Shown here piece by piece: positions 1 to 64,000 of a stretch of 64,000 nucleotides of DNA. Within the stretch, counting starts at the first letter, position 1; each line of letters begins with the position of its first letter. The translations under genes and the position numbers were made by a program. The notes below the pieces were generated by a model. It made no database searches. It was not told the origin of the DNA and saw only the letters and a list, made by a program, of their open reading frames with translations. The stretch comes from an uncultured Bacillales bacterium (GTDB taxonomy: Bacteria > Bacillota_I > Bacilli_A > RF39 > UBA660), in contig CAMUXV010000001.1 in NCBI GenBank assembly GCA_947164795.1, positions 20,580-84,579 of the forward strand, written 5' to 3'.

Positions 1-1
1 C

Positions 2-1189
2 GATATTTATAAGGGTACATATAAAGGACTTTATTGTACTCCTTGTGAATCGTTTTGGACAGAGAGTCAGCTAGTAGATGGTAAATGTCCTGATTGTGGT
101 AGAGAAGTTCATGAGTTTAGTGAAGAAGCATATTTTCTTCGAACTAGTAAATATTCTAAATGGCTTGAAGATTATATAGAAAGTCATCCAGGATTTATTG
201 AGCCTGAATCTAGAAAAAATGAAATTATGAATAATTTTATTAAACCAGGATTACAAGATTTATGTGTATCTAGGACTTCATTTAAATGGGGAGTCCCAGT
301 AAATTTTGATGAAAAACATGTAGTTTATGTATGGATAGATGCTCTTTCTAATTATATTACTTTCTTAGGCTATAATGTAGATGGTGAATCATCAGAAGAA
401 TTTAAGAAGTATTGGCCATGTGATATACATATTATTGGTAAAGATATTCTTAGATTTCATACAATTTATTGGCCTATTATGCTTCATTTATTGGGATTAG
501 AACTTCCACATAAGATATTTGGTCATCCTTGGTTATTATTTGGTAACGATAAGATGAGCAAGAGTAAAGGAAATCTTACTTATGCTGATGATTTAGTAGA
601 AGAATTTGGAGTAGATGCTGTTAGATTTTATATGTTACATGAAATACCTTTTGCATCTGATGGTAATTATACAAGAGAATTATTAATTGATTCTATTAAC
701 AGTAATCTTGCTAATGTTCTTGGTAATTTAGTTAATAGAACTATTGGTATGGCTAATAAGTATTTTGATGGTATTATTACAAATACTAATGTTAATGAAG
801 ATATTGATACTGAATTTAAGAATTATATATTAGGTAAAAAGATTATTATTGACGATAAAATAAATAATGTTAGAGTAGCAGATGCTCTAGAAGAAGTAAT
901 TGATCTATTTAGAAGATGTAATAAATATATAGATGAAACTACTCCTTGGGTACTTGCTAAAGATGAGATTAAGAAAGATAGATTATCTACTGTTATATAT
1001 AATCTAGTAGAGGGTATTAGAATAGGTACTGTTTTATTACAAGCATTTTTACCTGATACTAGTGATAAAATCTTTTATCAAATTAATACTGAATTAAATG
1101 ATTTTGATAGTATTAAAGAATTTGGTGGCTATAAATCTGGTACTAAGGTTAATAATCCTGAAGTATTATTTCAAAGAATAGAAAATTAA
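2..1189 (+). CDS. metG: methionyl-tRNA synthetase, C-terminal ~395 aa (5' end outside window)
   Basis: Open frame from window edge in frame with ORF 227..1189; translation DIYKGTYKGLYCTPCESFW...CPDCG (zinc knuckle) and anticodon-binding region typical of class I MetRS. Confidence 0.9.
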   Translation, partial: DIYKGTYKGLYCTPCESFWTESQLVDGKCPDCGREVHEFSEEAYFLRTSKYSKWLEDYIESHPGFIEPESRKNEIMNNFIKPGLQDLCVSRTSFKWGVPVNFDEKHVVYVWIDALSNYITFLGYNVDGESSEEFKKYWPCDIHIIGKDILRFHTIYWPIMLHLLGLELPHKIFGHPWLLFGNDKMSKSKGNLTYADDLVEEFGVDAVRFYMLHEIPFASDGNYTRELLIDSINSNLANVLGNLVNRTIGMANKYFDGIITNTNVNEDIDTEFKNYILGKKIIIDDKINNVRVADALEEVIDLFRRCNKYIDETTPWVLAKDEIKKDRLSTVIYNLVEGIRIGTVLLQAFLPDTSDKIFYQINTELNDFDSIKEFGGYKSGTKVNNPEVLFQRIEN

Positions 1190-1203
1190 TCTATTCTTTT
1201 TTT
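1175..1203 (+). terminator. rho-independent terminator after metG (AGAATAG-N9-CTATTCT + T-run)
   Basis: perfect 7-bp stem followed by TTTTTTT read directly from sequence. Confidence 0.5.
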
Positions 1204-1512
1204 GTAAAGAGTGTGTAAAATGAGTAAAAGAATATTTACAGGTAATTAAATATATGATATATTTTAAAGGTAGTGCCCTAAAAAAATAGAAAAGGAGATA
1301 AAGGGTATGCTTGATACTAAGAATATACGTATTAAGAGTTTAGCTTATATATTTATATTGTTATTAGTGATTTTAGCTTTAATTAATAAGAATAAAATAG
1401 ATTATGTGTATTTAGGTTTTATTTTTATTCTTATTTTTAAGTTTTGTATTGAAAGATTTAGAAAATAATTGTACTATGGTTATAGTATGATTTTTTTATT
1501 GGAGGTTATTAT

Positions 1513-2274
1513 ATGTATATAGATACACACTGTCATATATATAAAGAATATTATAATAGTATAGATGATGTTATTAATGAGAGTAAAGCAAATGGTGTCA
1601 CTAGATTTATTGTTAATGGCTGTGATATGAAAAGTAATAAAGAGTCATTAGATCTTGCTCATAAATATGAGGAGGTATATGCAGCGATTGGTTTTCATCC
1701 TACTGAATTAAATGATTTTAAGGATGAATATTTCGATTGGCTAGAAGAACATATTAATGATAATAAAGTAGTAGCTATTGGAGAAATAGGACTAGATTAT
1801 CATTATGATGATACGGATAAAGAGAAAGAAATTTATGTATTTAGAAAACAACTTGATATTGCTAAGAAATATAATAAACCTATTATTGTCCATACTAGGG
1901 ATGCAATAGGAGATATCTTTCAAATACTGAAAGAATATAATTTAAGAGGTAGTATTCATTCTTATAGTGGTTCTGTAGAAATGGCTAGAGAGTTTATTAG
2001 ACTTGGATATATGATAGGTATCGGTGGAGTAATTACTTTTAAAAATGCTAAAAATATTAAAGAAGTGGTAAAAAATATTGATTTAGAATATATATTATTA
2101 GAGACAGATAGCCCTTATTTGACTCCTGAACCTTATAGGGGTACTCCTAATAGTCCTAAATATATTCCTTATATTGCAAAGGCTATTAGTGATATTAAGG
2201 ATGTTAATATTAATGATATTAGGAGGACTACTACTGGTAATGCAGAAAGGTTATTTGACTTTTCTAATAAATAA
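1513..2274 (+). CDS. tatD: TatD-family metal-dependent DNase/hydrolase
   Basis: MYIDTHCHIY... His-rich TatD motifs; GGAGG RBS; conserved metG-tatD synteny of Firmicutes. Confidence 0.9.
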   Translation: MYIDTHCHIYKEYYNSIDDVINESKANGVTRFIVNGCDMKSNKESLDLAHKYEEVYAAIGFHPTELNDFKDEYFDWLEEHINDNKVVAIGEIGLDYHYDDTDKEKEIYVFRKQLDIAKKYNKPIIVHTRDAIGDIFQILKEYNLRGSIHSYSGSVEMAREFIRLGYMIGIGGVITFKNAKNIKEVVKNIDLEYILLETDSPYLTPEPYRGTPNSPKYIPYIAKAISDIKDVNINDIRRTTTGNAERLFDFSNK

Positions 2275-2317
2275 TGATACAATTAATATGCTTATAAAAT
2301 ATTAATGAGGTGAGACA

Positions 2318-3040
2318 ATGAAAAAAAATCTTGCTAAGGTTATTACTATTTCTTGTTTGCTTTTAGTAGTTAGTTTATTTTTAGTAGTATTATTTTCTGG
2401 TAATAGGAGTAATAATACTATGGTTTATGTTGTTGATAACAATAACTTGAATAAGATGGATGAAAATACTTCGATTCTTTTTGAAAAGAAAGAATTAGAT
2501 GATATTAAAGAGGATACTAAAGAAGAAATAATTGATGATAAAGAGGAAGAACAGGTAGTAGAAGAAATCGTTATTATTGAAGAAGAAAAAGAAGAAGCAA
2601 GCGAAGTAGTTCAAGAACCAAAGGTAGAAGAACCTCAAGAAGAAGAAAAGGAAGAACCAGTGGTTACTAGTTTATCAGAGGAGAGAGAAGTTATTCAGAC
2701 TGTTGTAGGTAATTTGACCGGATATGGTCCTGATTGTGTTGGATGTGGTGGACACACTAGTACTGGTTTTGATTTGACTAAGTCTATTTATTATGATGAT
2801 AGTGAATTTGGAACTGTTAGAATATTAGCAGCGGATCCTTCGTTTCCTTTTTACTCAATATTTAGAGTAAGTAATGTTCCTACGATGGATGATTTTATTG
2901 GTATTGTTCTTGATAGAGGTGGAAATGTTGGATTTGGTAGAGGTACTTTATTTGATTTGGCTTTTGAAAGTGAAAGCTCTCCTAACCTAATACCTTTAAC
3001 TCGTAATGTTACATTTGAATTATTGAGAAGTGGTAAATAA
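2318..3040 (+). CDS. 3D-domain (MltA-like) cell-wall protein, YabE-like, with N-terminal TM helix and acidic E-rich linker
   Basis: C-terminal 3D-domain-like region (GYGPDCVGCGGHTSTG...); position after tatD as yabE in Bacillus. Confidence 0.65.
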   Translation: MKKNLAKVITISCLLLVVSLFLVVLFSGNRSNNTMVYVVDNNNLNKMDENTSILFEKKELDDIKEDTKEEIIDDKEEEQVVEEIVIIEEEKEEASEVVQEPKVEEPQEEEKEEPVVTSLSEEREVIQTVVGNLTGYGPDCVGCGGHTSTGFDLTKSIYYDDSEFGTVRILAADPSFPFYSIFRVSNVPTMDDFIGIVLDRGGNVGFGRGTLFDLAFESESSPNLIPLTRNVTFELLRSGK

Positions 3041-3104
3041 CTACTTCTTTTTTTGACAATTATTTCTTTATGTATATCATATACTTAATGTGGAGATAAT
3101 ATAT

Positions 3105-4025
3105 ATGAGGAAATTATTTATTTATACTTTGATTATGATTTTTATTCCATTTATTATTGTTACAATATTTAATGTTAATAATAAGGAGGAGATTTTTTTA
3201 AATTACTCGTCTAATATTATTATTAGAGTTAAAAGAGTAAATACTGATGAAATAGAGTATTTGCCTCTTGAAGAATATATTGTTGGTGTTCTTGCAGGAG
3301 AAATGCCTATTTATTTTGAAAAGGAAGCTTTTAAAGCTCAGGCGGTAGCGGCGAGAAGTTATGCTTTAAAAAGAATAGAGTATAATAAAAATGAAAAATA
3401 TGATGTCGTTGATTCTATTATGAATCAAGTATATTTGGATTATAACTATTTAAAATCTGCTTGGGAGGATGAATATATAGATAATATTAATAAACTTAGA
3501 GAAGTTGTTAATGAAACTTCAAACGAGTATTTAGAATATAATGGTGAGGTAATTGATGCTTTATTCTTTTCGACGAGTAATGGATATACCGAAGATTCAT
3601 CTTTGGTTTTTGATCTTAATTTACCATATTTAGTTAGTGTTAAGTCCTCTTGGGATGAAAAAACTTCAAGTGCTTTTAGAAGTAGAATGTCATTTTCTTT
3701 AAGTGAATTTTATAATAAATTGGGTCTTAATTATAATGATTACCTGAATGTTAAAATATTGAAAAGAAGTAGTACTAATAGAGTTATCAGTCTTAATATT
3801 AATGGAGTTGAATTTAATTCTAGAGATTTATATAATAAATTGGGATTAAAATCTACTGATTTTTCAATTAAACAAGAGAATAATAGTGTTATTATTGATA
3901 TGGTTGGTTATGGTCATGGAGTTGGTATGAGTCAGTATGGGGCAGAAGGTATGGCGGAAGAGGGTTATTCTTATATCGATATACTTAAATACTATTACAC
4001 GGGAACTAATTTAAAAAAATTTTAA
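3105..4025 (+). CDS. spoIID: SpoIID/LytB-domain lytic transglycosylase (alternative GTG start at 3090)
   Basis: AQAVAARSYAL motif characteristic of SpoIID family; N-terminal TM; GGAG RBS 9 nt before ATG 3105. Confidence 0.8.
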   Translation: MRKLFIYTLIMIFIPFIIVTIFNVNNKEEIFLNYSSNIIIRVKRVNTDEIEYLPLEEYIVGVLAGEMPIYFEKEAFKAQAVAARSYALKRIEYNKNEKYDVVDSIMNQVYLDYNYLKSAWEDEYIDNINKLREVVNETSNEYLEYNGEVIDALFFSTSNGYTEDSSLVFDLNLPYLVSVKSSWDEKTSSAFRSRMSFSLSEFYNKLGLNYNDYLNVKILKRSSTNRVISLNINGVEFNSRDLYNKLGLKSTDFSIKQENNSVIIDMVGYGHGVGMSQYGAEGMAEEGYSYIDILKYYYTGTNLKKF

Positions 4026-4079
4026 TTTTATGTATATTATTTCTGTTTTGGGAGAAAATTATAACAGAGGTGATATAAA

Positions 4080-4724
4080 ATGTATAATAGTAGAAGAACA
4101 AAAAAAATGATGATTCCTATTATATATGGATTTTGTGTACTTGCTTTTATAATTAGTATGTATTTTGCTGGAGTTATTGCTAATAAGTATTTATTTAATA
4201 AGAGTGATGATTTACAATATGTTGATGGTGAAATCACAGAGGAAATTGATAGAGATATTCCTGTTGTTAGTACCCCTTCAGTTATTGTCAGACCATATCT
4301 TGATAATGATGTAAAACTAGCCAAATCATTTTATGATTATAAAGCGGACAATGATTCACAAGAAAATTCTATTATTTTATTTGAAGGTACTTACATGCAA
4401 AATTCAGGAGTAGATTATACTGGAAACGAAGTATTCGATGTTATTAGTATTCTAGATGGAAGTGTTATTTATGTTAAGGATGACAATATACTTGGAACTA
4501 CTGTTCAAATTAGGCATTCAAACAATCTGATAAGTGTATATCAAAGTTTATCTGATGTTATTGTTAAAGAGGGTGATGAAATCATTCAAGGGCAAATTAT
4601 TGCTAGGAGTGGAATGTCAAGCATTAATAAAGAATTAGGAAATCATTTGCATTTTGAACTTTATTACAACGGAACTATTGTCAATCCGGAAGATTATTAT
4701 AATAAGGATATTAGTGAATTTTAG
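4080..4724 (+). CDS. M23 family peptidase (LytM/SpoIIQ-like) with N-terminal TM helix
   Basis: C-terminal HLHFELYYNGTIVNPEDY matches M23 HxH motif region; position between spoIID and mreB as SpoIIQ-like genes in Clostridia. Confidence 0.75.
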   Translation: MYNSRRTKKMMIPIIYGFCVLAFIISMYFAGVIANKYLFNKSDDLQYVDGEITEEIDRDIPVVSTPSVIVRPYLDNDVKLAKSFYDYKADNDSQENSIILFEGTYMQNSGVDYTGNEVFDVISILDGSVIYVKDDNILGTTVQIRHSNNLISVYQSLSDVIVKEGDEIIQGQIIARSGMSSINKELGNHLHFELYYNGTIVNPEDYYNKDISEF

Positions 4725-4836
4725 GCAGTAAAATGCCTTTTTTTACATAAGATTTACAATTTGTGTAAAAAACGTTAAAATTGGTACTAAAAATTAGTAA
4801 AATGTGGTAAAATGTTTATGAGGACGGTGATTACCA

Positions 4837-5829
4837 GTGTTTAATAAAGATATCGGAATAGATTTAGGAACCGCGAATGTGCTTATATATGTTAAAGGAC
4901 AAGGTATTGTTCTTAATGAGCCTTCAGTAGTTGCAATTGATGCGGATACTAAGAGACCTTTGGCTGTTGGTAGTGAAGCTCATGAAATGCTTGGTAGAAC
5001 ACCTGGTAAAGTAAAAGCAATTAAACCAATGAAGGATGGTGTAATAGCAGATTTTGAAACCACTGAAATTATGCTTAATTATTTTATTAAAAAAATTAAT
5101 GGTAAGAGTTTCTTTTCTAGACCTAGAATATTAATTTGTTGTCCAAGTAATATTACGCAAGTTGAAAAGAATGCTATTAAAGAGGCTGCTGAAAGAACTG
5201 GCGCTAAGAAGGTTTACTTGGAAGAAGAACCTAAAGTTGCTTCAATTGGCGCAGGAATGGATATTTCAAAGCCTAGCGGAAATATGGTTATTGACATTGG
5301 TGGTGGTACTACTGATATTGCTATCTTGTCTTTAGGAGGAGTTGTTAATAGTTCTTCAATTAGAATTGCTGGTAATGCATTCGATAATGATATTGTAAAG
5401 TATATTAAGGATAAATATAAACTTTTGGTAGGAGAAAGAACTGCTGAAGATATTAAAATTACTATTGGAACTGTTTTCCCTGGTTCAAGGAATGAGAAAA
5501 TGGAAGTTAGAGGAAGAGATTTAGTAACAGGGCTTCCGCATACTATAACTTTAACTAGTGATGAAGTTGAAGAAGCTTTAAGAGAAAGTGTTTATACTAT
5601 AATTCACGCTGTTAAGGGAATACTTGAACAAACACCTCCTGAATTATCAGCGGATATTATTGATAAAGGAATAGTTCTTACTGGTGGTGGTGCTATGGTA
5701 GATGGCTTTTCTCAAATACTCAGTCAAGAACTTAAGGTTCCAGTATTTATTGCTGAGTCGCCTCTTACTTGTGTAGCAGAAGGAACAGGAATTCTTTTAG
5801 ATAATTTATATATGCTAGAAAGACAATAG
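4837..5829 (+). CDS. mreB: rod-shape determining actin homologue MreB/Mbl (GTG start)
   Basis: IGIDLGTANVLIYVKG... phosphate-1 motif, full-length MreB similarity. Confidence 0.9.
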   Translation: MFNKDIGIDLGTANVLIYVKGQGIVLNEPSVVAIDADTKRPLAVGSEAHEMLGRTPGKVKAIKPMKDGVIADFETTEIMLNYFIKKINGKSFFSRPRILICCPSNITQVEKNAIKEAAERTGAKKVYLEEEPKVASIGAGMDISKPSGNMVIDIGGGTTDIAILSLGGVVNSSSIRIAGNAFDNDIVKYIKDKYKLLVGERTAEDIKITIGTVFPGSRNEKMEVRGRDLVTGLPHTITLTSDEVEEALRESVYTIIHAVKGILEQTPPELSADIIDKGIVLTGGGAMVDGFSQILSQELKVPVFIAESPLTCVAEGTGILLDNLYMLERQ

Positions 5830-5899
5830 AGATATTGTTTTTCTTTTTTTTATAATAAAAAAAAGAAAAATAGTTTTTTTACTATTTATCTTAATATCA

Positions 5900-7339
5900 T
5901 TATGAATTTCTTCTTCCACCAGAATGATGTGATAGGCTAGAAAAAATTTCTTCTTCGACATCTTTACTATTTATGATAGATATTGGCGTTCTATTACAAT
6001 ATATTTTATACTGTTTAATTGGATTATCATCCTTTTTTATGAATACTCCTAGTAATACATACTCATTATCTTTTAGATGTTTATAGGTTATTCTTATTTG
6101 ATCATCTCTTATTTCGGATATTCCAGGATAGGCTTCGTTTAATGGCTTTGTTTGAGATGGAAATAATCTGTTTTTTCTAAATAGCATTAGTAGTTCTTTA
6201 ACACTATTATATGTATCTTTAGGAATGTCTTTTAAATCAGATTCCAAGTATGAAATTCCTGATTTTTTTAATCCATAATGTAATATATTTGTATCTTCTT
6301 CTTTTTCTTCAATAGTTTTAATATCTTGATTGTATTTTTCTATTTCATTATCCATGATTTTTCTTATAAATATGTAATTTTGTAAAGCTTCTTTGTATAA
6401 AGTTAATAGTGTATTTCGATATTCTTTATCTTCATAATGTTCTAAATTATTTAATTCTTTATAAACTTCTAATAATTCTTCTTGATAATGTTTTAATAAA
6501 CTTATATATAGATATCTAACACTATTCAAAGAATAATTCTCACTAAAAGTTAGATTTCCTTTGTATTTTGGTAGCAGTTCTGGTGTAATATTTTCATCGA
6601 TTCCTTGATGCATAATTACATTTATTAATGAGTCTATTTGTGATTTTCTTTTGTCTTCAAGCCATGTTATGTCTTCAAATTCTTCAAATCCTGATAGAAT
6701 AATATTAGTTATTTCATTAAGTTTATTATAATTTATCTTTTTATTAATATCAATATGTGATCTTATATTGTGATTTTTTACTTTTTCTAATAAAAGTATT
6801 ATTTCTTTTTCTTCTAAATTCTTTCTTTTAAACAATTCTAATAGTATTTTATAATCTCCTGATGTTATCTTTTGATTGAATTTTAGGTTATGTATTATTA
6901 ATTTATATTCTTGCATTATTTGATCAGATATAATTGGTTTGGTAAAAACAAGTTCTGCTTGTAATTGCTCTAATATTGTATTTAGTTTGTTTATTAGATT
7001 TTTTATGTATTTTTTCCCTTTATCTAAATCTGATTTTAGGTATTTTTCGGGATTGTTTGTATAACTATTACTATTATAAATTGCTTTATATAAAGAGTTT
7101 AATATATTTTGGGATGTTTCTTTTGTTGTACTAAAAAATATTGGGATTATTGAATCAAATAGTATGTAATTTTCTTTCATATATTCATAGTTCTCAGATT
7201 CTAATATCTTAATCATTTCTTCGAGCATACTAATATTTGATTGTAAGTCTTTTTGTTTATTTATTTTATCATAGTAGTCTTTTATTTCTAGATATAATAG
7301 TTCTTTAATTAATGAAATATTTAGATTTTTACTTTCCAT
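5900..7339 (-). CDS. hypothetical K/E-rich coiled-coil protein with RelE/ParE-like C-terminal domain
   Basis: long ORF, no recognisable N-terminal family; C-terminus KPLNEAYPGISEIRDDQIRITYKHLKDNEYVLLGVFIKKDD resembles RelE/ParE/HigB toxin core. Confidence 0.5.
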   Translation of the reverse strand: MESKNLNISLIKELLYLEIKDYYDKINKQKDLQSNISMLEEMIKILESENYEYMKENYILFDSIIPIFFSTTKETSQNILNSLYKAIYNSNSYTNNPEKYLKSDLDKGKKYIKNLINKLNTILEQLQAELVFTKPIISDQIMQEYKLIIHNLKFNQKITSGDYKILLELFKRKNLEEKEIILLLEKVKNHNIRSHIDINKKINYNKLNEITNIILSGFEEFEDITWLEDKRKSQIDSLINVIMHQGIDENITPELLPKYKGNLTFSENYSLNSVRYLYISLLKHYQEELLEVYKELNNLEHYEDKEYRNTLLTLYKEALQNYIFIRKIMDNEIEKYNQDIKTIEEKEEDTNILHYGLKKSGISYLESDLKDIPKDTYNSVKELLMLFRKNRLFPSQTKPLNEAYPGISEIRDDQIRITYKHLKDNEYVLLGVFIKKDDNPIKQYKIYCNRTPISIINSKDVEEEIFSSLSHHSGGRRNS

Positions 7340-7559
7340 AATTCCTCCTTACCATCTAATTTTATTTTATATAAAAGTTTATTATAAATCAATCCTTTTT
7401 TGTTTGTTTTACATTTATGTTGGCATATTATATATTTTTAATATAAAGTTTTTTATTAAAACGGGTTAATATTAATTGTTATGGAGTGTAAAGTTAATAA
7501 TTAAAGGTATACTTTTTGTTATTCCTATGATAAAATTAAATTAGAAAGAAGATGATTAT

Positions 7560-7994
7560 ATGAAGATTGGTATTGCTAGTGACCATAGAGGTTATAAAGT
7601 AAAAGAAATGTTAAAAGATAGATTAAGTGAGTATGATATAGTTGATTATGGGACTAATAGCGAAGAACCTACTGATTTTCCTGTTTATGCAAAGAAACTT
7701 GGTACTGGGGTATTAAATCGTGAAGTTGATTTTGGTATTGCTATATGTGGAACTGGTATTGGTATGAGTATAGCATTAAATAAAATGAAAGGTATATATT
7801 GTGCTAAGGTTAGTACTTCAAGTGAAGCTAGACTTGCTAAATCTCATAATGACGCTAATGTTATTGCTATTAGTGAAGAATTGCCAGAAGAATTAATAAT
7901 AGAAATTGTTAATGATTTTATTAATACTCCTTTTTCAAATGTTAATAAGTATATTAATAGAAATAATATGATCAAGGAATTAGAAAATGATTAA
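7560..7994 (+). CDS. rpiB: ribose-5-phosphate isomerase B (RpiB/LacAB family)
   Basis: MKIGIASDHRGYKVKE...AICGTGIGMSIALNK signature. Confidence 0.85.
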   Translation: MKIGIASDHRGYKVKEMLKDRLSEYDIVDYGTNSEEPTDFPVYAKKLGTGVLNREVDFGIAICGTGIGMSIALNKMKGIYCAKVSTSSEARLAKSHNDANVIAISEELPEELIIEIVNDFINTPFSNVNKYINRNNMIKELEND

Positions 7995-8175
7995 ACTTAT
8001 AATTTATGTTTTTATTATTCCTTTAGTTATATTTGCTATGGATAGTATTAATATTAATAGTATATTTAAAAAGAATAAGGCATATCAAGCGAGATTATTT
8101 TATATTTTAATAGTATTTGGTTTATCTTATTTGATATGTAATTTTTTATATGATTTAGTATATATAGCTAGATAA
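7987..8175 (+). CDS. small hydrophobic membrane protein (hypothetical)
   Basis: 62-aa ORF with two predicted TM helices overlapping rpiB stop; no family recognised. Confidence 0.3.
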   Translation: MIKLIIYVFIIPLVIFAMDSININSIFKKNKAYQARLFYILIVFGLSYLICNFLYDLVYIAR

Positions 8176-8242
8176 GGACTGGTTTTTAAATAAAACTAGT
8201 TTTTTTATTAATAATATGGTAAAATACATGCAAGGAGAAAAT

Positions 8243-9217
8243 ATGTTTAGAATTGGTAATATAGAAATTAAGAACAATGTAGTACTTGCTCCGATGGCTG
8301 GAATATCTAATCCATCTTATATTAAGATTTGTGAGGAAATGGGACTTGGATATGCTATTACTGAACTTATTAGTGCGGAAGCAGTTTTTAGAAATAATAA
8401 AAAGACTATGGATATGTTAAATGGGTTTGATAGTCTTAATATTCCTGTTGCTATTCAGTTATTTGGTTCTAATGCTGATATTATGGGAAAAGCTGCTAGA
8501 AGGATAGTGGATATTTATCGTCCAAAGATTATTGATATTAATATGGGATGTCCTGTTCCTAAAGTGGCTGTTAAAAGCGAAGCAGGGGCTGCTTTAATGA
8601 AAGATTTAGATAAGGTATATGATATTGTTAAGACAGTAGTAGATAGCGTAGATGTTCCGGTTACTGTTAAAATTAGAAGTGGATGGGATAATAATAGTAT
8701 TAATGCTGTCGAAGTGGCTAAGGTATGTGAAAAAGCAGGAGCTTCTGCGATTAGTGTTCATGGTAGGACGAGAAGTCAAGGCTATAGTGGTACAGTAGAT
8801 TTAGATATTATAAGAAAGGTTAAAGAAAACGTTAGTATTCCTGTTATTGGTAATGGTGATGTAAGAGATGTGGAGTCTGCTAGTAAGATGATTATGTATA
8901 CTGGTTGTGATGCTGTAATGATAGGAAGAGCTGCTCTTGGTAATCCATGGATTATTAGAGATATTGTTAATTACTTTGATGATGGTAATTACTTAGATAA
9001 ACCTAGTTATGAAGATAGAATAAATATGTGTCTTAAACATTTGGATTATTTACTTAAATTTAAATGTGAAAAGGTAGCAGTACTTGAAATGAGAAGTCAT
9101 ATTTCTTGGTATCTAAAGGGGATGCCTGGAATATTAGAAGTAAAAAATGAAATATTTAAGACTAAAAGTGTTGAAGAAGTAAAAAAAATACTATCTAACT
9201 ATTTAAAAAAAATTTAA
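8243..9217 (+). CDS. dusB: tRNA-dihydrouridine synthase
   Basis: VLAPMAGISN...DINMGCP(V)PKV Dus motifs; AAGGAG RBS before ATG 8243 (ORF track starts 8216). Confidence 0.85.
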   Translation: MFRIGNIEIKNNVVLAPMAGISNPSYIKICEEMGLGYAITELISAEAVFRNNKKTMDMLNGFDSLNIPVAIQLFGSNADIMGKAARRIVDIYRPKIIDINMGCPVPKVAVKSEAGAALMKDLDKVYDIVKTVVDSVDVPVTVKIRSGWDNNSINAVEVAKVCEKAGASAISVHGRTRSQGYSGTVDLDIIRKVKENVSIPVIGNGDVRDVESASKMIMYTGCDAVMIGRAALGNPWIIRDIVNYFDDGNYLDKPSYEDRINMCLKHLDYLLKFKCEKVAVLEMRSHISWYLKGMPGILEVKNEIFKTKSVEEVKKILSNYLKKI

Positions 9218-9246
9218 AATAATATATAATATTGGTGTGGTGATTT

Positions 9247-9831
9247 ATGAAATCGTTATTTTTTAAGAGATTTGGTGCATATTTGTTTGATTTTGTGATT
9301 ATTGCTTTAATCGTCTCTGTAATTACAATGGGATTTAAAAAGAACAATGAAGTTATAGACAGAATGAATGCCTTACTTAATGGTGTTAACAGCGAAGAAA
9401 TAAGTATTGAGGAATATTCTAATGAAATATTTCAAATTAATTATGATTATCAGAAGAGTAGGATTCCCAATACTATAGTTAGTTTTGTTGTTAGTATTGG
9501 ATATTTTATTGTTTTTGCAACATTAAATAAAGGTCAGACACTTGGTAAAAAGGTATTTAAAATTAAGGTTGTTAATAAAGAGGGAAAAAGACCTGGTATT
9601 TGGAATATGATTGCTAGAAGTATTCCTTTATATGGTATTATGACAGGAATTATCAATGTTACTAGTATATATATATTAAATGTTAGAGTATTTAATTATA
9701 CTAATACTATTGTTAATTATATTTATTATGGTTTTGTTATTATATGCTTATTTATGGTGATGTATAGAAAAGATGGTAGAGGACTACATGATATAATAGG
9801 TAAAACTAGTGTTATAGGAGAGGTGAAATAA
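9247..9831 (+). CDS. RDD-family membrane protein
   Basis: N- and C-terminal TM segments, conserved R..DD-like pattern (RKDGRGLHD); moderate. Confidence 0.55.
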   Translation: MKSLFFKRFGAYLFDFVIIALIVSVITMGFKKNNEVIDRMNALLNGVNSEEISIEEYSNEIFQINYDYQKSRIPNTIVSFVVSIGYFIVFATLNKGQTLGKKVFKIKVVNKEGKRPGIWNMIARSIPLYGIMTGIINVTSIYILNVRVFNYTNTIVNYIYYGFVIICLFMVMYRKDGRGLHDIIGKTSVIGEVK

Positions 9832-9832
9832 A

Positions 9833-11299
9833 ATGGAAAGAACTGAACAAGAATTAGTAAGAATAGATAAGGTTAGTAAGATAAGAGAGTATTGTAACCC
9901 TTATCCAGAAAAATATGAAAAGACGCATTCTTTAAAAGCTGCTAAATTATTAGAAGATGGTACTCTTAATGTTAGAATAGCAGGTAGAATTGTCTTTATG
10001 AGAAAGATGGGTAAACTTAGTTTTCTTAGAATTAGAGATATTGAAGGGGATATGCAACTTGAAATTAAAATTGATGAAGTTGGAGAGGAAAAATATGCTT
10101 TTTTTAAATCTTTAATTGATTTAGGAGATTTTATTGGTGCTGAAGGTGAAATATTTACTACTCAAACTGGTGAAAAGACTCTTAGAGTTAAATTTTTTGA
10201 ATTTTTAGGTAAAGCCCTTAGACCTCTTCCAGAAAAATTTCATGGATTGACTGATACAGAAATGAAATATAGACAAAGATACGTTGATTTGATTACTAAT
10301 GAGGAATCTAGAAAAGTATTTTTAGGTAGAAGTAAGTTATATGCTTATATCCATAAGTTCTTAGGAGAAAATGGTTTCTTACAAGTAGAAACTCCAATAC
10401 TACAGAATGCTGTTTGTGGTGCTTCTGCTAGACCATTCTATACACATCATAATGCTTTAGATATGGATTGTAATCTTAGAATTGCTCCAGAGACTTATTT
10501 GAAACAATGCGTAGCAGGTGGATTTGATAGAGTATATGAACTTGCTAAATGTTTTAGAAATGAGGGTATGGATCCACAACATTTACAAGAGTTTACTCAA
10601 GTGGAATGGTATGCTTCTTATTGGAATTTTGAAGACAATATTAAATTCTATCAAGAATTTATAAGAGGACTTCTTATGGAGCTAGTAGGTAGTACTACCA
10701 TTGAATATAATGGTCATACTTTAGATTTTGGCAAAGAGAATTGGAAGAAAATTAATTATGTAGATACGATGAGAGATGTGTTTGGATTTGATTTCTTAAG
10801 TATAGAAGAACCTAGTGAATTAAAGGATAAAATAGTAGAAAAAGGTTTATTTAGTTATAATGATTTGGAAGATTATCATTCTTTAAGTCAAATTATTGAT
10901 TTCTGCTACAAGAAATTTGTAAGAGCGGATATTATAGAACCTACTATTATATATAATTATCCAGCTGTACTTATGCCATTAGCTAGAAGAAATGATAGTG
11001 ATGAAAGAATAATTGATGTATTCCAAGTAATAGTTTGTGGTACTGAGCTTTGTAAGGCTTATTCAGAACTTGTTAATCCAGAACAACAGAGACAAACTTT
11101 TGAAGATCAGTTAAAAGCTAAAGCTCAAGGTGATGATGAGACTATGGATGTTGATGAGGGATTTCTTTCTGCGATGGAACAAGGTATGCCTCCAGTATCT
11201 GGTTTAGGTTTTGGAATAGATAGACTTCTTATGATTATTTATAATCAACCTTCTATTAGGGATGTTGTATTATTTCCTCAAATGAAGGATAAAAAATAG
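9833..11299 (+). CDS. lysS: lysyl-tRNA synthetase (class II)
   Basis: N-terminal OB anticodon domain and class II motifs (FRNEG, GLGIDRL). Confidence 0.95.
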   Translation: MERTEQELVRIDKVSKIREYCNPYPEKYEKTHSLKAAKLLEDGTLNVRIAGRIVFMRKMGKLSFLRIRDIEGDMQLEIKIDEVGEEKYAFFKSLIDLGDFIGAEGEIFTTQTGEKTLRVKFFEFLGKALRPLPEKFHGLTDTEMKYRQRYVDLITNEESRKVFLGRSKLYAYIHKFLGENGFLQVETPILQNAVCGASARPFYTHHNALDMDCNLRIAPETYLKQCVAGGFDRVYELAKCFRNEGMDPQHLQEFTQVEWYASYWNFEDNIKFYQEFIRGLLMELVGSTTIEYNGHTLDFGKENWKKINYVDTMRDVFGFDFLSIEEPSELKDKIVEKGLFSYNDLEDYHSLSQIIDFCYKKFVRADIIEPTIIYNYPAVLMPLARRNDSDERIIDVFQVIVCGTELCKAYSELVNPEQQRQTFEDQLKAKAQGDDETMDVDEGFLSAMEQGMPPVSGLGFGIDRLLMIIYNQPSIRDVVLFPQMKDKK

Positions 11300-11399
11300 T
11301 ATAAATGCATGAAAAATAAGGGAAAAAATAGCGTTTTTTCTCTTTTTTTTGTTTACAAGCTTTTTATTTGTGGTATAATTGATGTTAGAGGAGGTTATT

Positions 11400-12845
11400 A
11401 TGAAAAAACATAGTTTATTTAAGGTAATATTAATTGTTTTAGGTGCACTTGTATGTGTTAACGGTATACTTGCAATTATTGGTAACTTTGTTAAAGATTT
11501 AGAGGTATTTAAGATGATACCACTAGGAGATACATTACTTAACTTTGTTCAATCATTTTATTATTTCTTTGATACTCTAGTATTTGTATTAGTACTAGGA
11601 GGATTCTATGCAGTACTTAGTAAAGTACCTGCTTATAAGAAATTAGTAGATAATATTGCACAAAAAGTTAAATCTCATAGTAAATTATTTGTATTTATTG
11701 TTACTGGTTTATTTGCAGTACTTACTTCTGCTACTGGATTAACTAATGTATTATTAGTGTTTGTTCCTTTTGTAGTAGCCATTATATTACTTCTTGGATA
11801 TGATAAACTTGTTGCTATTAGTTCTACTGTTGTGGCTATGCTAGTAGGTCTTATGGGTGGAGTATTTGTAACTTTTAGGGATGCAAATAGCTACTATGGA
11901 TATGCAGCTACTACATTTGCTAAATTTACTGGTGCTAAAGAATATGCTAATTTAGTACCACAATTAGTTATACTTGTACTTGGAACTGCACTTCTTATAT
12001 TCTTTATTAATAGACATATTAAGAGTGTACAAGATAAGAAAGTTAAATATGAACTTAATGATAGTGATGAAGTCGTTGTATCTGAAGTAAAAGGTGATTA
12101 TAAGACTATTAAAACTTGGCCTATTATTGTTATTTTATCAGTATTATTTGTTATATTAGTACTTGGATATTTACCTTGGAACTCTTTATTTGGTATTGAA
12201 TGTTTTGATAAATTTGATACTTGGTTAAAGGGTATTAAAATTGGTGAATTTGCAGTGTTTTCTAATGTAATATCTGGTAATTTGAGTGCTTTTGGTGCTT
12301 GGGCTAGTTTAGGTTCTTACATGTCTATCATTATTACTTTATTTATTCTTACTCTTATTATTAAATTAATATATAGAGTTAAGTTTGATGAAGTTATTGA
12401 TGACTTTATGAGTGGAGCTAAAAAGATGGTACCTATGGTATGTTTAATTGCTTTAAGTTATGCAATTCTAGTTTGTGCTTATAATTTTGGATTTATGTCT
12501 AACATAATTACTTTAGTTAGTGATAAAATTGGATTAAATCTTGTTACTAGTACTTTACTTAGTGCTATTGGTACACTACTTCATAGTGATTTATATTATA
12601 CTGCTGCTGGAGTATTTTCTAATATTACTGCTAATGCAGATGAATCATTATTATCTACATATGCTATGACTTACCAAAGTATATATGGACTTGTTAGTGT
12701 AATTGCTCCAACTAGTTTATTTGTTGTATTTGCACTTAAGTATTTTGATGTTCCATATACTTCTTGGGTTAAATACATATGGAGATTTGTATTAATGTTA
12801 TTCTTACTTGTAATTTTAGTATTACTTGTTCTTTCATTAATATAA
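11400..12845 (+). CDS. polytopic membrane protein, putative transporter (family not resolved)
   Basis: >10 hydrophobic segments; GGAGG RBS before ATG 11400. Confidence 0.55.
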   Translation: MKKHSLFKVILIVLGALVCVNGILAIIGNFVKDLEVFKMIPLGDTLLNFVQSFYYFFDTLVFVLVLGGFYAVLSKVPAYKKLVDNIAQKVKSHSKLFVFIVTGLFAVLTSATGLTNVLLVFVPFVVAIILLLGYDKLVAISSTVVAMLVGLMGGVFVTFRDANSYYGYAATTFAKFTGAKEYANLVPQLVILVLGTALLIFFINRHIKSVQDKKVKYELNDSDEVVVSEVKGDYKTIKTWPIIVILSVLFVILVLGYLPWNSLFGIECFDKFDTWLKGIKIGEFAVFSNVISGNLSAFGAWASLGSYMSIIITLFILTLIIKLIYRVKFDEVIDDFMSGAKKMVPMVCLIALSYAILVCAYNFGFMSNIITLVSDKIGLNLVTSTLLSAIGTLLHSDLYYTAAGVFSNITANADESLLSTYAMTYQSIYGLVSVIAPTSLFVVFALKYFDVPYTSWVKYIWRFVLMLFLLVILVLLVLSLI

Positions 12846-12859
12846 TATATTAAATAATT

Positions 12860-12890
12860 AGATGTCTCTTAGGAGATATCTTTTTTTAAA
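12860..12890 (+). terminator. rho-independent terminator (GATGTCTCTTAGGAGATATC + T7)
   Basis: hairpin plus T-run read from sequence. Confidence 0.5.
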
Positions 12891-12922
12891 AAAAATAATA
12901 TAAATAGTATAGGAGGATTATA

Positions 12923-13129
12923 ATGGCAATTACTAAAGAGTATTTAGAAAGTTTGAATTATGAAGAATTATTAGAATTATATAAAAAGTATGATAAGATG
13001 GGACATGATATTCTTAGATTTAATTTAGATTCTGGTATTGAAGTTCTTCATGATGCAGATATAATTGATGCAGAAATTAAAAGTAGGGAACATATAATAA
13101 ATAAAAGTAAAAAGAAAATAAAAAAATAG
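12923..13129 (+). CDS. small hypothetical protein (68 aa), paralogous N-terminus to ORF 14012
   Basis: AGGAGG RBS; N-terminus KEYLESLNYEELLELYKKY resembles EKYLESLGDGELHLLINYY of 14012 ORF; own terminator 13136-13165. Confidence 0.4.
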   Translation: MAITKEYLESLNYEELLELYKKYDKMGHDILRFNLDSGIEVLHDADIIDAEIKSREHIINKSKKKIKK

Positions 13130-13296
13130 TATATGGATATCTCGTAAGAGATTTCTTTTTTTAGTGCTATTATTGAATTATTTTATTTTTATAATAAGTT
13201 TGTCAACAAGATTGTTGATAGACTAAATTATTCTGTAATTATATGGAAAAAAAGCACATATTATGGTATAATATATATAGGTTGAGGGTGATAGCT

Positions 13297-13905
13297 ATGC
13301 TTAATAATAAGCTTGGAATAACTAATGAAGTTGAACTATCTAAAGAAGAAGAGAAAATAACTAAATTAAAAGCGTTAGAGTTATTTGATTCAAAAAAAAT
13401 AGATGAATTTGAAGTTGGTACAACTAATGGATTATGTATGATTCATAAGTTTTTATTTGATGATATTTATGATTTTGCAGGAAAAATTAGAAAAGATAAT
13501 ATTGCTAAGGGTAATTTTAGATTTGCTTCTGCTATGTATTTAGAAGATGTTTTATCTAAAATTGATGAAATGCCACAAGATAGTTTTGAAAATATTATAA
13601 AGAAATATGTGGAAATGAATATAGCACATCCTTTTAGAGAAGGTAATGGCAGAAGTACTCGTATTTGGCTTGATATGATATTAAAAAAAGAAATAGGTAA
13701 AGTTATTGATTGGGGGAGTGTTCCTAAAGATGAATATTTACTTGCTATGGAAAGAAGTCCAGTTAAAGATACTGAGATAATGATTCTTCTTAATAATGCT
13801 TTAACTGATAAAGTTAATGATAGAGAAGTATATATGAAAGGTATTGATGTAAGTTATACATATGAAGGATATAATACATATACAATGGATGAGTTAACTT
13901 GTTAA
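13297..13905 (+). CDS. fic: Fic-family AMPylation protein, class III (C-terminal inhibitory helix)
   Basis: [12 protein letters not shown] Fic motif; C-terminal SYTYEG = S/TxxxE(G/N) inhibitory motif; GAGGGTG RBS before ATG 13297 (ORF track starts 13243). Confidence 0.85.
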
Positions 13906-14011
13906 TAAAACTAAGAAATTTTTTTAGTTTTTTTCTGTTGTAATTATTTCTTGACAGTAGTATTTATTTTGATTATAATAGTAATTACTTATACGAGAGG
14001 AGATATTACAT

Positions 14012-14266
14012 ATGGAAAATTTAGAAATAGATGAGAAATATTTGGAAAGCTTAGGTGATGGGGAATTACATTTACTTATTAATTATTACAGTAATTTAAT
14101 CAAAGAATTAAAATTTGAAAAAGAACAGGAAGAAGCAAAATATCGTAAAGAATGGCAAGAATTGATAGATAAATATGAAAGAGAATATTTAAAACCGAGA
14201 ATTAAATTACTTTTTTTAACTGTTAATAAAAAAATGAACTTAGGGAGAAAGCTAGGTAAGATATAA
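14012..14266 (+). CDS. small hypothetical protein, possibly N-terminal fragment of a frameshifted longer gene (open frame continues 14260-14500 without start codon)
   Basis: 84-aa ORF followed by 77-codon ATG-less open frame in -1 frame. Confidence 0.35.
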   Translation: MENLEIDEKYLESLGDGELHLLINYYSNLIKELKFEKEQEEAKYRKEWQELIDKYEREYLKPRIKLLFLTVNKKMNLGRKLGKI

Positions 14267-14583
14267 AAGGAATATATGTAGATAAAGAAAAACTTTCAAA
14301 TATAAAAAATGAGATAGAAATTGCTTGGCAAAAAATAGATATGATTAATAAGATAATTGAGGAAAGAAAAAAGATAAAATGTAGAGAGGTTGATGCGAAA
14401 TTATTTGTCAAATCAAAACAAGTAATAACAAATCCTTTAGATACTGTTGTTACAACAAGTATTCCAATACAAGAAAGATTTTCAAGATCAAAGAAAAGAT
14501 AAATTAAGGGCTTTAAATAAAGTTCTTTTTTTATTTAGTATTAAATAATATTAATGGATATTCTTAATAGAAGACAAAGGAGG

Positions 14584-14620
14584 ATTAACTTGTTAATCCG
14601 GGTAGCGAAGCGGTTAATAA
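14584..14620. promoter_or_regulatory. conserved palindromic element ATTAACTTGTTAAT + TAGCGAAGCGGTTAATAA (copy A), upstream of clpC-like gene
   Basis: 6-2-6 inverted repeat; 38-nt block ~85% identical to copy at 22647-22684. Confidence 0.45.
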
Positions 14621-14712
14621 TAAATAATTATATAAAAAGTCTTTTTTTCGTGTTTAAATTTAAGTAATTTATGTCATTATATTCATAGAATAGATTATGA
14701 AAGGGGAATATT

Positions 14713-17016
14713 ATGATAGGAAACTTTAATATGGAAGCACAAAATATATTACTTAATGCTAAGAAAGAAATGAATGAATTGGGTCACCCTTATATTGGTA
14801 CTGAGCATTTACTTTTATCTATTTTAAAGAGTGATAGTGATATTGCTAGTAGACTAAATAGTTATAATCTTAATTATACTAATTTTAAAGAAGAATTATG
14901 TAAGATAGTAGGTACTACGGATAAGAAAAGTGAATATTTTTTATATACTCCTTTACTTAGAAAGGTAATAGAAAATGCTATTATTGATAGTAAAGAGAAT
15001 AATGATGGAGAAGTTACTAGTGAGCATTTATTCTTTGCTATGCTTGAAGAAGGCGAAGGTATTGCTATTAGGATTCTTATTGGTATGGGTATTGATATTG
15101 AGAGTATGTATGATGATTTTTCTTCTAGTTTAATTAAGAAAACTAAAAAGGGTAAAAAGAAAAAATTACTTATATATGATTTAGGTTTTGATATGACAAG
15201 TAATGCTAAAGAAGGACTAGTAGATCCTGTTATTGGTAGAGAAAAAGAAGTAAAAAGAGTTATGGAAATATTATGTAGAAGGACTAAGAATAATCCTATC
15301 TTAATAGGAGAAGCTGGTACTGGTAAGACGGCGATTGTGGAAGAATTATCAAGATTAATTGCTAATGATGAAGTACCTAATAATTTACTTGGTAAGAGAG
15401 TGATATCTCTTGATATGGCTACGATGGTAGCAGGTACTAAATATCGTGGTGAATTTGAAGAGAGAATGAAGAAGGTTATTAAAGAATTAGAAGATAATGA
15501 TGATATTATTCTATTTATAGATGAAATTCATACTTTAGTAGGAGCAGGTGGTGCCGAAGGAGCAATTGATGCTTCAAATATTTTGAAACCTGCTTTAGCT
15601 AGGGGTAAGATTAGATGTATTGGTGCTACTACTACTTTAGAATATAAGAAGTTTATTGAGAAGGATTCAGCATTAGAAAGAAGATTTCAAAAGGTATTTA
15701 TTGAGGAACCTAGTATCGAAGAAACTAAGAATATTCTATTTAATTTGAAACCAATATATGAGAAGTATCATAATGTTATTGTACCTGAAGATATTATTGA
15801 TAATATTGTTAATTTATCTGAAAAATATATTTTTGATAGAAATAGGCCTGATAAAGAGATTGATATTTTAGATGAAGTTTGTTCAATGGTTAGTATGAAG
15901 GATAATGATAATATTATTAAAAGAAAAAACTTAAAGAAAGAAATAAAAAAAATAGGAGAAGAAAAAAATAGTTATATTATTGATAATAATATTGATAAAG
16001 CATATGATATTAGAAAAAAAGAGACAGAACTTTTATCTCTTTTAAATGAATTAGAAATTAATTCTAATTATGATAAGAATAAAATTACAATAGAAGATGT
16101 GGCTTTTATTATTAATAGTAGGACTAAGACTCCTATATACGAAGTTATGGAAAGTAATAGTTCTTATATAGATAGTATTAAGAATAAATTATGTGGAAAG
16201 ATTATTGGTGAGGATAAAGCAATAGATAGTCTGATTGAAGTAACTAAGAGAATTAAGTTTGGACATAATGATAGAGTATATTCTCTTTTATTTGTTGGTC
16301 CTTCAGGGGTTGGTAAGAGTGAACTTTCTAAATTATATGCTAATTATTTAGTTGGAGAATCTAATTTTATTAGATTTGATATGAGCGAATATGCAGATAG
16401 CACTTCAGTTAATAAGATATTGGGATCATCTCCTGGATATGTTGGATATGATGATAATAAGAATATTTTAGAGGAGGTTAGAAATAAACCAAATAGTGTT
16501 ATTTTACTTGATGAAATAGATAAGGCACATCCTAGTGTAATTAATTTATTTTATCAGATACTCGAGGAAGGAAAAATAAAGAATTCTAAAGGAATAGATG
16601 TTAGATTCAATAACTGTATTATTATTATGACTAGTAATATTGGTTATGAAAAGAATAGTATAGGTTTTAATAAAGTTAGTGATAATAATATGTCTTCTTT
16701 AAGAAGTTATTTTAGCACTTCTTTTATTAATAGAATTGATAGTGTTATTATGTTTAATAAATTAAATAAAGATAATGTTAATGATATTATAAAGAATAGA
16801 TTACAGGAGCTTAATAATAAATATAAAAATGTTGATATTAAATATTCTGATAGTTTGTATCAAGAAATAGTAGATGCGTGTAATTATGAAGAATTTGGTG
16901 CTAGACGTATATCTAAAATAATACAGAGTAAAGTTGAATGTAAAATAATTGATGCCATTATGAATAAGGAAAGTAGTATTAATATTGGTAGTATAAAAGA
17001 AAATATCACTAGTTAA
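14713..17016 (+). CDS. clpC: ATP-dependent Clp protease ATP-binding subunit, ClpC/ClpE-like (two AAA+ modules)
   Basis: Clp_N repeat, Walker A GEAGTGKT and second VGPSGVGKS, 767 aa. Confidence 0.85.
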   Translation: MIGNFNMEAQNILLNAKKEMNELGHPYIGTEHLLLSILKSDSDIASRLNSYNLNYTNFKEELCKIVGTTDKKSEYFLYTPLLRKVIENAIIDSKENNDGEVTSEHLFFAMLEEGEGIAIRILIGMGIDIESMYDDFSSSLIKKTKKGKKKKLLIYDLGFDMTSNAKEGLVDPVIGREKEVKRVMEILCRRTKNNPILIGEAGTGKTAIVEELSRLIANDEVPNNLLGKRVISLDMATMVAGTKYRGEFEERMKKVIKELEDNDDIILFIDEIHTLVGAGGAEGAIDASNILKPALARGKIRCIGATTTLEYKKFIEKDSALERRFQKVFIEEPSIEETKNILFNLKPIYEKYHNVIVPEDIIDNIVNLSEKYIFDRNRPDKEIDILDEVCSMVSMKDNDNIIKRKNLKKEIKKIGEEKNSYIIDNNIDKAYDIRKKETELLSLLNELEINSNYDKNKITIEDVAFIINSRTKTPIYEVMESNSSYIDSIKNKLCGKIIGEDKAIDSLIEVTKRIKFGHNDRVYSLLFVGPSGVGKSELSKLYANYLVGESNFIRFDMSEYADSTSVNKILGSSPGYVGYDDNKNILEEVRNKPNSVILLDEIDKAHPSVINLFYQILEEGKIKNSKGIDVRFNNCIIIMTSNIGYEKNSIGFNKVSDNNMSSLRSYFSTSFINRIDSVIMFNKLNKDNVNDIIKNRLQELNNKYKNVDIKYSDSLYQEIVDACNYEEFGARRISKIIQSKVECKIIDAIMNKESSINIGSIKENITS

Positions 17017-17028
17017 TTAGTGATATTT

Positions 17029-18309
17029 TTATTCTACATATGGTTTTACATACATATTACTGTCCATAGATTGTACTACTTTTTTATAAGTTTCGTAAAC
17101 TGTTTTATAACTTGGTAAATATGCTTTTATTTGTTCGTTACTGAATGGTATTACATGAAAATCTCTCCATGTACTTGTGTTATAGTAGTTATAGATTAAT
17201 TCATTTTCTACATTAGTTATTTTGATAGTTGTTTTACCATCTTTGATATCTTTTTCTATCGTTAGATTAGTCATTAATTCAGTAGTACATTTATAGTTTG
17301 TACATGAATCTTTATTTTGATATTGAGCAGATATAAAATTTCCTAATGAATATATTACTAATGTATCATTTATCCATGTTACTGGTTGGATTACATGTGG
17401 GTGAGTTCCAATTATTAGATTTACTCCAAGGGAAGCTAGGTACTCTGCCATATCTTTTTCATATGCTGTTGGGGTGTGAGTGTATTCTACTCCCCAGTGC
17501 ATAGCTACAATGAGGAAGTCCACTTTATCTTTTAATCTTTCAATATCTTCTTTTACCGTTTCTTTATATGCTTGATATTTGGTATCAGTTTCTGGATTAT
17601 TTATTCTATCAGTATCTGTAGGCCATACATTGACATAGTAATCTTTAATAGTGGGCATTCCATTTGTTCCATATGTATAATTTAACATACTATACTTAAT
17701 ATTATTTATTTCTCTTATATCTATTTTATTTCTGTCTTCATCAGAACAAAAAGATCCTGTTGATAATACATTTTGTTTTGAAGTCCAATATTTACATGAA
17801 TTTTCTACGGCTTTGGAACCACTGTCCATGGTATGATTAGTAGCTAGACTTACTAAGTTAAAGCCTGCATCGATCATAGCGTCTCCTGCTTCATAAGGAG
17901 AATTAAATGTCGGATAATCATTTAAACCTAGTTCCGTTCCTCCTAGTATGGTTTCTTGATTATAATATGCTAAGTCATAATTTGATACTATTTCTTTAAT
18001 ACTTGTTATCATTGGTTTAAAATCATAACCTGAGTAGTCTGCTAATTTATTGGCATCTTTATAGACTGATGAGTGAATAAGGTTATCACCTACTGCTATT
18101 AAGGTAGCTTCATAATGTTCATCCTTTTTCTTTGGCTCTTTTTCTATTATTTTTTGCAATGTACTTGTATTATTTGATTTATAGTATTTGCTATATAATT
18201 TATATCCTATAAATAATAATATTGTTAGTATAATTAATATTAATAATATTTTAAATATGGGTTTTAATTTTCTTTTTTTTCTTCTTTTTTTCTTTGACAT
18301 AACTACCAC
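17029..18309 (-). CDS. capA: CapA/PGA_cap-family metallophosphatase (poly-gamma-glutamate/capsule synthesis-like), N-terminal TM
   Basis: MHWGVEYTHTPT... and GTHPHVIQP motifs of CapA family. Confidence 0.75.
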   Translation of the reverse strand: MVVMSKKKRRKKRKLKPIFKILLILIILTILLFIGYKLYSKYYKSNNTSTLQKIIEKEPKKKDEHYEATLIAVGDNLIHSSVYKDANKLADYSGYDFKPMITSIKEIVSNYDLAYYNQETILGGTELGLNDYPTFNSPYEAGDAMIDAGFNLVSLATNHTMDSGSKAVENSCKYWTSKQNVLSTGSFCSDEDRNKIDIREINNIKYSMLNYTYGTNGMPTIKDYYVNVWPTDTDRINNPETDTKYQAYKETVKEDIERLKDKVDFLIVAMHWGVEYTHTPTAYEKDMAEYLASLGVNLIIGTHPHVIQPVTWINDTLVIYSLGNFISAQYQNKDSCTNYKCTTELMTNLTIEKDIKDGKTTIKITNVENELIYNYYNTSTWRDFHVIPFSNEQIKAYLPSYKTVYETYKKVVQSMDSNMYVKPYVE

Positions 18310-18355
18310 TTCCTATATTAGAATTATATCAAAAATGAATATAATTGTCTATAAA

Positions 18356-18380
18356 AAATAAGAGCTTTTTAAGCTCTTAT
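18356..18380. terminator. bidirectional hairpin AAGAGCTTTTTAAGCTCTT
   Basis: perfect 8-bp stem between convergent/tandem genes. Confidence 0.4.
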
Positions 18381-19420
18381 GGTATTAATCCCCAGCCAGT
18401 TACTACGTATCTTCCACCTTGTTTTTTTGCTGCTGGTGGTGGATTATTATATAATTTCCCTTCTACTGTTAATGATGAAGATTGACCTCCATCTAGATTA
18501 GCTGCATTATAAGCTCCATATCTTTGAAGAATATCTATCATATCTTGAAGCGATGCTCCATTAATGTAATTTTCACCATCGACTACTAAAAACATTATTA
18601 CACCATCTTGTCTTTGAGCAATTGCTACTCTTGGTGCTTGTCCCCATGGGTCCCCGACTATATTTAATGGTTTTCCATTTACTATAAGGAAAGGTCCAAA
18701 TACCATTGCATCATAAATATTTGCTTGTAATGCTTCATTAGCGGTAGCATTTGTCATTAATTTTAGTTTTCCTTCTTTTGTTATTCCAATTATGTCATCA
18801 CGGGCAGTGTCTGCTTCACTTTTTCCCCAAGTTATTTCTCCATTTTGAATTACTGCTCCCATTGGAATATCTGAACCATATCCTGTATCTTGAAATCCTC
18901 CACCATTGATACATACAACACCCTTGTACCTATCACACATTGTTAGAATTCTTTCTCCTTTTCCTCCAACATTAAATTGTTTTGTAGATATTAATCTTAC
19001 TTTGTCTGGAGCATAGATAGCTACTAAATAACCATTTGATGATCCTACTTTTAAATTTATTATTTTATATAAATCATCTGGATTTTCTCTTGTAAGTAGT
19101 TCTTCTTCATATTTATCTTTATATTTTGCTTTTTCTTTGGTATTAATATTTATTGCATCGGTATCAACATCTTCTTCTAATTTTACAAAGTAGTTCTGGG
19201 ACATTATTTTTTCAATTGCCTTATCACTATAAAAAATATTGGCAAAATATTGATGGTGCATTGTTTTCATGGCGGTTGTCACATATAGATTTCTTACATA
19301 TGACCATGGGCCATACATCATTACAAAACAACATATTGCTATTATATCAAAGATGATAAACATGATGGTTGTTTTATATATTTTCTTTTTTGGCTTTCTG
19401 CTACTCATATTGCACCTCAT
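18377..19420 (-). CDS. phosphodiester glycosidase-family protein (DUF2233/NAGPA-like), N-terminal TM
   Basis: YLVAIYAPDKVRL...LDGGQSSSL pattern typical of phosphodiester glycosidase family. Confidence 0.6.
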   Translation of the reverse strand: MRCNMSSRKPKKKIYKTTIMFIIFDIIAICCFVMMYGPWSYVRNLYVTTAMKTMHHQYFANIFYSDKAIEKIMSQNYFVKLEEDVDTDAININTKEKAKYKDKYEEELLTRENPDDLYKIINLKVGSSNGYLVAIYAPDKVRLISTKQFNVGGKGERILTMCDRYKGVVCINGGGFQDTGYGSDIPMGAVIQNGEITWGKSEADTARDDIIGITKEGKLKLMTNATANEALQANIYDAMVFGPFLIVNGKPLNIVGDPWGQAPRVAIAQRQDGVIMFLVVDGENYINGASLQDMIDILQRYGAYNAANLDGGQSSSLTVEGKLYNNPPPAAKKQGGRYVVTGWGLIP

Positions 19421-20753
19421 AAGGGGAATCTTTTGTTCCGTTACCCGCAGTTAATAAATCTTTTTTTATTGCTATTACTGGTACTATTTTTAAGTTTGTT
19501 GTAGATACTTTTGTGTATAATTTAAAATCATTTTGCATTGTATAAATCATATTACTATCTCTTGATATTCCTGATGATAAAAAATAATTAGTATTTGTAT
19601 GATTTATTATGATATCACCAATACTTAGGACTGTAATTTTGGTTTTTATTTTTGTGTTTTGTGTTTCATTATAATCATAATTATTTGTATTATTATATAT
19701 TCCATTAGAAAAATCTGTTTCTTCAATAATGCTTTTATATTTTAAATTATTTAGATATGTTTTATTTAGATAATATGCTAAGCTACCTGATACTGTATCA
19801 TTATGGTAGTAATTGTTATTTGAATATTTATATTTAATTTCTTCATTATTTATTGTTAGATAACTATCTAATGATAATTTTACTAGATTATCTTCTTCTT
19901 TATATATTCTCCATATATCATTATTTAATTTTACATAACTACCTATTAAAGAAGAGGATTCCTCAAAAGTATATGGATTTTCTTTGTTGCCATTACCATT
20001 TGTTACTTGAACGGTATTTTTAATTGTTATTACTGGCTTGACTCCTAGTATGTCTGTTCCATCTGATGTACTAATTTTTCCATCTTTATCAACACACCAT
20101 GAAGTGCTTTCTTTTTCATTATTTGTTAAATAGTAATATTCTTCATTATTTAAAAAACTATCTGAACTTCCTGTATTAACATAATCATTTAGTGATGGTA
20201 TTGTTATATATGCATCACTAGTGGTTTGTTTACAAGTTATATTTTTTGTGTCTGTTATACTATCAATACATGCATTTGTATATGTTAAATATTTTCTAGC
20301 ATCATTTAATGATTTTTCCAAAGTACCTGTATTATTCTTATTTGTATAATTTAACCAAGTATATAGATTTGTTTCTTCAAATTTTTTGTTTGTTCCTTTA
20401 GCTAAGGAAGTAATACTATTATCTAATGATAGTGTTACGGTATTGTCTTTTGATACTTTAATTATTCTCCATAATAGATTTGAATATAGCACATAGTTAT
20501 TTACTTCTTTACCATAAAAATAATAGTCTCCATTTATATTTTTAAAATTTGTGTTATCTTGATTATCATCTTTAATTGTGTCTCCAATATGTGATATTTT
20601 ATCTATCGTATAATTTTCTTTATATAGTTTGATAAATCTTATTCCGTAGAATAAAATACAGGATATTATAAATACGACACTTACAATATTAAATATTTTT
20701 TGAATACTTAGTTTTCTTTTCTTTTTTCTTACTTCTTTACTCAACTTCATCAT
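19401..20753 (-). CDS. hypothetical secreted/membrane-anchored N/T/Y-rich protein
   Basis: N-terminal TM, no family recognised, overlaps downstream gene start (operon with 18377 and capA). Confidence 0.5.
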   Translation of the reverse strand: MMKLSKEVRKKKRKLSIQKIFNIVSVVFIISCILFYGIRFIKLYKENYTIDKISHIGDTIKDDNQDNTNFKNINGDYYFYGKEVNNYVLYSNLLWRIIKVSKDNTVTLSLDNSITSLAKGTNKKFEETNLYTWLNYTNKNNTGTLEKSLNDARKYLTYTNACIDSITDTKNITCKQTTSDAYITIPSLNDYVNTGSSDSFLNNEEYYYLTNNEKESTSWCVDKDGKISTSDGTDILGVKPVITIKNTVQVTNGNGNKENPYTFEESSSLIGSYVKLNNDIWRIYKEEDNLVKLSLDSYLTINNEEIKYKYSNNNYYHNDTVSGSLAYYLNKTYLNNLKYKSIIEETDFSNGIYNNTNNYDYNETQNTKIKTKITVLSIGDIIINHTNTNYFLSSGISRDSNMIYTMQNDFKLYTKVSTTNLKIVPVIAIKKDLLTAGNGTKDSPYEVQYE

Positions 20754-20856
20754 CCCTTCTACTATATTAGTATAGCAAATGATGAATATTTTTACAACAC
20801 ATTAAAAACAATTTACTTAACCTTAAATTAATGCTATAATGTTATTGTGATGTGAT

Positions 20857-21054
20857 ATGGAATATAATTTAAATGATAAAGTTATTATGAAGAAAGGGCA
20901 TCCTTGTGGTAATAATGAATTTGAAATTATTAGATTAGGTGCTGATATTAAGATCAGATGTATTAAGTGCAATCATGTTATTATGCTTCCGAGAGTAGAA
21001 TTTAATAAAAAGATTAAGAAGGTGATTAATAATGAAAAAGAAGAAAAAAATTAA
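20857..21054 (+). CDS. DUF951-family small protein
   Basis: 65 aa, KKGHPCG..EIIRLGADIKIRCIKCNH pattern recalled for DUF951. Confidence 0.5.
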   Translation: MEYNLNDKVIMKKGHPCGNNEFEIIRLGADIKIRCIKCNHVIMLPRVEFNKKIKKVINNEKEEKN

Positions 21055-22570
21055 ATTACATCCCGCACTTGTATTTTTAATTCTTACGATTGGAATAATG
21101 ATAATTAGTGTTATTGGGAATTTACTTAATTTGGAGGCTAGTTATTTCGTTGTTAATGAATCTACTGGTGATTTAACTAGTCAAGTCGTTACTATTAATA
21201 ACTTATTTAATAGAACAGGACTTCAATATTTAATTAGTAATATGCTTAATAATTTTATATCATTTGCTCCATTAGGTAATTTAATTATTGGACTTCTTGG
21301 TGTTGGAGTTGGATATAAATCGGGATTTTTAAATTCTCTATTTAAAGTAATTGGTGAAAAAGTACCTAGAAAAATTCTTACATTTATAGTAGTCCTTCTT
21401 GGTATTATTTTCTCAATGGTTTATGAGGTTGGATATGTTATATTAATACCTCTTGCAGCGATTCTATTTATGAATTTAGGTAGGCATCCATCAGCAGGAA
21501 TTTGTGCTGCTTTTGGTGGAATTACTTTTGGTTATGGGGCTAATTTTATTGTTAATAGACTTGATAGTGTTTTATTAACTTATTCTAATAAGGCTGCTTT
21601 AGTTCTTGATTCTTCGTATAATATTAATTTATATGGTAATGTAATTTTCACTATTGTTAGTACTTTATTTCTTTCGTATGTTGGAATGGTAATTACAGAA
21701 AAATTTATTATTCCTAAACTTGGTAAATATACTTTTGATGTTGAGGAACCTTCACAAGAGGGAGTGGTTAGTAAGAAAGAAAGAAAAGGTCTTATTATTG
21801 CACTTTTCGGTATATTTTTTGCTATAATTATATTACTTTATTGTATTATAAAGGGGCTTCCTTTTTCGGGTCTTTTACTCGATTTAAAGCAGAGCAGATA
21901 TGTTGACATGTTGTTTGGGGAGGGGTCATATTTTTATAAGGGTTCAGTTGTTATATTTTCATCTTTACTCATATTTGGTTCTTTTATATATGGCATTCGT
22001 ACTAAAATCATTGATGATAATAGAGATTTAGTTGATGGTATGAGTTATTATTTAAAAGATGTTGCATCTCTTTTGGTTCTTATCTTTTTTGCAGCACAGT
22101 TTGTCTTAATATTTAAAGAAACTAATATTGGATTATTTATTGTTGCCTCTTTATCAGAATTACTTAATGATTTAGAGTTATCGGGATTATCTCTAGTTAT
22201 TATTACTTTTTTAGTCGTTGCTGTAAGTTCGTTTTTTGTTCCAATGGCTTCGACAAAGTGGGCAATGTTAAGTCCTACGATTGTTCCTATGTTTATGCAA
22301 GCTAGTATGACTCCTGAATTTGCTGAAGCTGTGTTCAGAGCTGCTGATAGTAGTATGAAAGGACTTACACCGTTATTTAGTTATTTTGTTATATTGATTG
22401 GATTCTTACATATTTATAATAAAAGAAAGAATGACGTCATTACTATTACTGATGCTATGAGTTTAATGGTTCCTTATACAATAGCATTTACAATTGTTTG
22501 GTTTATTATAATACTTGCATTTTATATTATTGGTATACCTATTGGTATAGGAACAGGTATTATGTTATAG
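21032..22570 (+). CDS. AbgT-family transporter (p-aminobenzoyl-glutamate/antimetabolite exporter family)
   Basis: FAPLG..LGVG, LGRHPSAG..FGG, VPMFM...FRAADSS, GIPIGIGTGI blocks align with E. coli AbgT. Confidence 0.8.
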   Translation: MKKKKKIKLHPALVFLILTIGIMIISVIGNLLNLEASYFVVNESTGDLTSQVVTINNLFNRTGLQYLISNMLNNFISFAPLGNLIIGLLGVGVGYKSGFLNSLFKVIGEKVPRKILTFIVVLLGIIFSMVYEVGYVILIPLAAILFMNLGRHPSAGICAAFGGITFGYGANFIVNRLDSVLLTYSNKAALVLDSSYNINLYGNVIFTIVSTLFLSYVGMVITEKFIIPKLGKYTFDVEEPSQEGVVSKKERKGLIIALFGIFFAIIILLYCIIKGLPFSGLLLDLKQSRYVDMLFGEGSYFYKGSVVIFSSLLIFGSFIYGIRTKIIDDNRDLVDGMSYYLKDVASLLVLIFFAAQFVLIFKETNIGLFIVASLSELLNDLELSGLSLVIITFLVVAVSSFFVPMASTKWAMLSPTIVPMFMQASMTPEFAEAVFRAADSSMKGLTPLFSYFVILIGFLHIYNKRKNDVITITDAMSLMVPYTIAFTIVWFIIILAFYIIGIPIGIGTGIML

Positions 22571-22646
22571 GAGATACTTTGTTATCTTCTTTTTTATTTG
22601 GAGTTAAATTTGTTTAATTGATATTTCTACTAGAAGACTTCCGCGG

Positions 22647-22684
22647 ATTAACTTGTTAATCTGTTAGCGATAGCGGTTAATAAA
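22647..22684. promoter_or_regulatory. conserved palindromic element ATTAACTTGTTAAT + TAGCGATAGCGGTTAATAA (copy B), upstream of ychF
   Basis: same 6-2-6 inverted repeat and downstream block as copy A. Confidence 0.45.
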
Positions 22685-22771
22685 CAAAAAATGTAGAAAT
22701 AAACAATGCTATTTATATTTAAAATATAATAATTTAATGTTATAATATGGTAGTAAGAAAGAAGTGATGTT

Positions 22772-23869
22772 ATGAGTTTAACTGCTGGTATTGTAGGACT
22801 ACCTAACGTAGGAAAATCTACTTTGTTTAATGCAATTACTAAAAAAAATATATTAGCCGCTAATTACCCGTTTGCTACTATCGATCCTAATGTAGGAGTA
22901 GTTACTGTTCCAGATAAAAGAGTAGAAGTACTTGAAAACATGTATACTCCTGAAAGAACTATTCCTACTACTTATGAATTTACAGATATTGCTGGCCTTG
23001 TAAAAGGAGCTAGTAATGGTGAGGGCCTTGGTAATAAGTTTTTATCACATATAAGAGAAGTAGATGCAGTTGTCGAAGTAGTAAGATGTTTTGAAGATGA
23101 GAATATTATTCATGTAGATGGGAATGTTGATCCTATTAGAGATATTGAGGTTATTAATGTAGAACTTGTTTTATCTGATTTAGAAATTATTGATTCAAGA
23201 ATTAATAAAATTGGCAAGAAGGCAATGACTACTAAAAATAAAGATGATATTAAAGAAATAGAGTTATTAGAAAGAATTAAGAAAGCACTTGAAGAAAATA
23301 TTCCGGTAAGGAAATTAGGACTAGATGATGATGAAAAGAAAATAATTAGTTCATTTAATTTGATTACTTTAAAGCCTATTATATATGCATTAAATGTTGG
23401 AGAAGATGAAGTTATTACGGGTAATGAATATACCAAAAAAGTAATAGAATATGCTGAAAAGGAAGGCTCTGAAACGGTTATTATTTGCGCTAAGTTAGAA
23501 AGTGAATTATCTGAACTTAATGACGATGAAAAGAATGAATTTTTAAAAGAACTTGGTATTAGCGAAAGTGGATTAGATGGTCTAATACATAAAACATATA
23601 AATTGCTTGGTCTTGCAACATTCTTTACTGTTGGTACAGATGAAGTAAAGGCATGGACTTTTAGAAAAGGTATGAAAGCACCAGAATGTGCTGGTATTAT
23701 TCATAGTGATTTTGAAAGAGGTTTTATTAAAGCAGAAGTTATGTCTTATGAAGATTTAATATCTGCTGGTAGTGAACTTAAGGTTAGAGAAAATGGCAAG
23801 TTTAGAATAGAAGGTAAAGAATATATTATGCAAGATGGAGATATTTGCCATTTTAGATTTAATGTATAA
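22772..23869 (+). CDS. ychF: ribosome-binding ATPase YchF (Obg-family GTPase)
   Basis: [19 protein letters not shown]1 motif, TGS domain C-terminus. Confidence 0.95.
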
Positions 23870-23883
23870 TATTAGGAGGTTTT

Positions 23884-24399
23884 ATGGAATTATTAGAATT
23901 AAAAGAATTATTAAGTGAATGTTGGAATATAGAAACATGTTCTCCAGGATTGAAAGATAAATGGAGTGAGGATAATCCATCAATAGGGCAGTGTGCTATT
24001 ACTGCTTTAATTGTAAATGATTATTTTGATGGAAAAATAATGAGATGTATGTCTTCTAGTGGTAGTCATTATTATAATATAGTTGATGATAAAATAATTG
24101 ATCTAACTAAAGAACAATTTTTAGGAGAAATTCCTTTATATGAAGAAGGACAAGAAAGAACTAGGGAATATCTTTTGAGTAATGAAGATACAAAAAAGAG
24201 ATATTTATTGTTAAGAGAAAGATTACTCAATATGATTGTATATAAAAAGAATGGGTTTAAAGTATGCCTTGATGAAACAAAGAAAAATTCATTTATGTCA
24301 AAAGAGGTTTCAAAAGAGTTTAGAGATCTTTTAAAATCATGTAGTAGACAGTTCTATGTTGATAAAAAAGGAAGAGTTTTACAAAAAAAGAAAAAATAA
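23884..24399 (+). CDS. hypothetical protein (171 aa)
   Basis: AGGAGG RBS; no family assigned. Confidence 0.45.
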   Translation: MELLELKELLSECWNIETCSPGLKDKWSEDNPSIGQCAITALIVNDYFDGKIMRCMSSSGSHYYNIVDDKIIDLTKEQFLGEIPLYEEGQERTREYLLSNEDTKKRYLLLRERLLNMIVYKKNGFKVCLDETKKNSFMSKEVSKEFRDLLKSCSRQFYVDKKGRVLQKKKK

Positions 24400-24442
24400 T
24401 AAAAGAATGAGTATTTTAATTGAAATATAGAAAGGGTAAAAT

Positions 24443-26227
24443 ATGAAAGATAGAAAAGATATTGATAGTAAGTATACTTGGGATTTAGAAAAGATTTATG
24501 ATAGTATCTTAGACTTTAATAAGGACTATGAATTGGTTAAGAATAAGATAAAGGAATTATTTAAGTATGAAAAGAATATGATAGATAATAGTGAAAATTT
24601 TTATAATACTATAAAGTTATCTTTTGAAATAGAAAGATTAATTGATAAGTTATCAGTATATACTAGTTTATCTTTTGACTTAGATACTTCGAATAATGAA
24701 ATGCAAGAACTTAGTGAAAGAGTATCTAATTTAAGAAGTGAATACTCTAAGAATAGTTATTTTATTGTACCTAGTATTTTAAAATTAGATAGAGAAACTA
24801 TTGATGAGTATATGGAAGAAGTATCTGAATTAAAAGAATATGAAGTATCTATTAATGAAATATATAGGTATAAAGACCATACTTTGAGTGATGAAGAAGA
24901 AAGACTACTTTCTAGTATTAGTAAAATGGTGGGTAATTCTTATGATACTTATGAATTATTTAAAGATTGTGATATGACTTTTGATGATATTATAGATGAA
25001 GATGGTAAAAAGGTAGAACTAAATAATAGTACTTATTCACTTTATATTGAAAGTAATGATAGAAAAGTAAGAGAAAGTGCTTTTAAAAATCTATATAAAG
25101 AATATAAAAAATATGCTAATACTTTTGCTTCATTAATATCTACGAATATGAAAGAATTATCTACTTTATCTAAGATTGAGAAATATGGCACTGCTATTGA
25201 AATGAGTTTATTTAGAGATGATGTAAGTATAGATGTTTACAATAATCTTATTGATAGTGTACATAGTCATATTGATTATATTTATGATTATTATAAATTA
25301 AAGAAAGATATTTTGAAATTAGATGAACTTCATTTATATGATATATATGTACCAATAGTAGGGGACTATGATAAAAAATATGATTATGAAGAAGGTAAGA
25401 AAATTATACTTAAAGTATTAGAAGTATTTGGAGAAGAATACATTAATAAAGTTAAAGAAGCTCTTGATAATAGATGGATAGATGTATATCCTACGAAGAG
25501 TAAGAGAACTGGAGGATACTCTGGTGGTAGTTATGATACTTTTCCTTATATATTACTTAATTATCAAGATAAGTATAATGATATGTCTACATTAATTCAT
25601 GAAATGGGCCATTCTATGCATAGTTATTATTCAAGAACTTATAATGATTATCAAAATAGTGAATATAGAATCTTTGTTGCAGAAGTTGCTTCTACTGTTA
25701 ATGAATTATTACTTAGTCATTATATGATTAAGAATAGTAATAGTAAAGAGGAAAAATTATTTATTCTTAACAATCTAATGGAATTATATAGAGCTACTAT
25801 TTACAGACAAACTATGTTTGCAGAATTTGAAAAGAAAATATCTAATATGATAGATAATGAGGAAGCTTTAACTAGTGAAAAACTATCTAATATGTATTAT
25901 GATTTAAATAAGTTTTACTTTGGTGATAGTGTAGTGGTAGATGATGAAATTAGATATGAATGGGAAAGAATACCCCACTTTTATTACGATTTTTATGTTT
26001 ATAAATATGCTACTGGTCTTAGTGCTGCGACTTATATTGTTAAGAATATATTGAGTGGTAAAGATGGTGCAGTAGATTCTTATATTGAATTCTTAAAATG
26101 TGGTGGAAGATTATCGCCAATAGAGTCCCTTAAAGTAGCGGGGGTTGATCTTACTGATAAAGCGGTAGTAGACTCTGCTTTAGAAGAATTTAAGAATTTT
26201 CTTAATATGTATAAAGAAAATATGTAA
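24443..26227 (+). CDS. pepF: oligoendopeptidase F (M3B family)
   Basis: HEMGHSMH zinc motif, ~594 aa. Confidence 0.9.
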   Translation: MKDRKDIDSKYTWDLEKIYDSILDFNKDYELVKNKIKELFKYEKNMIDNSENFYNTIKLSFEIERLIDKLSVYTSLSFDLDTSNNEMQELSERVSNLRSEYSKNSYFIVPSILKLDRETIDEYMEEVSELKEYEVSINEIYRYKDHTLSDEEERLLSSISKMVGNSYDTYELFKDCDMTFDDIIDEDGKKVELNNSTYSLYIESNDRKVRESAFKNLYKEYKKYANTFASLISTNMKELSTLSKIEKYGTAIEMSLFRDDVSIDVYNNLIDSVHSHIDYIYDYYKLKKDILKLDELHLYDIYVPIVGDYDKKYDYEEGKKIILKVLEVFGEEYINKVKEALDNRWIDVYPTKSKRTGGYSGGSYDTFPYILLNYQDKYNDMSTLIHEMGHSMHSYYSRTYNDYQNSEYRIFVAEVASTVNELLLSHYMIKNSNSKEEKLFILNNLMELYRATIYRQTMFAEFEKKISNMIDNEEALTSEKLSNMYYDLNKFYFGDSVVVDDEIRYEWERIPHFYYDFYVYKYATGLSAATYIVKNILSGKDGAVDSYIEFLKCGGRLSPIESLKVAGVDLTDKAVVDSALEEFKNFLNMYKENM

Positions 26228-26256
26228 AGATAAAAGAGACATTTTTTTGTCTCTTT
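26228..26256. terminator. bidirectional terminator AAAGAGACA-TTTTTTT-TGTCTCTTT
   Basis: hairpin between convergent pepF and 26269..26673. Confidence 0.55.
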
Positions 26257-26268
26257 TAGATTTTTTAA

Positions 26269-26673
26269 TTAGTTGAAATAATTATTTAATTGGTTTACTA
26301 ATGCATTGGCATTTGTATAGTAAGTATAGAAATCATCTTTATTATTTTCTTTAATAATAATTGATGTATTGTCAATTATTTCGATGTCTACAATGTTATC
26401 ATTATAGTCAATAATTATTTTTTTATGGCATGAATTTATATCTCCTAGAAAAGGTCCATTATCGGATAAATTTTTCCAATTCTTTTTAATATCTTTAAGT
26501 GTTTCTTTATCTAAGATATTAGTGGTTCCATCACAGGATAGAGAATATACATCATATTCTTCTTTTAATACTTCATCTATCCAATTACTTTGCTTTTTGG
26601 TTAGTAATAGTACTAGAATTAGTGATAATACTAGTATTGGCACTATGATTAATATTATTTTATTCTTTTTCAT
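26269..26673 (-). CDS. hypothetical membrane-anchored protein (134 aa)
   Basis: N-terminal TM, no family. Confidence 0.45.
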   Translation of the reverse strand: MKKNKIILIIVPILVLSLILVLLLTKKQSNWIDEVLKEEYDVYSLSCDGTTNILDKETLKDIKKNWKNLSDNGPFLGDINSCHKKIIIDYNDNIVDIEIIDNTSIIIKENNKDDFYTYYTNANALVNQLNNYFN

Positions 26674-26792
26674 ATCTTTATCCTTTCAACTTACAACATA
26701 ATATTATCATTTTGTTGTTTTTATGTCAATCTTTTAGTAATTACTTTCTTTTTTTTCTTTTTTAATGTATACTTATATTGGAGGTAAAGACG

Positions 26793-27876
26793 ATGGAACT
26801 TTATGAATTAAAAAAAGAATATGAAAATTTAGATAATAGATTAAATGATTTAAGGAGGTCTCTTTGACTTAGATAATAAGGTTAAAAGAGAAAATGAAAT
26901 AAACGAATTAATGCTTGACAGTAATTTTTGGAATGATAGTGAGATTTCTAATAAATTGGTCGGTGAACTTAAGAATATAAAAAGTGTTATTAATAGTATA
27001 AATGAATTGTCTAATGGTATTAGAGGAAATTTGGATATTGTAAATACTGATGGTGATGAAGAAATTCTTTCTATGGTGGAAGAAGAATTGCCTTTAATAA
27101 AAAATAAGATGGATAGATTAGAACTTGAAACCTATTTAAGTGGAGAATATGATAATTGTAATGCTATATTTGAAATACATGCTGGTGCTGGTGGTACGGA
27201 ATCTTGTGATTGGGCTAATATGTTATATAGAATGTATAATAGATATGCACAAAATAGTGGGTATAATTTAATAGAGCTTGATAAGCAGAATGGTGAAGAA
27301 GCAGGTATTAAGTCTGTTTTGTTTCAAATTAATGGTACTAATGTGTATGGATATTTAAAGAAAGAAAAAGGAGTACATAGACTTGTAAGAATTAGCCCAT
27401 TTGATGCCAATAAAAGAAGGCATACATCATTTGCTTCAGTAGATGTTATGCCTGAAATTGATAAAAACATTGATATCCAAATTAATGAATCCGATATCAG
27501 GGTAGATATCTATCATAGTAGTGGTCCCGGAGGACAGGGAGTTAATACTACTGATAGTGCAGTTAGAATTACTCATATTCCTACAGGTATTGTTGTTACT
27601 TGTCAGAATGAGAGAAGTCAAATTAGAAATAAAGAGAAGGCTTTAGATGTACTAAAGAATAAACTTTATTTATTGGAAATAGAAAAACAGAATGAAAAGA
27701 TTAATGGTATAAGAGGAGAACAATTAAGCAATGGATGGGGTTCGGCAAAAAGAAGTTATGTATTGTGTCCTTATACTTTAGTAAAAGATAATGATTCTGG
27801 ATATGAGTCTAGTAATGTTAATGCTATACTAGATGGTGAAATACAGGATATGATTGAGGCGGGACTTAAAAAATAA
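26793..27876 (+). CDS. prfB: peptide chain release factor 2, expressed via +1 programmed ribosomal frameshift (exon 1 26793..26864, exon 2 26866..27876)
   Basis: frame-0 ORF MELYELKKEYENLDNRLNDLRRSL ends at CTT TGA C preceded by AGGAGG 3 nt upstream (canonical prfB recoding site); downstream frame carries SPF..GGQ motif (SGPGGQGVNTTDSAVR). Confidence 0.9.
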
Positions 27877-27896
27877 TATAAAAAGGGTGATAAACT

Positions 27897-28805
27897 ATGG
27901 GTATGCTAGAATATTTTAGAAAGAAAAAAATAGATAGTATTATTGAAGAGGTTAAAAGAAAAAATGTTGGTAAAAGATATTTTATGTTAATACTTGGATG
28001 TTTAATTGTTGCATTTGCTTTTAATTTATTCTTTTTAAGATATAATATTGTTTGTTTTGGTATTAGCGGATTATCAATAGTACTTGATAAATATGGAGTT
28101 AATCCTTCAGTATTTATAATGGTCTCTAACATTGTGTTACTTATTATTGCGTATTTTGTTCTCGGGTTTGGTCGCGCAAAGAATCAATTGGTTGGTTCTT
28201 TAATATATCCTGTGTTTATTGAGATTACGAAGTTTATTACTGATAAAATAGATTTAGGTAATACAGAAATGGTTGTTATTGCTCTATTAGGCGGAGTATT
28301 TGCTGGCGTAGGCTACGGTTTAATATATAAAAGTAATTTTTCTACAGGCGGTACCGATGTTATTATTGAAATTTTATGTGAGTATTGTAAAATATCAATG
28401 GGAACAGCGGGTCTTATTTGTAATTCTATTATAATTGCTATTGGTAAAATTGCTTTTTCTTGGAGCACTGTATTATATGCCATATTTGTTTCATATTTAA
28501 TATCTATATTTACTGATAAAGTACTTCTTGGTATATCTAAGAGCAAGGCCTTTTATATTGTTGTAGATAAAAATATTGAATTAGAGGTTAAAGAATATCT
28601 TTTGTCAATAGAAGGAGTAGGTACTACTGTTATTGATGCTGAAGGTGGTTATTCTGAAAAAAATCAGACCTTACTTTTGGCAGTTGTTCCTACTAGAAGT
28701 TACTTTATAGTAAAAGATGGTCTTAGAGAAATAGATAAAAATATTTTCTTCCTTGTATGTGATTCATATGAAGTTAGTAATAAGGGGGGAGATTTGTGGA
28801 ATTAG
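27897..28805 (+). CDS. YitT-family membrane protein (DUF161 + DUF2179)
   Basis: 5 TM + C-terminal DUF2179-like domain (TVIDAEGGYS...). Confidence 0.75.
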   Translation: MGMLEYFRKKKIDSIIEEVKRKNVGKRYFMLILGCLIVAFAFNLFFLRYNIVCFGISGLSIVLDKYGVNPSVFIMVSNIVLLIIAYFVLGFGRAKNQLVGSLIYPVFIEITKFITDKIDLGNTEMVVIALLGGVFAGVGYGLIYKSNFSTGGTDVIIEILCEYCKISMGTAGLICNSIIIAIGKIAFSWSTVLYAIFVSYLISIFTDKVLLGISKSKAFYIVVDKNIELEVKEYLLSIEGVGTTVIDAEGGYSEKNQTLLLAVVPTRSYFIVKDGLREIDKNIFFLVCDSYEVSNKGGDLWN

Positions 28806-29659
28806 AAATAGAAAGAGTAAAGAATAAAATAAAAGAAAAAAATTATTGGAAAAATTTTTTTCTATTTATCATTGGCATGACTTTTAGTGCTATATCTGTT
28901 AGTGTATTTTTTAATCCTAATGATGTTGTGACTACTGGTAGTACTGGCCTTGCAATTATTATTAATAAATATATTAATATTGATTTATCCTTAATTATTT
29001 TGGCTATTTCATCTGTTTTACTGGTTCTTGATTTTGGAGTGTTTGGGATAGAGCATGGCGCTAAAAATATATTGGGTACAATATTATATCCTGTATTTAT
29101 CAAGGCTGCTAGTTTGATAGTTAATTACATTTATTTTGATAATACATCTCTTTTTCTTCTTATTTTAATAGGTGGAGTATTATCTGGTATTGGTTTTGGT
29201 CTTGTTAAAAAATCTGGATATAGTTTAGGTGGTTTTTATGTTTTGTATGATATTCTAAATCGAAAACTTAAAGTATCAATAGGTAAAGCTAATTTAATAT
29301 GCAACATGACTATTATAATAGCTAGTATATTTATATTTGGATTAGATAAATGTATTTATGCATTTATTGGGTTATATGTAGCTTCTTATGTAGGGGATAA
29401 AATCATGTTAGGCATATCTCAAAATAAGGCTTTTTATATTGTTACTAGTAAACCTAATTTAGTAAAAGATTATATTATTAATAATTTAAAGCATACTGTT
29501 ACTGTTGTTAATGCTAGAGGAGGATATTCCGATAGAAATAAGAAAATGCTTTTATGTGTTCTTCCTACTAGAGAATATACCATAGTTAAAGATGTTATTA
29601 AAGAAATGGATAGCAAAGCTTTCTTTTTAATAACTGATAGTTATCATGTGTCTAAATAG
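28796..29659 (+). CDS. YitT-family membrane protein, tandem paralogue (GTG start overlapping upstream stop)
   Basis: same architecture, VVNARGGYSDRNKKMLLCVLPTREY. Confidence 0.75.
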   Translation: MELEIERVKNKIKEKNYWKNFFLFIIGMTFSAISVSVFFNPNDVVTTGSTGLAIIINKYINIDLSLIILAISSVLLVLDFGVFGIEHGAKNILGTILYPVFIKAASLIVNYIYFDNTSLFLLILIGGVLSGIGFGLVKKSGYSLGGFYVLYDILNRKLKVSIGKANLICNMTIIIASIFIFGLDKCIYAFIGLYVASYVGDKIMLGISQNKAFYIVTSKPNLVKDYIINNLKHTVTVVNARGGYSDRNKKMLLCVLPTREYTIVKDVIKEMDSKAFFLITDSYHVSK

Positions 29660-29741
29660 GAAAAAATGCTAATTAATTAATAACTATTTTAAAATAGAAT
29701 AAATAATGTTATAATTAATTTTGAGTATGGAAGGAGTAATA

Positions 29742-30437
29742 ATGGAGTTAATTAGAATTAATGATGTTCAGAAGACTTATAAAACAGGAACTGTTGCTCT
29801 TTATGATGCTAATCTTAGCATTAAAAAAGGTGAATTTGTCTTTGTTATTGGGGCTTCTGGTAGTGGAAAATCAACACTTATTAAGATGTTATATAGAGAA
29901 GAAAAACCTGATAGAGGTTCTATTATAATTGGTGGTATTAATGTAGCTAAACTTCGTAATAGAAAAGTATATGTATTAAGAAGAAAGTTAGGAGTTGTAT
30001 TTCAAGATTTTAAATTATTACCTAAACTTACAGTATATGAAAATGTTGCCTTTGCTATGGAAGCTTTAGGATACGATAAGAGAGAAATTCATAAGAGAGT
30101 AATTGAAGTACTTGATTTAGTAGGACTTAAAAGTGTAGTTAGAAAATATCCTGATCAAATATCAGGAGGAGAACAACAGAGAGTAGCTATTGCTAGAGCA
30201 ATAGTTAATAGACCTAAATTATTAATATGTGATGAGCCTACGGGAAATTTAGATCCAGATACTTCAATGGAAATTATGAAAGTATTAGAGAATATTAATG
30301 CTATGGGTACGACGATTGTTATGGCTACTCATGATAGAGATATAGTTGATAGGATGCAAAAGAGAGTAATATTATTAGATCATGGTAAGATAATAAAAGA
30401 CTTAGAGAAGGGAAGTTATGTTCATGAAACCATTTAG
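29742..30437 (+). CDS. ftsE: cell-division ABC ATPase FtsE
   Basis: Walker A GASGSGKST, LSGGEQQR signature; GGAAGGAG RBS before ATG 29742. Confidence 0.9.
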   Translation: MELIRINDVQKTYKTGTVALYDANLSIKKGEFVFVIGASGSGKSTLIKMLYREEKPDRGSIIIGGINVAKLRNRKVYVLRRKLGVVFQDFKLLPKLTVYENVAFAMEALGYDKREIHKRVIEVLDLVGLKSVVRKYPDQISGGEQQRVAIARAIVNRPKLLICDEPTGNLDPDTSMEIMKVLENINAMGTTIVMATHDRDIVDRMQKRVILLDHGKIIKDLEKGSYVHETI

Positions 30438-31344
30438 AGCCGTTAGAAGGTATTTTAGGGATGCTCTACATGGAGTATTCAGAAATTTTTCTTTATCTCT
30501 TGCTTCAATATCTTGTATTACAATTACTTTGATAGTAGTGGCTGTATCATTAATATTATCTTATAATGTAGAGCATTTCTCTGACTCAATTAGAAAAGAT
30601 GTAACTGTTGTTATGTTTCTAAAGAGTGATACAACTAAAGAAGATGAAGAAAAAATTAAGAAAGAATTAGAGGGTATTAATAATATTGAAAATAGTAGTA
30701 TTGAATTTAAGAGTAAAGAAGAGTCCGCAAAAGAGTTAAAAGTCGGTAGTGATATATTTGCTAATACTGTGGATTCTTGGACAGATGAAACTAATCCTTT
30801 ACTTGATAGTTATATGTTTAAAGTTAAGGATATAGAAAAAATCGATGATACCGTAAAAGAGGTTAAAAATTTATCTTTTACAAAAGATAAAGTAAATAAT
30901 ATTAATTATGGTGAAGATATAGTTCATCAATTAGTAGTGGTATTTAATGTTGTTAGAAAAGTTTGTATAGTAGCAGTACTTTCTCTTGTACTTGTTACCG
31001 CATTCTTAATTGCTAATACTATTAAACTTGCTATTTATTCTAGAAAAAGGGAAATAGAAATAATGAGATTAGTAGGAGCTTCTAATATATCGATTAAGAT
31101 TCCGTTTATTATTGAGGGATTATTTATTGGTATATTAGGTTCTGTTGTGCCAATTCTTATTACAGTATTTGGATATGGTTCTCTATATGATTTCTTTGGT
31201 GGAAAACTATTTGGATCAGGACTTGCTAGTCTTGTGGATCCTATGCCTTTTGTATATCAAATATCGGTAGCTTTACTTGCCATTGGTATACTAGTAGGTA
31301 TGATTGGTAGTTATCAAGCAGTTAGAAAGTATTTAAAAATATAG
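30418..31344 (+). CDS. ftsX: cell-division ABC permease FtsX
   Basis: 4-TM topology with large extracellular loop, overlaps ftsE stop. Confidence 0.85.
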   Translation: MFMKPFRAVRRYFRDALHGVFRNFSLSLASISCITITLIVVAVSLILSYNVEHFSDSIRKDVTVVMFLKSDTTKEDEEKIKKELEGINNIENSSIEFKSKEESAKELKVGSDIFANTVDSWTDETNPLLDSYMFKVKDIEKIDDTVKEVKNLSFTKDKVNNINYGEDIVHQLVVVFNVVRKVCIVAVLSLVLVTAFLIANTIKLAIYSRKREIEIMRLVGASNISIKIPFIIEGLFIGILGSVVPILITVFGYGSLYDFFGGKLFGSGLASLVDPMPFVYQISVALLAIGILVGMIGSYQAVRKYLKI

Positions 31345-31372
31345 ATTCTGTTAAGAATCTATTTTTTTATTC
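31345..31372. terminator. bidirectional terminator AGATTCTGTTAAGAATCT + T-run
   Basis: hairpin between convergent ftsX and 31359..31892. Confidence 0.5.
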
Positions 31373-31892
31373 CATATGTATTTGTTTGACTATCAATAAA
31401 TATATAATTATGTGGTGGATTATATGTAAAATAAATAAATATTACATACATTAGTACTATTGTTGGTATGGCTAAATTATTTACTATTTTTATATGTGGT
31501 ATCTTTAGAATATTATAACTTATTATTTCTTTAATTATATAGACTATTAATAATAGTAATATTGATACTAAAAGGGATTCTCCAATTATATTATATATAG
31601 GTAGATAGATAGCTAAATATATGGGAATTATAACTATAGATGTAAACCATAAATTAAAAGGAAAATTATTATATGGAATATTATTTTTATTTAATATTAT
31701 ATAGTCTATCATCCCATAAATTAATGAAGAAGTTACTAGTATTTTCATATGTTCCCAAATACTTTCGTTTACTGGGAAAATAAAAGAAAAAAATGGATTA
31801 GGAAATAATTCGTAAGCAAAGTGAGAAAAAAAAGATAACAAAAATATTCCTAATACAGCAATTATTCTTGTGTTTTTAAGATTTAGTTTCAT
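31359..31892 (-). CDS. hypothetical polytopic membrane protein (177 aa)
   Basis: 5-6 hydrophobic segments; no family. Confidence 0.45.
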   Translation of the reverse strand: MKLNLKNTRIIAVLGIFLLSFFSHFAYELFPNPFFSFIFPVNESIWEHMKILVTSSLIYGMIDYIILNKNNIPYNNFPFNLWFTSIVIIPIYLAIYLPIYNIIGESLLVSILLLLIVYIIKEIISYNILKIPHIKIVNNLAIPTIVLMYVIFIYFTYNPPHNYIFIDSQTNTYGIKK

Positions 31893-31960
31893 CTTATACC
31901 TCCAATATAAGTATATTAAATCTTGTACTGTAAATGATAAATTGCTTTACTAGAGTTCAA

Positions 31961-31974
31961 ATTAACTTGTTAAT
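31961..31974. promoter_or_regulatory. third copy of ATTAACTTGTTAAT palindrome (copy C), divergent intergenic region
   Basis: exact 14-mer shared with copies A and B; followed by GCCGCCAAATGCGG hairpin. Confidence 0.4.
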
Positions 31975-32067
31975 TTGATGCCGCCAAATGCGGAAAATAT
32001 CTAGAAAAACAAGCAAAAAATACTTTATCTATGATGAAAAAATTGATATAATAATTTATGTGATTAT

Positions 32068-33219
32068 ATGAAGAAAATATATATGTTTATTGGTACTTTT
32101 ATTATTTTTATTATTTTTATTACAGTAATAGGTTCTTTTATTGTTATGGGGAATACTCCTATTAAAAGAGAGAAAGATATATTTAGTGTGCAAAGTAATA
32201 AAGAGGTTTACTTTAATGTGTATGGATATGACATAGAAAATCCTAATGTTATTATAAATCCCTATGGTAATAGCCCGCTTACCGCTATTGCAATGTTTAC
32301 ATCAAGAGATTATAGTGAAGTATCGATTACTGTAAAAGGTAAATATGATAATGACATCAATTATACTTTTAGTAAAGATAAATATCATTTGATTCCAATA
32401 TATGGATTGTATCCTGACTATAATAATACTATTATTATTAGATGTGAAGGCAGTGAAAAGATTATTAATATTGAAACCAGTTCTTTACCTGAAAATTTTA
32501 CTTATAGTGAAGATATGATAAATGACAATTATTCTTTTTATAATAACGGGTATCCATATGCGATAGATAGTTATGGAGATATTAGATGGTATTTAAATAA
32601 GCATTATTTTGGTAATGTCTCCTTACTTGATAATGGTAATATTGTTGTTGGAAGTGATAAATATAATGATAATGAAAGTACTATTAGTTATTATAGAATG
32701 AACTTGCTTGGTAAAATATATACTGAATATTTACTAAAGAATGGGTATTATGGCTTTAATACCAAATATGAAGATAATATTATTGTTAAAAGTGATAAAT
32801 ATTTAGTAATGGATTTACAAACTGGTAATGTTTTAAATGAATTAGGTAAAGTAGATGATAATGTAGTAATTAATAATGTTTTTGATTTATATAGAGATGC
32901 TGTTAATTATAATCTTTCTAAACCTGTTAAGTATGGAGTATTAAGCGAAACTAAAACTTCAAAGAAAAAAATAGGGTTACTTAAATATTCTAAATATAAA
33001 GGCAATAATATTGATATTGAGATGAATAGTAATAGAATTACTGTTAAAAATAACAGTGATAATAGTGTCTATATTATTTTAGACAAAATATTAGATAAAA
33101 GAATATATAAAGTAGTGGATACAAAATATATTAATTTAGAAGGTTTAAAAGGTAGATATACTATTTATTATAAAATTAATAATAAGATATATAAAACTAA
33201 TTATTATATTGAGGTTTAA
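32068..33219 (+). CDS. secreted Y/N-rich protein, possibly arylsulfotransferase(ASST)-like beta-propeller
   Basis: N-terminal TM/signal; NPYGNSPLTAIAMF resembles ASST N-terminal motif; weak. Confidence 0.35.
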   Translation: MKKIYMFIGTFIIFIIFITVIGSFIVMGNTPIKREKDIFSVQSNKEVYFNVYGYDIENPNVIINPYGNSPLTAIAMFTSRDYSEVSITVKGKYDNDINYTFSKDKYHLIPIYGLYPDYNNTIIIRCEGSEKIINIETSSLPENFTYSEDMINDNYSFYNNGYPYAIDSYGDIRWYLNKHYFGNVSLLDNGNIVVGSDKYNDNESTISYYRMNLLGKIYTEYLLKNGYYGFNTKYEDNIIVKSDKYLVMDLQTGNVLNELGKVDDNVVINNVFDLYRDAVNYNLSKPVKYGVLSETKTSKKKIGLLKYSKYKGNNIDIEMNSNRITVKNNSDNSVYIILDKILDKRIYKVVDTKYINLEGLKGRYTIYYKINNKIYKTNYYIEV

Positions 33220-33221
33220 CT

Positions 33222-34430
33222 ATGAATAGAATTATATTGCATGTAGATGTTAATAATGCTTATCTAAGTTGGAGTGCCATTAACTTATTGAAGAATGGCC
33301 ATAAAATCGATATTAGAAATAGATATGCTGTTATTGGAGGAGATGAATCTCAGAGAAGAGGAATTGTTCTTGCTAAAAGTAATCTATGCAAAAAGAAAGG
33401 CGTCGTTACAGCTGAAACTATTGGTAGTGCAAGAAGAAAATGTCCATATCTGGAGGTATATGCTCCTGATTTTAAGGTGTATAAATACTATTCTGACAAA
33501 ATGTATGAATATTTATGTACTTATACAGATATTATTGAAAGATATTCTATAGATGAATGTTTCCTTGATTATACTGGTAGTGTTAAGCTATTTGGTGATC
33601 CTGTAAAGGTTGCTTATAAAATAAAGGATGATATTTATAAAAAATTTGGTTTTACTGTTAATGTAGGGGTGGGTAATAATAAGTTACTAGCTAAAATGTC
33701 TAGTGATTTTGAGAAACCTAATAAAGTACATACTTTATTTAATAATGAAATTATTAGTAAGATGTATCCACTTCCTATTGAAGATTTATTTATGATAGGT
33801 AAGTCTAGTAGTAAGAAACTTAGGAATATGAACATTAATACAATTGGGGAACTTGCTAAATACGATGAAGATGAGTTAATGAAGAAATTTAAGAGTATGG
33901 GTAAGATGATGCATGAGTATGCTAATGGTATTGATAATAGCCCTGTTCATTTTGAAAGGGAAGCAGCAAAAAATATATCTTCATCAACAGTACTTCCTTA
34001 TAACTATAGTGATGAAAAAATGATAGTGGATGTTATTATGAATTTATCAAGAAGAGTAGGTAAGCAATTAAGATACAATAAGATGTATGCTGATACTATT
34101 GGAGTTTGGCTTAAATATAGTTATTTTGATAAACTTAGTAAACAAGAAAAATTGAATATTAGTATCTCTACTGATGGAGAAATATATGATAATGCTAAAA
34201 GAATATTTAATAAATTATGGAACCATGATGATGGTATAAGAAGCATATGTGTATTCATAAGTGGACTATCAAGTACAAGAAAAAAACAATTATCAATATT
34301 TGATTTAGATAATGGTAATAATAGTAATGGTGAAGATGAAAAATTACAGGAATTAGTAGATAATTTACAAAATAAATATGGAAAAAGTGTTATTAGATTT
34401 GCTAATATGAAGGAGAGCGATAGAAAATGA
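33222..34430 (+). CDS. dinB: Y-family DNA polymerase (Pol IV/DinB-like)
   Basis: ILHVDVNNAYLS, SIDECFLD catalytic motifs. Confidence 0.8.
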   Translation: MNRIILHVDVNNAYLSWSAINLLKNGHKIDIRNRYAVIGGDESQRRGIVLAKSNLCKKKGVVTAETIGSARRKCPYLEVYAPDFKVYKYYSDKMYEYLCTYTDIIERYSIDECFLDYTGSVKLFGDPVKVAYKIKDDIYKKFGFTVNVGVGNNKLLAKMSSDFEKPNKVHTLFNNEIISKMYPLPIEDLFMIGKSSSKKLRNMNINTIGELAKYDEDELMKKFKSMGKMMHEYANGIDNSPVHFEREAAKNISSSTVLPYNYSDEKMIVDVIMNLSRRVGKQLRYNKMYADTIGVWLKYSYFDKLSKQEKLNISISTDGEIYDNAKRIFNKLWNHDDGIRSICVFISGLSSTRKKQLSIFDLDNGNNSNGEDEKLQELVDNLQNKYGKSVIRFANMKESDRK

Positions 34431-36586
34431 ATAACGGAATAATTAGTGAAATAGCAAGTGATTTAAATATAAAAAATAATCAGATAGAGGCAGTATTAAA
34501 ACTACTTGAAGAAGGTAGTACTATACCATTTATTGCTAGATATAGAAAAGAAGCTACTGGTGCTTTAAATGAAGAACAAATTAGAAGTATTAGCGAAGTA
34601 TATGAGTATCAAGTAAACTTACTTAAAAGAAAAGAAGATGTAATTAGATTAATAGATGAAAAAGGAATGCTTACTGATGAAATAAAGAGTAACATTATGA
34701 AGTGTTCTAAACTTGTTGAAGTAGAAGATATATATAGACCTTATAAGGAAAAGAAAAAGACTAAGGCTACTGAAGCTATTAAGAATGGTTTAGAACCATT
34801 AGCTAAAATTATTATGTCATTTAAAAAAATAGATATTAATAAAATTGCCAAATCTTATTTAAATGATAATGTTAAGACTGTTGAAGAAGCGATACAAGGA
34901 GCTAAATATATAATAGCAGAATGGATTAGTGATAATGCCTACTATAGAAAGTATATTAGAAATAATATGAGAAATAATGGTGTTATACACACTAAGTTAA
35001 AAAAGAATGCAGAAGACACATCTAAAGTATATGAAATGTATTATGATTATGAAGAGAGAATTAAATATATTAAACCTCATAGAGTGCTTGCTATTAATAG
35101 AGGAGAAAAAGAAGATATTCTTACGGTTAATATTACTATTGATAATGATTATGTTATATCTTTTTTAGAAAGTAAAATTATTAAAGAAGGTAATGAGGAA
35201 AGTAAAGTAATAGTTAAAGATGCTATTAATGATAGCTTTAAAAGATTAATATTTCCTAGTATCGAAAGAGAAGTAAGAGCGGAACTTAAAGAAGTAGCAG
35301 AAGATGGTGCAATAGATATTTTTGGTAAGAATTTAGAGAGTTTATTACTTACTCCTCCAATGAAAGATATTACAGTACTAGGTTTTGATCCAGCATATAG
35401 AACTGGATGTAAATTGGCTGTAGTAGATAGTACTTCTAATGTATTAAATATTTCGGTTATATATCCACATGAACCTCATAATAAATGGAATGAAGCAAAG
35501 GATAAGATTAAAGAGTTAATTAAGAAGTATGATATAGATGTTATATCTATAGGCAATGGAACTGCTTCTAGAGAAAGTGAAAAGTTAGTCGCAGAAGTTA
35601 TCTCTGAATATAAAGATAAAGATGTTAAGTATGTAATAGTAAGCGAAGCGGGAGCTAGTGTATATTCGGCGAGTGCACTTGCTATTAAAGAATTTCCTGA
35701 TTTAACAGTAGAAAAAAGAAGCGCTATTAGTATTGCAAGAAGACTACAAGATCCTTTATCAGAACTAGTTAAAATTGATAGTAAAAGTATTGGTGTTGGT
35801 CAATATCAGCATGATGTTAATGAGAAGAAACTAGATGAATCTTTAGATTTTGTGGTATCAAAATGTGTTAATAATGTTGGTGTTAATGTTAATACTGCTA
35901 GTCCATCAATACTTAAATATATTTCTGGCTTAACTAAACCTGTTATTGATAAGATTATTAAATATAGGGAAGAAAAAGGCAAGATTAAATCAAGGGATGA
36001 ACTATTAAGCAAGAAGATAGTGACTCCTAAAGCATATGAACAATCTATTGGATTTATGAGAGTGATAGATGGAGATAATCCTATGGATATTACTCCTATC
36101 CACCCTGAGAGTTATGATGCTACTACTAAGTTATTAGATAAGTTAGGATTTAGTATTAAAGATTTTGGTAGTGGAAAATTAGCAAACGAATTAGAAAAAG
36201 TTGATATTAATGAAATGTCTAAAGAATTAGGAGTGGATTCTTATACACTAGAAGATATTATTAAGGCATTAGAAAAACCTAATAGAGATTATCGTGATGA
36301 TTTTGAAAAACCGATACTAAAGAGTAATATCTTAAAATTAGAAGATTTAACTGTTGGTATGGAACTATCTGGTACGGTTAGAAATGTTGTTGACTTTGGA
36401 GCATTTATTGATATTGGCCTACATGAAGATGGTCTTGCTCATATTTCTAAATTAACTGATAAATATATTAAACATCCTATGGAAGTTGTATCAGTAGGAG
36501 ATATAGTTACCTGCTATGTGGATAAGATATCACTTGATAAGGGTAAGGTTAGTTTGTCGTTAATTAAGCCAACTATGGTTAAATAG
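34427..36586 (+). CDS. tex: Tex-like transcription accessory protein (YqgF/HhH/S1 domains)
   Basis: N-terminal Tex HTH, YqgF fold, C-terminal S1 domain (GTVRNVVDFGAFIDIG). Confidence 0.9.
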   Translation: MNNGIISEIASDLNIKNNQIEAVLKLLEEGSTIPFIARYRKEATGALNEEQIRSISEVYEYQVNLLKRKEDVIRLIDEKGMLTDEIKSNIMKCSKLVEVEDIYRPYKEKKKTKATEAIKNGLEPLAKIIMSFKKIDINKIAKSYLNDNVKTVEEAIQGAKYIIAEWISDNAYYRKYIRNNMRNNGVIHTKLKKNAEDTSKVYEMYYDYEERIKYIKPHRVLAINRGEKEDILTVNITIDNDYVISFLESKIIKEGNEESKVIVKDAINDSFKRLIFPSIEREVRAELKEVAEDGAIDIFGKNLESLLLTPPMKDITVLGFDPAYRTGCKLAVVDSTSNVLNISVIYPHEPHNKWNEAKDKIKELIKKYDIDVISIGNGTASRESEKLVAEVISEYKDKDVKYVIVSEAGASVYSASALAIKEFPDLTVEKRSAISIARRLQDPLSELVKIDSKSIGVGQYQHDVNEKKLDESLDFVVSKCVNNVGVNVNTASPSILKYISGLTKPVIDKIIKYREEKGKIKSRDELLSKKIVTPKAYEQSIGFMRVIDGDNPMDITPIHPESYDATTKLLDKLGFSIKDFGSGKLANELEKVDINEMSKELGVDSYTLEDIIKALEKPNRDYRDDFEKPILKSNILKLEDLTVGMELSGTVRNVVDFGAFIDIGLHEDGLAHISKLTDKYIKHPMEVVSVGDIVTCYVDKISLDKGKVSLSLIKPTMVK

Positions 36587-36598
36587 ATTATAATAATA

Positions 36599-36630
36599 AG
36601 AGTTATAGATTAGCTGTATAACTCTTTTTA
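36599..36630 (+). terminator. rho-independent terminator after tex (AGAGTTATAG...CTGTATAACTCT + T-run)
   Basis: hairpin read from sequence. Confidence 0.5.
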
Positions 36631-36713
36631 TCTATTTATTTAGACTCTACTATCTGTGTGGATACAAATATGATAAAATGTATTATAATGAGTATGAAAG
36701 GAGTAAAAGGAAT

Positions 36714-37787
36714 ATGAATCAAGAAAAAATAGGTAAATTTATTCAAGAACTTCGTAAAGAAAAGAAAATGACCCAGCAGGAATTAGCGGATTTATTAAAT
36801 GTGACGGATAGAGCTATTTCTCACTGGGAAAATGGTAGAAGGATGCCGGATGTTTCTTTGTTTAAACCCATATGTGAAATATTTAATATATCTGTGAATG
36901 AACTTATAAGTGGAGAACGTATTTCTCTTAATGAAGAAAAAGGTAAGTATGAAGAAAACATTATTGAATCATTAAATATTAATAAGAAGAATAAGAGTAG
37001 ATTAAAAAAAATAATTGTATTACTATTCATTATATTATTTGGTATTATAGTTTTTATTTATTTCTATTATAATTATTTATTTCCTAAATTTGATATTTAT
37101 AATGTTATTGTTTCATCAAGTGATATTGATAGTGAGTTAAGTTTAAAAAAACAGTTTAATTATAAAAATAATAATGGATTATTTAATGTTTGGTACTATG
37201 GTATTGATTCGGTACAATTATGTGATGTTAAAAATAAATGTTTTTTATTAGAACCTTCAATTAAGTATAAACAAATTGATGTAGAAAAAATAAAAAAATA
37301 TTTAAATTTTCAGTATAAAGAAAAAAATATTGATAAATTTGTTTTATATGATGGTAATTCTATTTTATATCTTAATGATAAATATTCAATATTATTTTGT
37401 GATACAGTTAATGATAATAAAGATATTTATATTGGTTTAAATAGTATGATTAAAGATTTAAATGGTTCTGTTTGTGATAATGATGAAAATATAATTAAAA
37501 GATTTACTAAAACATATTCTGTTATTAGCGTAGTAGAGGATGATGATTATGATTATTTAAATGTTACATTAAAAGAATTTCAAGGGGATACCGCTATGGT
37601 TAGAATAAAAAGAGTAGAAAATATTGAAAATGGTAAAAATTATGAATTTACTTTTATTAATTACTATGAATTTGATGATAACATTAAGAATATATTTGAT
37701 CATGCTATTTTAGTAGACATTAAAGAAACTGATAGAGTAGGATTAGAACAAGTAAATGAATCTGTATATAAGAATATGAATAGATAG
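36714..37787 (+). CDS. membrane-bound XRE-family HTH transcriptional regulator with extracytoplasmic C-terminal domain
   Basis: HTH_XRE (MTQQELADLLNVTDRAISHWENGRR), single TM (IIVLLFIILFGIIVFIYF), ~230-aa C-terminal domain; start at RBS-backed ATG 36714. Confidence 0.7.
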   Translation: MNQEKIGKFIQELRKEKKMTQQELADLLNVTDRAISHWENGRRMPDVSLFKPICEIFNISVNELISGERISLNEEKGKYEENIIESLNINKKNKSRLKKIIVLLFIILFGIIVFIYFYYNYLFPKFDIYNVIVSSSDIDSELSLKKQFNYKNNNGLFNVWYYGIDSVQLCDVKNKCFLLEPSIKYKQIDVEKIKKYLNFQYKEKNIDKFVLYDGNSILYLNDKYSILFCDTVNDNKDIYIGLNSMIKDLNGSVCDNDENIIKRFTKTYSVISVVEDDDYDYLNVTLKEFQGDTAMVRIKRVENIENGKNYEFTFINYYEFDDNIKNIFDHAILVDIKETDRVGLEQVNESVYKNMNR

Positions 37788-37986
37788 TTTTTAGCTGATT
37801 TTGTGTAATGAAAAGAGTCGTATCATTATTTGACATGACTCTTTTTTTAATTTGGAACAATATATTATTATAATCAAGTATTTCTTGTAAAAATGTTTGA
37901 ATTGCTAGAATGAAATTAAGATAGAATAATATATAAATATTGGAAAAAAAATGATTTAATGCTATAATTAGTAAAAGAGGTGTAGA

Positions 37987-38385
37987 ATGAAAGAAAAAAA
38001 AGAATTAATAAGTCAAAATGAAATGTTAGAATTTGTAGTAGGAATAATTCTACTTGCAATTGGTTTATTTATGTTATCAATGCATGTTAGGGTTTATTCT
38101 GGATGGTTTGCAGGATTTACTATTGGGTCTATTAGAGTTGCATCTGGAGCTGTTACAATTCCACTTATTATAGGAGTAATATGGTATGTAGCAAGACCAA
38201 AATCAAAACTAGCTAAATGGCTATGTTTATTAGGAAGCTTAATAATTGTTGTTTCAATTATTATGAGCATTCAAATTAACTGGGTATCATCAACATTATT
38301 TGAATACTTATTAATATTTGGATTATGTGCTGTAGGTATAGGATTAATATTAAAAACAGTATTTATTGATAGAAAAAATAGTTAA
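37987..38385 (+). CDS. small membrane protein (132 aa), hypothetical
   Basis: 4 hydrophobic segments, RBS AGAGGTG. Confidence 0.45.
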   Translation: MKEKKELISQNEMLEFVVGIILLAIGLFMLSMHVRVYSGWFAGFTIGSIRVASGAVTIPLIIGVIWYVARPKSKLAKWLCLLGSLIIVVSIIMSIQINWVSSTLFEYLLIFGLCAVGIGLILKTVFIDRKNS

Positions 38386-38815
38386 GTTTATTATAATTAT
38401 ATAGTGATAAAATTAATATAAATTATAATTATCAATTTAAATATTAAGCAGTGGTGCAAATAATGCTACTGTTTTTTTATATAAAAAAATCTTTATATTA
38501 ACTGTAAACCAACTGATAGTAAATAGCACAATGTTTCTACAAAAAGTTATAGATTTTTCTTCAAACAGGTTATATCTTGCAATTACAGAAGATATGTGAT
38601 ATAAAAAAACAAACCACTAGGGTTTGCTTATGTCAACATTGGAGCGATTGATTAAGTTATTTCAAACTATTTCACTAATGAAAAATCAATAGTTCTATCA
38701 ATTTCTAATAATATTCTAACACAGAAATTATTTTTTGTACATATTTTTTTTAGAATTGTTTTGGCTCTACTTGACACATCATAAAAATTATTTTATTATA
38801 ATAAGCAATTTAGTG

Positions 38816-38845
38816 ACACAAATATATATGATTTGTGTTATACTA
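38816..38845 (+). promoter_or_regulatory. promoter with long inverted-repeat operator ACACAAAT-N7-ATTTGTGT overlapping -10 (TATACT)
   Basis: 8-bp perfect IR arms directly upstream of Panacea gene. Confidence 0.4.
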
Positions 38846-38870
38846 AAATTGTAATAGGGAGGATTGAAAA

Positions 38871-39386
38871 ATGAAAAAGGAGGGCATTTTTTCAGCTTTA
38901 GATTTGGCAAAATACATATGCTATATGTATTATAAAAAATATAAAAAAGATATATCTCCAATAAAATTGCAAAAATCATTATATTTTTGCTTTGCATATT
39001 GGGGTGGTTACGTACGAAAAAACAATAAAAACAAAAACTTTGTTGAAGAAAGAATTTCTTTAAGTGAATATCTATTTGATGATACATTTAAAGCTTGGGT
39101 TTATGGACCAGTAATTCCAGAAATTTTTAAAAAATATAAAAACAAAAATATTGATTATGCAGATTTAGATGTTGATTGTATTTTTGACAAAACTAATATT
39201 ACAGTAAAAGAGGCTATAGATAGTTTACTTAATGAATTGTTTGAAGTTAGTGATTTTAAACTTGTTAGTATTTCACATGAAGATGAATGCTGGAAAAATC
39301 ATTTTGATATCTTTGCAGATGATCATGATGAAGATATTCCACCAGAAGAGATAATAAATGAATATGCACTTAGGAAAACAGTTTAA
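38871..39386 (+). CDS. Panacea-domain (DUF4065, GepA/SocA-like) putative antitoxin
   Basis: KLQKSLYFCFAYWGG ... AWVYGPVIPEIF pattern characteristic of DUF4065; GGGAGGA RBS. Confidence 0.6.
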   Translation: MKKEGIFSALDLAKYICYMYYKKYKKDISPIKLQKSLYFCFAYWGGYVRKNNKNKNFVEERISLSEYLFDDTFKAWVYGPVIPEIFKKYKNKNIDYADLDVDCIFDKTNITVKEAIDSLLNELFEVSDFKLVSISHEDECWKNHFDIFADDHDEDIPPEEIINEYALRKTV

Positions 39387-39927
39387 ATCAAATCGATTTG
39401 ATAAACCTAATATTGATAAAACTAACCATATTAAAGATAGGAAAAGTTTTGGATTTGGTGAAGATATATTTGATTTTGACGATGCTTTAAAATCAGTGAA
39501 TATAAGTTGTTTGGAATTTACTAATTATTTTCATGATAGAAAAGATGTTAAATTTAAATTTGTAAAAAAAGAATATAATAGATTACTAAACCAACGAGTG
39601 AATTTAGATGATGAATATGAAATGAAAATTGTGAATACAGAGGATGGATTTAATGGATTAAAATTAAAAATGATTTATTCAGATACTTTAGGTAAAGAAG
39701 TAAGAGATTTTCCACTTATGTATAAATTAAAAAATCTCGCAAATAATGAATTGCAATTTTATGTTAAAAATGAAAATAGTAAGTATAAGGTTTGTTTTAT
39801 TGACATTTTCCATTTGGCAATACCTACCAAGCAACAAAATACAAAAGCTATGTATGAAGTTAATTCTTGTAACACATATGGACTAGATCATTTAAGAGAA
39901 GAGAAAAAGATAAAAGTATTAAATTAA
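39358..39927 (+). CDS. hypothetical protein overlapping Panacea gene by 29 nt; candidate cognate toxin
   Basis: translationally coupled downstream ORF, no recognisable family. Confidence 0.45.
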   Translation: MNMHLGKQFKSNRFDKPNIDKTNHIKDRKSFGFGEDIFDFDDALKSVNISCLEFTNYFHDRKDVKFKFVKKEYNRLLNQRVNLDDEYEMKIVNTEDGFNGLKLKMIYSDTLGKEVRDFPLMYKLKNLANNELQFYVKNENSKYKVCFIDIFHLAIPTKQQNTKAMYEVNSCNTYGLDHLREEKKIKVLN

Positions 39928-40058
39928 CATTTTTAAATTATATTGTTGACAAAACCATATATTTTAAATTATATTGGCTTGTCAACATTTTTAATTCTTA
40001 CAAAATTCAGTATTTAAGTTAATTGCTAATGCTATTTTTTTAATGATAAATATGTTTT

Positions 40059-40502
40059 TTAAAATTTATTATTACTTCTACCAAGTATATAATCAATAGA
40101 ATATTTACTATATTTTGATAAACTAATTAATATCTCACAATTAATTAGTTTTTCTCCTCTTTCATAACTACCAAGAGATGAAAAAGAACAATTTAAAGCA
40201 TTACCTAAACTTCTTAATGATAGTCCTAATTCTTTTCTTATTTCTTTTAATCTATTACCAATAAGTTCTAAATCTAAAGTATAAGTTTCTTCAATATTTT
40301 TTCTTATATCTGTAAGTTTTAGCATATAATCTATATTAACATTATAGAAGTTAGCTAACTCTGCTATTCTTCTAGTAGGAATAGGAATTTTATTATGTTC
40401 CCATTCAGAATAAGTAGATTCATTAACACCAAAATAACTTGCTACTTCTCTTGATTTTAAATTTCTTTCCACTTTTAAATCTTCTAAACGATTCTCATTC
40501 AT
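40059..40502 (-). CDS. XRE-family repressor with two tandem HTH domains (phage cI-like)
   Basis: two HTH_XRE units (LKSREVASYFGVNESTYSEWE.. and LRSLGNALNCSFSSLGSYERG..). Confidence 0.8.
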   Translation of the reverse strand: MNENRLEDLKVERNLKSREVASYFGVNESTYSEWEHNKIPIPTRRIAELANFYNVNIDYMLKLTDIRKNIEETYTLDLELIGNRLKEIRKELGLSLRSLGNALNCSFSSLGSYERGEKLINCEILISLSKYSKYSIDYILGRSNNKF

Positions 40503-40570
40503 CTACATCACCTATACAATTATATTTTCCCATTTAAATAGTTAATATTAATAAAACTTCTCTAAATACG

Positions 40571-40588
40571 CACAATTTGTGATATAAT
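40571..40588 (+). promoter_or_regulatory. divergent promoter with palindromic operator CACAATTTGTG fused to -10 GATATAAT
   Basis: 11-bp palindrome in repressor/40594 intergenic region. Confidence 0.4.
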
Positions 40589-40593
40589 TATTT

Positions 40594-40911
40594 ATGAAGA
40601 GAGGAGATAAAATCGTGATAAATGAAAGTAAGAAAGATTATTTAAATGAGAAAGTAATACAATTAAGTATTTTAAAAAATATAGAGTATCAAAATCAAAT
40701 AATAAACTCTATTAATACAAGAATAAAATTTTATAGAACTTTGTTAAATCATCTAGAAGATTCTAAACCATTATTCTTTCAAAAGAAGAAGTTGATTGAG
40801 TATAGTAATAAAATAAAAGAATATAATGATAAGATAGATGCATTATATATTGAATTAGATGACGAACTGCTATCAGTAACTGACAATTGTAGTGATTATA
40901 TTATAATTTAA
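40594..40911 (+). CDS. small coiled-coil protein divergent from repressor (cro/antirepressor position; probable GTG start 40615)
   Basis: GAGGAG RBS inside annotated ORF 8 nt before in-frame GTG. Confidence 0.4.
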   Translation: MKRGDKIVINESKKDYLNEKVIQLSILKNIEYQNQIINSINTRIKFYRTLLNHLEDSKPLFFQKKKLIEYSNKIKEYNDKIDALYIELDDELLSVTDNCSDYIII

Positions 40912-41097
40912 TTGCTTATAAACAACACCTCAGTATTAATAAATGAATTGCGAATATAAAAACTGTATAGTTTCATATTGTCATTATTATTTCTTTATGA
41001 TAGAATCTTATTGTAAGAAAAAAGAAAAATTATATTAAGAAAAGAAATAATATTATTTTTTAAATATTTTATAATAATAAGTGGAAGAAGGGTTATA

Positions 41098-41559
41098 ATG
41101 AATAATTTAAAAATATTAAAACCAGAATTTGAAGTATATTATATAACTGAAGTTGGAAATTCTATTAAGGGAACGATAAATAATGTTCCTGATAATGCTT
41201 TTGGTGCTTTTATTGATATTTATTTACCTTATATGACAAAAGATAATAAAAACTATGCACTAGGTGAACATCATATGATTATGATAGGAACAAAATTATC
41301 TGTAAAACAGGCTTTAAAAATAACTAAAAACGATGATGCTAAAAGAAGGCTTACTTATTTAAATAAAAGAGTTGACGATATTATAGATGTAATATATCCA
41401 AATATTTTTTCTAATGATGATATTGCAATATCAAATGATTTTTATCCCTTTTATTCAAATTATGTTGTATGTAATTCAAATGAAATATTTAAAGAACAAT
41501 TAGATATGTCTTTTGTTCGATATAATGAATTGGTGGAAATAATTGATAAACTATCATAA
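41098..41559 (+). CDS. hypothetical protein (153 aa)
   Basis: ORF with no family. Confidence 0.4.
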   Translation: MNNLKILKPEFEVYYITEVGNSIKGTINNVPDNAFGAFIDIYLPYMTKDNKNYALGEHHMIMIGTKLSVKQALKITKNDDAKRRLTYLNKRVDDIIDVIYPNIFSNDDIAISNDFYPFYSNYVVCNSNEIFKEQLDMSFVRYNELVEIIDKLS

Positions 41560-41583
41560 TAAAAAATATTGAGGTGATGAGTA

Positions 41584-42846
41584 GTGAAAGAAAAAGTAAA
41601 AAATGAAAAACCGTTATATACAATTGAAAGTATTATTGATGGTGATGAATATAAAAAAATGGCTAGATATTTTCCTCAAATGTATTGGGCCTATGTTATA
41701 TACGGGACAATATTAAATTTGTTTTTTTCTTTGTTGATAGCAGTTTTCTCTGAAAGCCTAATTTTTACATTGATTTTTTTAGTACTTTATCAATCATACA
41801 TAATGATACTTTATAAAATCAGATTAGAGCACTATGCTGAAAAATCTTTTAATAGAATGGTAAAAAAAGGCAGAATAGATACAGAGGTCCATTCTGAATT
41901 TTATAATGACTTTTTTATAAGACAAAGTGAAACCGTAGCATATAAGATTAAATATATTGATATTGATAGATGTGTTGAAACTGATTCGAGTTTTTATTTA
42001 AAATATGGGAAAAAGAATATAATAATTATTATTCAAAAAAATGAATGTGATTTAGAATTAATTAATTTTATCCGAGAAAAATTTAATAATTTAGAAAAGC
42101 ATATTGGTGATAATTCCAATTTTAAAGGTGTAAAAAAATATAATAATCCTTCCTTTATTAAAAATTTTATGATTATATTATTTGCTTTAACAATATCAAG
42201 TTTATGGGGAGCACTATATTCAATGAACTTAGTTAGCGAAATAATACCACAACATGGATTTAATTTCACTAAAAATAATTGGGTATTCTGGTGTTGGTTA
42301 CCGATTCCAATACTTTCTATCATTCTTGGCTTTAAATATAAAAGTGCAGGTTTTAAATGTACAAAAAATGTAGTAAGTGGCTTTATAATAGGATTTTTAC
42401 TATTAATATATGGATCTTTTTGTTTGCTTCCAACATTTTCACAAGAGTATGATAAGATAAATGATTACAAAGATATAATAAATGCAAAAATACCAGAAAA
42501 GGGCGAACTTGAAATACAAAATTGGGGAACATATTTTGATGAGGATAAGACAAACTATACTATCATAAATGCCTACTATGACAAAGAAGATGTTGGTGAT
42601 TTAGTAAGTAGTATTAAAAATAACAATAATTGGATTTTAAGCAAAGAAATAAAATCCGAATTAAAGACTTTGATACCATCACAACTTAAATCTGATGATG
42701 ATGCATATTTTTCTATTTATAATAAAACTGCAAATAAATACAATTCCTTACCTGAAGAATCAGGTGAATATGAAGTATATGCCATGAAATATGATGAGTC
42801 TGATAAACATTTAGAAATACATAAGTTTAATTTATTGTATAAATAA
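41584..42846 (+). CDS. hypothetical polytopic membrane protein (420 aa; 2 TM + cytoplasmic module + 4 TM + C-terminal soluble domain)
   Basis: hydrophobicity pattern; RBS GAGGTGATGA. Confidence 0.5.
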   Translation: MKEKVKNEKPLYTIESIIDGDEYKKMARYFPQMYWAYVIYGTILNLFFSLLIAVFSESLIFTLIFLVLYQSYIMILYKIRLEHYAEKSFNRMVKKGRIDTEVHSEFYNDFFIRQSETVAYKIKYIDIDRCVETDSSFYLKYGKKNIIIIIQKNECDLELINFIREKFNNLEKHIGDNSNFKGVKKYNNPSFIKNFMIILFALTISSLWGALYSMNLVSEIIPQHGFNFTKNNWVFWCWLPIPILSIILGFKYKSAGFKCTKNVVSGFIIGFLLLIYGSFCLLPTFSQEYDKINDYKDIINAKIPEKGELEIQNWGTYFDEDKTNYTIINAYYDKEDVGDLVSSIKNNNNWILSKEIKSELKTLIPSQLKSDDDAYFSIYNKTANKYNSLPEESGEYEVYAMKYDESDKHLEIHKFNLLYK

Positions 42847-42877
42847 ATATAAATTATATATTAAGAAGGAGTATAAG

Positions 42878-43537
42878 ATGGTTAAAGAAAAACAAAATCC
42901 TAAAGAATGGGAAATAGGTGACACATTCTATTATCAAGCTAAGGATTATAATAAAGAATTAAATTGTAAGTATATAATTTTTATTAAATCAGGAATAGTT
43001 AATAATGCACCTCTATTTAGAGTAAAAGTGACTAAAGATAGTAAATTACCGCGGACAATAGAAGAATTAGAAAGTATAGATTATGCTAGAACTGGGCTTG
43101 TTATATGGGAAAGCAGATTTCTACCACTTGATGGAAATATACCAGATAGACAGTTAATACTTGAAAGAAATAAAGTTAAATTTTATCCTGATGAAAATGG
43201 ATTTTTATATATTTATCAAGTTTCAATAGATATAAAGTCTAAGAGAAGTATACCAAAGGAGTGGGGATATTTAGGTAAATTTGATTTATCTCTTCCAAAA
43301 GACGAATTTATCCCATTCAGTTTAGGAAATATTTGGGGATTTATATGGAACATTGGTAAAAATTGGTTTTTTGATAGACTTTTAATGTATAATAGCGAGA
43401 AAAAAGAATATATTGAACATGCTAAAAAAAGAAGAGTACAGGAAATTGGCGCTATGAAATTGATTTTATCTTATAATTCTAGAAACTCAAAAGAAGAAGT
43501 AGATGAACTAATGGATATTATAACTGCTGTTAAGTAA
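42878..43537 (+). CDS. hypothetical protein (219 aa)
   Basis: RBS AAGGAG; no family. Confidence 0.45.
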   Translation: MVKEKQNPKEWEIGDTFYYQAKDYNKELNCKYIIFIKSGIVNNAPLFRVKVTKDSKLPRTIEELESIDYARTGLVIWESRFLPLDGNIPDRQLILERNKVKFYPDENGFLYIYQVSIDIKSKRSIPKEWGYLGKFDLSLPKDEFIPFSLGNIWGFIWNIGKNWFFDRLLMYNSEKKEYIEHAKKRRVQEIGAMKLILSYNSRNSKEEVDELMDIITAVK

Positions 43538-43610
43538 ATTTTATATGGTATTATCTTTAAAGATAGTAAATTACTTTTGTTTTTGTAATTATGGAGAGGA
43601 GGATTAATTT

Positions 43611-44105
43611 ATGAAGAAAAGTAATGTGATTATAATTTGTATATTAGTAGTAATTATTATTTGTTTAATTGGAGGGCTATTTTATTTAAATAATTATTAT
43701 GTAAATCAAATAGATTATATATTCTATACAACAAAAGTAGATGAAACAAAAAGTAAGGAATATGATTGTAGTTTTACTAAAACATACAGGGTGGTAAATT
43801 TATTAGATGGTTATATTGATGAGGTTCCAGACTGGTCTTATATAATATTAGATCAATTTCAAAATCATAGTGCTATAGCTATTAGAATACCATCATTATT
43901 GAAAAATAAATTACAAGAAAACAAATATTATGAATTTACTTATACCATTAAAGGTAGTGATAAAATCATTAGCACGATGGAAGATATTAATAAATATTTA
44001 GTGTTAGATGAAAGTACTGCTGATTTAAAAGTAACATTAAATATAAAAGAAACGGACAAACAAGGATTAGAGCAGGTACAAGAAAATATATGTTTGCCTA
44101 AATAA
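43611..44105 (+). CDS. membrane-anchored protein sharing C-terminal domain with regulator 36714..37787
   Basis: N-terminal TM; C-terminal HSAIAIRI..YYEFTYTIK..NIKETDKQGLEQVQEN vs GDTAMVRI..NYEFTFINY..DIKETDRVGLEQVNES. Confidence 0.5.
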   Translation: MKKSNVIIICILVVIIICLIGGLFYLNNYYVNQIDYIFYTTKVDETKSKEYDCSFTKTYRVVNLLDGYIDEVPDWSYIILDQFQNHSAIAIRIPSLLKNKLQENKYYEFTYTIKGSDKIISTMEDINKYLVLDESTADLKVTLNIKETDKQGLEQVQENICLPK

Positions 44106-44117
44106 AGGAGAGATGAT

Positions 44118-44471
44118 ATGTATAATTTTTCTTTACTAAAAAATGAAAAAGTAATTGACGTGTTTGATGATATATGGGTTAGTCAAAATGAAAATGAGAA
44201 GATGACAACAGTGGCTTTAACAAATCAAAGATTATTATTTTTAGATTATAATAATAATGATCCACGAGATAATTTAAGAATTGGTAGAGGCATGGAATAC
44301 ATAAGATATAAAGAAGTTTATCATTCAATAATGTTGCAAGATATCAAAGATGTAACTGACGTTTATATTCTTAATTTAAAAAAAGGCTGTGATATTAAAT
44401 TTGATAATGAGGAATTATGTAATCTCATAAAAAAAGAAATCAAAAATGTTGCTAATGATAATGCTAGTTAA
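44118..44471 (+). CDS. hypothetical protein (117 aa)
   Basis: RBS AAGGAGAG; no family. Confidence 0.4.
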   Translation: MYNFSLLKNEKVIDVFDDIWVSQNENEKMTTVALTNQRLLFLDYNNNDPRDNLRIGRGMEYIRYKEVYHSIMLQDIKDVTDVYILNLKKGCDIKFDNEELCNLIKKEIKNVANDNAS

Positions 44472-44573
44472 ATAAGAAATAATGATTGAATAGAGAAATC
44501 TATTCTTTTTATTATTTAAAAGAGAAGAAATTATTGCGAAGATCAACAACAAAGAACAAAAGAAATAACAGAT

Positions 44574-44631
44574 TTGACAAGAACAAACATTTGTGCTATT
44601 ATAATTCTCATCTCAGTGAGGGGGAAAAGAA
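44574..44631 (+). promoter_or_regulatory. promoter cassette P1: TTGACA-17-TGCTATTAT with palindromic operator ACAAACATTTGT in spacer, AGGGGGAA RBS
   Basis: near-identical to cassettes at 45092 and 46080. Confidence 0.55.
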
Positions 44632-45042
44632 ATGAATAATAACATGGAATTTAAGATTAATTATGCAAATATGAGATCAATTATTTCTAACTATTTTAAG
44701 TCTCAAGGAAGAGATGTAACTGTTACTATTAGTTCTAACATTGACACAGATAGATTTAAGGGAACAGTTGACACAATAGTTACTGTGTACGAAAAAGTAA
44801 TTATTGCTGGTGTTGAAACAACTACAAAGAAAATACTTTGGCTTGATGATTTAAAGGAAATTATAAGCGAATCATTATCGCAAGAAAATAAAGAACTAAT
44901 TGACTTAACAAGTGATGCATATTCTTACACGTCAGTAGAAGGTGCATATATGGGAGAATATAGAGAAACTAAAATTGGTGGAAAGACTTTTACAGTCACT
45001 GTAAAAGAAAAACAAAATGTTAAAATGAAAGAATTAAAATAA
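44632..45042 (+). CDS. hypothetical protein (136 aa)
   Basis: ORF directly behind cassette P1. Confidence 0.45.
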   Translation: MNNNMEFKINYANMRSIISNYFKSQGRDVTVTISSNIDTDRFKGTVDTIVTVYEKVIIAGVETTTKKILWLDDLKEIISESLSQENKELIDLTSDAYSYTSVEGAYMGEYRETKIGGKTFTVTVKEKQNVKMKELK

Positions 45043-45091
45043 GCAAATGATTACAATTTATCATAATGTACAAAATATTAAAATTTTGTAT

Positions 45092-45144
45092 TTGGCAAAA
45101 CAAATATTTGTGCTATTATATGGCACGTTTTAGGGGGAATATAT
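45092..45144 (+). promoter_or_regulatory. promoter cassette P2: TTGGCA / perfect palindrome ACAAATATTTGT / TGCTATTAT / AGGGGGAA
   Basis: read from sequence. Confidence 0.55.
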
Positions 45145-45957
45145 ATGAATATGAATTATTTAGTTTTATGGATAGGAACAATTATTGGTAGTTTTGGAGC
45201 AGAATTAGTGAATGAACTTAGAATGTTTAAGGATATTGCGGATGCAGGATACAAAGTTGATTTGCAAAAAATGGCAGATTTTCAAAAAAAATTGATGCCT
45301 GATGCAAATAAGGTAAATCTTTTATCGATGTTGATACCTGTATATAACATTATGAATGTTTGCAAAAATATAATTAATTATAATAATGTTAGACCAATGC
45401 TATTAGATCAATTAAATGTAATGGGAGTGCTAGAAGAAATGTCTTCATATGAAAAAGAAGAATATTCAAAAAAACCAACTGCTTTAAATGCATTTATAAT
45501 TCCATTAAAGACAGAAATAAAACTTGCAAATGCTCTTAAATTAACAACAACTGATGATAATGGAACAAACATATATTATATTGATTACAATAAAAAGAAA
45601 GGTTTTACTTTGTTAAAGGTTGATGGTCCAGACTCTATGCTGCCTTTTGAGGAACAAGAGAAAAGAGCTAAGGAAAAGATGTATAATCTTGGTAAACATG
45701 TAAGAGATAATTATGGCACTGCTGAAAATTATTTAAAATCTCTTGATAATAATTCGAAAGAATTTCAAGAAGAAGGAAATATAGTTGTACCTACTAAAGC
45801 TGAGTTAAACAATGATGAAATAAAAGAAGAAACAAAACAAACTCAAATAGCAGTAGAACAAAAAGAAGAAGTTCAAGCAAATGAGTTAGAAGAAACGAAT
45901 ATAGAAGATAATACTATTCATAAACCATTAATAAGAACTAGAAAAATTAAAAGGTAA
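45145..45957 (+). CDS. hypothetical protein (270 aa), N-terminal hydrophobic helix, E/K-rich C-terminus
   Basis: ORF directly behind cassette P2. Confidence 0.45.
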   Translation: MNMNYLVLWIGTIIGSFGAELVNELRMFKDIADAGYKVDLQKMADFQKKLMPDANKVNLLSMLIPVYNIMNVCKNIINYNNVRPMLLDQLNVMGVLEEMSSYEKEEYSKKPTALNAFIIPLKTEIKLANALKLTTTDDNGTNIYYIDYNKKKGFTLLKVDGPDSMLPFEEQEKRAKEKMYNLGKHVRDNYGTAENYLKSLDNNSKEFQEEGNIVVPTKAELNNDEIKEETKQTQIAVEQKEEVQANELEETNIEDNTIHKPLIRTRKIKR

Positions 45958-46079
45958 TATCTAATACGGAAATATAGAAAAAACTATATTTCTTTTTTTA
46001 TAATTTTTTATCAAAAGAATATTATTAAAGAGTTTTAGATTATTTTAGTATAAGATTTTTGTTTAAAATTTTGTTTGAT

Positions 46080-46132
46080 TTGACAAAAGCAAACATTTGT
46101 GCTATTATATTTCTCGTTTAAGGGGGAATACT
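46080..46132 (+). promoter_or_regulatory. promoter cassette P3: TTGACA / GCAAACATTTGTGC / TATTAT / AAGGGGGAA
   Basis: read from sequence. Confidence 0.55.
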
Positions 46133-46960
46133 ATGTTTATTGAAAATCTTTATTTGGAAATAACAAGGAATTGTAATCTAGAATGTGAACATTGTTTAAG
46201 AGGAGATAGTAAGAATGAATATATGTCATCTCAAACAATAAATAATATTTTCAAAGATATAAAAGGAATTGATAGATTATTGCTAACTGGTGGAGAACCA
46301 TTGCTCGCCATTAACCAGATAAAGGAAATTATAAGTATAATTAAAACTAATAATATTAAAATTAATAGTATTATGTTAATAACTAATGGTACAATTTTAA
46401 ATGAAAATGTTATAGAAACATTAAAAGAGTTATCAAGTATTTCAGTTTTACACTTAAGATTGTCATATGATATGTTTCATTTTTTAGAATTAAATAGGTT
46501 GAAATTATTTGATATAAGAGTTAAAAATGCAATAGTTTTTAAAGAATTGTTTAATGCCTTAGATTATGCCAGTTTTGATGATACATCGTTTTCAAACAAA
46601 AAGGTTATTATGCCTATTGGTAGAGCTTTAAAACTATCTAGTGAAAGACTTGAGGAAATAAATAATATGTCTGATTCTAAATACTCATTATCTGAATATT
46701 GCGTTGAGAAAAATCCTTGGAGTTCGTTTAATGCTAGTTACAATTTATTTAATTATGTTGTAGATGGAACAATAAGTATAGATGTTAATAGTAATGTTGT
46801 TGCTTATAGTTTACCATTTGATGATGAAGATGCTGAAAAGTTGAAATACAATTCTAATATCAACGAAATAGGATTATCTCGAGCGATATTAAATTATATT
46901 GAATACTATGAAGAATTACGTGATCATATGTATAAAAGCTTAGGTTTAAGACTAAAGTGA
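46133..46960 (+). CDS. small radical-SAM protein (single CxxxCxxC cluster, no SPASM/twitch cysteines)
   Basis: LEITRNCNLECEHCL ... LLLTGGEPLL motifs; only one further Cys in protein; start at cassette-backed ATG 46133. Confidence 0.7.
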   Translation: MFIENLYLEITRNCNLECEHCLRGDSKNEYMSSQTINNIFKDIKGIDRLLLTGGEPLLAINQIKEIISIIKTNNIKINSIMLITNGTILNENVIETLKELSSISVLHLRLSYDMFHFLELNRLKLFDIRVKNAIVFKELFNALDYASFDDTSFSNKKVIMPIGRALKLSSERLEEINNMSDSKYSLSEYCVEKNPWSSFNASYNLFNYVVDGTISIDVNSNVVAYSLPFDDEDAEKLKYNSNINEIGLSRAILNYIEYYEELRDHMYKSLGLRLK

Positions 46961-47136
46961 TAATTATTTTTTAATAAATTTGTAAAAGTTTTAATAATAA
47001 TTATTTAAAATTTTAATTAATAACCAATAAATAAGCAAAAGGAAGAGTGAAAACTCTTCCTTTTGAAATACTTCTACCAAGTGTATAAATACACTTGCAA
47101 CAATCTAAAGTAACTTTATTATACCATTTTTAGTAG

Positions 47137-47955
47137 CTATGTCAATACTTTTTGACGATTTTCTTTAGATTTTGAATTGGAGTTTGTTTGTGTTTTTGTC
47201 ATTTTAATTTCTTCAAAAGCATAATATTTTTTGATTATTTTAAGGATTTCATCATTATCTTTTTTACTAATCGTGGCTATTTTATTATTAATAAAATATG
47301 GTTCTTTTATTCTATTGGCACTTATATTAATTAAGTTTTCTATTCTTGCAGTACCTAATTTTTCATCTTTCAAATCATGGTGAAAATAATAATTATCATC
47401 TTTATGCTTTGAAGTAAGTGGTATTGCAGTCCACATTTTTTTATTTGATGAACTTCTCCATAATATTGCAGGTCTTAATTTTCTAAGTTCATTACCAATA
47501 TTATATCCTAAATTAACCCAGCATATTGCACCAACTTTAAGATTAGTAAGTGTATTATCTTTATTTATTAATTCTAGCTTATCTTTACACCATTTATTAT
47601 ATGATATTCCATCTGGATCATTATTTGTATTATCTTTGACATATTTTAAAAAATTATCTTTTGATTTTAAAAGTATTTCATCAAATTCTTTATTAGTTAT
47701 TTTTAATGGTTTACCTTTTATATAAATACATCTTTTAATATTAGTTCTATTATAGTCATTTATTTCATTAAATGAGGCATATTTATTAATTGATTTAAGA
47801 TATATGCTATCTTTTCTATTATCATTATAAATAGATATCCCTACATAGTGATTTTGAGAAATATCATAGAGAATTAAAATCCATTGCACATTTTCATTTA
47901 TACTAACTTCATATACTTGTTTCCAATTAATTGTAAGCATATTTTTTATCACCAA
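47137..47955 (-). CDS. MazF/PemK-like toxin domain fused to ~135-aa N-terminal unknown domain
   Basis: KVGAICWVNLGYNIGNELRKLRPAILWRSS...WTAIPLTSKH aligns with PemK/MazF core (GdIvwvdfdP..G.E..k.RPavVvS..vcPiTs). Confidence 0.55.
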   Translation of the reverse strand: MVIKNMLTINWKQVYEVSINENVQWILILYDISQNHYVGISIYNDNRKDSIYLKSINKYASFNEINDYNRTNIKRCIYIKGKPLKITNKEFDEILLKSKDNFLKYVKDNTNNDPDGISYNKWCKDKLELINKDNTLTNLKVGAICWVNLGYNIGNELRKLRPAILWRSSSNKKMWTAIPLTSKHKDDNYYFHHDLKDEKLGTARIENLINISANRIKEPYFINNKIATISKKDNDEILKIIKKYYAFEEIKMTKTQTNSNSKSKENRQKVLT

Positions 47956-47982
47956 CTTTCTTAATTATTTATTATAGCAAAC

Positions 47983-49326
47983 TTATCTTTCAAAGTCATC
48001 CTCTTTTTCAATATAATTTTCATTTTGAATTGTATCTAAATCATTATCATCTATAATTTCTTCGTCATATAGTTCATTAATTAAATCATCATATTTATTT
48101 GAAGAGAAGAATTTATCTTGGAAGAACTCTATAAATCTTTTCCATAAATCTTTAAAATAATCTAATGCTTCTTGTAATTTAGATACTTTATCTTCTAACA
48201 TATCAATAGTATCATTAGCAAACTCTAATCTGTTTTCTAAATCTTCAATTCGCTCATCACGATTATAGATTTTTTTATTTAGTTCATTTACTTCGTTAGT
48301 ATGATTTTTTAAATCTTCTTCATATTTATTTAAAATAATAGTTACATCATTTGCTTCTCTTATATTTGAAGTAGTACTTTTAGTTTGCTTAACATATTCT
48401 TTTATTTCTTCAAGATTATCACTAGATATAGTATAGTTATTTTTATTAATTACTGTTGGTTTTAAGTTATCAACTAAATCATTAATATGATTAGATTTAT
48501 CTTCTAATTCAGTAACTTTATTATTTAATTCTTGTAATTTCTTTTTATGTATATCTTTTTCTCGTTTAAATTTTTTATATTCATTCATATTAGCAACATT
48601 AATATCAACATTTCTTCCTTCTTCTTTTGCTTTGAGTGAGTAATTTAAATTATAAATTTTATTAAAAGAATTAATACAATATTCTCTCATTTTATCTTGA
48701 ATATCTACTAGACTAACTTTAGTAAAGACATCTGATTTACCAACTTGTACTTGCATACCATTTTTTAGTCCTTCTTTAAATGGAACACCAACAATATGTA
48801 AATGAGGACTAGATTCATCAAAGTGTATGGTCGCATTTGCTACTTTAAAATTAGGAACAACTTTTTCTAAATCAATTATCTGCTGTTTATAAACTCCGAT
48901 CATTTTTTTCTTAAATTCATCATCTTTATCAGCCCAAAAATCCATATCTCCAAGTTCAATAATTATCTCACAAGCAAGATCTCTTTTATTATCATTTGAA
49001 ATATGATTAAAATAATTTTCTATCTTTCTGTCGTTTCTAGTTTGTTTATTATTATACTTTTCTTTAGCATCTTCAAATAATTCTAAATACAAGTTTTTAG
49101 TGTCTTCTACTAGAGATGATGTTCCTTTAATAGTGCATATTAATTCTTTCTCATCATCGTATTTTCTTAAATTATGTCTATCTACTTTTGATAACTGCTG
49201 GTGATTTTGAATAGCATTATTAGATAGTGATGTAGTATTTGTATTATTTGTTTTGGCTACCTTCCTTGCTTTTTTCGATTTGTTTTTATCATTACCTAAA
49301 TGTAATGAATATGATAATTCTTCCAT
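47983..49326 (-). CDS. mob: MobV-family (Pre/Mob) relaxase / plasmid recombination enzyme
   Basis: NATIHFDESSPHLHIVGVP matches MobV HxDE..PHxH motif; long coiled-coil C-terminus typical of MobM-like proteins. Confidence 0.7.
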   Translation of the reverse strand: MEELSYSLHLGNDKNKSKKARKVAKTNNTNTTSLSNNAIQNHQQLSKVDRHNLRKYDDEKELICTIKGTSSLVEDTKNLYLELFEDAKEKYNNKQTRNDRKIENYFNHISNDNKRDLACEIIIELGDMDFWADKDDEFKKKMIGVYKQQIIDLEKVVPNFKVANATIHFDESSPHLHIVGVPFKEGLKNGMQVQVGKSDVFTKVSLVDIQDKMREYCINSFNKIYNLNYSLKAKEEGRNVDINVANMNEYKKFKREKDIHKKKLQELNNKVTELEDKSNHINDLVDNLKPTVINKNNYTISSDNLEEIKEYVKQTKSTTSNIREANDVTIILNKYEEDLKNHTNEVNELNKKIYNRDERIEDLENRLEFANDTIDMLEDKVSKLQEALDYFKDLWKRFIEFFQDKFFSSNKYDDLINELYDEEIIDDNDLDTIQNENYIEKEDDFER

Positions 49327-49609
49327 ATTTTATTTACCCCCTTTAAGATAGAGTTTACTATATTTATATAGTAATTATTTTGTATGTCAAAATCTCTAAC
49401 CCCCTATATATTTTGACATTAACTAAAGTTATATCAAAATATGGGGGCTAAGGTTTAATCACCTTAGAAACCATATACTTTATTTCGTAATAACTATAAA
49501 TAGTTAAAACTACATAAAGCACTCGTAAAATACAAAGTACTACTTTATATTTTATCTAATGGAAAATTATGAAATAATTGCAAATTTCGTAAGCAATAAT
49601 TTAATAATT

Positions 49610-51631
<2,022 letters not shown>

Positions 51632-51643
51632 TTATTCTTATCT

Positions 51644-51700
51644 TCATCAAAAAAAGAGGCGACAAAGACTATGAAATTATGTCTTTGACACCTCTTAAAC
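51644..51700 (-). terminator. minus-strand rho-independent terminator (AAGAGGCGACAAAGAC..GTCTTTGACACCTCTT) between 91-aa ORF and recombinase
   Basis: 14-bp imperfect stem with A-run on plus strand side. Confidence 0.4.
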
Positions 51701-51870
51701 TTATTTCTATATAATACTTATTTAAACTTCGCTTCATATATCCCCCAAAATATAAAAATCGTTTTTCTTGGTTATTTATTATATATAGTTTTATTGAAAA
51801 GTCAAGACATAAGCCCATTTAAAGCCAAATTAGGCTTGTTTTCTGGAAGTTGGTATCATTATAGTTAACA

Positions 51871-52146
51871 TTAGTTTAATGCTTTTAGAAAGGCCTCTAA
51901 ATCCTTTAATTCAATTTTATTTGATAAATTACCAATATATAAAGTCTTAGAATAATTAAATGCTAGAAAAGTTATTCCTTTAATAATTATTCTATGTGGT
52001 TCAATATAAGATAAGTTTGTTCTATCTATATTTCTAATAGCACCATTTATTATAGTTGGAGTGATATTAGAAAATTCACATATAAACTCTATCTTCTTTT
52101 TTAGTTCTTTATCAAATTCTAGTCCTTTAGTTACTATTTTAATCAT
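51871..52146 (-). CDS. hypothetical protein (91 aa)
   Basis: ORF only. Confidence 0.3.
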   Translation of the reverse strand: MIKIVTKGLEFDKELKKKIEFICEFSNITPTIINGAIRNIDRTNLSYIEPHRIIIKGITFLAFNYSKTLYIGNLSNKIELKDLEAFLKALN

Positions 52147-52254
52147 ATAAATCTGTCCTTTCTTTACTTAACAACAAAAAATACCAACTTCTTTTAGAAA
52201 TTGATATTCATATATTAAGTCCAAATCATCAAAAAGTTCGGACAGATTTCCCAT

Positions 52255-52328
52255 TGGAGCAGGTGATGAGAATCGAACTCACGCAGTCAGCTTGGAAGGC
52301 TGAGGTTCTACCATTAAACTACACCTGC
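52255..52328 (-). tRNA. tRNA-Gly (anticodon UCC)
   Basis: reverse complement GCAGGTG-TAGTTTAATGGTAGAAC-TCAGC-CTTCCAA-GCTGA-...-GTTCGATTC-...-CACCTGCTCCA gives cloverleaf with anticodon loop CUUCCAA. Confidence 0.85.
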
Positions 52329-52483
52329 ATCAGTAGGCATAATTAATGATACTATACTTTTCTTTGTTTGTCAACTGTCTTTCGAGCGTTTTTTGTTAAA
52401 ATTTACATTTTTATCGGTGTTTGTAAGTAAATATACTATTACTATATTGAAATATTTTAAAATAATGTTATAATTAAGTTACA

Positions 52484-52606
52484 TCTTATAAAGAGTGATG
52501 GAGGGACTAGCCCTATGAAGTCACACCAACCTATTAGATTAGGTGGTAATGCTAGATCTATAAGGTAACTTTTTTCTGCTCAAGAGTTATCTTGGGTATT
52601 TTTTAT
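52484..52606 (+). ncRNA. SAM-I (S-box) riboswitch with intrinsic terminator, leader of metK
   Basis: TCTTATAAAGAGTGATGGAGGGACTAGCCCTATGAAGTCACACCAACC matches S-box core (AUCAAGAG.GG.GGAGGGA.UGGCCC.AUGAA.CC.GCAACC); terminator CAAGA-GTTA-TCTTG + T-run. Confidence 0.7.
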
Positions 52607-52680
52607 TATAAGATGTAGGAAGGAGTATATTTATGTAGATAGTTTCTTATTACTTATAATGAAAAGGAAAGGAGTTAAAA

Positions 52681-53706
52681 ATGAAATTATATAGTAATGA
52701 AATTGTTTTTAGGGGTCATCCTGATAAGGTATGTGATCAGATTAGTGATGCCTTATTAGATGTATATTTGAAAGGTGATAAAAATAGTAGGTGTGGTATA
52801 GAAGTAGCAGGGGGTAAAGGTAAGATATTTATAACTGGAGAAGTTACTAGTAGTATTATGGTTGATACTGAAAGTATAGTCAAAAGAGTTCTTTCTGATA
52901 TTGGATATAGTACTGATTATGAAATAATTGATAATATTGGTAAACAAAGCTCTGATATTGCTCTTGGTACTAATATGAAAGTAGGAGGGGCTGGAGATAA
53001 TGGTATGATGTTTGGATATGCCTGCAGGGATACTAAAGAATTACTTCCTACTGCTATGGTGATATTACAAAAACTTAGTATGTGGTATGATGAACTTAGA
53101 AAGAAAGATAAGAGATTTTTACCTGATGGTAAAGCACAAATTACTGGGTTATATGATAACTATAATAAACTAATTAAAATTAAGACTTTTACGGTTTGCT
53201 ATCAAAATAGGGAGGATGATAGAGAAAAGACTGATAAGATTATTATGGATAAGTGTAGGTCTATTTGTGGTGAATATGGAATAAATATAGAAAAATTTTT
53301 AATTAATCCGACTGGTAGATTTTATATTGGTGGATTTGAAGGGGATGCTGGTCTTACTGGTAGAAAGATAGTAGTGGATAGTTATCAGTCTTTTGCTCCT
53401 GTTGGAGGAGGTGCTTTTTCAGGAAAGGATCCGTCTAAAGTAGATAGAAGTGGTGCTTATAAAGCTAGAGAGATTGCTAAAAGAATTCTTTTATCTAATG
53501 ATAATTATAAATGGTGCCAGGTACAAATTTCTTATGCTATTGGTAAAGAAAAACCTCTTGCTATTTATATTGAAACGGATAGGGGTAGTATTAAAGTAGA
53601 TGATAGTTTGTATGAAGAATGTAAGCCTAGAATTATTATTAATGATTTAAAATTACTAGATGTCTGCTATGAAGAAAAAGCTAGATTTGGTCATTTTAGA
53701 GATTAA
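52681..53706 (+). CDS. metK: S-adenosylmethionine synthetase (compact, 341 aa)
   Basis: GHPDKVCDQISDALLD, GAGDNGMMFGYA, GGGAFSGKDPSKVDRSGAY signatures. Confidence 0.9.
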   Translation: MKLYSNEIVFRGHPDKVCDQISDALLDVYLKGDKNSRCGIEVAGGKGKIFITGEVTSSIMVDTESIVKRVLSDIGYSTDYEIIDNIGKQSSDIALGTNMKVGGAGDNGMMFGYACRDTKELLPTAMVILQKLSMWYDELRKKDKRFLPDGKAQITGLYDNYNKLIKIKTFTVCYQNREDDREKTDKIIMDKCRSICGEYGINIEKFLINPTGRFYIGGFEGDAGLTGRKIVVDSYQSFAPVGGGAFSGKDPSKVDRSGAYKAREIAKRILLSNDNYKWCQVQISYAIGKEKPLAIYIETDRGSIKVDDSLYEECKPRIIINDLKLLDVCYEEKARFGHFRD

Positions 53707-53740
53707 AAAATATACCTAACTTTGATTAGGTATATTTTTA
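53707..53740. terminator. bidirectional terminator AAATATACCTAA-CTTTGA-TTAGGTATATTT
   Basis: 12-bp stem between convergent metK and CDF gene. Confidence 0.55.
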
Positions 53741-54856
53741 ATCACTAACATCGATATCCATGGTAATTATTATTTTATAGTCTAGATATTTTTCTTGTAC
53801 TTTGTCATATATTTCTTTATATGTTTCAATTCTATTTTTATCTTCAAAATCTAGAATGATATCAAAACTTATTGTTTTTTCTTTTTTATCTAGATAGAAA
53901 CCGTGTAATTGTAAGACACTTTTATATGAAGATACTATTTTATTTATTTCTTTTCTAATTTCTACTACTTCTTTATCTTTGGTATTAATCGAATATATTC
54001 CAACAGCGGATAATAATACATTATGTTCTTTATATACTTTGGTTGTTATTTCTCTTGTTAGTTTATCTATTTCTGATGCAGGAAGAGAGTCTTCTACTTC
54101 AATATGAATAGAACCGATATATGTTTCTGGTCCATAATTATTTAGTGTTAAATCAAATGCACCATTTACTTTAGGAGTATCTGCGACTGTTTTCTTTATG
54201 GATGTTGCAAGAGATGATTCTACTCTTTCTCCAAGTATTTGACTTAGAGTCGATTTAATCATTTCTATTCCGGATTTAATAATTATTATTGCTATTATAA
54301 TACCTAGATATGCTTCTAGACTTATATGAAGTGTTAAATATACAATAGCGGCTATTAGAGTTGATACTGATATTATGGAGTCCATTAAGGCATCTTGCCC
54401 AGAATTAGTAAGGGAATCAGATTTTACCTTTTTACCTATTTTTTTGAAGTATAATCCTAGTACTATTTTTGTAATTATTGCTACGACTAATATTATGATT
54501 GTTACTTTACTATAGTTGGGTAATTCCGGATTTATTATCTTTTTAGTGGATTCGATAAACGATGTTAATCCTGCATATAGTATTATTATTGATATTATTA
54601 ATGAACTTAAGTATTCTATTCTTCCGTGACCAAAAGGATGCTTTTTATCTGGGGCTCTTCCTGCTAGTTTAGTTCCTATGATAGTTATTATTGATGATAG
54701 AGCATCGCTTAAATTATTTACGGCATCTAAGACAATAGCTATTGATGAAGATAATAATCCTATACCTGCTTTAAATCCAGATAATAAGAAGTTGGTAATA
54801 ATGCCTATAATGCTTGTCTTTATTATTGCCTGCTTTCTATTTATTTTTTTTGACAT
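53738..54856 (-). CDS. czcD: cation diffusion facilitator (CDF) family metal efflux transporter
   Basis: 6 TM + C-terminal cytoplasmic domain, HGRIEYLSSL / DALSS motifs. Confidence 0.8.
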   Translation of the reverse strand: MSKKINRKQAIIKTSIIGIITNFLLSGFKAGIGLLSSSIAIVLDAVNNLSDALSSIITIIGTKLAGRAPDKKHPFGHGRIEYLSSLIISIIILYAGLTSFIESTKKIINPELPNYSKVTIIILVVAIITKIVLGLYFKKIGKKVKSDSLTNSGQDALMDSIISVSTLIAAIVYLTLHISLEAYLGIIIAIIIIKSGIEMIKSTLSQILGERVESSLATSIKKTVADTPKVNGAFDLTLNNYGPETYIGSIHIEVEDSLPASEIDKLTREITTKVYKEHNVLLSAVGIYSINTKDKEVVEIRKEINKIVSSYKSVLQLHGFYLDKKEKTISFDIILDFEDKNRIETYKEIYDKVQEKYLDYKIIITMDIDVSD

Positions 54857-54857
54857 A

Positions 54858-56159
54858 TTAATTCTCCTTTTTTATTTTTCTTCGTAGTTTTATTATAGCA
54901 TATATGTTGATAAGTGCAAGTATTGAAATAAAAATATCGGTAAATTTCCACATAACTGTTGATGAAAAGATTGAACCTATTAATATAATAATGCAGGTAA
55001 ATATTTTTAATAATGTTATGGATAATTTATTGTCTTTTTTGGAAAAATATTTTAAACTTGATTCTCCATAATAGTAGCCTGATAATATTGTTGAAAAGGC
55101 AAATAGAAGTATCAGTATTATTAGTAATATATTTCCTCCATTTCCTAGATGATATTTGAAAGCTTCTGTAGCTATTTCTATTCCATTTGGATCACTTATA
55201 TCTAGTATCTTATAATTTGATGTTAATACGATAATAGATGTTGATGTACATATTAAAAATGATGTTATATATATTCCTAGCATTTGGATGTAACCAGCGG
55301 ATGTTGCATTGTTTGTTTCTCCAGAGCAGGCTGCGATACTTCCGGTTCCAATACCTGCCTCATTTGAGAATATTCCTCTTTGTACTCCCATCAACATGAT
55401 TGGTAGGAAACTTCCGGTAAATGATTTTATATTAAAGGCATTGTTTATGATTGCTCTTATAATGATTGGTATAATACTTATATTTGTTATAATTATATAT
55501 ACTGCTAGTGATAAATAGATTAATGACATAATTGGTACTATTTTACTCGTGGCTCTACTTATTTCTTTTATTCCGCCAAATATAGTTATAAATGTTATTA
55601 TACTGGCAATTATTCCTATTACTATGGGATTTACATTACTTATACTTGTTATTCCTTTGGTTATTGTATTAGATTGAATACTTATAAATCCTATTATGTA
55701 ACATATTATAATTATTGTGGAATAAACACTACCTAGATATTTTTTATTTAATCCTTTTTTTATGTAATATGATGGTCCTCCAATGTAATTATTGTTATTA
55801 TCTTTTTCTTTATATTTAATACCTAGATATGTTTCGCAGTAGGATAGGGGGGCTGATAATAGCGATATAAACCATATCCAAAAGATTGTTCCGGGACCAT
55901 TTAAATATATTGCTAGAGCAATACCTGATATTGATCCTACGCCAATACGTCCTGCGAGAGTCAGCATTAGTGTTTTAAATGAATTTAATCCAGTAGTTGT
56001 CTTTTCTTTTTTAAATAATTTTTTAATCATTCTAATGATATTAAATTGTATTCCTTTTAGTTTGATAGTAAAGTAAATTCCCATATATATCATTAACATT
56101 GACGTTAATATCCATAGTTTATTGTTTATTATACTTAATATTTTTATTAATATATCCAT
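54858..56159 (-). CDS. alanine/glycine:cation symporter (AGCS) family transporter
   Basis: LAGRIGVGSISGIALAI...SNEAGIGTGSIA motifs. Confidence 0.8.
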   Translation of the reverse strand: MDILIKILSIINNKLWILTSMLMIYMGIYFTIKLKGIQFNIIRMIKKLFKKEKTTTGLNSFKTLMLTLAGRIGVGSISGIALAIYLNGPGTIFWIWFISLLSAPLSYCETYLGIKYKEKDNNNNYIGGPSYYIKKGLNKKYLGSVYSTIIIICYIIGFISIQSNTITKGITSISNVNPIVIGIIASIITFITIFGGIKEISRATSKIVPIMSLIYLSLAVYIIITNISIIPIIIRAIINNAFNIKSFTGSFLPIMLMGVQRGIFSNEAGIGTGSIAACSGETNNATSAGYIQMLGIYITSFLICTSTSIIVLTSNYKILDISDPNGIEIATEAFKYHLGNGGNILLIILILLFAFSTILSGYYYGESSLKYFSKKDNKLSITLLKIFTCIIILIGSIFSSTVMWKFTDIFISILALINIYAIIKLRRKIKKEN

Positions 56160-56190
56160 TTATCCTCCATTATATTAAATAATATGATAT

Positions 56191-57159
56191 GTGTTTTATA
56201 TTTTTTCTTTTTTAGTAAATAATAATTATGGTGATATCGTGAAAATAAGAATGGGTTATGCCTGTATTTGTAATGCTTTGGATAGTACTAGTTCTAGTAA
56301 CTATACTTATACAGAGTATTTGAAAAATAATGATTTAGATAAACTTAATAAAGTAATTATTTCTAATTTAGAAGCTTTGGAAGAAATAGTAAATTATAAT
56401 ATTAAAAATAATATTCACTTTTATAGAATTTCTTCAAAGATTATTCCCCTTGCCACGAAGGATGATGTTGCTTTTGATTACATAGAAAGGTATAGAGATT
56501 ACTATGATTGTATTGGTAAGAAGATAAAAAGTAGTAATATGAGAGTTGATTTTCATCCGGATCAGTTTGCAGTTCTTAATAGTATTAAAGATGAAGTAGT
56601 AGATAATACTATAAAGATATTAGATTATCATTATAAATTACTTGATGCTTTGGGTATTGAAGAAAAGGTTTTAGTGCTTCATGTTGGTGGGAATACATTT
56701 GGTAAAGATAATTCGATTAGAAGATTTATTAATAGTTTTAATAAATTACCTACTTATTTAAAAAAAACAATTGTTATTGAAAATGATGATAAGGTATTTA
56801 ATGTTGACGATTGTATTAAGATAAGTAGGGAAATTCGTACTCCAATCGTTCTTGATTATCATCATCATAATTGTAATAAGAGTGATTTTAATATGAAGGA
56901 AGTAATAGATAGTTGGGGAGGTAGAATCCCTAAAATGCATTTTAGTTCTCCTAAAAATAAAAAAGATTTTAGGAGTCATTCCGAATATATTAATAGTGAC
57001 GATTTTATTTCTTTTATAGATAATTTGAAAAAATATGATAGGGATGTTGATATTATGATAGAAGCAAAGGCAAAAGATGATGCTTTATTTAGGCTGATTA
57101 GAGAGTTTAAATATAAAACGGATTATAAATTTATTGATGATACTTCATTTGAGGTTTAA
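56191..57159 (+). CDS. uvdE: UV-damage endonuclease UvdE (start uncertain; conserved region begins ~56251)
   Basis: RMGYAC, FYRISSKIIPLAT, FHPDQFAVLNS, IENDDK, LDYHHH blocks align with B. subtilis UvsE. Confidence 0.85.
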   Translation: MFYIFSFLVNNNYGDIVKIRMGYACICNALDSTSSSNYTYTEYLKNNDLDKLNKVIISNLEALEEIVNYNIKNNIHFYRISSKIIPLATKDDVAFDYIERYRDYYDCIGKKIKSSNMRVDFHPDQFAVLNSIKDEVVDNTIKILDYHYKLLDALGIEEKVLVLHVGGNTFGKDNSIRRFINSFNKLPTYLKKTIVIENDDKVFNVDDCIKISREIRTPIVLDYHHHNCNKSDFNMKEVIDSWGGRIPKMHFSSPKNKKDFRSHSEYINSDDFISFIDNLKKYDRDVDIMIEAKAKDDALFRLIREFKYKTDYKFIDDTSFEV

Positions 57160-57230
57160 AAAATATTATTTTTGGTATTACATTTGTTTTGAAAAAAATG
57201 TTATAATCGTATTAGAAATGAGTGATAATT

Positions 57231-57719
57231 ATGTTTGATATTGGAGATTTTGTTGTTTATAAAAAGGATGTTTGTAAGATCATTGGCATAAAAGAAAAAT
57301 ATTATAAGGGTATTGATTATTTTTCATTAGAACCAGTATTTGATAATACTTTAAAAATAGATGTTCCTAAGAATAGTAATCTTTTTAGAAGGATTTTATC
57401 TAAAAAAGAAGTAGAAGAAATTATTAATAGAATTCCTCTTATTAGTTATATTGATATGAATGATAAAATGCTAGAAAATGAATATAAGAGATTATTACAT
57501 GAAGGTGGATATGATGGACTTATAAAAATAATTAAAACTACGTATTTAAGGAATAATGATCGAATTAATAGTAAGAAGAAGATTAGCGAAAAGGACGAAA
57601 CTTATTTTAATTTAGCCGAAAAGTATTTATATAATGAGTTTGCTGTATCGTTAGGAATAAGTTCAAAAGAGGCTAAAGAATATGTTATAAATAAAGTTAA
57701 TGAGCTTAGTAAGGTTTAA
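57231..57719 (+). CDS. CarD/CdnL-family RNA-polymerase-binding regulator-like protein
   Basis: N-terminal FDIGDFVVYKKDVCKIIGI..YFSLEP Tudor-like pattern of CarD_CdnL_TRCF domain. Confidence 0.55.
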   Translation: MFDIGDFVVYKKDVCKIIGIKEKYYKGIDYFSLEPVFDNTLKIDVPKNSNLFRRILSKKEVEEIINRIPLISYIDMNDKMLENEYKRLLHEGGYDGLIKIIKTTYLRNNDRINSKKKISEKDETYFNLAEKYLYNEFAVSLGISSKEAKEYVINKVNELSKV

Positions 57720-57749
57720 TAAAATGTAACCTATTTGGTTACATTTTTG

Positions 57750-58598
57750 CTATTTTATTAGATTTATTAATTCTAGTATTACACCGGTAAATACTCCGAT
57801 TAAGTATAATAAAGATAAAATAAAGATGTTTTCTTTAATATTTTTATTTGATTTAAATAATACCAATAGAGCGGAACCACTACTTGAAAGTAAACCTGAT
57901 AAGAGTGCCGATAAAGAGATAGCATTATTTAAATATAGTTCGGTTAAGATAACACTTGCTCCACAGTTTGGTATTAATCCTATAAGGCATGTTATAAATG
58001 AACCAAAGATATTATCTTTGAGTAATATTTTAGACAGAAAGTCTTCTCCAACATAGTGGAATAATGTATTTAGCATAAATGTTGTTATAAGAATAAATAA
58101 TGCTATTTTTAATGTGTGCTTGAATGAGGAAAATAAAATATGTTCTTCACAATGACAATGTTCTTTATCACATATTTCATAGTTTTCTTTATCTTTATTT
58201 TTAAATACTTTATTAAATAATATATCTATTAATATTCCATATATTATTCCTAATAATACTTTTATTAATATTATTTTAGCTATTAAATTAAAAGGAGCTT
58301 TTTCTGATATTAATATTGGTAACATTTCATCACTAGTAGATAGATATATTGATATTAATGTACCAAGCGTTATTATTCTAGTTACATATAAGTTAGTGGC
58401 CATTACAGAAAATCCACATTGTGGAAGTGCGCCTAGTAGTGAACCTAATACTGGCCCGTATTTCTTTGACTTAGTTATTACTTTTTTATTTTTATTAGAT
58501 ATTTTATGTTCTATATATTCTATTAATAGAAATGCTATAAATAGAAATGGTAATAATTTAATAGTATCTAACAGTGTATCAAATATAATATCTTTCAT
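57750..58598 (-). CDS. polytopic membrane protein with His/Cys-rich loop (putative metal permease, ArsP_2-like)
   Basis: 8-10 TM, EHCHCEEH loop, GALPQCGFS motif; family assignment tentative. Confidence 0.4.
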   Translation of the reverse strand: MKDIIFDTLLDTIKLLPFLFIAFLLIEYIEHKISNKNKKVITKSKKYGPVLGSLLGALPQCGFSVMATNLYVTRIITLGTLISIYLSTSDEMLPILISEKAPFNLIAKIILIKVLLGIIYGILIDILFNKVFKNKDKENYEICDKEHCHCEEHILFSSFKHTLKIALFILITTFMLNTLFHYVGEDFLSKILLKDNIFGSFITCLIGLIPNCGASVILTELYLNNAISLSALLSGLLSSSGSALLVLFKSNKNIKENIFILSLLYLIGVFTGVILELINLIK

Positions 58599-58627
58599 AG
58601 TATTCCTCCATCAGATAGATTATATCA

Positions 58628-59548
58628 TTATTTTCTATTTTCTACAACTTTGTATTCGATTTCTTTCTTGACTTTTACTTTTGATAATTTTTTTTCTTTA
58701 TGTGCATTATCTCTTAAATAATTTGATAGCGCATTTATGCATATTCTTTGTATTATTAAATCAATGGTTGCATTTATTTCTTGTTCTTTTAATGATTCTT
58801 TAATTATCTTTGCTATTTTTTCTTTTCTTTTAAGTGTTTGGTTTATACATTTTTTTGTACATTCTATTAAATATGAAAAATAATCATTATAATCATAAAA
58901 AATACCTTTTTTATTTGCAAATTCATTGAATATCATTTCGGCATATTGCGATATTTCTTCATGATAGTTTGATTCTTTTTCTATAGTATGGTTTTGTTCT
59001 TCTTCTAAACTATAATAGGATAAAGAACCTGGTAAATAGAATTTTATTGTTGCACTTGTATAAGTATCTATTGCATCTAGATTAAATAATAAAAGCGTAT
59101 TTACATCCCATTTGTTAAATATTATAGTATCTCTACTATATTCAAATCTTTTATAATTGACATATATTCCATCATAGTCTTTGCTTAATAATTCATAATT
59201 TATTGATAATTCTTTACTTGTTTGTTCTTTATAGAAATTTAATATATGATGATATGATGGGTATTCTTCAATTATTTCTTTTAATCTTTCATAATTGTCT
59301 ATAGTTAGTATTTTTGTATCATCTTTTAATGTAAAAATAGATGCACTATTTAAGTTTTTTTCTGGATAGTCACTTTTATTATCTATTAGATAATCAAACC
59401 AAGGACTTATATTATATTCATCATATGGTGATGACCAAAATCCTCCTGTTGGAAGAAAATAATAATTATTTAATGGTCGTAATACATTTCTAAATAATTC
59501 TTTTGTAATAGTTTTCGTTCCTATTGTAATATATTTCTGATTATTCAT
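58628..59548 (-). CDS. hypothetical protein (306 aa)
   Basis: ORF with RBS GGAG; no family. Confidence 0.45.
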   Translation of the reverse strand: MNNQKYITIGTKTITKELFRNVLRPLNNYYFLPTGGFWSSPYDEYNISPWFDYLIDNKSDYPEKNLNSASIFTLKDDTKILTIDNYERLKEIIEEYPSYHHILNFYKEQTSKELSINYELLSKDYDGIYVNYKRFEYSRDTIIFNKWDVNTLLLFNLDAIDTYTSATIKFYLPGSLSYYSLEEEQNHTIEKESNYHEEISQYAEMIFNEFANKKGIFYDYNDYFSYLIECTKKCINQTLKRKEKIAKIIKESLKEQEINATIDLIIQRICINALSNYLRDNAHKEKKLSKVKVKKEIEYKVVENRK

Positions 59549-59654
59549 TATTTCTCCTTTTTAGTGGTTTATATGATATATTATTTTTTAAAAGAAGTCA
59601 AATAATTAATTGTCTTTTAGATAATAAAATGGTATGATATTGGTGTGATGTGAT

Positions 59655-60401
59655 GTGGATGAAAATAGCAAAAGAAATATTATAATTGTTATGCTAGGTA
59701 TTATTTTATTAATACTATTATTTATTACATATTTACTAATTAAAGATAATTATAGAAAAAATAGCATAGATAATTATGATGTGTTGGAAATGGTAGAAAC
59801 TAAAAAAGAAAGTAAAAATAAAGATAGAATAGATGATAATGTAATAGTAGAATCAGTAGAAAATAATATTGATGTTAATACTAAACAAAAAGGTAATATT
59901 GAGGTAACTAAAAGTATAAATAGTAATAATGATGAAGAAGATGTTGTTGCTTATTTTGAAAGTAATGTGAAAATAATTAATAATAGTGAATTTAAAGATA
60001 AATTAAAAGAATATTTTGTAGAGATAGTAGATTTTATATTTTATGGTACAGAAATTAATGGACATAGATTTGATGAACTTACTAACACTGGTAAACTTAA
60101 AATTATTAGTGCTGCTTTAAAGATTGATAGTTATATTGAAGAGAAATCTCCTGGATATAAAGATACTATTGCGGGTACTTCTAGTAGGGTGTATACTAAC
60201 GTTAAAGAAAAACTTACTATTTTATTTTTAGATATATCTAGTAATATATGTAAATATAAGGAAAACGATTGCAATAATGCTAAAGAATTGTTTGGTGAAA
60301 TTAAGAGTACTTGTAAGATTGGCTGGTCAGTTATTAAAGATTTGTTAAAAAATGGTGGTAATAAGTTAAAGGATTGGTATGAAATTTATAGTGGAAAATA
60401 A
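59655..60401 (+). CDS. hypothetical membrane-anchored protein (248 aa)
   Basis: N-terminal TM, upstream of and overlapping capA paralogue. Confidence 0.4.
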   Translation: MDENSKRNIIIVMLGIILLILLFITYLLIKDNYRKNSIDNYDVLEMVETKKESKNKDRIDDNVIVESVENNIDVNTKQKGNIEVTKSINSNNDEEDVVAYFESNVKIINNSEFKDKLKEYFVEIVDFIFYGTEINGHRFDELTNTGKLKIISAALKIDSYIEEKSPGYKDTIAGTSSRVYTNVKEKLTILFLDISSNICKYKENDCNNAKELFGEIKSTCKIGWSVIKDLLKNGGNKLKDWYEIYSGK

Positions 60402-61662
60402 GATATATTTATTAGTTATTATTATGGTATTGTGTACTGCTTGCTGTATCAAAACTCAGGATAAAGAGTTATATGATGACAAGAAAATTATAGATAGGAT
60501 TATTTCTTATAATGAAGAATTAGATAAGGGCTTTTTAGAATATATTTATGATGAATATGGAAAAGAAAGTTTAATAAAAATAGAAGAGTCTTTAATAAAT
60601 GATAGTTATAGTAATAATATTTGGCATGATGTTATAGGTAAATCTTATATAGTACTTAATGATTTATATAATGATAAATATAAGAAAATGAATAATGTTA
60701 AGATTATTGATACTAAAGATGGTGTTAATATATCTTTCGTAGGTGATATATCATTAGCGGATAATTTTGATATTATGCCTTATTATGATTCTAGGAGAGA
60801 AGGGGTATTTGGCATTTTATCAACAGAAGTTGTGGATAAAATGAAAAGTTCTGACATAATGATTGCTAATAATGAGTTTGCTGTTACTAATAGGGTTAAT
60901 AAAATTAATAAATTATATAATTTTAAAGCAAATCCTGAGAGACTTGATATTTACAAAGAAATGGGTATTGATTTAGTTAGTACTTCTAATAATCATGTTT
61001 ATGATTATGGAGAAGAAGGACTATTGGATACTATAAAGTATTTAGATGAGTATGATATACCTAATGTTGGAGCTGGAAAAAATATTGAAGAAGCTAAAGA
61101 AGCATATTATTTTATAGCAGGTGGATATAAATTTAGTTTTATTAGTGCAAGCAGGGCTGAAAAAAATATAGTTACTCCTAATGCTGAAGAAGATAAGCCT
61201 GGTATATTTTGGTGTTATGATCCTAGTTTATTAATAAAGACGATTAAAGAGGAAAAAGAAGTAAGTGATTTTGTTATTCTTTTAATTCATTGGGGGAGAG
61301 AAGATTCTCATGCATTAGAAGAAGTTCAAAGGGAAACCGGTAAATTATATATTGATGCAGGAGCAGATTTTATAATTGGCGCACATGCTCATGTATTGCA
61401 GGGATTTGAATTTTATAATAATAAGTTAATAGCATACAATCTAGGAGATTTTATTTTTAATAGAGAAACTAAAGATACTGGTATATTGTCTATTAATATT
61501 AATGATAAAAAAAATATAAAATATGAATTTATTCCATGTGAACAAGATAATTATAAGACTGTTATTTTATCTGGTGCTGAAAAGAATAGAGTACTTGATA
61601 ATATGAGAAGTTATTCTATTAATACTATTCTTGATGATAATGGATTATTTTATAGTAATTAA
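60379..61662 (+). CDS. capA: CapA/PGA_cap-family metallophosphatase, second paralogue
   Basis: LIHWGREDSH...GAHAHVLQGFE motifs, lipoprotein-like N-terminus (LCTACC). Confidence 0.8.
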   Translation: MKFIVENKIYLLVIIMVLCTACCIKTQDKELYDDKKIIDRIISYNEELDKGFLEYIYDEYGKESLIKIEESLINDSYSNNIWHDVIGKSYIVLNDLYNDKYKKMNNVKIIDTKDGVNISFVGDISLADNFDIMPYYDSRREGVFGILSTEVVDKMKSSDIMIANNEFAVTNRVNKINKLYNFKANPERLDIYKEMGIDLVSTSNNHVYDYGEEGLLDTIKYLDEYDIPNVGAGKNIEEAKEAYYFIAGGYKFSFISASRAEKNIVTPNAEEDKPGIFWCYDPSLLIKTIKEEKEVSDFVILLIHWGREDSHALEEVQRETGKLYIDAGADFIIGAHAHVLQGFEFYNNKLIAYNLGDFIFNRETKDTGILSININDKKNIKYEFIPCEQDNYKTVILSGAEKNRVLDNMRSYSINTILDDNGLFYSN

Positions 61663-61794
61663 ATGGATTATAAATAATATTATTTAATATGTAAAAAAGT
61701 TCTTTACTTTATAAATAAAAATTGTTATAATACTAACTGAGCGAAGAGCTCCTTGCCTAGAATATAGGCCGTTAGACCAAAGGGAGGTGTAAGA

Positions 61795-62085
61795 ATGAGA
61801 AACTATGAAATTATGTTTATAGTAAGACCAGATATGGATGAAGAGTCTGTTAAAAAGACTGTTAAATCTTTAGAAAAAATTCTTACTGATAAGAAGGCAA
61901 AAATTACTTTATCTAAAGAATTAGGTCAAAAAGAATTTGCTTATGAAATTAATAAGTTTAAATCTGGTTATTATTTTCTATATAACATTGAAGCTAAAGA
62001 CGACAAAGCTGTTAATGAGTTTAGCAGAGTAGCAAGATTAGATGAAAATGTTGTTAGATATCTTGTATTAAACTTAGACAAATAA
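61795..62085 (+). CDS. rpsF: 30S ribosomal protein S6
   Basis: MRNYEIMFIVRPD... Confidence 0.95.
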   Translation: MRNYEIMFIVRPDMDEESVKKTVKSLEKILTDKKAKITLSKELGQKEFAYEINKFKSGYYFLYNIEAKDDKAVNEFSRVARLDENVVRYLVLNLDK

Positions 62086-62095
62086 GGAGTTAATT

Positions 62096-62569
62096 ATGAA
62101 TAAAGCAATTTTAATTGGAAGATTAACAAAGGATCCTGAACTTAGAACTACTTCTTCTGGTAGAAATGTATGTCAATTTGCTGTGGCTGTAAATAGAACA
62201 TATACTAGTGCTAATGGAGAGAGAGAAGCAGATTTTATTAACTGTGTTGTTTGGGATAAGCAAGCAGAGAATTTAGCTAAATACCAAAAGAAGGGTAACC
62301 AAATTGCGGTAGAAGGTAGAATTCAAACAAGAAATTATGATGATAAAGATGGTAAGAAAGTTTATGTAACTGAAATACTTGCAAGTAATATTAGCTTCTT
62401 AGATGCTAAGGGTACTAATGCAGGAGGTAATGCACTAAGTAATTTACCTGAACCACCAATGAGCGAAGAAAGAGATAATACTCCAGCAGAAACTGTATCA
62501 GTGGATACTGATCCGTTTGAGGCTTTTGGCGATTCTATTGAAATCAGTGATAATGATTTACCATTCTAA
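62096..62569 (+). CDS. ssb: single-stranded DNA-binding protein (acidic DDLPF tail)
   Basis: OB fold, C-terminal DNDLPF. Confidence 0.95.
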   Translation: MNKAILIGRLTKDPELRTTSSGRNVCQFAVAVNRTYTSANGEREADFINCVVWDKQAENLAKYQKKGNQIAVEGRIQTRNYDDKDGKKVYVTEILASNISFLDAKGTNAGGNALSNLPEPPMSEERDNTPAETVSVDTDPFEAFGDSIEISDNDLPF

Positions 62570-62584
62570 TAAAGGAGGATATTT

Positions 62585-62800
62585 ATGGCAGAATTTCGTA
62601 AGAAAAGAAAAAAAGTATGTCATATGTGTTTAGGAAAATCAGTTGATTACAAAGATGTTAATGTTATTACTAAATATATAAGCGAAAATGGTAAGATATT
62701 ACCTAGAAGAGTAACTGGTACTTGTGCTAAACATCAAAGACATGTTGCTGAAGAAGTTAAAAAAGCAAGATTTATGGGATTTGTTCCATTTTGTAAATAA
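62585..62800 (+). CDS. rpsR: 30S ribosomal protein S18
   Basis: KKVCHMC..DYKDV...RRVTGTCAKHQR. Confidence 0.95.
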   Translation: MAEFRKKRKKVCHMCLGKSVDYKDVNVITKYISENGKILPRRVTGTCAKHQRHVAEEVKKARFMGFVPFCK

Positions 62801-62890
62801 TATAGTCTATATGGCTATATTTTTTCTTTTTATTTAATGACAAGATATGAAAAATATTGTATAATATTAGATGTAAAGGTGGGATGTTTT

Positions 62891-63334
62891 GTGAAGGTTA
62901 TTTTTCTTAAAGATGTGAAGGGGCAAGGTAAGAAAAATGAGATTAAAGAAGTAAGCGATGGATATGCTACGAACTTTTTAATTAAGAATGGTTATGCAGT
63001 TAAATATACAAAGTCTAGTGGTGATAGGTTAGATAAGACTTTAGAAAATGATAGGATTAATGAAGAAAAGAATCTTAAAGTAGCTAATGATATAAAAAAT
63101 AAATTAGAAAAAGAAAAAATTAGTTTTGAAGTTAAGACTGGTAAGGATAGTAGAGTATTTGGTTCTATTTCTAGTAAACAAATATATGAAAAACTAGTTG
63201 ATTTGGGTTATGATATTGATAAGAAAAAGATTATGATTAAAGATAATATATCTAATCTTGGTATTACTTATGTTGATATTGAATTATATAAAAAGGTGGT
63301 AGCAAAGGTTAGCGTTGAACTTGTTAAGAAGTAG
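62891..63334 (+). CDS. rplI: 50S ribosomal protein L9 (GTG start; ORF track start 62837 is upstream extension)
   Basis: [26 protein letters not shown]; AAGGTGG RBS before GTG 62891. Confidence 0.85.
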
Positions 63335-63342
63335 GTGAAATT

Positions 63343-64000
63343 ATGAATAGGGAACTTCCTAAAAATATTGAAGCAGAGAAGTGTTTGATTGGATCAATGT
63401 TTTGGTCTAGAGAATCTCTTCAAAAAGGATGCGAAGAAGTTTTTAGTGATATGTTTTATTTGGAGAGTCATAAAAAGATATTTGATGCTGTTCAAAGTTT
63501 ATATTTGAGTGATACTCCTGTTGATATTACTTCTCTTACTACTTATTTAATTAATGTAGAAAAGATTAATGAAGTGGGAGGAGTGGAATATTTAAATGAA
63601 GTTGTTAATAGTGTGGCTACGGGTGCTAATATAGAGTATTATATTGATTTGGTTAGTCAGAAATATACTCTTCGTAAGATGATTGAAGTGGCTACGGGTA
63701 TTGTGGCAAAGGCTAGCAAGGCAGACTCTGATGCTGCACAAACTATTGATGAAGCTGAAAAAGAGATACTTAATATTTCTAAATATAGAAGAGTTAGTGA
63801 ATTTAGAAAAGTACAGGATGTGCTTAGTAAAGCACAAAATGATTTAGAGATTTTAGCTAAAAATGGTGGTAAAATTAATGGACTTACTACTGGATTTGGA
63901 GAACTCGACAATTTAACGGAAGGATTTAAACCAACACAGCTTGTAATATTGGCTGCTAGACCTGCTGTTGGTAAAACTGCATTCGCTCTTAATTTAGCTT
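63343..64000 (+). CDS. dnaB: replicative DNA helicase DnaB, N-terminal ~219 aa (3' end outside window)
   Basis: EAEKCLIGSM...Walker A ARPAVGKTAFALN at window end; rpsF-ssb-rpsR-rplI-dnaB synteny. Confidence 0.9.
   Translation, partial: MNRELPKNIEAEKCLIGSMFWSRESLQKGCEEVFSDMFYLESHKKIFDAVQSLYLSDTPVDITSLTTYLINVEKINEVGGVEYLNEVVNSVATGANIEYYIDLVSQKYTLRKMIEVATGIVAKASKADSDAAQTIDEAEKEILNISKYRRVSEFRKVQDVLSKAQNDLEILAKNGGKINGLTTGFGELDNLTEGFKPTQLVILAARPAVGKTAFALNLA

Follow-up and report, generated by a model that had tools for sequence, protein, structure and literature searches.

Does an exact 14-nt palindrome that recurs upstream of unrelated genes mark the operator of a regulon, or does it belong to something larger? 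The question arises from a 64-kb stretch of DNA of an uncultured Bacillales bacterium (hereafter, the window), in which ATTAACTTGTTAAT occurs exactly three times, at positions 14584–14597, 22647–22660, and 31961–31974. All three matches are on the forward strand and intergenic, and their number far exceeds the 0.02 ± 0.14 expected from dinucleotide-preserving shuffles (0 of 100 shuffles reached three). The next open reading frame (ORF) starts 93–115 nt downstream of each 14-mer and encodes, respectively, a clpC-like gene (14713), ychF (22772), and an arylsulfotransferase-like gene (32068) that heads the dinB-tex cluster. An earlier sequence-only reading had recorded these three intergenic matches ahead of gene starts, which our counts confirm. 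It had interpreted them as an operator of an undescribed and perhaps stress-linked regulon or, failing that, as a small repeated element, and had suggested a genome-wide motif scan and phylogenetic footprinting upstream of clpC and ychF orthologues. With two mismatches allowed, the motif is found 12 times versus 6.3 expected, which is background only, and a literature search for the 14-mer gave no match.

The similarity of the first two sites (copies A and B; the third is copy C) reaches beyond the 14-mer. As the sequence-only reading had stated, both extend to a longer palindrome (GGATTAACTTGTTAATCC and CGGATTAACTTGTTAATCTG); in copy C, the palindrome is extended by other bases (TCAAATTAAC-TT-GTTAATTTGA). 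Copies A and B also have in common the downstream block TAGCGA(-/T)AGCGGTTAATAA, but the a/t substitution reported within it is in fact a 1-nt indel, and they resemble each other over approximately 30 nt upstream of the 14-mer (TAATGGATATT.CT.A.TAGAAGAC). The assignment of the palindrome to core promoter regions does not stand: the genes downstream have their likely −10 boxes approximately 80–90 nt beyond the 14-mer, which therefore lies outside the core promoters.

These similarities are explained by a unit of approximately 70 nt, whose middle hairpin (H2) has the 14-mer at its apex. The unit has the consensus TAATGGATATTTCTACTAGAAGATTTCCGCGGATTAACTTGTTAATCCGTTAGCGAAGCGGTTAA, followed by 10–20 A-rich bases, and its edges are marked by a sharp onset of conservation at TAATGG and an end after GGTTAA. 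Two subtypes can be distinguished, a CCGCG-type (copy B) and a GGAG-type (copy A). A covariance model built on 26 distinct copies (R1) identifies 30 copies in the sequences searched, which amount to approximately 17 independent loci; the carriers are three or four related metagenome-assembled genomes (MAGs) of 25–28 per cent GC. The MAG CAMODE01 (‘Bacillales’ SRR873609_bin.88) has 10 copies, DFLL01 (UBA3620) has 7, and the window has 3 copies and a remnant. All copies are intergenic, and none overlaps an ORF of at least 90 amino acids.

The family has a narrow range. We scanned 185,579 species genomes with a pattern anchored on features common to copies A, B, and C, and recovered 19 stretches: nine in CAMODE01, seven in DFLL01, one in a rumen ‘Erysipelotrichaceae’ MAG, and two that are chance matches in bacteria of other lineages. 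The element was thus present in only three related MAGs, in scans that rely on exact motifs and could miss diverged relatives. A metagenome scan in which the palindrome was left unspecified retrieved more copies, including some with other middle hairpins, and the viral contigs scanned contained no copies, only chance matches. Many MAG and metagenome contigs break off at a distance of 30–150 nt from a copy, which is what a repeat would be expected to do to an assembly. The fallback interpretation of a small repeated element is thus supported, since whole units of approximately 70 nt occupy approximately 17 independent loci, all intergenic and in only a few related MAGs.

The three adjacent hairpins of the unit were predicted to be H1 (UUCUAnUAGAA, with an outer GGA/UCC pairing), H2 (CGGAUUAAC-UU-GUUAAUCCG), and H3 (UAGC-GAAGCG-GUUA). 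The arms of H2 differ from copy to copy (GAATTAAC/GTTAATTC, GAAGTAAC/GTTACTTC, ATTAGC/GCTAAT, ATTAAT/ATTAAT, GTGAT/ATCAC, and, in copy C, CAAATTAAC/GTTAATTTG), and so does its loop, which is 2, 3, or 5 nt long (TT, AT, CCC, CTTGT, or TCT). Six of the nine H2 pairs are changed on both sides, with 92.6 per cent of cells paired, in an alignment that was guided by the model and leans to it; the H2 variants are plain by eye. Such a level of covariation was reached by none of 500 shuffles, and sliding the partners against each other halves the pairing. In H3, 96.6 per cent of cells are paired and two pairs show double changes, and the outer pairing of H1 is present in 72 per cent of cells; strong covariation is found in H2 only, with little in H1 and H3. 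At one locus (L168), H2 is wholly replaced and the sequences of H1 and H3 are retained. Across all helices, G·U or U·G pairs occupy 74 cells versus 7 for A·C or C·A, and therefore one particular strand is the folded one. Whole-unit folding energies are unremarkable (z-scores of −1.4 to +0.6), copy C excepted. A possible alternative closing helix, CCGC/GCGG, can form in copies of the CCGCG type but not in those of the GGAG type, and shows no covariation.

Within the window, copy A, of the GGAG subtype, occupies positions 14548–14621 of the forward strand (R1; 69.9 bits, E-value = 3.5e-14). Its conserved unit (TAATGG...GCGGTTAA) spans 14552–14617. H2 of copy A (GGATTAAC-TT-GTTAATCC), delimited by the predicted fold and by family covariation, contains the 14-mer and spans 14582–14599; H3 (TAGC-GAAGCG-GTTA), the most sequence-conserved block of the family, spans 14603–14616; and the A-rich tail, which is present in all copies and visible in the information profile downstream of GCGGTT, spans 14617–14640, all on the forward strand. 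A −10-like hexamer, TTAAAT, on the same strand at 14541–14546, 7–8 nt before the ATGG of copy A, is a putative promoter element. Copy B, of the CCGCG subtype, is located between the abgT terminator and the ychF promoter (22611–22684, forward strand; R1, 83.4 bits). Also on the forward strand, its H2, which lies within the R1 match and includes a G·T wobble, occupies 22644–22663 and its H3 occupies 22665–22679, and a ychF promoter-like site is found downstream at 22718–22746. Copy C is the most diverged (31931–32000, forward strand; R1, 25.8 bits, E-value = 0.0025; fold z-score of −2.5). Its H2 spans 31957–31978, and a local hairpin, CCGC-CAAAT-GCGG, at 31981–31993 replaces the usual H3, both on the forward strand. 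The element in the window is positioned between an upstream terminator and a downstream promoter. A proposed orthology of copy C to the copies at L141 and L143 was rejected because the flanking proteins are unrelated. The ORF at 32068 has no visible Shine–Dalgarno sequence and starts approximately 10–20 nt after an extended −10 resembling TGATATAAT (32040–32085), and its mRNA may be leaderless or have a very short leader.

The remnant in the window is a decayed copy on the reverse strand, upstream of the Fic gene (13150–13200), as identified by alignment to L145:2065–2134. It retains a promoter-like TTGACA-15-TAAAAT and the first approximately 16 nt of the element; compared with L145:2065–2134, it has lost approximately 50 nt, namely the remainder of H1 together with H2 and H3, and an R1 search produced no match at 13150–13200. 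We count this decay as a sign of dispensability. A second, inverted copy of a 25-nt motif, TGTTGATAGACTAA(A)TTAT, is found immediately before the Fic start. An invertible promoter segment at this place was considered and rejected, as the alignment reflects merely this second, inverted motif copy. At the other end of the Fic ORF (13243–13905), the last codons contain a near-copy of the 14-mer with one mismatch (GTTAACTTGTTAAT, 13893–13906), which the covariance model does not assign to the family. The L145 and L134 orthologues read GAGTTAGATAGTTAAT here, so that the near-copy was created by five clustered substitutions. It could be due to chance or to a short conversion tract from the nearby element.

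The window has 23–29 per cent GC and a strong GC skew, which is mostly +0.2 to +0.4 and changes sign locally at 48–52 kb, where genes switch strand. It also encodes a SAM-I riboswitch (52483–52566, forward strand; 65 bits) ahead of an ORF at 52681–53706 and, divergent from it, a tRNA-Gly(UCC) (52255–52328, reverse strand). The YchF protein encoded in the window is 87–97 per cent identical to proteins of uncultured gut and rumen Bacilli, and exact protein look-ups for this YchF and for the window protein P0003 returned no match. At the nucleotide level, the window is 82–90 per cent identical to CAMODE01 and DFLL01 and 96 per cent identical to one metagenome contig.

Copies A and B have orthologues at matching sites in relatives of 82–96 per cent nucleotide identity (L133, L134, L136, L145, and L171): copy A upstream of clpC in L134, L145, and L171 (the last one identical), and copy B in L133 and L136. 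In a GCA_019973165.1-type relative with 90 per cent YchF identity (L004–L006), the clpC, abgT-ychF, and DUF6512/arylsulfotransferase pair loci are found in the same order as in the window, but the three intergenic regions, of 87–130 bp, do not contain the motif, although conservation of the promoter and leader sequences further downstream can still be recognised. R1 likewise found no copies in L001–L006 and L175, and the YchF proteins of the syntenic relatives are 90–97 per cent identical to that of the window. Footprinting upstream of clpC and ychF orthologues hence gave a divided answer: the element is kept at 82–96 per cent nucleotide identity but absent in syntenic relatives.

Paralogous copies within a genome are 82–84 per cent identical, whereas orthologous copies in CAMODE01 and DFLL01 are 91–98 per cent identical, and therefore the family expanded before these species split and has not undergone concerted evolution since. 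Orthologous copies are 86–89 per cent identical to those in the window. This places them about equal to or slightly above third codon positions (71–85 per cent) and below the adjacent promoter and leader regions (89–99 per cent).

The neighbouring genes are functionally unrelated, and both orientations of the element relative to them occur. Approximately six loci precede a gene read in the same direction (clpC, ychF, genes for an Fe-hydrogenase and a UvrD-like helicase, and others), five adjoin the 3′ end of a gene that runs towards them (tuf, ybbR, glyA, a short-chain dehydrogenase gene, and a 584-amino-acid gene), and the remaining loci are back to back with genes for Fic, KilA-N, a sigma factor, or unknown proteins. 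Ten loci are oriented with the local GC skew and six against it, which amounts to no replication-strand bias.

Intergenic spots adjoining the element are hot spots of accessory-gene turnover. In L145, inverted copies with their 5′ ends inward bracket a Fic island between dcuC and clpC, the left one being the copy that is decayed in the window, and inverted copies of the same disposition bracket a 2.5-kb accessory island in L128 and L153. The latter island (L128:110–2584, also in L153 and L164) is located between the hydrogenase and glyA-folD genes and encodes a 372-amino-acid protein and two paralogous Tyr-rich, membrane-anchored proteins of approximately 165 amino acids, with no Pfam match; it looks like a module of the toxin-immunity style. 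The interval between Fic and copy A holds three different small ORFs in the window, L134, and L145. The interval between abgT and copy B holds a 218-amino-acid ORF without a Pfam match in L133 (4712–5368), a 441-amino-acid WG-repeat protein in L136 (3450–4775), and no extra gene in the window (22570–22600). The notion that these extra genes by copy B are cargo of the element was rejected, since their presence amounts to simple indels on the upstream side of the terminator, and no second copy bounds them on the far side.

With somewhat better than even confidence, we interpret the family as a lineage-restricted, strand-specific, structured interspersed repeat of approximately 70 nt that acts as folded RNA. 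Its best reading in terms of class is among the small structured intergenic repeats (BOX-, SPRITE-, or REP-like, or ‘mobile/repeat sequence candidates’): there are multiple intergenic copies of the whole unit, orientation and gene association are inconsistent, and the range is narrow. In the scenario that we propose, the element would have multiplied before a small clade of uncultured low-GC Bacilli diversified, in their common ancestor, with copies staying at fixed intergenic positions ever since and diverging slowly or decaying there. Function, if any, would be exerted by the folded single strand, most likely as RNA, and not by a double-stranded operator. Transcription may start from the −10-like box at the 5′ edge or arrive by read-through from neighbours, and transcripts that include the element would gain a stable hairpin module. 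The copy number of approximately 10 or more per genome is low for a selfish repeat and would also be compatible with a family of functional genes.

We hold it possible, if doubtful, that each unit is instead a gene of a sibling small-RNA family, with its own promoter and an RNA product of approximately 70–110 nt, whose invariant H1 and H3 would bind a dedicated protein or pair with targets and whose terminator-less copies would provide clpC, ychF, and other genes with a structured 5′ leader. When 17 independent loci are aligned at their conserved 5′ edge, approximately 9 of them have, in a fixed register, a hexamer of the form T-A-n-n-n-T (TAAAAT, TTAAAT, TAAACT, or TAAGAT) that ends 6–8 nt before the AATGG edge, and a strong promoter-like sequence, TTGATA-16-TAAACT/TAAGAT, is directly upstream of three copies. 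On the grounds of this register and these promoters, it is likely but unproven that the unit brings along a promoter from which it is transcribed; against it, no conserved −35 was found among the loci examined. At the 3′ side, a hairpin follows the A-rich tail by 6–14 nt in approximately 11 of 18 loci, and a canonical terminator occurs within 60 nt on the element strand in 6–7 of the 18, yet for half of the copies, the three of the window among them, the element strand has no terminator. The strand-specific G·U pairs, the retention of positions across species of 82–90 per cent nucleotide identity, and the preserved H1 and H3 sequences beside the replaced H2 of L168 would all suit small-RNA genes. 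On the other hand, one copy decayed without replacement, conservation does not rise above that of neighbouring promoters, and a search of the window for targets complementary to the H3 loop found none. Firmicutes do have sibling small RNAs, such as LhrC of Listeria and the csRNAs of streptococci, encoded as several near-identical short units, each in its own intergenic region, and some copies of our element, being convergent with a gene and sharing its terminator, are arranged in the same way. The element differs from them in that its promoter or regulator motif is only putative, it has no C-rich or obvious seed, and many copies are without a terminator. Copies also point outward from accessory islands that contain Fic, KilA-N, and toxin-like genes. 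A more ambitious version, in which promoter-carrying sibling genes recruit a dedicated partner through H1 and H3 and thereby place these islands together with clpC, ychF, and dinB-tex under one RNA circuit, seems to us unlikely.

The hairpins might alternatively act at the level of DNA, as single-stranded structures recognised in trans by an HUH/Y1-type transposase or recombinase in the manner of REP/RAYT or IS200/IS605 systems, with inverted pairs of copies able to carry accessory genes between them. We judge this improbable. A strand-specific hairpin with compensatory changes would be expected of such an element, and GCGAAGC, which is present in it, is an unusually stable DNA mini-hairpin. 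H2 variants common to non-orthologous copies look like subfamilies. Two inverted pairs bracket islands (Fic in L145, and the genes for the 372-amino-acid and the two small proteins in L128), and the whole Fic segment that is bounded by two copies is missing between dcuC and clpC in L005; these observations keep a transposon-like reading alive. Nevertheless, no transposase-like or Y1/HUH domain was detected in 30 neighbouring proteins, and no such gene is located beside any copy examined. Terminal inverted repeats are absent (the ends match at 12 of 25 positions), as is any target-site duplication above the control (flanking direct repeats average 6.25 nt versus 5.5 nt for shuffled pairs), which speaks against a MITE. 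The orientation of copies shows no GC-skew bias, presence/absence polymorphism with clean ends was not found, most copies are solitary, and none is on a viral contig. Given the lack of a mobilising enzyme, terminal repeats, and target duplications, the term ‘mobile’ rests on analogy, and the way in which copies spread in the past would at most be suggested by it.

The operator reading, in which a dimeric regulator binds the palindrome and controls a stress regulon of clpC, ychF, and the 31.9-kb operon, is very improbable and is in our view largely refuted. An exact palindrome upstream of three genes in one window speaks for it, and approximately 10–20 sites per genome would be a plausible regulon size. 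However, the two half-sites of H2 vary together so that their pairing is retained, and the spacer between them ranges in length from 2 to 5 nt, which a dimeric DNA-binding protein would not tolerate, and therefore the reading is unsupported. Moreover, the conserved unit is asymmetric and, at approximately 70 nt, five times as long as the palindrome; its pairing is strand-asymmetric, as the excess of G·U over A·C pairs indicates, which is not required of a duplex operator; and the palindrome is placed outside the core promoters, approximately 80–90 nt ahead of the −10 boxes. At five loci, the adjacent gene runs towards the element, the neighbours are functionally unrelated, and the element is absent at orthologous promoters of close relatives that are otherwise conserved. 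The resemblance to CIRCE/HrcA and CtsR boxes does not go beyond the presence of an inverted repeat ahead of a gene for a Clp ATPase: such operators keep sequence and spacing, whereas the element keeps pairing only, and its palindrome is part of a larger asymmetric unit at unrelated genes.

Least credible of all is a leaderless small-protein gene of 16 codons (ATG GAT ATT ... CGT TAG, MDISTRRFPRINLLIR) starting at the conserved ATGG. In its favour, 13 of 17 loci retain the ATG, which coincides with the predicted transcription start; many CCGCG-type copies can be read through to a TAG within H3; and the frame survives a 3-nt insertion in L149. However, frameshifts or early stops in at least seven loci or orthologues (frame-breaking 1-nt indels in L129, L139, L144/L173, L130, and L156, and stops at codon 3 of L138 and codon 6 of both L134 and L145) show that the unit is not coding, and copy B has no ATG and codons 2–5 vary at all positions. 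GGAG-type copies have a Shine–Dalgarno-like GGAGG that is followed, 6 nt on, by a TTG in the loop of H2 (14580–14665 in the window), and the resulting frames are short (25 codons in copy A) and reach the clpC promoter region. An upstream ORF in these copies was rejected, as the predicted peptides, once past the element, are alike in neither length nor sequence.

Known RNA classes do not account for the family either. The window was scanned with Rfam 15, and no match was found at the copies at the gathering threshold; around copies A and B, only noise appeared with E-values up to 10. ARAGORN called no tRNA at any copy. The sequence GGGTAGCGAAGCGGTTAA (14600–14617 in the window and in other GGAG-type copies) resembles what we take to be the 5′ D-arm region of Bacillus tRNA-Tyr (GGGGUAGCGAAGUGGCUAAACGC), and a kinship with this tRNA was rejected, as tRNA finders make no call and no model supports it. 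A riboswitch or other cis-regulatory leader was dismissed because a location in 5′ untranslated regions of functionally related genes is not constant.

The preferred reading, of a structured repeat acting as folded RNA, invites comparison with REP sequences and BIMEs and with IS200/IS605 ends. Like these, the element is an imperfect palindrome with strand-specific folding, is intergenic and often by terminators, and, as in REP/BIME, inverted pairs can flank a gene. It differs in that no RAYT/TnpA gene is seen at the loci, the three hairpins are different from one another, and copies are far fewer. REP sequences have a GTAG at the foot of the hairpin and occur mainly in Proteobacteria; the conserved NTAG of our element is 12–13 nt from the hairpin, and its host belongs to the Bacillota.

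Parallels also come from pneumococcal BOX, RUP, and SPRITE, which have a narrow range and slow turnover and are often co-transcribed with their neighbours (Croucher et al. 2011, PMC3049150). Like our element, they are short, intergenic, present in multiple copies, and predicted to be extensively structured, with restriction to a narrow clade, absence in near relatives, and old insertions of slow turnover (PMC3049150). In contrast to our element's relation to these shared traits, the element has no similarity to them in sequence, consists of one fixed 70-nt unit rather than modular boxA/B/C, has approximately 10–20 copies per genome rather than more than 100, possibly has its own −10 box, and lacks the terminal repeats of RUP, an IS630-type MITE. 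Mobile/repeat sequence candidates are defined operationally by multiple copies per genome, inconsistent orientation to genes, and a hairpin as RNA or DNA (Narunsky et al. 2024, PMC11109978), and all three features are found in our element. Unlike those candidates (PMC11109978), it has no transposase, integrase, or nuclease genes at the loci examined and is not among the Rfam 15 motifs.

For the biology of this lineage, one false lead is removed, in that nothing supports a new stress regulon at clpC and ychF. If the units were small-RNA genes after all, they would offer a compact model of sibling small RNAs in organisms not yet grown, and an RNA circuit built from them would be an undescribed class of regulatory RNA in uncultured gut Bacilli. 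On our preferred interpretation, the palindrome belongs to an apparently undescribed family of small structured repeats in poorly known, low-GC, uncultured gut and rumen Bacilli. Repeats of this type break metagenomic assemblies and can add hairpins to neighbouring transcripts, and the copies mark intergenic spots of accessory-gene variation.

Follow-up and report, generated by a model that had tools for sequence, protein, structure and literature searches.

Does a gene for a small Panacea protein, overlapped by an open reading frame of no recognisable family at the edge of a mobile island, form part of a toxin-antitoxin module, and if so, is the toxin new? The question was raised by a stretch of 64,000 nucleotides (hereafter the window) from an uncultured Bacillales bacterium, in which two open reading frames on the forward strand, at 38871..39386 (171 aa) and 39358..39927 (189 aa), had been proposed from the letters alone to constitute a candidate new toxin-antitoxin pair. 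The coordinates of both frames were confirmed. The original prediction turned out to be right in kind, since a Panacea gene and an unclassified partner do form a toxin-antitoxin-like pair in mobile DNA, and none of the outcomes named in advance as overturning it was observed. Its further claims, that the toxin is new and that the operon is autoregulated through an upstream repeat, were not supported. The pair is probably a type II toxin-antitoxin module of the PanAT kind.

A stand-alone Panacea protein

The upstream gene, termed panA, encodes an acidic putative antitoxin (pI 5.2). The assignment of its product to DUF4065/Panacea was borne out by a search with the Pfam model PF13274 (SocA_Panacea), in which it scored 37.9 bits (E 3.8e-9), the gathering cut-off being 25.7; phrog_1281 of the PHROGs collection additionally matches residues 7-166 (E 2e-29). 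No domain besides Panacea, and no DNA-binding domain, was found in PanA by Pfam at E up to 0.1. PanA belongs with the stand-alone proteins that Kurata 2022 (PMC8832971) designates 'noNTD'. A strong Shine-Dalgarno element (AGGGAGGA, 38856..38863, forward strand), read from the sequence, lies 7 nt ahead of the PanA ATG.

The Panacea domain is shared with SocA, the founding DUF4065 protein and a component of the Caulobacter type VI toxin-antitoxin system SocAB. SocA is a ClpXP adaptor and is not known to act by sequestering its toxin. With 45.5 bits, PanA falls far below the cut-off of 190 set for the SocA equivalog NF047745 (NCBIfam), and is thus a Panacea-domain protein and no SocA orthologue. 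The two systems differ in their second component as well, given that the window partner is without similarity to any described family, SocB included.

A two-gene operon with overlapping genes

The downstream gene (39358..39927, forward strand) is a panT-like partner encoding a putative toxin related to the predicted toxin cluster T16 discussed below. Its product is a soluble, basic protein (pI 8.9) of 22 kDa, with no transmembrane segment found in the partner or its family. The overlap with panA (39358..39386, forward strand) amounts to 29 nt when counted from the first partner ATG, as originally reported; a start at the Met matching position 39364 is seen in 15 of the 17 close homologues, from which the partner would comprise 187 aa and the overlap in the window 23 nt. 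The partner start codon or codons are read in the +1 frame and fall within the stretch that encodes the conserved PanA C-terminal motif I(I/L)xEY. As the partner starts inside the end of panA, its synthesis is probably tied to translation of the antitoxin, and translational coupling of the two genes is what we infer.

A probable intrinsic terminator follows on the forward strand at 39944..39993, consisting of a hairpin and then TTTTT, with an RNA fold of -15.7 kcal/mol (z = -5.5); none of 200 shuffles of the hairpin (39944-39986) folded equally well, and a 40-bp palindrome at 39946-39985 includes this hairpin region. The stable hairpin and T-run past the partner stop codon argue for a bicistronic transcript, and the locus is a self-contained two-gene operon made up of a promoter region (38771-38844), panA, panT and the terminator. 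No RNA family was detected at the locus by Rfam. The opposite charges of the acidic PanA and the basic partner (family median pI 9.3) form a pattern typical of toxin-antitoxin pairs.

Promoter region and control of the operon

The promoter that had been placed upstream of panA is represented by a distal sigma-70-like sequence (TTGACA-17-TATTAT, 38771..38799, forward strand) that agrees with the consensus at 11 of 12 positions, but in this AT-rich region promoter-like sequences are no more frequent than expected, with 18 found where 23 would be predicted. The inverted repeat proposed as an operator is likewise real: ACACAAAT-N7-ATTTGTGT at 38816..38838 has perfect 8-bp arms (38816-38823 and 38831-38838, exact) and is unique within the window at up to 3 mismatches. 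A perfect repeat with arms of at least 8 bp occurs in 2.7% of shuffled 170-nt leaders and in 5.2% of real 170-nt segments of this DNA; the repeat is mildly unusual but not compelling. It is absent from 10 of 11 related leaders, L006/L007 alone carrying a different, 7-bp repeat. We know of no DNA-binding activity in a stand-alone Panacea protein. Because the repeat is only mildly unusual and unconserved, and because the antitoxin carries no DNA-binding domain, the claim of autoregulation is unsupported, and the repeat, at a chance level of 3-5%, was dropped as a PanA operator; Ernits 2023 (PMC10440598) similarly argues that Panacea is probably no transcriptional autoregulator.

The right arm of the repeat is overlapped by a proximal promoter element, TTTGTG-T-TATACT (38832..38844, forward strand), comprising a -16 'TRTG' and an extended -10. 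Six copies of TTTGTGnTATWMT are present in the 64 kb against 0.14 expected, and five of the six fall within 38.8-46.1 kb, at the panA promoter and at four promoters of the neighbouring island. In most of the related loci, too, a TGn-extended -10 can be read at a like distance from the start codon (about 25-35 nt upstream), and the right arm forms part of this conserved element. Palindromes with similar half-sites are found at the island promoters, namely CACAA-T-TTGTG at 40571 and ACAAA-CA-TTTGT at 44585, 45102 and 46091. That the right arm lies within a shared promoter element suggests a role for the regulator encoded by the island, or else no more than promoter architecture, and control of the operon by the island's HTH regulator instead of PanA would be a reasonable alternative.

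The partner family and its place among predicted Panacea toxins

The original prediction held that the partner belongs to no recognised family, and searches of Pfam, NCBIfam, PADLOC and PHROGs indeed returned no family match for it. An exact-sequence look-up retrieved no record of either PanA or the partner. A word-indexed search with the partner yielded 17 close homologues of 53-100% identity, and an HMM search of 1.84 billion cluster representatives, taken to E 1e-3, extended the family to 95 clusters at 50% identity. Almost all members are stand-alone proteins of 170-210 aa, about 180 aa and basic. Across 71 full-length members, S46, D149 and H152 (numbering of the 189-aa protein) are invariant, F54, N56 and Y166 are near-invariant, and positions 102 (K/R) and 123 (K in the window) are basic in almost all; the family signature reads (L/F)-I-D-(L/I)-(Y/F)-H-L-x-I-P. 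A Pfam scan of the same 71 members gave no recurrent family, only scattered single chance matches.

The phage relatives of the partner were found solely through the Panacea neighbour and profile methods, and a tblastn search with the partner against 50,697 phage records gave no match. Two phage proteins stand out, both encoded downstream of an overlapping gene whose product passes the Panacea model: Orf25 of the Lactococcus phage bIL312 (NP_076825.1), aligned with the partner family by hhalign at 96.9% probability (E 1.7e-10) and by HMM search at E 2.4e-12, and gp25 of the Brochothrix phage BL3 (hhalign 94.4%; HMM E 9.3e-10). In BL3, as in the window, a Panacea gene overlaps its partner, here of 208 aa, the pair gp24/gp25 lying between endolysin and serine integrase; gp25 differs from the window partner in being only about 19% identical to it, and gp24/gp25 are annotated without function.

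The question of novelty turns on the homology to bIL312 Orf25. In Dataset S1 of Kurata 2022 (PMC8832971), NP_076824.1/NP_076825.1 (Orf24/Orf25) are listed as PanA with the predicted toxin pT17/T16, in the order antitoxin then toxin and with an overlap of -35. Eleven further T16 pairs, mostly from Bacilli, are given there; all 12 T16 rows are marked 'notest', and the lone HHpred entry for the cluster, '50S ribosomal subunit (51.5%)', is uninformative (Kurata 2022, PMC8832971). The toxin is hence not new, having been a predicted PanT cluster since 2022, and by sequence homology the family is one already catalogued as a predicted toxin, if unnamed. The link of the window partner to T16 is through bIL312 Orf25 solely, and the cluster may be heterogeneous, given that the Panacea partner of Streptococcus phage P9 is a membrane protein without a match to the partner family, while Javan462_0023 of a streptococcal satellite phage looks like a very distant member. 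None of the T16 accessions was found in the available text of the NetFlax supplement, and a literature search turned up no PanAT work newer than Kurata 2022 and Ernits 2023.

The window locus resembles the stand-alone PanAT systems of T16 (PMC8832971, PMC10440598) in its PF13274 antitoxin without an N-terminal domain, in its antitoxin-first, overlapping genes with a partner homologous to bIL312 Orf25, and in the Bacilli-type hosts and temperate phages concerned. It differs in that the window branch is just 19-23% identical to the catalogued phage members and stems from very low-GC (about 25%) gut-type Bacillota.

Fold and possible activity of the partner

An AlphaFold model of the partner built on a 17-sequence alignment reached a pLDDT of 85.7 and a pTM of 0.81, with disorder limited to residues 1-15 and 184-189. 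Its only significant fold match, in BFVD, was D7RWK8, a 208-aa phage protein (E 7e-6) that is most likely BL3 gp25 because of its length. In a structural comparison with 48,164 chains, RelE/ParE-superfamily toxins made up 25 of the top 60 matches. The same families led the Foldseek list against the PDB, where the best match was not significant (E 0.38). From residue 87 onwards, the model runs through a strand, a long helix, a three-stranded meander and a C-terminal helix, an order which we take to resemble RelE with a single helix replacing the hairpin. The conserved Y-K-x-K of the first meander strand and Q133 of the next recall the K52/K54/R61 strand of RelE, and the conserved basic residues of the partner would lie on the strand equivalent to the RelE catalytic strand.

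The likeness to RelE, YafQ, HigB, YoeB and MqsR is confined to the C-terminal core, for which these proteins are the best structural matches, and extends to general character, the superfamily and the partner both being small, basic and soluble. In other respects they differ. The partner is about twice the size of RelE/ParE toxins and bears a conserved 60-residue N-terminal extension, a single long helix takes the place of the helical hairpin of RelE, and the partner has S, D and H as its invariant residues with no sequence or profile similarity to the superfamily. The family profile aligned by hhalign with P. vulgaris HigB, E. coli RelE and E. coli MqsR at less than 1% probability, the targets being single sequences, those of HigB and RelE verified against the PDB; the same profile retrieved nothing from all PDB sequences. 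No RelE, ParE, HigB or YafQ match in Pfam was obtained for the window partner at E up to 0.1, and none was recurrent among the 71 members.

What, then, might the partner do? A membrane-disrupting class is ruled out because the partner is soluble. A translation-targeting activity is favoured because translation is the commonest target among the validated Panacea partners. MqsR-like and ParE domains have already been recorded as partners of Panacea (Kurata 2022, PMC8832971). A toxin of RelE fold that cleaves RNA or targets translation remains the leading single guess for the partner, if a tentative one that falls well short of an even chance.

Fair consideration should also be given to a PanAT module with a toxin other than a RelE-type RNase, in which case the likeness of fold would be a coincidence of a generic helix-on-antiparallel-sheet roll, although we regard this as unlikely. 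Here S46, D149 and H152, together with N56 and Y166, would form another kind of active site (that of a hydrolase or transferase, or a metal site) directed at another target. Such a toxin would account for S, D and H being the sole invariant residues across the 71 members and for S46, F54 and N56, half of the six best-conserved residues, lying outside the RelE-like core, in the N-terminal extension absent from RelE toxins; the want of profile similarity to RelE, HigB and MqsR agrees with it too, and Panacea partners span many unrelated folds (Kurata 2022, PMC8832971). It sits badly with the strong over-representation of the RelE/ParE superfamily among the structural matches and with the placement of the conserved basic residues on the strand corresponding to that of RelE catalysis.

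Linkage to Panacea and the case for a toxin-antitoxin pair

The original prediction held that the pair is a toxin-antitoxin module, and conserved co-occurrence of partner and Panacea genes was found throughout. A Panacea gene stands immediately upstream in 12 of the 12 lineages with an intact partner and available upstream DNA (the window, L001, L004, L006, L015, L016, L018, L019, BL3 as L011, bIL312 as L012, L027 and L030). In the ten lineages where it was measured, the overlap is 14-35 nt and the partner is always in the +1 frame; in L027 and L030 the Panacea gene overlaps or directly abuts the partner. By the FlaGs criterion of Kurata 2022 (PMC8832971), namely a two-gene locus conserved across lineages with a spacing of no more than 100 nt, all 12 assessable lineages qualify. 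The identities of PanA and partner co-vary among related loci (r = 0.85 over 45 non-independent pairs).

The sole partner copies without a Panacea gene (L008, L009, L013 and L014) represent one lineage, adjoining a tRNA-His/att-like junction, in which the first codons of the partner are lost and a 26-nt deletion has introduced a frameshift. The one genome locus, two metagenome loci and one viral locus returned by scans with the close-family alignment all come from this decayed lineage. The decay fits a partner gene that is not kept intact without its antitoxin; it is weak evidence of toxicity, because a single event took panA and the 5' end of the partner together.

These observations bear on the possibility that the pair is no toxin-antitoxin system at all and would instead be a non-toxic phage or island accessory, serving for example superinfection exclusion or regulation, in which the partner works with the Panacea protein and the tight linkage reflects a two-subunit function. 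That the toxicity of the partner is predicted only, as the 'notest' rows of T16 (Kurata 2022, PMC8832971) indicate, leaves some room for such a function, as do the ten NetFlax-predicted pairs that were non-toxic in E. coli (Ernits 2023, PMC10440598) and the outcome with PADLOC, which recognised neither PanA nor the partner as a defence component. We nevertheless judge it improbable in view of the antitoxin-first, overlapping gene architecture, the acidic and basic charge pairing, the strict co-occurrence and co-divergence with PanA and the decay of the only Panacea-less copies, to which may be added that nine of the Panacea pairs tested by Kurata 2022 (PMC8832971) were genuine toxin-antitoxin pairs.

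Within a toxin-antitoxin reading, a ParE-like poison of DNA gyrase in place of an RNase is very improbable, for ParE structural matches rank below those to RelE, YafQ and HigB, no ParE_toxin match was found in Pfam, and a catalytic protein is suggested by the invariant Asp and His together with the conserved Lys, Gln and Tyr, whereas ParE toxins are not known to be enzymes.

Mobile-element context

The pairs of the relatives are found mostly in prophages, between lysis genes and the integrase. In L001, L004, L006, L019 and BL3, the pair follows the holin and endolysin genes and precedes either the integrase or the junction with the host; the L018 pair adjoins a HinP1I-type restriction-modification system, and that of L015 sits past a reverse-transcriptase gene. 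The location of the window pair at the edge of a mobile island, as first proposed, was upheld. To its right is a small mobilisable island that comprises a convergent gene for a 147-aa double-HTH regulator (40059-40502), a MazF-like protein (47137-47955), a Mob_Pre relaxase (47983-49326), a large serine recombinase (49610-51616) and a tRNA-Gly (52255-52328), along with a radical-SAM protein and genes of no assigned function. A search on either side of 38.4-52.3 kb for direct repeats or island attachment sites gave nothing convincing. The TTTGTGnTAT element common to the panA promoter and the four island promoters suggests that the pair belongs to the same element as the island.

A model for the module

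Taken as a whole, the reading that we favour, with moderate confidence, is that the locus encodes a PanAT-type type II module carried as mobile-element cargo. The basic and soluble partner may be RelE-like and target translation. The acidic stand-alone PanA would probably bind and neutralise the basic partner directly, a mode of action consistent with their opposite charges, as stand-alone Panacea antitoxins have been described to do with their toxins by Ernits 2023 (PMC10440598). The core of the partner (about residues 60-170) is predicted to adopt a RelE/ParE-like alpha/beta topology wrapped by the conserved N-terminal extension. The partner would act, as a best guess, as an RNA-cleaving or otherwise translation-targeting enzyme, its likely active residues being K123/K125 and Q133, which lie on the sheet, and those of the invariant turn D149-x-x-H152. 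The module is accessory cargo, positioned at the prophage lysin/integrase junction in relatives and at the left island edge in the window, and its role would probably be element maintenance, abortive-infection phage defence, or both.

A more adventurous version of this model, possible and held tentatively, is that the partner represents an undescribed catalytic variant with a RelE-like scaffold, or else an entirely new kind of toxin activity, marked by the invariant Ser...Asp-x-x-His and the N-terminal wrap and serving as an abortive-infection effector, with the operon placed under the element's repressor, and not under the antitoxin, through the shared CACAA/TTTGTG palindromes.

Significance

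The locus is a well-delimited representative of a Panacea-associated predicted toxin family and an entry point for testing it, supplying a confident structural model and a set of residues to be mutated (S46, K123, D149, H152 and Y166). Where 12 entries were catalogued in 2022, the family now counts 95 clusters (50% identity), about eight times as many, and the pair has a genomic signature in the lysin/integrase junction of Bacillota prophages. Should the toxin prove active, the advance would be incremental and not conceptual: the Panacea network would gain a further validated partner, and perhaps an enzyme with a divergent RelE fold.

Candidate regulatory elements around the Panacea pair and across the island

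The putative toxin gene of the Panacea pair and the double-HTH regulator gene of the island converge on a 40-bp imperfect palindrome (TTGACAAAACCATATATTTTAAA / TTTAAATTATATTGGCTTGTCAA; 39946-39985), which folds as a terminator. Since two TTGACA-like hexamers lie inside it, the same palindrome could in addition be a protein-binding or recombination site. On the other side of the pair, the 485-nt gap 5' of panA, the Panacea gene, holds two terminator-like hairpins in facing orientation, one on the plus strand (38446-38474) and one on the minus strand (38607-38629). No annotated minus-strand gene in the window ends at the latter, a possible sign of the island boundary or of a small transcript missing from the annotation.

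Further into the island, a 46-nt promoter-like repeat (GATTTGACAA..ACAAACATTTGTGCTATTATA) occurs in three copies (44571-44616, 45088-45133, and 46077-46122), each directly upstream of an island gene and each with a small palindrome spanning its -16/-10 region. A further site, at 40571-40588, was grouped with these copies. The element TTTGTGnTAT is 40-fold over-represented and clusters at 38.8-46.1 kb of the window; these sites and the 46-nt repeats look like a common operator/promoter set for an island regulator.

Other island genes and the right flank

Adjoining the Mob_Pre relaxase and serine recombinase genes of the island is a minus-strand gene (47137-47955) for a 272-aa protein, in which a C-terminal PemK/MazF toxin domain (residues 140-243, E 2.8e-10) follows a 140-residue N-terminal part without family assignment. 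This protein may be a second predicted toxin, or a fused toxin-antitoxin, of this island. A plus-strand gene (41584-42846) encodes a 420-aa membrane protein with a YcxB-like domain (PF14317, 24.1 bits against a cut-off of 23.3), and no gene of the island between 42878 and 45957 gave any Pfam match. Just past tRNA-Gly, a plus-strand SAM (S-box) riboswitch (52483-52566), scoring 65.3 bits (gathering cut-off 44.4), precedes gene 52681-53706.

The pair and its partner in relatives

Decayed copies of the partner gene were found in a single lineage (L008:100-700, L009:4900-5500, L013:1990-2365, and L014:3900-4500), in which a 26-nt internal deletion shifts the frame and a tRNA-His/att-like junction adjoins the sequence that stands in place of both the Panacea gene and the partner's first codons. 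The intact counterpart of this lineage, locus L022, still has the end of a PanA gene upstream.

Two distant relatives have the Panacea pair beside other defence-type genes, namely a reverse transcriptase (RVT_1; L015:2050-3378) and a DNA methylase with an R.HinP1I restriction enzyme (L018:4810-6523).

Panacea genes of other Bacillota phages, likewise situated at the lysin/integrase junction, have differing partners. That of Streptococcus satellite phage Javan462 (L024:2234-2872) looks like a weak, distant member of the window partner's family and carries an FFDPYHLFI motif, those of phage P9 (L023:2253-3062) and Listeria phage LP019 (L026:2244-3173) are multi-pass membrane proteins, and the Panacea gene of phage phiAT3 (L025) has no annotated partner. 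Together, these four loci illustrate partner swapping at one genomic position.

Follow-up and report, generated by a model that had tools for sequence, protein, structure and literature searches.

Morons, described by Hendrix and colleagues, are autonomous promoter-gene-terminator units that lie between the backbone genes of temperate phages. Plasmids and phages offer many familiar cases of repeated promoter or operator units, and regulons built on repeated operators include KorA/KorB of RK2, the omega sites of pSM19035, the C1 operators of P1 and the ACAA-N6-TTGT operators of 434. XRE repressors of the 434 type typically bind ACAA/TTGT half-sites. Integrative mobilizable elements (IMEs) that combine a serine recombinase with a MobV/Mob_Pre relaxase have been described in Firmicutes (PMC5704250, PMC5357655). 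The TRTG motif at -16 is an established Gram-positive promoter element, as noted in PMC6570832 with reference to Voskuil and Chambliss.

The whole stretch of DNA analysed here, 64 kb in length and referred to as the window, carries three cassettes of ~55 bp on the + strand (44571-44634, 45088-45147 and 46077-46135), in which a 20-nt core, CAAAYATTTGTGCTATTATA, is common to all. The cassettes, the three genes downstream of them and the hairpins between and after these genes are as follows.

44571..44631, + strand: cassette 1; -35 TTGACA at 44574-79, 17-nt spacer, TGTG at 44592-95, -10 TATTAT at 44597-602, Shine-Dalgarno GGGGG at 44620-24, ATG at 44632
44632..45042, + strand: gene 1; 136 aa, small uncharacterised family, predicted alpha/beta fold
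45068..45091, + strand: weak A/U-only hairpin in the interval between gene 1 and cassette 2; -8.5 kcal/mol for a 61-nt stretch, z -1.4
45088..45144, + strand: cassette 2; -35 TTGGCA at 45092-97, 16-nt spacer, -10 TATTAT at 45114-19, Shine-Dalgarno GGGGG at 45133-37, ATG at 45145
45145..45957, + strand: gene 2; 270 aa, N-terminal hydrophobic segments, conserved core, charged tail
45968..46000, + strand: predicted intrinsic terminator 3' of gene 2; 10-bp stem followed by U7, -9.0 kcal/mol, z -3.6
46077..46132, + strand: cassette 3; -35 TTGACA at 46080-85, 17-nt spacer, -10 TATTAT at 46103-08, Shine-Dalgarno GGGGG at 46122-26, ATG at 46133
46133..46960, + strand: gene 3; 275 aa, minimal radical-SAM protein with CxxxCxxC (C14, C18, C21) and a GGEP motif
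47036..47065, no strand assigned: predicted terminator with a strong 13-bp stem, z -5.3, ending gene 3 and the convergent minus-strand transcription

The order of elements was the same in each cassette, i.e., the -35 box, the TGTG -16 motif, the extended -10, a short leader, the GGGGG ribosome site and the ATG. Three near-identical promoter and ribosome-site cassettes had been claimed in the original prediction, and both the alignment and the copy counts agreed with this claim. The 20-mer occurs exactly three times in the window (at 44584, 45101 and 46090), with 20/20 matches each time (Y = C or T), against a chance expectation of 0.12; three or more copies appeared in 0/100 shuffles, and no further copy was found in the whole window with up to three mismatches allowed. 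When the -35 box was included, the resulting 30-mer matched cassettes 1 and 3 with one mismatch each (expected 0.00). The repeat search returned a single 46-nt family, with an ungapped identity of 87% between cassettes 1 and 3 and of 67% between cassettes 1 and 2. The MAFFT alignment of the three upstream regions showed that the similarity starts ~10-25 nt 5' of the -35 box and ends at the ATG. The three coding sequences that follow are mutually unrelated, and the repeat is therefore not a duplicated gene fragment.

All three cassettes contain the features of a sigma-A promoter, namely a TTGACA-like -35, a spacer of 16-18 bp and a TATAAT-like -10; the two hexamers together match the consensus at 11/12, 10/12 and 11/12 positions in cassettes 1, 2 and 3, respectively, and the TG of the extended -10 is present. 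The TRTG element is found at -17 to -14, directly 5' of the -10, as TGTGcTATTAT in 3/3 cassettes. Cassette 2 stands apart as the most degenerate copy: its -35 is weaker, and its spacer is shorter by one base. Across the window TRTGnTAnnnT was found at 18 promoter-like sites, most of them directly 5' of ORFs, and, judged from such sites, TGTGnTATTAT is a general promoter pattern of this genome. The 20-mer with a correctly spaced TTGACA also occurs at the ribosomal L10 leader of two Acutalibacteraceae genomes, so the cassette sequence is compatible with an ordinary strong housekeeping promoter. A scan of 185,579 species genomes for the 20-mer gave 29 single matches, which is near the rough chance estimate, and these were either orthologues of gene 2 or strong promoters unrelated to it, among them those of L10 leaders; a metagenome scan with the -35 box included gave six matches, three of which were gene 2 orthologues. 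From this distribution, the motif does not look like a widespread regulon. The three leaders and the interval 44400-47300 matched no Rfam family, and no structure common to the three leaders was found. A 287-aa TTG-initiated ORF at 46097 was rejected as an artefact, as its start falls inside the promoter; the true start of gene 3 is the ATG at 46133, which gives 275 aa.

The gene 2 family, found in uncultured Bacilli, is uncharacterised and strongly conserved, with more than 228 homologues and 41 invariant columns in its alignment; the hydrophobic N-terminal segments of gene 2 were read by eye as transmembrane. A module corresponding to 45076/84-46003/67 recurs at other chromosomal sites with 83-90% identity: next to tyrS (L003, L057), upstream of prfA (L003, L019, L052), next to dnaG (L048) and in L051. 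Gene 2 orthologues next to tyrS or dnaG (72-90% aa identity) stand alone with the same cassette and with no island present, and the homology of these solo loci to the window begins at the edge of cassette 2 and ends before cassette 3. Cassette 1 of the sister island L043, described below, shares even the upstream GAAATGTTAGATTTGACAAGAA with the solo gene 2 promoters and is near-identical to them over ~60 nt. An argument for horizontal transfer of gene 2 from a prfA identity of 72-75% was withdrawn, the window gene at 26911-27876 being an RF-2-like paralogue; the gene 2 loci compared for transfer have no orthologous core gene in common. Tblastn searches of gene 2 and the radical-SAM protein against phages, and of the latter against plasmids, gave nothing useful.

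The three genes are accessory cargo that opens the conserved backbone of a putative IME, as far as its gene content indicates. The other parts of this island are the following.

38601..44560, no strand assigned: variable left cargo, including a SocA/Panacea gene, an XRE double-HTH gene (40059-40502), a YcxB-like gene and others
47137..47955, - strand: PemK/MazF-like backbone gene; domain at residues 140-243 joined to an uncharacterised N-terminal domain; conserved in L043-L046
47983..49326, - strand: Mob_Pre/MobV-type relaxase of the backbone (PF01076); conserved in sister islands
49610..51616, - strand: large serine recombinase of the backbone (Resolvase + Recombinase + Zn_ribbon_recom); conserved in L043 and L045
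52255..52328, - strand: tRNA-Gly(UCC), adjoining the recombinase end of the island, within the block shared with L043 that ends at 52356

The recombinase has the Resolvase, Recombinase and Zn_ribbon_recom domains expected of an IME recombinase; the relaxase scored 54 bits with PF01076 and 27.5 bits with the NCBIfam MobV model, the latter under its cut-off of 100. No T4SS families were seen among the ORFs scanned, which were a subset. A 9-bp repeat, CATTGGAGC, at 38637-45 and 52252-60 marks putative island ends only. From 44561, 10 nt 5' of cassette 1, to as far as 52356, the window shares 93-95% identity with five sister islands (L043-L047), which contain all three cassettes, with cassette 2 further mutated (ACACAT, CATTAT). 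The order of genes 1-3 is identical in the six islands. The left cargo is replaced by different genes in the sister islands, and the XRE gene is absent from all five. The island is better conserved than the flanking core, where identity is 78.6% at the nucleotide level and 80% at the amino acid level for Tex and 68-74% for other flanks; mobility is suggested because the island exceeds even Tex in conservation. Occurrence in varied genomes and contexts with conservation above that of the flanks, as expected of an IME, was thus found, and the earlier suggestion that the genes are the payload of a mobile element is borne out by the island backbone and the sister islands. Outside the island no unit of gene 1 or gene 3 was seen, and blastn of 44480-47000 against annotated plasmids and phages gave no match.

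On balance, we consider it probable that the cassettes all derive, as paralogous copies, from one strong, near-consensus sigma-A promoter of predicted activity, each followed by a leader of ~25-30 nt and, 6-7 nt 5' of the ATG, a strong Shine-Dalgarno sequence (GGGGG), and that through them three unrelated cargo genes at the beginning of the conserved backbone would become expression units of a moron-like kind. In a clade of uncultured Bacilli the cassette would be native to the gene 2 family as its promoter, and it was most likely copied by within-element recombination onto genes 1 and 3. The direction of this copying was probably from gene 2 to the other two, as we infer from distribution only, because the solo chromosomal gene 2 orthologues carry the cassette. 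Expression is probably high and largely constitutive. It had been proposed that each gene can be transcribed independently, and a promoter is predicted on 3/3 genes; terminators are predicted 3' of genes 2 and 3, and these two would therefore end separate transcription units. The hairpin at 45068..45091 is not a convincing terminator, so that transcripts from cassette 1 would probably read through into gene 2, and such read-through may explain the decay of cassette 2. Gene 3 would be insulated by the terminator upstream of it and would depend on cassette 3.

As for the products, gene 1 matched no family in Pfam, NCBIfam, PADLOC or PHROG, and its own family has 29 representatives at E<=0.001. 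Its structure was predicted with confidence (pLDDT 91), neither PDB nor BFVD contained a match to the fold at E<=0.001, and its sequence had no match in PDB; gene 1 can be described as a confidently predicted fold without known relative. The remote-homology search proposed for the 136-aa and 270-aa proteins was equally without yield for gene 2, which had no relative in PDB or Pfam and no PADLOC match. Viral contigs scanned for gene 1, the radical-SAM protein and the 20-mer contained no relatives. Gene 3 had been called a minimal radical-SAM enzyme, and this assignment is supported by the PF04055 match, which covers residues 9-109 only, by the invariant cysteine triad and by the predicted structure (pLDDT 94). 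Its family comprises ~100 clusters, in which C14, C18 and C21 are the only invariant cysteines and no auxiliary-cluster cysteines are conserved. All NCBIfam matches were far below the cut-offs, and the predicted core is that of the generic SPASM/twitch/viperin/MoaA clade (TM ~0.5; viperin-like 0.53), with SuiB, anSME, viperin, EpeE/YydG, SkfB and MoaA as the best structural matches (E 1e-7 to 1e-4). Assignment as a prokaryotic viperin (pVip) was rejected, as no full-length match above cut-off was obtained: the viperin equivalog NF038283 matched residues 10-103 alone and scored 45 bits where its cut-off is 180, and the PADLOC pVip HMM matches were partial (~first 100 model positions). Of the RiPP-like function suggested earlier no sign was found: gene 3 has no PF13186 SPASM domain, no auxiliary cysteines, no precursor gene and no conserved neighbour, and the radical-SAM homologues examined stand alone in unrelated neighbourhoods. 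Gene 3 is a predicted single-cluster radical-SAM enzyme of no named subfamily.

The inverted repeat in the promoter spacer raises the question of an operator. The original prediction placed a palindrome ACAAA(c/t)ATTTGT in every cassette, which is correct for cassette 2, where the 12-bp palindrome ACAAATATTTGT (45100-111) is perfect; in cassette 1, ACAAACATTTGT (44583-94) has a central mismatch, and the counterpart in cassette 3, GCAAACATTTGT (46089-100), does not fit ACAAAY, its left arm being GCAAA. The right arm (TTTGTG) coincides with the TRTG -16 element, and among 12 cassette variants (10 tabulated, and two cassette 2 copies read from alignments) this arm with TRTG was the sole invariant part; the left arm, the centre, the -35 and the -10 vary. 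For this reason the strong coordinated repression that the repeats were taken to imply does not follow from them. It is possible, though rather doubtful, that one repressor, either the double-HTH XRE protein of the island or an XRE-type protein of the host, occludes all three promoters through the imperfect palindrome ACAAA-YA-TTTGT, centred at about -23, making expression coordinated and inducible. The position between -35 and -10 would be ideal for steric repression, the ACAA/TTGT half-sites resemble 434-type XRE operators, and ACAAA, the left arm, shows a degree of conservation similar to that of the -35 and -10 hexamers and higher than that of the 3-4 nt just 5' of it. Moreover, orthologues agree at 10-12 of the 12 nt of the spacer core while their four-fold degenerate sites are only 70-90% identical; an operator or some other extra constraint would be in keeping with this, although the numbers are small and a rough Poisson estimate gives P ~0.1. 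Inverted repeats on CACAA/TTGTG also occur in two other island promoters, at 38834 and 40578; the promoter at 38834 has CACAAAT-N7-ATTTGTG and the promoter divergent from the XRE gene has CACAAtTTGTG. However, the three kinds of repeat in the island have arm spacings of N2, N1 and N7, which do not fit one dimeric binder; the right arm is already accounted for by the promoter element; and the palindrome is perfect in only one of the three cassettes, with GCAA in cassette 3 and ACAC (left arm ACACA) in cassette 2 of the sister islands. The XRE protein at 40059-40502, originally put forward as the repressor, is encoded in the window's variable cargo and is missing from the five cassette-bearing sister islands; no HTH protein was detected in these or at the solo gene 2 loci, and no cognate DNA-binding protein conserved alongside the sites was found. 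The solo loci do bear the cassette without any island, further motif copies were found neither in the window nor in the sister-locus flanks, and the palindrome is absent from distant gene 2 homologues. To our knowledge, none of the NrdR box, LexA/Cheo box, CodY, Rex, Spo0A box and 434 operators fits the palindrome.

Other readings of the repeats were weighed in the same way. That the similarity reflects chance, low-complexity A+T sequence or what is left of a tandemly duplicated gene fragment would be in keeping with the G+C content of ~25% and with promoter-like hexamer pairs that are no commoner than in shuffled sequence, but it is refuted by the repeat statistics, by an alignment that extends over 46-55 nt including the leader and stops before three unrelated proteins, and by the retention of all copies in the sister islands, so that its probability is close to nil. 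It is unlikely that the cassettes are mainly portable homology linkers for the insertion, swap or capture of modules, a role which would not exclude that of a promoter. Linkers would explain why module boundaries fall at cassette edges, as the solo gene 2 modules do in relation to cassettes 2 and 3 (from 45088 and 46077), why the junction of cargo and backbone lies just upstream of cassette 1, and why cassette 1 of L043 is so similar to a solo gene 2 promoter; yet 45-55 bp of homology is short for RecA-dependent exchange, no shuffling was observed among the five sister islands, the copies have diverged separately, without signs of gene conversion, and boundaries at promoters are expected anyway if a whole transcription unit is selected. 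We think it quite unlikely, too, that genes 1-3 form one system around the radical-SAM enzyme, e.g., an anti-phage or a nucleotide- or peptide-modifying one, in which the cassette keeps the amounts matched. The order of the trio in six islands, the location on a mobile element beside toxin-like genes, and the partial pVip matches and viperin-like core of gene 3 speak for it, and so does the neighbour of a 54%-identical radical-SAM gene (L001), which is marginally similar to the N-terminus of gene 2 (BLASTP E 0.008, N-terminal-domain HMM E 0.02). Against this, the islands have diverged by only 5-7%, so the conserved order weighs little; the three families co-occur in this island family only among the loci examined, with gene 2 and radical-SAM homologues solo elsewhere; the viperin model scores far under its cut-off; genes 1 and 2 have no PADLOC match; and the hhalign probability for the L001 neighbour is 13%. 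A conserved pairing of gene 2 with the radical-SAM gene was rejected because this similarity is marginal and in L055, L056 and L058 the neighbouring genes are unrelated. A bolder version, which we regard as very unlikely, would make the trio an unrecognised IME-borne system of uncultured gut Bacilli, in which a small new-fold protein, a membrane protein and a minimal single-cluster radical-SAM enzyme make or modify a small molecule or nucleotide, e.g., against phages or competitors, silenced by a host XRE-type repressor at ACAAA-N2-TTTGT.

If the cassettes are copied promoters, they illustrate cleanly how a promoter can be "copied and pasted" in nature within a mobile element: a unit of strong promoter and ribosome site would have been put before three unrelated cargo genes, its apparent source being a conserved chromosomal gene. 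Current concepts are unchanged by this finding, and the shared promoter would be a tidy but ordinary means of expression. Three unannotated protein families of uncultured gut-type Bacilli are flagged by the analysis, i.e., a protein of unmatched fold, a conserved membrane protein and a minimal radical-SAM protein. The cassette could serve as a compact and strong expression part for low-GC Firmicutes, and if the palindrome were an operator, a small regulon common to a host gene and an IME would result.

Compared with the described systems, the locus resembles morons in its layout, and the earlier statement that this is not a known operon layout was overstated, the promoter-gene-terminator unit being the classic moron layout. 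Every gene comes with a predicted promoter and genes 2 and 3 with a terminator as well, all three are mobile-element cargo, and the gene 2 unit behaves as a self-contained module in differing genomic contexts; unlike morons, the units lie on a putative IME rather than a prophage, share one paralogous promoter cassette and show no single-unit presence/absence polymorphism among the sister islands. With the Firmicutes IMEs the island shares a large serine recombinase, a single Mob_Pre relaxase, a tRNA-adjacent position, the lack of conjugation-pore genes among the ORFs scanned, variable cargo and conservation above that of the flanking chromosome; its host is an uncultured low-GC member of the Bacilli, and its cargo consists of three uncharacterised genes instead of resistance or bacteriocin genes. 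As sigma-A promoters of the -16 TRTG type, the cassettes fit TRTGnTATAAT with TGTGcTATTAT, have a consensus -35 and a 17 bp spacer, and have many host promoters in the window alike; most of the latter are without a good -35, whereas the cassettes combine both elements and also share spacer and leader through common descent. Gene 3 is similar to the viperin-, MoaA-like and SPASM/twitch enzymes in its CxxxCxxC triad, GGEP SAM-binding motif and partial TIM-barrel core, and differs in that only about its N-terminal 100 residues match the sequence models, that TM is ~0.5, and that neither auxiliary-cluster cysteines nor a conserved substrate or partner gene nearby accompany it. Finally, a short inverted repeat inside several promoters of one mobile element recalls the repeated-operator regulons, and its ACAA/TTGT half-sites recall 434-type operators; in contrast to these, half of the repeat is a promoter element, no cognate protein is conserved with the cassettes, and N4 separates ACAA from TTGT.

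On their sequence, the three genes are best interpreted as moron-like expression units, carried by an integrative mobilizable element (IME), that have a duplicated strong cassette of promoter and ribosome site in common. The recurrence of the same unit on the plus strand before the ATGs at 44632, 45145 and 46133, as first noticed, was borne out by reading of the sequence. The genes, their cassettes (each ~55 bp) and the gene of the proposed repressor are as follows.

44632-45042, plus strand: gene 1, 136 aa, behind cassette 1 (-35 box TTGACA; 17 nt between the -35 and -10 boxes)
45145-45957, plus strand: gene 2, 270 aa, behind cassette 2 (-35 box TTGGCA; 16 nt)
46133-46960, plus strand: gene 3, radical-SAM (rSAM), 275 aa, behind cassette 3 (-35 box TTGACA; 17 nt)
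40059-40502: XRE gene, double-HTH product, the proposed repressor

Each cassette further contains an extended -10 (TGTGc then TATTAT), a leader of ~20 nt and a Shine-Dalgarno region, read from the sequence as GGGGG, 6-7 nt 5' of the ATG. The 20-nt core CAAAYATTTGTGCTATTATA has exactly three copies in the 64 kb, where 0.12 would be expected by chance and no shuffle reached three, and no further copies with up to three mismatches were found in the 64-kb window. A 30-mer taking in the -35 box was matched by cassettes 1 and 3 with one mismatch each (expected 0.00), and the repeat search returned a single 46-nt family, with ungapped identities of 87% between cassettes 1 and 3 and 67% between cassettes 1 and 2. 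When the three upstream regions are aligned, similarity sets in 10-25 nt before the -35 box and goes no further than the ATG, and the coding sequences of genes 1, 2 and 3 are mutually unrelated, so a duplicated gene fragment is ruled out as the source of the repeat.

Genes 1-3 lie in an island adjoining tRNA-Gly(UCC), and the same trio is carried by five sister islands (L043-L047). Homology to the sisters begins at 44561, 10 nt 5' of cassette 1, and reaches as far as 52356 with 93-95% identity. The chromosome flanks are far more diverged (Tex 78.6% by nucleotide and 80% by amino acid; other flanks 68-74%), and this difference marks the block as mobile. The left cargo differs: in the window it includes a SocA/Panacea gene, a YcxB-like gene and the XRE gene with its double HTH, whereas the three left-cargo ORFs of the sisters gave no Pfam or HTH match. 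Because the homology starts at 44561 and the left cargo differs, the conserved backbone begins with the cassette-driven trio. Put forward as the repressor in the original prediction, the XRE protein is not a conserved partner and is confined to the variable cargo of the window.

Several further features were observed in and around the island. The segment 38601-38723 is also common to two of the sister loci, L044 and L045 (85% identity), and a 9-bp direct repeat, CATTGGAGC, at 38637-38645 near the left island end and at 52252-52260 at the tRNA-Gly 3' end, is a possible att core. Within the variable cargo, the 171-aa SocA/Panacea gene overlaps with the beginning of a family-less 189-aa ORF (38871-39927), and the two possibly form a toxin-antitoxin pair of the Panacea type. 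The promoter before the Panacea gene (38824-38846) has an inverted repeat, CACAAAT-N7-ATTTGTGtTATACT, and the region divergent from the XRE gene (40571-40588) has another, CACAAtTTGTGaTATAAT, both built on the TTTGTG -16 motif; at this second site XRE could plausibly regulate its own gene. The minus-strand ORF 47137-47955 encodes a PemK/MazF-like domain (residues 140-243) fused to an uncharacterised N-terminal region of ~135 aa; the PHROG 'antitoxin mazE-like' matches residues 97-200 of this protein, and no separate antitoxin gene is adjacent to the ORF. Its 3' end is overlapped by a perfect minus-strand sigma-A promoter in 47028-47145 (TTGACA, 16 nt, TGgTATAAT; a 12/12 match of the hexamers, with the TG as well), with a 13-bp G+C-rich terminator ~45 nt 3' of it. 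The predicted transcript of ~80 nt, with two hairpins (-27.4 kcal/mol, z -6.0) and no Rfam match, is a candidate small RNA inside the conserved backbone and convergent with gene 3. Just outside the island (52483-53706), a SAM riboswitch (65 bits) lies 5' of a 341-aa ORF, which is ~40% identical to a MetK (SAM synthetase) gene in locus L009.

The origin of the cassette can be approached through gene 2, whose large and strongly conserved family is widespread in MAGs of uncultured Bacilli; its more than 228 clusters are un-annotated, and 41 columns are invariant across 38 sequences. Neither Pfam nor PDB gave a relative, the gene 2 product is probably membrane-anchored, and the family may deserve a study of its own. 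It occurs recurrently near tyrS (loci surveyed included L003, L006, L009, L019, L048 and L057), and the close orthologues (72-90% amino acid identity) are solitary in chromosomes, adjoining tyrS (L003, L057) or dnaG (L048), upstream of prfA (L003, L019, L052) or on another contig (L051). All of these close solo orthologues bear the cassette, leader included, and the similarity of the solo loci to the window is limited to 45076/84-46003/67, i.e., cassette 2, gene 2 and its terminator. The solo cassettes are nearer to cassettes 1 and 3 than to cassette 2, and cassette 1 of L043 and the solo promoters have even the upstream GAAATGTTAGATTTGACAAGAA in common. Distant gene 2 homologues (44-47% amino acid identity) have other promoters without the palindrome, and rSAM homologues elsewhere lack the cassette, their own promoters being of the TRTG or -10 kind. 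The simplest reading of these comparisons is that the cassette was copied from a gene 2 lineage, whose native promoter would have been placed before genes 1 and 3 inside the element. Decay has gone furthest in cassette 2, with TTGGCA and a deletion of one base (in the sisters also ACACAT and CATTAT). A terminator follows gene 2 and gene 3, and none that is convincing follows gene 1, so transcripts from cassette 1 probably also cover gene 2; the decay of cassette 2 would then fit relaxed selection. In the sister islands gene 1 starts with ATA instead of ATG (~10000 in L043, same site in L044-L047), a later ATG giving 132 aa, and the -10 box of their cassette 1 is TATTGT; both changes suggest that gene 1 is expressed slightly more weakly there. 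The ORF at 26911-27876 was rejected as a prfA orthologue: the blastn match is paralogous and the ORF is RF-2-like (43% amino acid identity with RF-1 from L003), a case that calls for care in comparisons based on identity.

The TGTGnTATTAT of the cassettes joins a -16 TRTG element to an extended -10 box, a combination recognised in Gram-positive sigma-A promoters according to PMC6570832, citing Voskuil and Chambliss. The window contains 18 TRTGnTAnnnT sites, most of them directly upstream of host ORFs, and promoter function thus accounts for TTTGTG, the supposed operator's right arm. This arm is the sole invariant block among 12 cassette variants from the window, one sister island and the solo gene 2 loci (ten tabulated, plus two cassette 2 copies read separately); the -35 box, the -10 box, the centre and the left arm are all variable, the left arm being GCAAA in cassette 3 and ACACA in the sister-island cassette 2. 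The residue unaccounted for by promoter function is ~8 nt (CAAAYAT and one T). Across 185,579 species genomes CAAAYATTTGTGCTATTATA gave 29 single hits, near a rough chance estimate, of which ~12 have a correctly spaced -35-like hexamer; two of these ~12 drive a ribosomal L10 leader in Acutalibacteraceae. Since the identical 20-mer stands at L10-leader promoters, the cassette core is compatible with a plain strong housekeeping promoter.

The palindrome ACAAA(c/t)ATTTGT had been described as an operator in all three spacers; a perfect 12-bp palindrome was found in cassette 2 only, the centre being mismatched in cassette 1 and cassette 3 reading GCAAAC. To us a functional operator is less likely than not, although it is favoured by the position between the -35 and -10 boxes, by a left arm about as conserved as the hexamers, and by ACAA/TTGT half-sites that recall 434-type XRE operators. 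Two other island promoters also have inverted repeats built on CACAA/TTGTG, but the arm spacing is unequal among the inverted repeats of the island. Orthologues with four-fold sites 70-90% identical agree at 10-12/12 positions of the 12-nt spacer core, which also speaks for an operator; the excess depends on very few substitutions and, by a rough estimate, falls short of significance. Against an operator, the one arm that never varies belongs to the promoter, two of the three cassettes are imperfectly symmetrical, no regulator is conserved alongside the cassettes, and no further palindrome copies occur in the window or the sister flanks. Coordinated repression by one DNA-binding protein is possible but unsupported.

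Gene 1 belongs to a small family (29 representatives) with a confidently predicted alpha/beta fold (pLDDT 91) and no significant PDB or viral match. Its N-terminal 30-45 residues match 11-16 repeated stretches in the giant proteins P0258 and P0259 (1259 and 4421 aa), which suggests a small repeat-forming domain. Gene 3 is indeed a radical-SAM enzyme, with one CxxxCxxC triad, a GGEP motif and the further invariant residues H20, R23, S111, H116 and G163; its family has no conserved cysteines outside the triad. Only its first ~100 residues match any sequence model, always far below family cut-offs, and its confident structural model (pLDDT 94) matches the SPASM/twitch/viperin/MoaA clade only generically (TM ~0.5). 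In membership tests gene 3 qualified neither as a viperin nor as a RiPP maturase, so the suggested RiPP-like function was not upheld.

Profiles of the three families against every fetched locus found them together only in this island family, and the genes around four other rSAM homologues are unrelated, except for one marginal N-terminal resemblance to gene 2; these results give no evidence for one functional system. The cassette trio is real and neatly organised, but it belongs to known kinds of arrangement rather than to the new operon layout originally supposed. Besides the trio, the island encodes a large serine recombinase, a relaxase of the Mob_Pre/MobV type and a PemK-like fusion protein, and no conjugation genes were seen among the ORFs scanned. 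A serine recombinase and a relaxase without conjugation genes are the make-up of Firmicutes IMEs (PMC5704250, PMC5357655), with which the gene content of the island agrees.
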